Of a stretch of DNA of 32,000 nucleotides, positions 1 to 32,000 are shown piece by piece. The stretch is from the NCBI GenBank assembly GCA_027925325.1, contig AP027133.1, positions 30,001 to 62,000 on the forward strand, written 5' to 3'. This stretch comes from Candidatus Saccharimonadota bacterium. GTDB lineage: Bacteria > Bacillota_I > Bacilli_A > Mycoplasmatales > Hepatoplasmataceae. How positions within the stretch are numbered: the first letter of the stretch is position 1; each line of letters opens with the position of its first letter. The notes under the pieces were generated by a model, which saw nothing but the letters and a program-made list of their open reading frames with translations, was not told the origin of the DNA and did not search any database. The position numbers were made by a program, and so were the translations under genes.

Positions 1-11222: not shown

Positions 11223-11645
11223 GTGCCTACTATTAATCAATTAGTCCGTAATGGAAGAGAAAACAAAATTAAAAAAACCAAGACTCCTGCTTTACAGACA
11301 AGAAAAAATACTTTAAAAAATAAAGAAGTACAAAAATCATCACCACAGATGAGAGGAGTTGCGATTCGTGTTGCAACAATGACTCCTAAGAAACCTAATT
11401 CTGCATTAAGAAAATATGCAAGAGTTCGTCTTTCAAATGGACAAGAAGTAAATGCTTATATTCCAGGTGAAAAACATAATTTGCAAGAACACTCTGTTGT
11501 TTTAATCAAAGGGGGTAAAGTAAAAGATTTACCAGGGATTAGATATCGGGTAATCAGAGGAACTTTGGATACATCTGGTGTTGAAAGTCGTAGACAAAGT
11601 CGCTCGCTTTATGGTGCAAAAAAACCTAAAGATAAGAAAAATTAA
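11223..11645 (+). CDS. rpsL: 30S ribosomal protein S12
   Basis: GTG start; sequence [12 protein letters not shown]...[20 protein letters not shown]... Confidence 0.95.
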
Positions 11646-11659
11646 AAAAGGAGAATAAT

Positions 11660-12130
<471 letters not shown>

Positions 12131-12166
12131 TAATTTTAAATTTAAATAAGAGGAGAATTACTTTAT

Positions 12167-14254
12167 ATGATAAAGCGAAAAGAACCAATTGAAAAATTTA
12201 GAAATATTGGCATAATGGCTCATATTGACGCCGGAAAAACAACAACAACTGAGAGAATTTTATTTCATACCGGTAAGGTTCATAAAATTGGTGAGACGCA
12301 TGATGGTCAATCACAAATGGATTGAATGGCGCAAGAAAAAGAACGAGGGATAACAATTACCTCAGCAGCAACTACAGCGTCTTGAAATGGGTATAGAATT
12401 AATATTATTGATACTCCTGGTCACGTTGATTTCACAGTAGAAGTAGAAAGATCATTACGTGTTCTTGATGGAGCTGTTGCTGTATTAGATGGACAAGCCG
12501 GAGTTGAACCACAAACTGAGACTGTTTGAAGACAGGCGACAAATTATTTAGTTCCTCGAATCGTTTTTGTTAATAAAATGGATAAAATTGGTGCTGATTT
12601 TTTTTATTCTGTAGATAGTATTAGAAATAAATTAGGAGCTAAAGTTGCTGCTATTCATGTTCCAATTGGAAAAGAAAACACATTTAATGGTTTTATAGAT
12701 ATAATTGAAAATAAAGCTTTTATTTTTGATCATAAAGAAAATGAAAAATATAAAGAAATTTCTATTCCAAAAGAATTAGAAAATGATGTTAAAAAAACAT
12801 ATGATCGTTTGTTAGAAGAGATTTCTGAATTTAATGATGAACTTTTATTAAAAATTTTAGATGGAAAAGTAATTGCTAAAGAAGAAATTTATCAAACAAT
12901 TCGTAAAGCGACAATTGAAGCTAAATTTCATCCTGTACTTTGCGGAAGTGCTTATAAAAATGTCGGTGTAAAACATTTATTGGATGCAGTAGTTAATTTT
13001 TTACCTTCACCAATAGATGTTCCGCCAATTCAAGGTCACGATTTAAATGATAATAAAATTGAACGTAAAGCAGATGATAATGAACCTTTTTCAGCACTTG
13101 CTTTTAAAATTATGACAGATCCCTTTGTTGGTAAATTAACTTTTTTCCGTGTTTATTCGGGAACTTTAAAAGCCGGAAGTTATATTATGAATACAACTAA
13201 GGATAAAAAAGAACGTGTTGGTCGTATTTTACAAATGCATGCAAATCATCGTTCAGAAATTGAAGGTGTTGTGGCTGGAGAAATTGCAGCTGCAGTAGGA
13301 CTTAAATCAACAACAACAGGTGATACTTTATCTGATGAAAAAAATCAAGTTATTCTTGAAAAAATGGTTTTTCCCGAACCGGTTATCGCTCTTGCTGTTG
13401 AACCTAAAACTAAAGTTGATCAAGATCGATTAGGATTATCGCTTTCTAAATTAGCAGAAGAAGATCCAACTTTTCATACAAGAATGAATCATGAAACGGG
13501 ACAAACAATTATTTCTGGAATGGGTGAATTGCATTTAGAGATAATTGTTGATAGATTGCGTAGAGAATTTAAAGTCGGTGTAAATGTCGGTAATCCTGAG
13601 GTTTCTTATCGAGAAACATTTACCAAAAAATCAACTATTGAATCAAAATATATTAAGCAATCAGGTGGTCGTGGTCAATATGGTCATGTTGTGATTGATT
13701 TTGAACCAAACGAAGATAAAGGATTTCAATTTGTTGATAAAATTGTCGGCGGAAGAATTCCAAAAGAATACATTTCTTCAATTAAGAATGGATTAGAAGA
13801 AGCAATGGCTGGAGGAATTTTAGCTGGATATCCGATGATTAATATTAAAGCAACTTTACATGATGGATCTTATCATGATGTCGATTCATCTGAATTAGCT
13901 TATAAAATTGCCGCATCTAAAGCTCTTAAAAAAGCAAGAGTTTTATCAGGAGCAATTTTATTAGAACCGATTATGGATGTTGAAATTACAACTCCAACCG
14001 ATTATTTCGGAGATATCATGGGTGATATTTCTGGAAGAAGAGGCCTTATTAATGGTCAAGAAGAAAGAGGTAATGCTCAGGTTATAAAAGCACATGTTCC
14101 TCTTTCTGAAATGTTTGGTTATTCTACAAGATTGAGATCAATGTCGCAAGGACGTGCTGTCTATACGATGCATTTTTCACATTATTCAACAACACCAAAA
14201 AATTTAGCTAATAAAATTATAAAAGATCGTGGTTTTGATAATTTTGAAGAATAA
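12167..14254 (+). CDS. fusA: Elongation factor G
   Basis: ATG 12167, preceded by AGGAG at 12151-12155. The N-terminal G domain [20 protein letters not shown]...DTPGHVDF contains three in-frame TGA codons, and the rest matches the track ORF 12578..14254 (695 aa in total). Confidence 0.95.
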
Positions 14255-14280
14255 AAAGTGTTTTTAAATAAATATTAATT

Positions 14281-15195
14281 ATGAAAAATAGTAAACAAAA
14301 AATAACAAAAGCTGTGATTCCTGTTGCGGGATTAGGAACAAGATTTTTACCCTTTACAAAAACAATTCCAAAAGAAATGTTGCCCATTTTAAATATTCCA
14401 TCAATTGAATATATCATAAAAGATGCTGTTAATGCTGGAATTAAGGATATTATTTTTGTTACATCAGCTAGAAAAAAAGCATTAGCTGATTATAGTGATT
14501 CTTATCCTTGATTGGAAAATGAATTATTAAAAAAGGATAAAATTGCTGAATTAAATTTAATTAAACATATTCCATCAATTGCTAATTATATATTTGTAAG
14601 ACAATCGGTACAATTAGGATTAGGGGATGCGGTATTGAAAGCAAAATATGCAATTGGAAACGAACCATTTGCTTTGCTTTTAGGTGATGACATATTGATC
14701 AATGATTTTAAGAATATTAATAAAAATTCAATCTTAAAAGAATTGGTAGATTTATATCAAAAATACCAAAAAACAACTATTCTTGTACAACAAATTGAAG
14801 GAAAAGCGATTGAAAAATATGGAGTTGTTGGAGTTCAAAAAAATATTGATAAAAATAATTATCTTTTAAATTCTTTAGTAGAAAAACCAAATTTTAAAAA
14901 CGCCCCTTCTAATCTTGCGATTATAGGAAGATATATTTTAAAGCCTGAGATTTTTAATTATTTACAAAATGAAGAGATTGATCCGAAAACAGGTGAGATT
15001 CAATTAACAAATGCAATTAGTAAATATTTAAAAGATAATAATGATGTTTATGCGCATCTTTTTAAAGGCAGACGATATGATATGGGAAATATATTAGGTT
15101 TTTTAGAAGCACAAATTGATTTTGCTTTGAATAACAAAAAATATCGAAAAGTATTTAGTGAAATTTTAAAAAATAAGATTGAAGCTATTAAATAA
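14281..15195 (+). CDS. galU: UTP-glucose-1-phosphate uridylyltransferase
   Basis: ORFs 14281..14511 and 14512..15195 are in one frame joined by TGA. Motifs [27 protein letters not shown] and LGDD are present. Confidence 0.9.
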
Positions 15196-15197
15196 TT

Positions 15198-16067
15198 ATG
15201 AAACAAATTACTTTTGAAGAATTTCAAAAATTAAATAAAAAAGGATTTATTAAAATAAATCGCGAGATTAATAAATTGGGAATTAAATGATGAGCTCATT
15301 CTGGTACTTTATTAGGAGCAATTCGCGATAAAGGCTTTTTACCATGAGATGATGACATCGATATGGCGATGTCGATTGATGATTATTTAAAATATCGAAA
15401 TGATTTAATTAAGATTGCAGAGAAAAATAATTATAGATTTGCCGATCGACTAAAACATATCGGAATGAATGCAACAAGATTTATTTATAAAGAGAAATTT
15501 ATTATTTCATATGATGGAAAAAAATATGTTTCTGCTCCCTTTATCGATATAATGATTGCGATTCCAATAAAAAAAGAAAATAAATTTAAATTTAAGATTT
15601 GAGAATGACAAAATAAATTTTTCTTTTTATTCAATAGTTTGCCACCAATTCTTCCCAAAATTGATACAAGATATGGAAGAATAAAAAAAGTTCATTGATA
15701 TGAACAATTAGGAGCAGCTGTTGCGCAAATTTTTCTTTTTTGGATGATTCCGTTTTTTTATTTGCAAAATTATTGATTAAAACAAAAAGCAAAAAATAAA
15801 AATAATTATAAAAACCTTATTTTATATCATACTTACACTTCTAGAGTTTTTATATATCAAAAAGATAATTTAATTCAAAAAAAAATTTTTCAAGATAAAG
15901 AGATCATTTATATTTCAAAATTTTATAAGAAAGAATTAGAATCTGCTTTTGGTAAAAATTGAAATAAAAAACCACCAGCTGCAAAGCAAATTCCTCATCA
16001 TATTATTTATAATCAATATAATAAAAACAAAAAAGAAGCAAAAATTTATCCTTACATAATAAAATAA
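15198..16067 (+). CDS. licD: LicD-family phosphotransferase (CDP-alcohol dependent phosphocholine/phospho-alcohol transferase), copy 1
   Basis: ATG 15198; eight in-frame TGA codons are read as Trp; ends at TAA 16065-16067 (289 aa). The LicD signature [28 protein letters not shown] is present. Confidence 0.8.
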
Positions 16068-16078
16068 TTTTAATTATT

Positions 16079-16441
16079 TTATTTATATGATTCTTCTTGT
16101 TCTTTTTTAAGTTGCTTTTTAAAGATAACAGGAATTGAAATTATTGATAAAAATGATCCGGCTGAATTTCCTAAAGCTCCGATAATTACAATATAAATTG
16201 CTTTTGAAACATCTAAAGTGGTGCTATTTTCAGGAGTAGCACTATATATTGCAATTCAAGCTATCAAAGGAATTGTAATTGAAGAAATAAAAGTCGCATA
16301 TACACCATAAATCGCTGCGCTAACATATCTGTTTCGCTTTATCTTAAATATTTTAATATTAAAAGCTAGAGAAATGGTGTACTGTAAAATTAAGATAATT
16401 AAAAAAAATATAATTAAAAATCATCATTTATCTACTATCAT
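16079..16441 (-). CDS. Small integral membrane protein (about 120 aa, 3-4 TM), paralog of the upstream gene
   Basis: Minus-strand ATG at 16441, stop TAA (plus-strand tta 16079-16081). Absent from the ORF track because of in-frame TGA codons. Translation: MIVDKWWFLIIFFLIILILQYTISLAFNIKIFKIKRNRYVSAAIYGVYATFISSITIPLIAWIAIYS...AIYIVIIGALGNSAGSFLSIISIPVIFKKQLKKEQEESYK. Confidence 0.6.
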
Positions 16442-16796
16442 TTACTTCTTCCTTTTTTTGCTTCTTTTTTCTTCCTCGTTTTTCTTCATGACCTAGTTTT
16501 TTAGAAACATAGGGAACTAAAATTGCCGCAAAAAAATTACCAATTGCTGTTGCAAAAGCAGCAATTAGAATGATTCATCAAGGTGCCGTTTCTCCATCTG
16601 TTAATGCTACAACAACAATGGGCGTTGCGGCCATTGTTATTACAAATAAAAAAGAAGCAACTGCCCCCATTAAGGCAGCGACCAAAAATTGATCTTTTGA
16701 GATCATATAAATTCGATAATTAAAAAAGAATCCAACAATTAATTCTACAAAGGGATATACAAATAATATTATTAATGCTACTTCTCAATTTTCCAT
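16428..16796 (-). CDS. Small integral membrane protein (122 aa, 3-4 TM) with a basic C-terminal tail
   Basis: Minus-strand ATG at 16796, stop TAA (plus-strand tta 16428-16430). Translation: MENWEVALIILFVYPFVELIVGFFFNYRIYMISKDQFLVAALMGAVASFLFVITMAATPIVVVALTDGETAPWWIILIAAFATAIGNFFAAILVPYVSKKLGHEEKRGRKKKQKKEEVNDSR. It overlaps the start of the downstream paralog by 14 nt. Confidence 0.65.
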
Positions 16797-16901
16797 TATT
16801 TTTGTAATTATTTTAATCCATTATACTCTTATATTTAATTAAAATGCGGTTTTTAAAGTGTATAATTTTTTAGATATATTAATTTATAGAAATAAATAGT
16901 T

Positions 16902-17621
16902 ATGAGCGAAATTAAAAGCAATCGTGTAATCTTATTAATTCATGGTTTTAAGCGTGGAAATGAGAATGATTTTGAATATTTAGAAGAATCTCTTCTTCAA
17001 TTTAATTTACCAGTAATTAATTTTGAATATTATGATAATTATGATAAAAAAACTTTAAGTTGAAAGTTTTTTTTTAAAAAAATTTCTGAGCAGATGGAAA
17101 TTTTAAAAGATAAGGAAATTATAATTATCGGTTACTCTATTGGGGCAATAATAGGAATTTATTTAGAAAACTATTATTCTAATGTGATTAAGGTCATTTC
17201 GATTTATCCGGCTTTTAAAATTCATTTTTTTGATTGAATAAAAAAATTGAAAGATTTTTATTTTAAGAGAAGAAGACTTAAGAAAAAAATCGGAAAAGAA
17301 CGTTTTAAAAAGCTTAATGAAATCGCAAAAAAAAATAAAGTTGTAGAAAAATATCCGGTAAAAATAACACGAAATATTAATATTTTTCGTTCGAAATTGC
17401 GTAAGAAAATAAAAAATATTAATATTAAGAAAACAGTTTTAATTTTATCTGAAATTGATGAAATTGTTCATTATAGAAAAACATATAAATATATAAGTAA
17501 TTTTAATGTTAGTGATAAAATTATATTTTTTAACTTAAGTCATTATTCAGCACTTAAAGATGGAAAAAATTTACGTAATTTTATCATTAGTGAAGTTAAA
17601 AAAATTAATCTAAATAGTTAA
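16902..17621 (+). CDS. Alpha/beta-fold hydrolase (esterase/lipase-like)
   Basis: ATG 16902; two in-frame TGA codons join it to track ORF 17247..17621 (239 aa). It has the LLIHGF oxyanion-type start, the nucleophile elbow GYSIG, and later acidic and His candidates (SEIDEIVHY, LSHYSAL). Confidence 0.65.
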
Positions 17622-17641
17622 TTGATTAGCAAATTTATGAT

Positions 17642-18441
17642 ATGAGTAATTTTGAAAAAAAAGATCTGAAAAATGATATTAAAATAATTCATTATATCTG
17701 AATTCCTGATAAAAAAATATTCCAAAAAAACAATTGGAAATTATTAATAATACACTAAAAATTAATAATGATTTCTCAGTAAAAATATGAGATTTTAATG
17801 AAATAAAAAAATTAAATATTAAAAACAAGTATTTCAATAAATCTATTGCAAAAAAACAATGAGCTTTTGCTTCTGATTATTTGAGATTAAAAATTTTATA
17901 TGAATATGGAGGAATTTATTTAGACACTGATCTACATTCTTTAAAAAAAATAAGTAATTTTTTAGATAAACAAAATAATGTTGATCTTATTTTGGGTTTT
18001 GAATATAAATATCTTGTTTCAACTGGATTTATTTGAGCTAGAAAATCAAAAAACAAAATTATCAAAAAAATTTTAAATTATTATGATAATTTTGATAAAT
18101 ATAACGATCCAAAAAAAATTAAATTCATTGTTAATAATTATATTTGAACGTATGTTTTAGTTAAAGATCATAATTTACTTTTTAAAGATCAAAATCAAAT
18201 ATTAAAAGACAAAATTTTAATTGTTAATCATAATTATTTCTCATCTATTAATAAAGCAAAAGAAGAAAGTTTTTTTCTACACAAGCATTTATTATCTTGA
18301 AAGGAAAATCATAATATAAGAAAATTGATGATTTTTATTTTATCATATATTCAAGAACATAAAATTTTAAATCCATTTCTTAAAATTCAAATTGAACTTA
18401 AATTAAGGAAAATTAAAAAAATATATAAAAATTTGAAATAA
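17642..18441 (+). pseudogene. DXD-motif glycosyltransferase (Gly_transf_sug / GT32-like), interrupted by a 1-nt frameshift in poly(A) tracts (phase-OFF allele, pseudogene or sequencing error)
   Basis: The frame from ATG 17642 gives MSNFEKKDLKNDIKIIHYIWIPDKK, then stops at TAA 17756-17758. The remainder (KQLEIINNTLKINNDFSVKIWDF...WAFASDYLRLKILYEYGGIYLDTDL...) is open in the neighbouring frame from 17713 to TAA 18439-18441. The span is 800 nt, one short of a multiple of 3. Confidence 0.65.
17711..17730 (+). repeat. Two A7 homopolymer tracts (17711-17717 and 17724-17730) at the frameshift site
   Basis: The sequence reads gat-AAAAAAA-tattcc-AAAAAAA-caattgg. One added A in either run restores a single ORF. 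Confidence 0.8.
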
Positions 18442-18473
18442 GATTTTTGAATAGAAAATTATAAAATATTAAA

Positions 18474-19484
18474 ATGAAAACATTTGGCGTAGTTATACCT
18501 ATTTATAATACAAAAATAGAGTGAATTAAAAAATCTATTGATTCAGCAATAGAATCTTATTTTAATTTAAATAAGGATTTTGAAATTATCATTATTGATA
18601 ATGGTTCAAATGATAAAAAAATTTGAGAATTTTTAAATGAAAATTATAAAAATTATGATTTTTTAAAATTAAAAAAATTTGCAAAAAATGAAGGAAAACA
18701 ACAAGCAACAAAATATGGTTTTTATAAAATAGACGCAAAGTATTTTCAAGTTTTAGATGCAGACGATTGATTAGATTCAAACAAAATTAAAAACGTTGTT
18801 AATACTTTAAAAAAAATAGATGGCGATATATTTTTTTTAAACTATTACTATTACAATAATAAAAAGCAAACGATTCGAAAAGAACGCAAAATTTATAAAA
18901 AATCTTCTTTAGAATATATTGAATTGAAAGAAATTCCGAGAATGTTTTGACATTTTAATGCAAATACAATTTTTAATAAGGAATTTATGCTAAAAAATAA
19001 TTTTAAATTCCCTGATACAAAAATTTATTATGAAGATATTTATATTAATATGTGAAATTTATCAAAAGTGAAAAAACCATTTTTTGTTAATGAAGCATTT
19101 TATTATTATCGAGTAAATATTGGTGGAACAAATTTATCATCAACAAAAAAAATGTTTGAATATATCGATTATTTTGAAAAGATGTATCGAGAGATCATTA
19201 AATTAGATTTTTCAAATCCAATTTCAAAAAAAAATATGTTGAATCTTGCAAGTTTACAATATTTAACTCTTACTTATTTTTGAACAGCAAAGGAAAAATT
19301 TGAAGTTGCAAATAATAAAATAAATAATCTAAAAAAGGAAATTAAAAATAATAAAAATTTATATTATGCAAAAAGTTTAAAAAGACCAAGAATTACAATT
19401 CTTGGTGATTTAATTATTTGAAAAGGATATTCATTTTTCTTTGTAAAACCTTTTACAAAGATTGTTTTTAAATTTAGAAATTAA
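18474..19484 (+). CDS. Family 2 glycosyltransferase
   Basis: ATG 18474; in-frame TGA codons join it to track ORF 19068..19283 and on to TAA 19482-19484 (336 aa). GT2 pattern: FGVVIPIYNT...EIIIIDNGSND...KNEGKQQATKYGF...YFQVLDADDWL. Confidence 0.8.
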
Positions 19485-19486
19485 CT

Positions 19487-20158
19487 ATGATTAAAAAAGA
19501 TATTAAAAAATATAATGTATGTTTAACTTATGGAACTTTTGATATGTTTCATTTTGGTCATTTATCAATTCTTTTGAGATGTAAAGAGAAATGTAATAAA
19601 TTAATTGTTGGTGTTGCAACGGATGATTATAATAAAAATAAACAAAAAGAATCTATTCAATCACAACAACAGCGTTTTAATTTTATTAAAAATTTACATT
19701 TTGTTGATAAGGTTATTTATGAACATAACTTTAATATTCAATGAGCTAATGATTATAAAAAATATAGAGCAGAAGCAATTTTTATCGGAGATGATCATAA
19801 AGGAGAATTAGATTATTTAATTGAAGATGGAATAAATCTTATTTATCTTGATCGAACTAAAGGAATATCAACAAGTGATATTAAGAAAAAAATAAAGCAA
19901 AAAAATATTTTCTTTTTAATTCAAAACAAATTAGATCAAACAGAAGAATTATTTCAAAATATTAAAAAAATTAATCTTAATAAAGATAATTTTCTAGTTT
20001 TAGCGATTAATAAAAAAATTGAAACTAGTTTTCAGTTATATCAATTTTGAAATAGTAATAAAAAAATAGATTTTATTTTTCTTTTTAATAATACGCAAGA
20101 AGTAAATCAAATGAAAAAAAGAATTAATTTATTGAAAATTAATAATTTAATCAATTAA
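19487..20158 (+). CDS. tagD: TagD-like cytidylyltransferase (HxGH family) with an extra C-terminal region of about 85 aa and unknown function
   Basis: Motifs LTYGTFDMFHFGHLSIL (HxGH) and DRTKGISTSDI (RTxGISTS). The ORF extends through TGA 19742-19744 to TAA 20156-20158 (223 aa, compared with about 130-140 aa for a core TagD). Confidence 0.7.
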
Positions 20159-21008
20159 ATTTAAAAAATATCATATATATAATTCATAATTTAATTTTTA
20201 AATTTTTTACTTTAATTTCTTTTTTTATTTTTTTATAGTAATTTTTTCTTGATGAAAAAAATCTCTTATTAAGCATATATTTAACAAAAATTGGTTTATA
20301 ACTTTTATCTAAATTTTTATAATTTTTATTATAAAAATTAATTATGATAAGCAATGAATTTCAGTATTTTTCTTTTTGCTTACTATTTAATTTTTCTTTA
20401 TTAATTTTATCTAAAATGTTATTGTAAATTAAATAAGGAATATTAATATTTTTTCAACTTGCGTCTGTTCCAAGAGCCATTCCAATATATTGGAATTCAA
20501 AATGTTTGACTCCTTTTAATAAATTTTCTTTATTTTCAATTGCTTTTTGAGTTTTAAAAATTGTATTATAAGTTAATAATCCTAGTCTTTTTTTATTATA
20601 TTTTTGTTCTCCACTCTTATATTTTTTATAAAATGAATGTTGAACTAAATCTACATTTGTATTTGTTAATTCATAAATTAAATTTTTTAATCAATTAAAA
20701 ATTATTTTATCTTTTGCTTTAATTAATTTAAAGTATTTACTATCAATTTTTTGAAGGTATCTATACAAAAATTCAGCTTTTTTTAAATTTTCTTGATCTT
20801 TTAAAATTATTATTTTTTTATCAAAAGCTTTTATTATCTTATTTTTAAAATCAATATTTTTATTGCTATTTACATATATCATAACTTGAACTAAATTATC
20901 AAGAGAATTTTCTTCTAGATATTTTTGTAAAAAATTAATTCTAGTTATTTCTTCTAGATTAATTTTTTCATCAATTGTATAGATAAAACTTAAAACTTTA
21001 TTTTTCAC
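20139..21008 (-). CDS. GT2-like protein with a degenerate catalytic motif (hypothetical)
   Basis: GTG start at 21008 (track ORF 20691..21008). With TGA = Trp the same frame is open at both ends down to the stop at plus-strand tta 20139-20141 (289 codons). The N-terminal pattern LSFIYTID...VQVMIYVNSNK...ENLKKAEFLYRYLQKIDSKYFKLIKAKDKI mimics GT2 topology but has KAKD where DxDD is expected. Caveat: my manual frame tracking through the A/T runs at about 20640-20700 was ambiguous, so an internal frameshift cannot be excluded. Confidence 0.45.
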
Positions 21009-21081
21009 AATATTTATTATTGTATTCTAAATTTAAATAATTATAAAAATAAATATTTAAAATTTACCTTATTTTTAATAG

Positions 21082-21107
21082 TTTTTATAAATTTTAATTT
21101 ATAAAAA
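21082..21107. repeat. Perfect 12-bp inverted repeat with a 2-nt spacer in the divergent intergenic region
   Basis: TTTTTATAAATT-tt-AATTTATAAAAA, ending about 19 nt upstream of the Abi-like gene start. Confidence 0.5.
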
Positions 21108-21125
21108 ATTTGCTATTATTAAATT

Positions 21126-22124
21126 GTGAAAGAAATGGGATTTTTATTACAAAGAGTTAAAAGTGATTTTTTAAAAAATTATTTTACTGAGGATGAATAT
21201 TGTGAATATTTAAACAATATTGAAAATAATAAGTATATTGATAGAAAAATTTATCTGAAGATAAAAGAATTAAATATTTATTTAAAAACGAAAGATTTTG
21301 AATTATTTGATTTTATCACTGAAAATATAATTTCTTTTGATCAATGTAATAATAATATTTTAAAAATTTATGATGATTTTTTTAGTTATCATCAAAAAAT
21401 TCTTACAATTTTTTTTGACAATTTTATTCTTTTTGAAAAATTAATTAAAAATAAAATAATCAATTCAATTAATTATTTTAATATAAATTCTTTATATGAA
21501 TTAATAAGAAAAATTATTGATAATTCTCAAAATAAAATTTTTGTAAAAAGATTTAAATTTATTTTTTCTATTTTTTATAGTTATAATCGAGAAAAAGCAG
21601 AGAAAATAGTAAATTCAAAAAATAAAAATAAAATTAATGAAGATGAATTATTTATTAGTTTGTACAAAAATAGTGATAAAGCTACAAAAAGGTACTTTGA
21701 TTACAAATTAATAAATGAATTTTCTTTTTCGGATATAATTGACTTTTTTACGATTTTAAAAGATAAAAATTATAAAAATTATTTAAATATAAGAATTTTT
21801 TTAATTAATTTGTTGGGTGAAAAAAAATATAATAATTTCTATCAACAAGATGATCAAAATAATATTATTAATTGATTTTTGAGCAATTATAAAGCTATAA
21901 AAATTTTACGTAATAAAGTTATGCATAATAAAGTTTTATTTACAAATATGAAGGAATTAAATAAAGGAATTGATAGTCTAATTAAATTATCTAATCAAGA
22001 AAAAAATAATATTGGTGATTTAACTTATAAAAAATTTTTAAAAGAGACTTTTACTGTTTTGAAAAAAATTAATCAAAATAAAGCTTCTAATTTTTTTAAA
22101 AATGAATTAATTAAATTTCACTAA
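21126..22124 (+). CDS. Abi_2 (AbiD/AbiF-like) abortive-infection family protein
   Basis: Track ORFs 21126..21875 and 21879..22124 are in one frame joined by TGA = Trp (332 aa; ATG 21135 is an alternative start). The C-terminal signature IINWFLSNYKAIKILRNKVMHNKVLF matches the family's conserved sWl..l..lRN..aHh..l block. Upstream, the FSFSDIIDFFTILKD segment is also family-like. Confidence 0.6.
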
Positions 22125-22142
22125 TAGATATGATTTGATTTT

Positions 22143-32000: not shown

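Follow-up and report, generated by a model that had tools for sequence, protein, structure and literature searches.

An overlapping pair of paralogous three-helix membrane proteins in Candidatus Hepatoplasma scabrum, with a probable remote kinship to the DUF5698 membrane module

Two overlapping genes on the minus strand

The window, meaning the whole stretch of DNA that was analysed, comprises 32,000 nucleotides from Candidatus Hepatoplasma scabrum, an isopod-gut Mollicute that uses translation table 4. Two short genes, here called A and B, lie on its minus strand. Gene A (HPPSJP_0420) spans 16428..16796 and encodes 122 aa, and gene B (HPPSJP_0410) spans 16079..16441 and encodes 120 aa. Both had been delineated in a preliminary description of the window, and independent table-4 ORF calling reproduced their coordinates, their lengths and their 14-nt overlap. 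Direct reading places this overlap at 16428..16441 on the minus strand (ATGATAGTAGATAA), with the ATG of B lying within the final codons of A, and the A/B overlap in H. crinochetorum is likewise 14 nt. A Shine-Dalgarno-like AGGAAG, also identified by direct reading, occupies 16448..16453 (minus strand), inside the 3' end of A and 6 nt upstream of the B ATG, and is a candidate coupling signal. Translational coupling, which the overlap had been taken to suggest, is indeed probable: the A-then-B tandem is kept in all seven pair loci examined (the window, L001-L004, L022 and L029), at junctions of -14 to +1 nt.

Upstream of A, direct reading locates a TATAAT hexamer at 16820..16825 on the minus strand, 23 nt from the A ATG and within a 105-nt divergent intergenic region that A shares with the neighbouring hydrolase gene. 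A consensus scan of this AT-rich region returned 12 promoter-like sites against 9.8 +/- 3.4 expected, which is no excess over chance, so the hexamer can be regarded only as a candidate -10 box for an A-B transcript.

Table-4 ORF calling places in-frame TGA codons at positions 4, 73 and 74 of A and at positions 6, 7 and 62 of B. Every Trp in the two proteins is encoded by TGA, and these codons fall at conserved Trp positions when H. scabrum is compared with H. crinochetorum. The genes had been called hidden, and a standard-code scan does miss them, but only such a scan: both were already annotated in GenBank under the locus tags given above, as hypothetical proteins, and A is identical to the GenBank protein P0001. 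Between H. scabrum and H. crinochetorum, dN/dS is 0.06 for A and 0.16 for B, with synonymous sites saturated; the corresponding values for two neighbouring genes are 0.15 (LicD) and 0.11 (hydrolase). Both A and B are under purifying selection.

Paralogy, motifs and topology

A and B are true paralogues, as had been proposed. Their Smith-Waterman score is 111. Shuffling of B gave 32 +/- 6 (z = 13.5, 0/2000), and separate shuffling of membrane core and tail gave 39 +/- 8 (z = 9.4, 0/2000), so that the observed score is far above chance in both controls. The motif that the two proteins had been said to share is real, and the residues invariant in a nine-sequence Hepatoplasma alignment include F25, N26, I29, I32, A40, A41, G44, G86 and P95; B nevertheless departs at two positions from the regular expression in which the motif was first written. 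Across 48 members of the wider family described below, A40/A41 are conserved and only F25 and K/R28 are invariant (48/48).

Each protein consists of three hydrophobic helices followed by a basic tail. In A, TM1 carries a membrane-embedded Glu18 and ends on its cytoplasmic side in FFFN-Y-R-I; TM2 contains AA..G..AS-F, TM3 contains WW and A.GN, and the tail is rich in Lys and Arg. B has the same three-helix topology with a longer external TM2-TM3 loop, and it has Gln20 in place of the TM1 Glu and GS in place of the TM3 GN. An AF2 model of A reached a pLDDT of 92.8 and comprises three long helices at residues 3-33, 37-65 and 74-121; an earlier run from nine near-identical alignment rows was unusable (pLDDT 64).

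The charge by segment is -0.5 for the N-terminus, +2.3 for loop 1, -1.25 for loop 2 and +2.3 for the tail. By this positive-inside pattern both subunits are N-out/C-in with three TM helices and a cytoplasmic tail. The pattern is common to all subunit classes, which eliminates an antiparallel, dual-topology heterodimer. As each subunit has its N-terminus outside and its basic tail in the cytoplasm, the subunits would be expected to pack in parallel.

A small family of singles, pairs and triples

An exhaustive HMMER search of 1.84 billion proteins recovered 30 representatives of the family, nearly all of them 100-135 aa long and matched over their full length. Every one is encoded on low-GC, Mollicute-like contigs that use table 4 or on mobile elements of these, and the family is confined to Hepatoplasmataceae-like Mollicutes and the mobile elements associated with them. 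Word-indexed protein searches found Hepatoplasma orthologues only, with the addition of P0038 when the family profile served as query. Neither Pfam nor NCBIfam holds a model for the family. Single-sequence scans of A and B against these two collections gave only sub-threshold noise (e.g. Anthrone_oxy, DUF3413 and VIT1), and a Pfam scan of 32 members showed no family in common. Foldseek searches of the PDB and of the viral library BFVD returned no significant match, nor did an HMM search of PDB sequences with the family.

Table-4 translation combined with the family HMM verified, in 17 loci, that the family genes may stand alone (singles) or form abutting pairs or triples. Paralogue junctions lie between -32 and +1 nt in all 11 multi-copy loci. 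There is a marked asymmetry between subunits. Every single (6/6) keeps both the TM1 Glu and the TM3 GN, as do the first subunits of pairs (8/8) and of triples (4/4), while the TM1 Glu is replaced in seven of nine second subunits of pairs and in all four second subunits of triples. That singles and first subunits keep the Glu and GN and second subunits lose the Glu is in keeping with a parallel (N-out/C-in) hetero-oligomer.

Relation to UPF0316/DUF5698

The preliminary description likened A and B to the membrane domain of UPF0316 proteins. A profile of the family aligned by hhalign with a set of 13 real UPF0316 proteins gave a probability of 59.5% (P 8.9e-5) over 77 columns that run collinearly through all of the three TM helices, and an enriched profile gave 58% in the same register; with the membrane cores only, the probability was 17-27%. 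Layout-preserving shuffles equalled or exceeded the observed score in 2/200 cases, and in 0/150 with the enriched profile, while reversed profiles gave around 9. In a complementary search with an HMM of the DUF5698 core, family members took ranks 1-11 of 478 ORFs and 31 of the top 40. Scores of at least 8 bits were obtained by 21 of 47 real members, by 8 of 940 locally shuffled decoys and by none of 47 reversed sequences. The Arg/Lys-to-AA spacing also corresponds: the distance from K/R28 to the AA pair equals that in R29...K35...A41A42 of the S. aureus UPF0316 protein, with AA 12-13 residues after the Arg/Lys.

Set against this is the outcome with the curated model PF18955, for which the gathering threshold is 27.5 bits and an S. 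aureus UPF0316 protein, used as positive control, scored 74.6 bits. PF18955 was not listed for A or B in a Pfam scan at E <= 10. Among 32 members scanned at E <= 1, it was absent both from the matches shared by at least two members and from the single-member matches up to E = 0.006. As no member attains the Pfam threshold or even a reported match, these proteins do not belong to PF18955 by its curated definition. The proposed likeness therefore stands as a remote signal, above shuffles and decoys, and fails as a Pfam assignment. The hhalign and HMM results are consistent with one another yet below the level usually taken as proof, and the family is probably a remote homologue of DUF5698.

The soluble DUF2179 domain (PF10035) had been said to be missing, and it matched no family member, A and B included; the proteins end 20-30 residues past TM3 in a Lys/Arg-rich tail. 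All 13 reference UPF0316 proteins carry DUF2179. The family is probably a relative of the DUF5698 membrane module that had not been described before and that is minimal in its domain content. We agree with the earlier statement that UPF0316/DUF5698 has no established function, and for this reason homology to DUF5698 brings no mechanism with it.

Genomic neighbourhoods and alternative readings

The gene order in the window is a GalU-like NTP transferase, LicD, the pair itself (B<-A), an alpha/beta-hydrolase, a GT2 glycosyltransferase and a cytidylyltransferase. This matches the neighbours described at the outset, with LicD on one side and hydrolase and glycosyltransferase genes on the other, to which we add a DXD glycosyltransferase. 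The pair is on the strand opposite to every flanking gene in the window, and so lies outside the licD operon.

From their position, A and B had been put forward as a heterodimeric flippase or substrate transporter for this locus, with choline or a lipid-linked glycan as examples of the substrate. In this reading, to which a phospho-glycolipid may be added as a cargo, the pair would be a flippase or importer acting on behalf of the LicD/cytidylyltransferase/glycosyltransferase island. The pair does sit inside a ~9-kb glycoconjugate island in both H. scabrum and H. crinochetorum (GalU, LicD-1, hydrolase, DXD-GT, GT2, CTP-transferase-1, LicD-2 and CTP-transferase-2), and this island shows no other candidate flippase. 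A triple is found in the distant lineage L018 (P0020, 28% identity to A), where it comes 8 nt after licD, downstream of CTP_transf_like and on one strand with both genes. By a rough, informal estimate for a genome of ~600 genes, two such adjacencies in ~11 lineages exceed the expectation for a random gene. However, these are the only two: licD adjacency is seen in about 2/11 lineages, namely L018 and a lineage made up of H. scabrum and its sister species H. crinochetorum, which are fully syntenic and have the pair on the opposite strand. The linkage is missing in Bg1, Bg2, GLR43, H. vulgare, L024-L029, L032 and all mobile-element copies. The commonest site of the family is instead a housekeeping block, efp-X-dNK, with no glycan genes nearby (Bg1, Bg2, L025, L028 and L032); in Bg1 the downstream genes, a hydrolase homologue among them, are housekeeping rather than glycan genes. 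In GLR43 (L022) efp is followed by the pair; the next gene is HIGH_NTase1 on the opposite strand, and there is no dNK at that position. The opposed strand in the window, the presence of single-copy members in phage-like replication modules and the lack of any likeness to the GtrA, SMR/ArnEF, EamA/LicB or Wzx/TacF families also speak against a flippase. Position next to licD is not a conserved feature of the family, and the flippase or choline-transporter proposal, which leaned on that position, appears unlikely to be correct.

The efp-X-dNK site invites a different reading, in which the family would be an uptake channel or transporter for (deoxy)nucleosides or a related nucleotide precursor. 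It would supply the salvage kinases whose genes come immediately downstream, and phages would exploit it for DNA synthesis. In all five cases of this site, one or more family genes immediately precede a tandem array of two or three deoxynucleoside-kinase (dNK) genes. Single-copy members are found in phage-type DNA replication and modification modules, in the company of Dam, DNA polymerase A and PIF1 helicase. L026, L027 and L029 have PnuC-type transporter genes next to the family genes or not far from them, and one Listeria UPF0316 gene is directly upstream of purE. The case is thus one of genomic context throughout. On the other hand, efp and dNK adjoin in L026 even though the family genes are elsewhere, so the site may reflect synteny inherited within the long co-directional gene strings of Mollicutes and no functional link. 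The dNK location is moreover not kept in Hepatoplasma species, and the family shows no homology to known nucleoside transporters. We find a role in nucleoside uptake distinctly unlikely.

Some single-copy members reside on phage-like or mobile elements, within replication/methylase modules, which raises the question of whether the family might be of phage origin, with holin- or viroporin-like proteins acting as pores or in superinfection exclusion and with the chromosomal copies domesticated. Class I holins have three TM helices, an N-out/C-in topology and a charged C-terminus. This layout is matched by the three helices, orientation, length of ~100-130 aa and basic tail of the family. One of 32 members matches a holin PHROG (E = 3.6e-5), and A matches the Pfam model Phage_holin_3_6 weakly, below its threshold (E = 0.017). 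Against this, the other 31 members have no holin PHROG match, and on that test a holin identity is rejected at the family level. The viral fold search gave holins only at E > 2, and IMG/VR scans revealed no relative of the family. The phage-borne copies lie outside lysis cassettes and have no endolysin nearby, and the wall-less Mollicute hosts need no holin-endolysin system. The chromosomal copies are under strong purifying selection and syntenic across genera that share about 46% amino-acid identity (PMC10928387). A holin origin is accordingly a very improbable explanation.

Finally, the notion that A and B are accidental open frames of an AT-rich genome, or pseudogenes in decay, which might be entertained for ORFs that are short, hydrophobic, AT-rich and without a curated family match, is effectively refuted by the low dN/dS at saturated synonymous sites, by orthologues that keep gene order, junctions and motifs in 16 related loci examined (from reference genomes, host-associated assemblies and metagenomes), and by the confident AF2 model.

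A proposed coupled hetero-oligomer

The reading we prefer, and hold with middling confidence as a proposition evenly balanced between right and wrong, is that A and B are coupled paralogous subunits of a small membrane hetero-oligomer, a minimal relative of DUF5698 with a transport-like activity. The two proteins would be co-expressed and translationally coupled, and would assemble as subunits of a small integral-membrane complex; the case for assembly is one of genomic logic. Each subunit is pictured as a three-helix bundle with its N-terminus outside and its basic tail in the cytoplasm, packed in parallel with its partners. The ancestor would have been a single gene, whose product presumably assembled into homo-oligomers, and tandem duplication could have produced the pairs and triples from it. 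Subunit A would have kept a conserved polar cluster that its partner B lost. This putative cluster consists of Glu18 in TM1, Ser/Thr48 in TM2 and Asn87 in TM3, which by residue counting may lie at about equal depth in the membrane.

Our best guess at function is a small oligomeric channel or transporter. The activity would most likely be passage of a small solute, or proton- or cation-coupled transport, through the polar site, serving housekeeping needs and not licD in particular. The PDB and viral fold libraries and the PDB profile search gave no independent sign of a transporter fold, and a purely structural or regulatory role in the membrane is also conceivable.

A broader and quite unlikely extension of the hetero-oligomer model would see the DUF5698-type three-helix module in general as an autonomous, oligomerising translocation unit with an intramembrane Glu/Thr/Asn site. 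Such a unit would occur in its barest form in Hepatoplasmataceae, with one to three subunit types and no regulatory DUF2179, might move either a LicD-made phospho-glycolipid or (deoxy)nucleosides, and could be captured by phages as an auxiliary gene. If this were true, the minimal system would offer a first functional handle on the UPF0316 family of Firmicutes.

The finding is a modest one, in that a small lineage-restricted family is added and the flippase hypothesis is tempered to a weakly supported one. Proteins of the UPF0316/DUF5698 type are widely distributed among Bacillota (Staphylococcus, Listeria, Enterococcus and Bacillus are examples), and a natural minimal version comprising only the membrane module would be convenient for structural and functional work on the superfamily. 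The progression from single to pair to triple, in which one subunit keeps the buried Glu and the others lose it, offers an evolutionary series. For the Hepatoplasmataceae, the family represents a conserved and previously unnamed membrane component of reduced isopod symbionts, with relatives that travel on mobile elements.

Comparison with known systems

The closest comparison is with the membrane domain of UPF0316 itself, a family that includes YebE of B. subtilis and the SA1727-type proteins of S. aureus. Both groups have three TM helices in ~95 residues with motifs in the same order, a polar residue in TM1 (Glu in the family, Asn or Gln in UPF0316), a basic motif after TM1 with identical spacing (N-Y-[KR]-I...K...AA in the family, T-[LM]-R-T-[IL]...K-G...AA in UPF0316) and a small-residue A.G motif in TM3. 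They differ in that the family lacks cytoplasmic DUF2179 as well as the conserved linker E-x-K-L-A-x-G and has a Lys-rich tail instead, and in that the acidic residue is in TM1, whereas in UPF0316 it is in TM2. The family also forms tandem pairs and triples with degenerate subunits, while the UPF0316 genes examined are single.

Class I holins resemble family members in size, helix number, topology and basic tail; in contrast to them, the family has no PHROG or fold match at the family level, and its chromosomal copies lie in conserved housekeeping blocks.

Other small transporters provide analogies of design. SMR pairs are encoded by adjacent or overlapping paralogous genes and form obligate heterodimers, and Glu14 in TM1 of EmrE is functionally essential. 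The paired systems EbrAB, YkkCD and ArnE/ArnF resemble A and B by analogy only, in their length of ~105-125 aa and their adjacent or overlapping paralogous genes. The membrane-embedded TM1 Glu, present as Glu18 in all singles and first subunits, is a further parallel of design and not evidence of membership. SMR proteins have four TM helices and many of their pairs are antiparallel, in contrast to the three helices and common N-out/C-in orientation of the family. Comparison with SMR, EamA and GtrA, suggested in the preliminary description, was negative: neither A nor B matched these families in Pfam at E <= 10, and none of PF00893 (SMR), PF00892 (EamA) and PF04138 (GtrA) was shared by at least two of the 32 members at E <= 1. 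The best Foldseek PDB match of the model was Gdx-Clo, at an insignificant level (E = 2, TM 0.26), and the protomer has three helices rather than the four of SMR and GtrA. MtN3/PQ-loop Pfam models gave no match, and SemiSWEET was absent from the 50 best Foldseek PDB matches, none of which was significant. SemiSWEET, Fluc and SMR were each set aside as identities for want of a sequence or fold match, Fluc and SMR also having the wrong helix number. Again by analogy only, SemiSWEET and MPC1/MPC2 are nonetheless instructive as small protomers of three TM helices that are homo-oligomeric or paralogue-heteromeric depending on lineage.

Identity of genes A and B

The window has a GC content of about 23%, and TGA is read through in Mollicute-like fashion. 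ORF calling with translation table 4 places two genes on the minus strand, A (16428-16796, 122 aa) and B (16079-16441, 120 aa), which overlap by 14 nt and have three in-frame TGA codons each; this reproduces the gene pair of the preliminary description. That description considered both genes hidden; they are indeed invisible to a standard-code scan, but GenBank already lists them as "hypothetical" (A, HPPSJP_0420; B, HPPSJP_0410), so they are hidden from that type of scan only. In a comparison of Candidatus Hepatoplasma scabrum, the source of the window, with H. crinochetorum, the dN/dS ratio of A is 0.06 and that of B 0.16, with synonymous sites near saturation; the constraint on the pair matches that on the adjacent LicD (0.15) and hydrolase (0.11) genes. 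All Trp codons of A and B are TGA and fall at conserved positions. Together with the dN/dS values this excludes a spurious-ORF reading, and A and B are real genes.

Aligned over their whole length, the two proteins share approximately 21-23% identity. Their local alignment scores 111. Shuffling B gives 32 ± 6, and shuffling membrane core and tail separately gives 39 ± 8, with none of 2000 shuffles reaching the observed score in either control, so A and B are true paralogues, as had been proposed. A terminator scan also found two overlapping GC-rich hairpins with T-runs inside A (window:16653-16679, minus strand), where shuffles predict 0.3 ± 0.6. These coincide with the Ala/Gly-rich AALMGAVASF segment and are probably a by-product of codon content.

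Extent and predicted structure of the family

Against Pfam and NCBIfam models, A and B gave nothing above noise. An exhaustive HMMER search of 1.84 billion cluster representatives with a joint A+B profile yielded just 30 proteins (E <= 1e-3); almost all of them are 100-135 aa long and match from end to end. Named sources are confined to Hepatoplasma species, 'Mycoplasma sp.' Bg1 and Bg2, and a 'Mycoplasmataceae bacterium' MAG (GLR43), all of which belong to the Hepatoplasmataceae (PMC10928387). The remaining members, from assemblies and read sets, have a GC content of 19-32%, use TGA for Trp, and are accompanied by an EF-P that shares 55-70% identity with the Bg1 protein. A search of IMG/VR gave no relative.

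A confident AlphaFold2 model from a 32-sequence alignment (pLDDT 92.8, pTM 0.76) predicts three long helices, at residues 3-33, 37-65 and 74-121. Over a 48-sequence alignment the charges (N-terminus -0.5, loop 1 +2.3, loop 2 -1.25, tail +2.3) indicate an N-out/C-in topology for every subunit class, so that any oligomer would be parallel.

Copy number and subunit asymmetry

Table-4 translation and the family HMM were applied to 17 loci, designated by L numbers. Single genes occur at L020, L025, L028, L030, L031 and L032, and additionally at L033-L035; pairs in the window and at L001-L004, L022 and L029; and triples at L018, L024, L026 and L027. All paralogue junctions lie between -32 and +1 nt, and the order of subunit classes along the tandem is fixed. 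A Glu in TM1 (E18 in A) and a GN motif in TM3 are kept in all singles (6/6), pair-first subunits (8/8) and triple-first subunits (4/4). The Glu is replaced by Gln or Asn in 7/9 pair-second subunits (Q20 in B) and by Tyr in the middle subunit of all four triples, while K/R28 and F25 are invariant (48/48). By residue counting, E18, S/T48 and N87 would lie at similar depth across the three helices.

This pattern is as expected for a transition from a homo-oligomer to an obligate hetero-oligomer in which one subunit is functional and the other degenerate, and the tight translational coupling is compatible with equimolar subunit production. The best-supported description of A-B is a translationally coupled, parallel assembly, a putative hetero-oligomer that pairs a canonical three-helix subunit with a degenerate one. 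Its probable role is that of a small channel or transporter with a putative intramembrane site centred on a Glu.

Genomic context and candidate functions

The genomic context of the family is heterogeneous. In Bg1, Bg2, L025, L028 and L032, the family gene or genes (X) lie between efp and two to three deoxynucleoside kinase (dNK) genes, in the order parE-parC-L33-yqeG-yqeH-nadD-pepP-efp-X-dNK. The GLR43 pair (L022) also follows efp, but there a HIGH_NTase1 gene comes next, encoded on the other strand, and the site has no dNK. In L026, efp adjoins dNK, and the triple, next to a PnuC-like gene, is found 5 kb upstream. Neighbours in L024, L027, L029 and H. vulgare are other genes or have no assignment. 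Single-copy members also occur in phage-like or mobile modules (L030:6001-6333, L031:249-587, L020:2085-2486 and L033:4986-5366). Two of these proteins, P0017 and P0021, lie within phage-type replication/modification modules encoding a DnaG-type primase, PIF1 helicase, three to four DNA methyltransferases, Dam, DNA polymerase A and a phage-type exonuclease (PHROG match, 5e-64). The P0013/P0019 clade moves together with an SNF2 helicase element, and the SNF2-type helicases of L020 and L033 are 63% identical. In two cases there is an overlap between the family gene and the 5' end of a gene for a Dam-type methyltransferase, and one metagenome assembly (JACSEJ...) carries three different family copies.

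Nucleoside-related transport fits this context, being compatible with the dNK, PnuC and phage-replication settings. In Listeria monocytogenes (NZ_LR134401.1), a canonical UPF0316/DUF5698 gene (L005:304-828) lies directly upstream of purE, and B. subtilis yebE adjoins the pur operon as well; with the efp-X-dNK site of the Hepatoplasmataceae, this may make a faint recurring link to nucleotide metabolism. The argument is one of context only, however, and the context may reflect inherited synteny.

The preliminary description instead proposed a licD-linked flippase, a possible function with weak support. The pair of the window sits within a glycoconjugate island that runs GalU-like NTP transferase, LicD-1 (window:15198-16067), B and A on the opposite strand to the flanking genes, alpha/beta-hydrolase, DXD glycosyltransferase, GT2, cytidylyltransferase-1 (window:19487-20158), two unknowns, LicD-2 (window:22143-23000) and cytidylyltransferase-2 (window:23025-23450), both cytidylyltransferases being CTP_transf_like. 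Neither a choline kinase nor a recognisable choline transporter was found in the window, so the phospho-head group transferred may be choline, glycerol or another group. The H. crinochetorum locus is fully syntenic and so offers no independent evidence. A second licD linkage occurs in L018, where genes for CTP_transf_like and LicD precede a triple encoded on the same strand, with 8 nt between licD and the triple. The L018 CTP_transf is nearer to copy 2 (54% vs 41%), and its LicD hardly discriminates (48% to LicD-2, 45% to LicD-1). Overall, licD adjoins the family in approximately 2/11 chromosomal lineages, a suggestive frequency, but this adjacency does not define the family.

A holin reading agrees with the layout of the proteins, but a PHROG holin match was obtained for only 1/32 members, a viral fold search gave no significant match, the phage copies lie outside lysis cassettes, and the hosts are wall-less. 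SMR, EamA, GtrA, SemiSWEET and Fluc, some of them raised earlier, have neither sequence nor fold support, and for SMR, GtrA and Fluc the helix number is also wrong.

Other features of the window

The DXD-motif glycosyltransferase (window:17713-18438, plus strand; PF04488, E = 2e-13) fills what looked like an 850-nt gap separating the hydrolase and GT2 genes, and shares 70% identity with an H. crinochetorum protein of 260 aa. It has no in-frame ATG at its start and stops lie just upstream, indicating either a non-ATG start or an N-terminal truncation. The two unknowns are conserved proteins of 247 aa (window:20139-20882, minus strand; weak sub-threshold GT2 match, E = 0.0023) and 329 aa (window:21135-22124, plus strand), with 72-83% identity in H. 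crinochetorum and no significant family match. For PtsI (window:8539-10260) and RpsL (window:11223-11645), full-length tblastn matches to H. crinochetorum extend well upstream of the first ATG, implying that both start at codons other than ATG; they are under-called when ORFs are scanned from ATG only. Ordinary features are a tmRNA gene directly after smpB (window:1683-2009) and tRNA genes for Ser-GCT (window:6768-6858), Gly-TCC (window:8424-8498) and His-GTG (window:23496-23572).

Relationship to UPF0316 proteins

The preliminary likening of A and B to the DUF5698 domain (PF18955) holds as a remote signal and fails as curated membership. A Pfam scan of 32 members found no family common to them, and the family is not PF18955 by curated definition. 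An S. aureus UPF0316 sequence served as a probe only; it gave DUF5698 plus DUF2179 in Pfam and was 100% identical to a real plasmid-collection record. The reference alignment was built from 12 further genuine UPF0316 genes. Against it, hhalign gave a probability of 59.5% (P = 8.9e-5) over 77 collinear columns, pairing E18 with a conserved TM1 Asn/Gln, N-Y-K-I with T-L-R-T-I, AA with AA, and A.GN with A.G. With the comparison limited to membrane cores the score was 22.3; reversed profiles gave about 9, global column shuffles 10.1 ± 2.0 (0/200 reaching the score) and block-of-10 shuffles 10.4 ± 2.5 (2/200). A 47-sequence profile scored 23.5 against 10.4 ± 2.0 (maximum 17.4; 0/150). Among 478 ORFs of Mollicute loci, other membrane proteins included, a DUF5698-core HMM placed the family at ranks 1-11 and in 31 of the top 40. 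At least 8 bits were scored by 21/47 real sequences, 8/940 locally shuffled decoys and 0/47 reversed ones. From these profile comparisons, the family is probably a remote homologue of the DUF5698 membrane module. In the searchable literature, UPF0316, DUF5698 or DUF2179 is named in just nine papers, once or twice in each and in no title or abstract, so this homology transfers no mechanism.

The Mollicute-like genome of L025 also encodes a DUF2179-bearing membrane protein of sister architecture, a YitT_membrane plus DUF2179 gene (L025:12232-12504) approximately 6 kb from the single-copy family member.

UPF0316 proteins carry DUF2179 and an E-x-K-L-A-x-G linker, whereas the family has neither, in agreement with the earlier claim that DUF2179 is absent. 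The family is best described as small, previously unnamed and belonging to the Hepatoplasmataceae, a minimal, DUF2179-less relative of UPF0316.

Follow-up and report, generated by a model that had tools for sequence, protein, structure and literature searches.

The glycosyltransferase gene at positions 17642–18441 of the window, by which we mean the whole 32-kb stretch of contig AP027133.1 analysed here, is split between two reading frames by a one-base change in a run of A residues. The most likely explanation, to which we assign a probability of roughly 0.45, is a genuine and recent slipped-strand contraction from A8 to A7 at positions 17711–17717, leaving a slippage null allele. On this reading A7 would be the true majority allele of the sampled population. 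The lesion itself is of a known kind: a conserved glycosyltransferase gene is thrown out of frame by one base in a homopolymer. The DNA originates from an uncultured mollicute of the woodlouse Porcellio scaber, represented by the metagenome-assembled genome (MAG) AP027133.1 of strain Ps-JP (PMC10928387). This symbiont of the woodlouse belongs to Hepatoplasma and is not a Mycoplasma, the group from which the preliminary description of the sequence drew its parallel.

Open reading frames were derived with genetic code table 4 rather than table 11 because TGA encodes Trp in this organism; the GC content of the window is 23.4%. The first frame (frame A) extends from the ATG at 17642 to a TAA stop at 17756–17758 and encodes 38 residues, MSNFEKKDLKNDIKIIHYIWIPDKKIFQKNNWKLLIIH. 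Its N-terminus, MSNF...KIIHYIWIPDKK, aligns with the N-termini of the orthologues; residues 1–25 are authentic, while residues 26–38 represent out-of-frame read-through. The second frame (frame B) opens at 17713, directly after the TAA at 17710–17712, and contains YGGIYLDTDL within 242 codons that end at the TAA at 18439–18441. The translation therefore bears out the earlier observation that the IKIIHYIW N-terminus and the YGGIYLDTDL body, with its stop at 18441, lie in different frames. The two frames overlap at 17713–17755, the sole stretch where they can be joined, and both A7 runs reported at the frame change are indeed present (17711–17717 and 17724–17730, hereafter tract 1 and tract 2). 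The locations of these elements and of the neighbouring genes are listed in Table 1.

Table 1. Coordinates of the GT32 gene elements and of the surrounding genes within the window.
Feature	Position	Strand	Remarks
galU-like NTP transferase	14281–15195	+	Pfam, synteny
LicD	15198–16067	+	Pfam, synteny
Two overlapping small membrane-protein genes	16079–16441 and 16428–16796	− (both)	Pfam, synteny
Alpha/beta hydrolase	16902–17621	+	Pfam, synteny
GT32 5' fragment, frame A	17642–17758	+	38 codons + TAA; table-4 translation
IIHYIW codons	17684–17701	+	GT-A strand β1, family-invariant His and Trp
Tract 1, A7, lesion site	17711–17717	+	Putative functional state A8: GAT AAA AAA AAT ATT CCA = D K K N I P
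GT32 body, frame B	17713–18441	+	242 codons + stop
Weak hairpin UUCCAA(N8)UUGGAA	17720–17739	+	6 bp, encloses tract 2, starts 2 nt past tract 1; probably incidental
Tract 2, A7, bystander	17724–17730	+	True frame encodes (P)KK(Q)
DXD motif, intact	17923–17931	+	GAC ACT GAT = D-T-D
GT2	18474–19484	+	Pfam, synteny
Cytidylyltransferase with C-terminal extension	19487–20158	+	Pfam, synteny
Weak GT2-like gene	20139–21008	−	Pfam, synteny
329-aa protein without assignment	21135–22124	+	Pfam, synteny
Second LicD	22143–23000	+	Pfam, synteny
Second cytidylyltransferase	23025–23450	+	Pfam, synteny

The deposited annotation of this locus is a 235-aa "glycosyl transferase" coding sequence on a 606,194-bp contig assigned to "Candidatus Hepatoplasma scabrum" (P0001), which, as the best database match, is 100% identical to the query and covers 88% of it. 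Given this identity over 235 residues, the deposited protein corresponds to the remnant only, with its start placed at the TTG at 17734. No Shine-Dalgarno-like sequence was seen upstream of this internal TTG. Being a truncated remnant, this CDS needs either a frameshift flag or a correction in the AP027133.1 record.

The site of the lesion was identified by comparison with full-length, intact orthologues (P0002–P0006) from five related Hepatoplasma lineages, which are 260–268 residues long and share 61–73% identity with the window protein. Following IIHY(I/V)W, these proteins continue with ISDKKNIP, ISDKKDIP, ISDKNEIP, IKNKNDIP or IKNKDDIP. Insertion of one A into tract 1 yields PDKKNIPKKQLEII, with IPDKKNIP at the junction, and matches SDKKNIPKNQMEII of P0002, whereas insertion into tract 2 produces IPDKKIFQ (IFQKKQ), which is seen in no orthologue. 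At the nucleotide level, the nearest relative (L001) carries GAC AAA AAA AAC ATT CCT, and thus an in-frame A8 exactly at the position of the A7 in the window. The same position is occupied by A6 in L006, by A5 in L007 and by AAAAATAAA(A/G)AT in L008 and L002–L005. As the conserved Ile-Pro is restored by the tract-1 repair only, and as L001 retains A8, the change is best described as the loss of one A from an A8 in tract 1, with tract 2 as a bystander. It had been proposed that one A added to either run would give a single ORF with a sensible junction. The resulting 266-aa ORF and the junction peptides quoted for it were reproduced for both runs, but the IFQ junction of tract 2 resembles no relative. 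The idea of a twin-tract switch is therefore not upheld, and the orthologue alignment rules out tract 2 both as the lesion site and as an equal partner.

The identification of the gene product as a glycosyltransferase was confirmed by profile comparison. The repaired protein matched PF04488 (Gly_transf_sug, with DXD) over residues 31–111 (49.7 bits, cut-off 23, E = 6e-13), and a weak match to PF12919 (TcdA_TcdB) was also obtained (25.7 against a cut-off of 23.6). The DXD aspartates, D95 and D97, are invariant both in the orthologue alignment and among 40 homologues, and the His and Trp of IIHYxW are likewise invariant in 40 of the 40 homologues. In YeGT and PaToxG, two toxin-type GT-A enzymes of solved structure, the sequence aligned with this motif is IHMIWIG. 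The AlphaFold model of the orthologue P0002, which is 72.7% identical to the window protein, has a pLDDT of 83 (above 90 in the core). In this model, strand β1 comprises residues 10–14 (pLDDT ∼94), and the frameshift site maps to the β1/α1 loop. The top Foldseek matches of the model were YeGT, PaToxG, SetA and Och1, with E values from 1e-8 to 3e-7. The gene product is thus a GT32-type glycosyltransferase with a GT-A fold, as predicted from the P0002 model. The profile match, the DXD motif and a modelled GT-A fold with the β1 His and Trp are all found, while a single uninterrupted frame is not. The gene is hence a member of GT32 by descent that is not encoded intact, since β1 and the rest of the domain lie in different frames.

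The window enzyme shares the Gly_transf_sug domain, the (I/L)HxxW strand β1, the DXD motif and the GT-A fold with fungal Och1, YeGT, PaToxG, SetA and the glucosyltransferase domains of TcdA and TcdB, although its identity to these proteins is just 13–24%. Trp102 of TcdB, which we take to be the equivalent of the motif Trp, is required for UDP-glucose binding. In contrast to the toxins, the window GT32 is a short, single-domain bacterial enzyme of the housekeeping type.

The gene order from the galU-like gene to the second cytidylyltransferase, GT32 included, is perfectly syntenic in six Hepatoplasma lineages. The preliminary description had placed the gene in a surface-glycan locus. This holds in a general sense, given the galU-like gene, the two LicD genes, the GT2, the weak GT2-like gene and the two cytidylyltransferases. 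We infer that the locus encodes a pathway for a phospho-substituted glycolipid or lipoglycan. This glycoconjugate pathway is not discussed in the paper that reported the genome (PMC10928387).

As the sequence stands, the gene is OFF, because the frameshift severs β1, with its invariant His and Trp, from the body of the enzyme, and the reading frames predict that the product of the A7 allele is inactive. If the contraction is real, it would have occurred within an ordinary Lys-Lys-Asn codon run in the β1/α1 loop of a conserved cytoplasmic GT-A enzyme (GT32-type, DXD). Ribosomes initiating at the ATG at 17642 would synthesise a 38-aa peptide and halt at 17756. The remaining 242 codons would lack β1 and the His and Trp of the nucleotide-sugar pocket, and the internal TTG would be their sole candidate start. 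A functional truncated enzyme initiated at this TTG was considered and rejected, as it would be without β1 and both invariant residues. With the enzyme OFF, the sugar would be absent in most cells; its presumed acceptor is a glycolipid or lipoglycan in the membrane, assembled through the flanking galU, GT2, LicD and cytidylyltransferase genes. The tract would then reflect default KKN coding in an AAA-rich genome and not a specialised switch. Reversion of such an allele may be as frequent as is known for mollicute A7/A8 runs, and a little full-length protein may arise from RNA-polymerase or ribosome slippage on either run.

The remainder of the gene was analysed for signs of decay. No second lesion was found in the gene, and the orthologue alignment shows that all invariant residues are retained. 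Identity to the outgroup is 60.6%, compared with 59.9–63.7% for the intact sister lineages, which indicates no branch acceleration. The dN/dS of the GT32 gene against its sisters is 0.29–0.33, ∼1.6-fold above that of sister-sister pairs, and intact neighbouring genes show a similar 1.45–1.7-fold increase; as dS is partly saturated at such AT content, these values were read only relative to the neighbouring genes. An old, decaying pseudogene would agree with the disrupted ORF alone and is ruled out by the relative-rate and dN/dS comparisons. The absence of decay in the rest of the gene thus points to a lesion that is recent, reversible or artefactual, and the complete lack of secondary decay fits an artefact and a reversible state equally well. 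Pseudogenes are also rare in the genus, with 4 among the 582 CDS of H. crinochetorum Av (PMC3942034).

This rarity is one of several observations consistent with an assembly or consensus artefact, in which the organism carries A8 and an intact 266-aa gene, and SPAdes either misresolved a low-coverage, extremely AT-rich homopolymer or followed a minority path. For the Ps-JP genome, SPAdes was run on Illumina reads only, at ∼20x and "without any polishing", and Table 2 of the source paper reports 30 "Illumina SVs" for this MAG, obtained by read alignment and FreeBayes (PMC10928387). The supplement of that paper holds no variant list (PMC10928387). The GC content of the GT32 gene is 16.9%, the third-lowest among the 23 genes examined. 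Illumina coverage typically falls at such low GC. An artefact would also account for a gene free of any other defect and for the A8 present at the same site in L001.

Several findings argue in the opposite direction. An Illumina consensus at 20x seldom miscalls A8, and the other 90 coding homopolymers of at least 7 nt in the 23 genes all remain in frame, including runs up to the more error-prone A10. Among the 23 genes with syntenic H. crinochetorum counterparts, only GT32 fails to align collinearly in a single frame; with one of the 23 broken, the assembly is evidently not riddled with indels. The authors of the genome also checked read mappings in IGV (PMC10928387). A homopolymer artefact of long-read sequencing was discarded outright, since only Illumina reads went into the MAG. 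Weighing the low coverage, the lack of polishing, the 30 variants and the rarity of pseudogenes, we regard an assembly error as doubtful, yet as the foremost competitor of the slippage null allele.

No second H. scabrum assembly was found by exact-protein look-ups (P0001 and HPr), a contig scan or DNA-pattern scans of metagenomes. The matches of the contig scan were to GT32 proteins of distant Clostridia only.

The stability of homopolymers within the genus was therefore assessed in a related species. Across four independent H. crinochetorum assemblies, which differ by 63–181 SNPs over 20.8 kb, 93 tracts of at least 7 nt have the same length, including two A9 and two A8 runs in the GT32 gene; the sole internal indel, an AC of 2 nt, falls in a spacer between genes. 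As tract lengths are fully stable in this comparison, a real fixed change must be rare, and its prior is not much above that of an assembly error.

The distribution of homopolymers in the window provides the background for judging the tract. A total of 153 runs of at least 7 nt (101 A-runs and 52 T-runs) are present in the 32 kb; the 23 genes examined contain 91, and the GT32 gene alone contains ten. Five tract pairs in the window start within 13 nt of each other. Essential genes contain runs of equal or greater length: asnS has ten runs, among them the A10 at 24620–24629, and an A9 occurs both in tsaD, at 25954–25962, and in tsaE. In the 23 genes, AAA accounts for ∼87% of Lys codons, and 76% of the Lys-Lys dipeptides are encoded as AAAAAA, so a KKN sequence gives A8 by default.

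These data bear on the proposal that the run is a dedicated ON/OFF switch, in which slipped-strand mispairing in a mollicute poor in mismatch repair reversibly alternates A8 and A7 and the sampled population was mostly OFF. The precedent invoked for it is sound. The account of M. hominis vaa in PMC524362 describes a 5'-proximal poly(A) tract that is ON at A8 and OFF at A7 or A9, switching at 1e-3 to 1e-4, which is the same geometry as seen here. A phase-variable glycosyltransferase is also known from Mycoplasma, the β-1,6-glucan synthase of M. agalactiae (cited in PMC11658790). Within the window, the proposal is further favoured by the tract density of the GT32 gene, which at 12.5 per kb is the highest of the region, by the single defect in an otherwise conserved gene and by the setting in a glycoconjugate locus. 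However, the length of the tract does not exceed the background set by genes such as asnS, tsaD and tsaE, and the tract follows from default codon usage. Only L001 has A8 there; the remaining four lineages have A6, A5 or an interrupted run. The reading frame is intact, and the gene therefore ON, in all five other lineages and in every H. crinochetorum assembly found to carry it, and the 93 stable tracts show no length change among the four assemblies. Compared with contingency genes, the locus has a repeat that can toggle the frame, but neither the length and abundance of its tracts above background nor their conservation in position. The vaa and glycosyltransferase precedents thus make reversibility physically plausible, and nothing points to a maintained switch. 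The claim of a dedicated phase-variation switch is consequently unsupported, and we consider functional phase variation unlikely. The same low weight is given to the working form of such a switch, in which GT32 would be toggled in populations of the woodlouse midgut gland to vary phospho-glycolipid or lipoglycan surfaces against immunity or phages, with an OFF state made leaky by a low level of slippage rescue on the two neighbouring runs.

A further possibility is recoding, whereby the full-length enzyme would be produced from the A7 template by transcriptional slippage (+A, on either run) or by −1 ribosomal frameshifting. A canonical X_XXY_YYZ slippery heptamer, A_AAA_AAC, occurs at 17725–17731, read in the phase of frame A and ahead of its stop. 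The 6-bp hairpin lies nearby, and the region 17705–17800 folds with −12.5 kcal/mol (z = −2.97). Leaky rescue of frameshifted mycoplasma gene fragments at a short (A)5T motif has also been reported in E. coli (bioRxiv 10.64898/2026.04.01.715767). Nevertheless, the hairpin overlaps the heptamer instead of lying 5–9 nt downstream, and just two of its pairs are G-C. It also lacks conservation: L001 and L006 keep arms of 4 bp, and L007, L008 and L004 have none. A shift at tract 2 would additionally replace the conserved N-I-P with I-F-Q, and a run of A7 is short for efficient transcriptional slippage. All orthologues are encoded in a single frame and require no frameshift, so this is not a conserved programmed event; the weakness, overlap and lack of conservation of the hairpin led us to reject both a conserved RNA structure and a signal for programmed frameshifting. 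Recoding would at best contribute a low-level leak on top of the OFF state, and as the source of a full-length enzyme it appears highly improbable.

The locus can be compared with several characterised systems. In M. hominis vaa (Zhang and Wise 1997, as summarised in PMC524362), a coding poly(A) tract near the 5' end is in frame at A8 and out of frame at A7, as it is here, and slipped-strand mispairing is presumed. That summary further describes both states and a switching frequency observed in clonal lineages for a surface adhesin (PMC524362). The window, by contrast, offers one state in one low-coverage MAG, a cytoplasmic enzyme, and a tract that is unconserved and not above background. The M. 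agalactiae β-(1→6)-glucan synthase (Gaurivaud 2016, cited in PMC11658790) is a phase-variable glycosyltransferase. It differs from the soluble GT32 in being a membrane GT2 synthase.

Phase-variable glycosyltransferases under homopolymer control occur more widely, and include Neisseria lgt, Haemophilus lic and lgtC, and genes of Campylobacter and Helicobacter. As in the window, a homopolymer frameshift affects a glycosyltransferase of a glycan locus and would alter the surface glycan; unlike the window, tract-length polymorphism is documented in these systems, and the tracts stand above the genomic background. A different parallel is provided by Buchnera and Blochmannia, for which Tamas et al. 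2008 reportedly described frameshifts in poly(A) tracts with partial rescue by polymerase slippage. The resemblance consists of an AT-rich reduced genome, a poly(A) indel in a conserved gene and possibly a leaky rescue. The rescued tracts in these endosymbionts are said to be usually 9–10 A or longer, with the frameshift conserved between strains, whereas the run in the window is A7 and its frameshift is unique to one MAG.

Where a mollicute-like genome has ∼5 long homopolymers per kb, an A7/A8 frameshift on its own is no evidence of a contingency locus, and designating one calls for tract conservation, a comparison of tract length with the background and population data. If A7 is real, one step of the glycoconjugate pathway, whose genes are kept syntenic in six Hepatoplasma lineages, would be lost in H. 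scabrum Ps-JP or open to toggling. This strain could then serve as a natural knock-out for the role of the surface glycoconjugate in the isopod-symbiont relationship. Should the tract prove to be a true switch, no phase-variable trait would have been described in Hepatoplasmataceae before it, and phase variation would be seen in an arthropod symbiont of beneficial or commensal character and not in a vertebrate pathogen.

The ~9-kb glycoconjugate locus displayed an identical gene order in six Hepatoplasma lineages, comprising the window, its nearest relative (L001), the four H. crinochetorum assemblies (L002-L005) and L006, L007 and L008. The locus runs from a galU-like gene through LicD, two small membrane genes and an alpha/beta hydrolase to the split glycosyltransferase gene GT32, which is followed by GT2, a cytidylyltransferase, a weak GT2-like gene, a gene of unknown product, LicD and a further cytidylyltransferase. 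The pairing of LicD with CTP-transferases suggests that the locus product is a glycolipid with phosphocholine- or glycerol-phosphate-type decoration, in a wall-less bacterium. The terms 'glycosyltransferase', 'LicD' and 'teichoic' were absent from the paper describing the Ps-JP MAG (PMC10928387). The orthologous loci of the relatives encoded the GT32 query when read under table 4, and some of the window proteins carry TGA-encoded Trp (code 4).

Positions in the window of the locus, genes and A-runs discussed
Feature	Window position	Strand	Description
Glycoconjugate locus	14281-23450		gene order compared across six Hepatoplasma lineages
Small hydrophobic-protein gene 1	16079-16441	-	~120 aa
Small hydrophobic-protein gene 2	16428-16796	-	~120 aa
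First cytidylyltransferase	19487-20158	+	223 aa
Protein without Pfam match	21135-22124	+	329 aa
Second cytidylyltransferase	23025-23450		141 aa
A-run in tsaE	23791-23799		A9, in frame
A-run in asnS	24620-24629		A10, in frame
A-run in tsaD	25954-25962		A9, in frame
tmRNA	1683-2009		tag GNDDSAVDFALMQEQSIQNTNFALA
tRNA-Ser(gct)	6768-6858
tRNA-Gly(tcc)	8424-8498
tRNA-His(gtg)	23496-23572

The two small membrane genes are neighbours with a 14-nt overlap and were kept together in all of the Hepatoplasma loci. Their hydrophobic products matched no Pfam family above threshold, and together may constitute a small flippase or transporter of two subunits that moves the product of the locus. The 329-aa protein, also lacking a Pfam match, is encoded at the same position in all of the relatives, with 64 % identity to H. 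crinochetorum; at 14.8 % GC, its gene had the highest AT content among those of the region. The first cytidylyltransferase was the fastest-evolving of the genes compared (dN/dS up to 0.38) and bears a C-terminal extension of ~85 aa, which returned no domain match and is missing from the second copy.

Long A-runs in frame were also present in the essential genes asnS, tsaD and tsaE, with asnS holding five runs of at least 8 nt. Indispensable genes therefore tolerate long A-runs, and these tracts could serve as internal controls for read noise at homopolymers. Among the four H. crinochetorum assemblies (20.8 kb), the only internal length polymorphism was a 2-nt AC indel in the crr-HPr intergenic region, just 5' of the HPr start (L004 position ~3194, against L005 and L003); the alignment has an additional 2-nt gap at its very 5' end.

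Several spurious table-4 'ORFs' overlapped the tmRNA and tRNA genes of the window.

What the first reader, a model, noticed from the sequence alone, without database searches (positions are those of the whole stretch)
20139..22124. Divergent pair of a degenerate GT2-like protein and an Abi_2 abortive-infection-like protein inserted between the two LicD/TagD modules
The only other minus-strand gene in the locus and an AbiD/F-like gene (LRNKVMHNKVLF signature) diverge from a 117-bp, extremely AT-rich intergenic region. Together they split what otherwise looks like a tandem licD-tagD duplication. The minus-strand protein keeps GT2-like strand/helix spacing but has KAKD in place of the DxDD metal/nucleotide-binding motif, so it may be a non-catalytic sugar-nucleotide or glycan binder. 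A phage-defence gene sitting inside a locus that builds a likely phage receptor, paired with a pseudo-glycosyltransferase, could be an undescribed two-gene defence or sensing module. Equally, it could be an unrelated insertion.
Basis: inference. Interest (0 to 1): 0.7.

Follow-up and report, generated by a model that had tools for sequence, protein, structure and literature searches.

The report
Hidden Abi-like RNase beside orphan glycosyltransferase-like gene
In an isopod-gut mollicute, two back-to-back unannotated genes inside a surface-glycolipid locus are most likely a very divergent abortive-infection-type (Abi_2/HEPN) RNase and a glycosyltransferase-like protein lacking the usual catalytic acids; they appear to be neighbours, not a new two-gene defence system.

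Summary
The window is from Candidatus Hepatoplasma scabrum (genetic code 4, 23% GC). The divergent gene pair exists as described: HPPSJP_0470 on the minus strand, HPPSJP_0480 on the plus strand, and a spacer of about 8% GC.

The plus-strand protein matches no Pfam, PADLOC, NCBIfam or PHROG model. An exhaustive profile search found four distant homologues. One passes Pfam Abi_2's gathering score and another just misses it. The R-x4-H motif needed for AbiF toxicity is invariant. I read it as a cryptic, deeply divergent Abi_2/HEPN protein.

The minus-strand protein gives only sub-threshold GT2 matches and has no DxD motif in any lineage. It is as strongly constrained as the locus's enzymes (dN/dS 0.12-0.17).

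The "two-gene defence module" idea is not supported:
- The pair co-occurs only in five fully collinear Hepatoplasma lineages.
- Distant Abi-like homologues have unrelated neighbours; one sits in a GmrSD defence island.
- The GT-like protein has no relatives outside the genus.
- No abiF RNA motif or conserved RNA lies upstream.

The Abi-like gene probably heads an abi-licD2-tagD2 transcript. Both structure models were poor, and no empty site could be examined outside the genus. Interest is modest.

The parts
20139..21008 (-). GT-like orphan protein (HPPSJP_0470), 289 aa, GTG start, with a hydrophobic C-terminal tail (WIIYMIFFKFNWLNY)
   Evidence: Code-4 ORF. It is 100% identical to P0006. Only three other homologues were found, all from Hepatoplasma, at 73-84% identity. 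Pfam GT2 is sub-threshold in all four (18.3, 13.3, 15.2 and 17.8 bits against a cut-off of 23.3). dN/dS is 0.12-0.17. The strongest hydrophobic segment starts at residue 270.
20709..20720 (-). KAKD (residues 97-100), at the position where GT2 enzymes carry DxD
   Evidence: Invariant in all orthologues. hhalign places it opposite DADD of the neighbouring GT2. No DxD occurs anywhere in any of the five orthologues.
21009..21134 (.). Divergent intergenic region, 7.9% GC, with two putative back-to-back promoters
   Evidence: In the five-lineage alignment only the gene-proximal ends are invariant. ATTATA at 21040-21045 reads TATAAT on the minus strand. TGCTATTAT at 21111-21119 is an extended -10 on the plus strand and is followed by GTGAAAGAAATG. 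The centre has a 22-bp deletion in this genome. RNAalifold gives -7.4 kcal/mol with 0 compensatory pairs. There is no Rfam hit. The promoter assignment is inference.
21126..22124 (+). Abi_2/HEPN-like protein (HPPSJP_0480), 332 aa from GTG 21126 or 329 aa from ATG 21135
   Evidence: It is 100% identical to P0001. No direct family hit. Homologous to P0010-13, of which P0012 and P0011 match Pfam Abi_2. dN/dS is 0.14-0.35.
21909..21926 (+). R262-N263-K-V-M-H267, an Rx4H HEPN catalytic motif
   Evidence: Invariant in all nine clade members. It aligns with R202/N203/H207 of phiC2 AbiF. R202 and H207 are required for AbiFCd toxicity (PMC12373285).
21435..21461 (+). E104-x-x-I-K-N-K-I-I, the second invariant block
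   Evidence: Invariant in all nine clade members. E104 aligns with the invariant E87 of the phage Abi_2 reference alignment.
22143..23450 (+). licD2 (22143-23000) and tagD2 (23007-23450), probably co-transcribed with the Abi-like gene
   Evidence: Pfam LicD at 6.8e-14 and CTP_transf_like at 6.7e-16. The Abi-licD2 spacer is 5-18 bp in all five lineages. No terminator-like site lies in 19900-22400. Co-transcription is inference.
19487..20158 (+). tagD1 (cytidylyltransferase with a C-terminal extension), convergent with the GT-like gene and overlapping it
   Evidence: Pfam CTP_transf_like at 1.3e-15. The 3' overlap with the GT-like gene is 4-20 bp in all lineages.

Best explanation
These are two separately functioning genes that have been vertically inherited side by side since before the known Hepatoplasma lineages diverged.

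(1) The plus-strand gene encodes a deeply divergent, mollicute-restricted branch of the Abi_2 (AbiD/AbiF) HEPN family. By analogy with AbiFCd, it most likely acts as a dimeric RNase. Its active site would be built from R262/N263/H267, and it would be toxic when unleashed by infection or stress. It appears to be transcribed from its own extended -10 promoter as the first gene of an abi-licD2-tagD2 unit.

(2) The minus-strand gene encodes a genus-restricted protein that is probably derived from the GT-A fold. It has lysines where the DxD acids should be, and a hydrophobic C-terminal tail. It most likely serves the surrounding glycolipid/glycan pathway (GalU, two glycosyltransferases, two cytidylyltransferases, two LicD phosphotransferases). 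It could be either a metal-independent enzyme or a non-catalytic partner.

Shown: homology chain, motif invariance, purifying selection, synteny, and the lack of an associated RNA.
Inferred: RNase activity, toxicity or defence role, promoters and operon structure, GT-A fold, and membrane association.
For: Identity and code.

Abi_2 chain:
- The A1 profile finds only P0010-13 among 1.84 billion proteins (E = 4e-26 to 1e-14).
- Hepatoplasma proteins against that clade by hhalign: E = 1.3e-32.
- P0012 scores 27.3 bits on Pfam Abi_2 (cut-off 25.6) over profile positions 8-184 of 184. P0011 scores 24.6 bits.
- Distant clade against 11 phage Abi_2 proteins, including phiC2 AbiF: E = 4.7e-4 over 154 collinear columns. 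Controls give 0.055 and 0.29.
- My phage Abi_2 HMM ranks P0010, P0012, the L008 tandem neighbour and P0013 above the window decoy ORFs in a 90-sequence set.
- The Rx4H motif and the E-x2-IKNKII block are invariant. Both align to residues shown to be essential in AbiFCd.

Family behaviour of the distant homologues:
- Each sits in a different genomic context.
- P0010 lies next to a second Abi_2-like gene (Pfam E = 1.6e-4) and to GmrSD, helicase fragments and PLDc_2. This fits the tandem-copy and defence-island enrichment reported for abiF (PMC12373285).

Independence of the two genes:
- No neighbour of any distant homologue resembles the GT-like protein.
- The GT-like protein has only Hepatoplasma homologues. 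None were found in viral or metagenome contigs.

Both genes are functional: no internal stops, dN/dS of 0.12-0.17 and 0.14-0.35, within the range of their neighbours.

GT-A lead:
- The same sub-threshold GT2 register appears in all four orthologues.
- The low-confidence model has a beta-alpha x4 pattern in residues 6-116, with KAKD at the end of strand 4.
- The non-significant Foldseek list is dominated by GT-A enzymes.

Operon inference.

Locus chemistry by analogy with M. fermentans mf1, a LicD-family enzyme (PMC11982090).
Against: - The window protein itself matches no Abi_2 or defence model. Its direct hhalign to Abi_2 (E = 0.043) is no better than the controls.
- The distant-clade-to-Abi_2 link has only 32% hhalign probability.
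- Both AlphaFold models are poor (pLDDT 54 and 38). All three fold searches were non-significant.
- Being fixed at one core-genome site across a whole genus, and apparently co-transcribed with biosynthetic genes, is atypical for Abi genes, which are usually strain-variable.
- No neutralising partner was found: no abiF motif and no conserved RNA. This leaves open how a toxin would be held in check, and so keeps the GT-like protein formally available as a partner.
- The GT-A assignment never reaches significance. The proposed paralogy to the adjacent GT2 failed shuffle and decoy controls.
Confidence: 0.55

Rival explanations
1. This is a true two-gene module. The GT-like protein would be the antitoxin, sensor or regulator of the Abi-like HEPN toxin. 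For example, it could sense nucleotide-sugar or surface-glycan status, or phage interference with the receptor glycan, and release the RNase.
For: - The divergent arrangement, with a shared 126-158 bp promoter region, is conserved in all five lineages.
- An Abi_2 toxin normally needs a neutraliser (PMC12373285), and no RNA candidate was found.
- The GT-like protein lacks catalytic acids yet is strongly constrained.
- Both genes share the lowest GC content of the locus.
Against: - The Hepatoplasma genomes are collinear throughout (PMC10928387), so co-occurrence carries no information.
- All four distant Abi-like homologues lack a GT-like neighbour.
- The GT-like protein has no homologue outside the genus.
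- PADLOC does not detect either protein.
- The two genes evolve at different rates: 73-84% against 63-70% amino-acid identity.
Confidence: 0.12
2. The Abi-like protein is a domesticated HEPN RNase or RNA-binding protein with a housekeeping or regulatory role. For example, it could process or control the abi-licD2-tagD2 transcript. It would not be a defence gene.
For: - It is fixed at a core-genome site between fusA and tsaE in every lineage of a reduced genome of about 0.6 Mb.
- Spacers of 5-18 bp to licD2, and no predicted terminator.
- Purifying selection.
- HEPN domains also serve in RNA processing (PMC3710099).
- The Hepatoplasmataceae genome paper lists only restriction-modification systems and CRISPR-Cas9 as defences.
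Against: - The nearest relatives sit in varied contexts, including a defence island with a tandem Abi_2 copy and GmrSD.
- The catalytic Rx4H motif is intact and invariant.
- Its dN/dS is among the higher values in the locus, 0.24-0.35 against more distant lineages.
- No functional link between HEPN and LicD/TagD chemistry came up in the papers read.
Confidence: 0.2
3. The Abi_2 resemblance is spurious. The plus-strand gene would be a lineage-specific helical protein of unrelated function, whose RN-x3-H motif and weak profile hits come from extreme AT-driven composition.
For: - No direct HMM hit.
- Direct hhalign equals the controls.
- 58% of residues are K, N, I, F or Y.
- Bias scores in the HMM searches are high.
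- The structure model is poor and finds no HEPN match.
Against: - P0012 matches nearly the whole Pfam Abi_2 model above the curated cut-off. Two other proteins, P0011 and the L008 neighbour, come close.
- Three motif blocks align in order, including the experimentally essential R and H.
- Decoys of the same composition from the same window score lower.
- One homologue has a defence-island context.
Confidence: 0.13

Closest known systems
AbiF/AbiD (Pfam Abi_2, PF07751; HEPN superfamily), e.g. AbiFCd of the C. difficile phi027 prophage, identical to phiC2 ORF37
   Same: - Single protein of about 290-340 aa.
- Rx4H with N after the R (R262/N263/H267 here, R202/N203/H207 in AbiFCd), at a similar relative position.
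- A conserved upstream Glu block.
- Collinear profile alignment through intermediate sequences.
- Distant clade members occur in tandem copies and next to a restriction system, as reported for abiF.
   Different: - No direct HMM match.
- The canonical N-terminal 'Q..L..RGL…YY' block is not recognisable.
- No abiF RNA motif (RF03085) or other conserved RNA lies upstream.
- The gene is not on a prophage, plasmid or variable island. It is fixed in the core genome of a whole genus and probably co-transcribed with licD2-tagD2.
- Toxicity and defence are untested.
GT2 / GT-A glycosyltransferases (PF00535), including the neighbouring GT2 at 18474-19484
   Same: - Sub-threshold GT2 match in the same register in all orthologues.
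- Predicted beta-alpha repeats in the N-terminal half.
- The local stretch 'KIDSKYFKLIKAKDKIIFNWLKN' resembles 'KIDAKYFQVLDADDWLDSNKIKN' of the neighbour.
- A hydrophobic C-terminal tail, as in the neighbour.
- Location inside a glycan locus.
   Different: - No DxD anywhere. Both DxD acids are Lys.
- The DNGS-type Asp and the ED-motif Asp appear to be replaced, but that part of the alignment is low-confidence.
- All scores fall below the family threshold.
- Similarity to the neighbouring GT2 fails shuffle and decoy controls.
Type III toxin-antitoxin / AbiF-RCd22 RNA-neutralised systems
   Same: A putative HEPN toxin with an upstream non-coding region.
   Different: - The upstream region has no tandem repeats beyond AT-rich background, no Rfam hit, no covariation, and a lineage-specific 22-bp deletion.
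- The putative promoter lies about 7-16 nt from the start codon, which leaves no room for a leader RNA.
Mycoplasma fermentans mf1/mf3 glycoglycerophospholipid pathway (LicD-type phosphotransferase plus glycosyltransferase)
   Same: The surrounding locus combines GalU, glycosyltransferases, cytidylyltransferases and LicD enzymes. That is the toolkit for phospho-X-decorated glycolipids in a wall-less mollicute.
   Different: This concerns the context only. Neither gene of the pair has a counterpart in that pathway, and the product of the Hepatoplasma locus is unknown.

Membership tests
Abi_2 (PF07751) / AbiD-AbiF HEPN | The protein itself matches the family HMM at or above the curated threshold | tested here: not met
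   No Pfam hit at E <= 1, and none in PADLOC, NCBIfam or PHROGs. My phage Abi_2 HMM does not detect the five Hepatoplasma proteins. Direct hhalign gives E = 0.043, the same as controls.
Abi_2 (PF07751) / AbiD-AbiF HEPN | Homology to bona fide members can be shown through intermediate sequences | tested here: met
   Hepatoplasma to P0010-13: E = 4e-26 to 1e-14 and hhalign 1.3e-32. P0012 scores 27.3 bits on Pfam Abi_2 (cut-off 25.6), and P0011 scores 24.6. Distant clade against phage Abi_2: E = 4.7e-4, with controls at 0.055 and 0.29. Support is moderate rather than overwhelming.
Abi_2 (PF07751) / AbiD-AbiF HEPN | Rx4-6H catalytic motif, typically with a polar residue after the R | tested here: met
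   R262-N-K-V-M-H267 is invariant in nine sequences. It aligns to R202/N203/H207 of AbiF. Those residues are essential for AbiFCd toxicity.
Abi_2 (PF07751) / AbiD-AbiF HEPN | All-alpha HEPN fold | tested here: inconclusive
Abi_2 (PF07751) / AbiD-AbiF HEPN | Associated abiF RNA motif (RF03085) upstream. This is a feature of the AbiF subset, not of the whole family. | tested here: not met
   No Rfam hit at E <= 10 in window 19400-23600 or in L007, L008, L010 and L011. No conserved structure in the five-lineage alignment.
Abi_2 (PF07751) / AbiD-AbiF HEPN | Toxicity on expression, or a phage-resistance phenotype | not testable with these tools
   Needs expression of a recoded gene, with and without R262A/H267A.
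Abi_2 (PF07751) / AbiD-AbiF HEPN | Patchy, strain-variable distribution in a mobilome or defence-island context | tested here: not met
   In Hepatoplasma the gene is fixed at the same core site in all five lineages. The distant homologue P0010 does sit in such a context.
GT2 / GT-A glycosyltransferase (PF00535) | Match to the family HMM at or above the curated threshold | tested here: not met
   Scores of 18.3, 13.3, 15.2 and 17.8 bits against a cut-off of 23.3. The PDB profile search found nothing at E <= 10.
GT2 / GT-A glycosyltransferase (PF00535) | DxD metal/nucleotide-sugar binding motif | tested here: not met
   KAKD occupies the aligned position. No DxD occurs anywhere in the five orthologues, whereas the true GT2 always has DAD or DSD at residue 95 or 101.
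GT2 / GT-A glycosyltransferase (PF00535) | GT-A Rossmann-like fold | tested here: inconclusive
   The model has pLDDT 38. Its secondary structure is beta-alpha x4 over residues 6-116. The Foldseek PDB list is rich in GT-A enzymes (SseK3, ArnC, GlcAT-P, TarS, Kre2p), but every hit has E > 0.1 and TM <= 0.25.
   Co-occurrence is limited to five collinear Hepatoplasma lineages. The four distant Abi-like genes have unrelated neighbours. The GT-like protein has no relatives elsewhere.
   PADLOC gave no hit for either protein, for orthologues or for distant homologues.

The most novel reading that the evidence does not exclude
A HEPN/Abi_2 toxin has been captured as the promoter-proximal gene of a surface-glycolipid operon and fixed across a genus of genome-reduced symbionts. 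The divergently transcribed, acid-less GT-A-like protein would act as its protein antitoxin or sensor. This would couple surface glycan or nucleotide-sugar status, or phage attack on the receptor glycan, to RNA cleavage. It would be an Abi_2 system with a pseudo-glycosyltransferase partner in place of the abiF RNA.
Probability: 0.1. Interest if true: 0.7.

Novelty: new member of a known kind. Interest (0 to 1): 0.3.

Why it matters
Both genes are annotated as hypothetical proteins. The published survey of Hepatoplasmataceae defences lists only restriction-modification systems and CRISPR-Cas9 (PMC10928387).

Recognising a cryptic Abi_2/HEPN gene adds a candidate toxin or defence function to these minimal symbiont genomes. 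It also defines a mollicute-specific Abi_2 branch that current HMM libraries (Pfam, PADLOC) largely miss.

Its fixation in the core genome, at the head of a glycolipid operon and with no detectable RNA antitoxin, is unusual for an Abi gene. It would be worth one toxicity experiment.

The GT-like protein is a constrained, DxD-less member of a glycan locus. It is a possible pseudoenzyme or metal-independent transferase, which would interest people working on mollicute surface glycolipids.

Neither point changes current understanding unless the two proteins turn out to work together.

Tried and rejected
1. Direct family assignment of both proteins with Pfam, PADLOC, NCBIfam and PHROGs gave nothing significant.

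2. Sequence searches of solved structures with both profiles gave only chance hits.

4. The GT-like protein as a decayed inverted paralogue of the adjacent GT2. The full-length hhalign (E = 0.015) with DNGS to YVNS, DADD to KAKD and ED to EF looked attractive. However, composition-preserving shuffles gave z = 2.7, 4.2 and 1.3, an unrelated decoy scored higher, and reciprocal HMMs found nothing. I kept it only as a lead.

5. An RNA antitoxin or abiF motif in the spacer was rejected.

6. The empty-site test outside the genus used a LicD profile on GTDB genomes.

7. Searches for either family in viral contigs, JGI metagenomes and plasmids found nothing.

8. A word-indexed search with the 9-sequence profile added no new relatives.

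9. The 251-aa neighbour of P0012 looked DUF3800-like by eye, but Pfam and PADLOC gave nothing.
Full report
**Source and genetic code.** The window is 23.4% GC. Under code 11, genes break at TGA. Under code 4 they form a dense, almost entirely plus-strand gene array. The two proteins of the finding are 100% identical to HPPSJP_0480 and HPPSJP_0470 of Candidatus Hepatoplasma scabrum, a mollicute from the isopod hepatopancreas. Both are annotated as hypothetical.

**Observation check.** The sequence facts hold.
- The minus-strand ORF is 20139-21008 (289 aa).
- The plus-strand ORF is 21126-22124 (332 aa from a GTG). All orthologues are called from the ATG at 21135.
- The spacer is 117 or 126 bp, at 7.9% GC.
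- LRNKVMHNKVLF (residues 261-272) and KAKD (residues 97-100) are present and invariant among orthologues.

Three corrections apply. Two more minus-strand genes lie at 16079-16796. The flanks are not a simple tandem duplication. The GT-like gene overlaps the end of tagD1 by 20 bp. The full gene order is:

galU, licD1, two small membrane genes (minus strand), hydrolase, DXD-type glycosyltransferase, GT2, tagD1, GT-like (minus strand), Abi-like, licD2, tagD2.

LicD1/LicD2 are 46% identical and TagD1/TagD2 are 41% identical.

**Distribution and selection.** Both proteins have close homologues only in Hepatoplasma. Five lineages were examined: this window, L001 (Av), L006 (Ps), L091 and L092. All show the identical gene order from rpsL/fusA to uvrD, including the divergent pair. 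There is therefore no empty site within the genus. Because these genomes are collinear throughout (PMC10928387), co-occurrence says nothing about a functional link.

Neither gene has internal stops, and both are under purifying selection.

| Gene | dN/dS | Amino-acid identity | Comparable to |
|---|---|---|---|
| GT-like | 0.12-0.17 | 73-84% | LicD1, GalU, GT2 |
| Abi-like | 0.14-0.35 | 63-70% | TagD1, RDD, the DXD glycosyltransferase |

Both genes have the lowest GC content of the locus (15.4% and 14.8%) and the most AT-driven amino-acid composition.

**The plus-strand protein.** An exhaustive HMM search of 1.84 billion proteins with the 5-sequence profile found only four further proteins, P0010-P0013 (E = 4e-26 to 1e-14, 28-32% identity). 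All come from contigs of 22-23% GC using code 4.

Evidence that links these proteins to Abi_2:
- P0012 matches Pfam Abi_2 (PF07751) at 27.3 bits, above the gathering score of 25.6, across profile positions 8-184 of 184.
- P0011 reaches 24.6 bits.
- P0010 carries a 'faint' precomputed Abi_2 hit.

The 9-sequence alignment keeps E104, IKNKII (107-112), R142, E198-F199, D203, W250-F251 and R262-N263-K-x-M-H267-N268 invariant.

I built an independent Abi_2 reference from 11 phage proteins. It includes phiC2 ORF37, which PMC12373285 reports as 99.9% identical to the experimentally studied AbiFCd. The hhalign results were:

| Comparison | Result |
|---|---|
| Hepatoplasma proteins vs distant clade | E = 1.3e-32 |
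| Distant clade vs phage Abi_2 | E = 4.7e-4, 154 collinear columns |
| Hepatoplasma proteins vs phage Abi_2 directly | E = 0.043 |
| Control: reversed reference | E = 0.055 |
| Control: GT-like profile | E = 0.29 |

The alignments place E104 opposite the invariant E87, and R262/N263/H267 opposite R202/N203/H207. R202 and H207 are the residues whose mutation abolishes AbiFCd toxicity (PMC12373285). Abi_2/AbiD/AbiF are HEPN domains with an Rx4-6H motif (PMC3710099).

In a 90-sequence set that included all window ORFs as same-composition decoys, the phage Abi_2 HMM ranked P0010, P0012, the L008 tandem neighbour and P0013 on top. It did not detect the Hepatoplasma proteins.

My conclusion is that this is probably a deeply divergent Abi_2/HEPN relative. 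The link can be shown only through intermediates, and I put it at about 85%.

**Context of the distant homologues.** Each sits somewhere different.
- P0010 is followed by a second Abi_2-like gene (Pfam E = 1.6e-4, carrying RNHVAHN), then by GmrSD, DEAD/ResIII fragments and PLDc_2. This is a defence-island-like context. It matches the reported enrichment of tandem abiF copies and defence genes at positions -1 and +1.
- P0012 lies divergent from an unrelated 251-aa protein directly upstream of secY.
- None of the neighbours resembles the GT-like protein by BLASTP or HMM.
- Neither family occurs in IMG/VR viral contigs, JGI metagenomes or plasmids.

**Is there an RNA partner?** AbiFCd is neutralised by RCd22, an upstream RNA carrying two abiF motifs (RF03085). 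Here, cmscan at E <= 10 finds nothing in 19400-23600 except tRNA-His at 23496, and nothing near the distant homologues.

The five-lineage spacer alignment is conserved only at its two ends:
- An invariant TAATTATA, which reads TATAAT on the minus strand, lies about 32 nt from the GT-like start.
- An invariant TGCTATTAT (an extended -10), followed by GTGAAAGAAATG, sits in front of the Abi-like gene.

The centre carries a 22-bp deletion in this genome. RNAalifold gives -7.4 kcal/mol, an unfavourable covariation term and no compensatory pairs. Tandem repeats are at AT-rich background level.

The consensus promoter scan is uninformative at this composition: it found 22 sites against 29 expected, and no terminators. 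The Abi-licD2 spacer is 5-18 bp in all lineages. I infer that the Abi-like gene heads an abi-licD2-tagD2 transcript with a very short leader.

**The minus-strand protein.** All four orthologues give the same weak GT2 match (E = 0.002-0.08, 13-18 bits against a cut-off of 23.3) in the same register. hhalign to the neighbouring GT2 aligns KIDSKYFKLIKAKDKIIFNWLKN with KIDAKYFQVLDADDWLDSNKIKN. No DxD exists anywhere in any orthologue, whereas the real GT2 always has one at the aligned site.

A permissive full-length alignment also suggested DNGS to YVNS, ED to EF, and similar hydrophobic C-terminal tails. That would make the GT-like protein a decayed paralogue of the neighbouring GT2. The idea failed its controls:
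- Shuffle z-scores were 2.7, 4.2 and 1.3.
- The unrelated Abi-like protein scored higher.
- Reciprocal HMM searches were negative.

The AlphaFold model (pLDDT 38) shows a beta-alpha x4 pattern with KAKD at the end of strand 4. Its Foldseek list is rich in GT-A enzymes but non-significant.

The GT-A fold is therefore plausible, at roughly 60%, and unproven. The loss of the canonical acids is real. Constraint as strong as on the locus's enzymes argues for a retained function, either metal-independent catalysis or a non-catalytic role.

**Locus chemistry.** GalU, two glycosyltransferases, two cytidylyltransferases and two LicD phosphotransferases form the toolkit used by M. fermentans (mf1/mf3) to make phosphocholine- or phosphoethanolamine-decorated glucolipids (PMC11982090). 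The Hepatoplasma product is unknown.

**Verdict.** The proposed two-gene defence or sensing module lacks support. The best reading is two independent neighbours: a cryptic, fixed Abi_2/HEPN gene and an orphan GT-like accessory gene of the glycolipid locus.

The main weaknesses are poor structure models, membership shown only through intermediates, and no genomes outside the genus in which to test for an empty site or for either gene occurring alone.

Noticed in passing
window 17643-18441 (A7 run at 17711-17717): The DXD-type glycosyltransferase (Gly_transf_sug) is frameshifted in this genome. Its conserved N-terminus (MSNFEKK…IIHYIWIPDKK, from ATG 17643) is in a different frame from the rest of the gene (17734-18441). 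The cause is a 1-bp deletion next to an A7 run relative to the orthologues (DKKDIPK). It could be a MAG homopolymer error, a pseudogene or phase variation.
   Followed up: partly
window 23496-23572: A tRNA-His(gtg) gene lies between tagD2 and tsaE. The long ORF starting at 23527 runs through it, so TsaE probably starts near 23599.
   Followed up: partly
window 16079-16441 (-) and 16428-16796 (-): Two small, overlapping, multi-span hydrophobic proteins (120 and 122 aa) sit inside the glycan locus. They are conserved in all five lineages (dN/dS 0.05-0.16) and have no Pfam hit. They may form a small two-subunit flippase or GtrA-like component.
   Followed up: no
window 19487-20158: TagD1 carries a C-terminal extension of about 80 aa (residues ~142-223) that TagD2 lacks. 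TagD1 also has one of the highest dN/dS values of the locus, 0.21-0.41.
   Followed up: no
L008:546-10216: A mollicute-like contig (23% GC, code 4) inside assembly GCA_040777085.1 carries two tandem Abi_2-like genes, a GmrSD type IV restriction gene, DEAD/ResIII helicase fragments and a PLDc_2 gene. This looks like a compact defence island.
   Followed up: partly
L009:9148-10942 and L010:3730-5524: The Abi-like homologue P0012 is divergently paired with an unrelated 251-aa protein (MYYIGIDETGT…), which has no Pfam or PADLOC hit. That protein sits directly upstream of secY, at the end of the ribosomal-protein operon.
   Followed up: partly
window 21001-21008 and 21126-21133: An invariant 8-bp inverted repeat, TTTTTCAC … GTGAAAGA, brackets the divergent spacer in all five lineages. 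It consists of the two translation-start regions. Both genes begin with, or are preceded by, GTGAAA(A/G)A.
   Followed up: no
window 20139-22124: The two genes have the lowest GC content of the 22 genes compared (15.4% and 14.8%, against 19-34% for all but the DXD glycosyltransferase at 16.8%). They also have the highest K+N+I+F+Y content (57-58%). This fits lineage-specific proteins drifting towards mutational equilibrium.
   Followed up: partly
window 1683-2009: A tmRNA gene (tag peptide GNDDSAVDFALMQEQSIQNTNFALA) lies next to smpB-like ORF 1232-1672. tRNA-Ser is at 6768 and tRNA-Gly at 8424.
   Followed up: no
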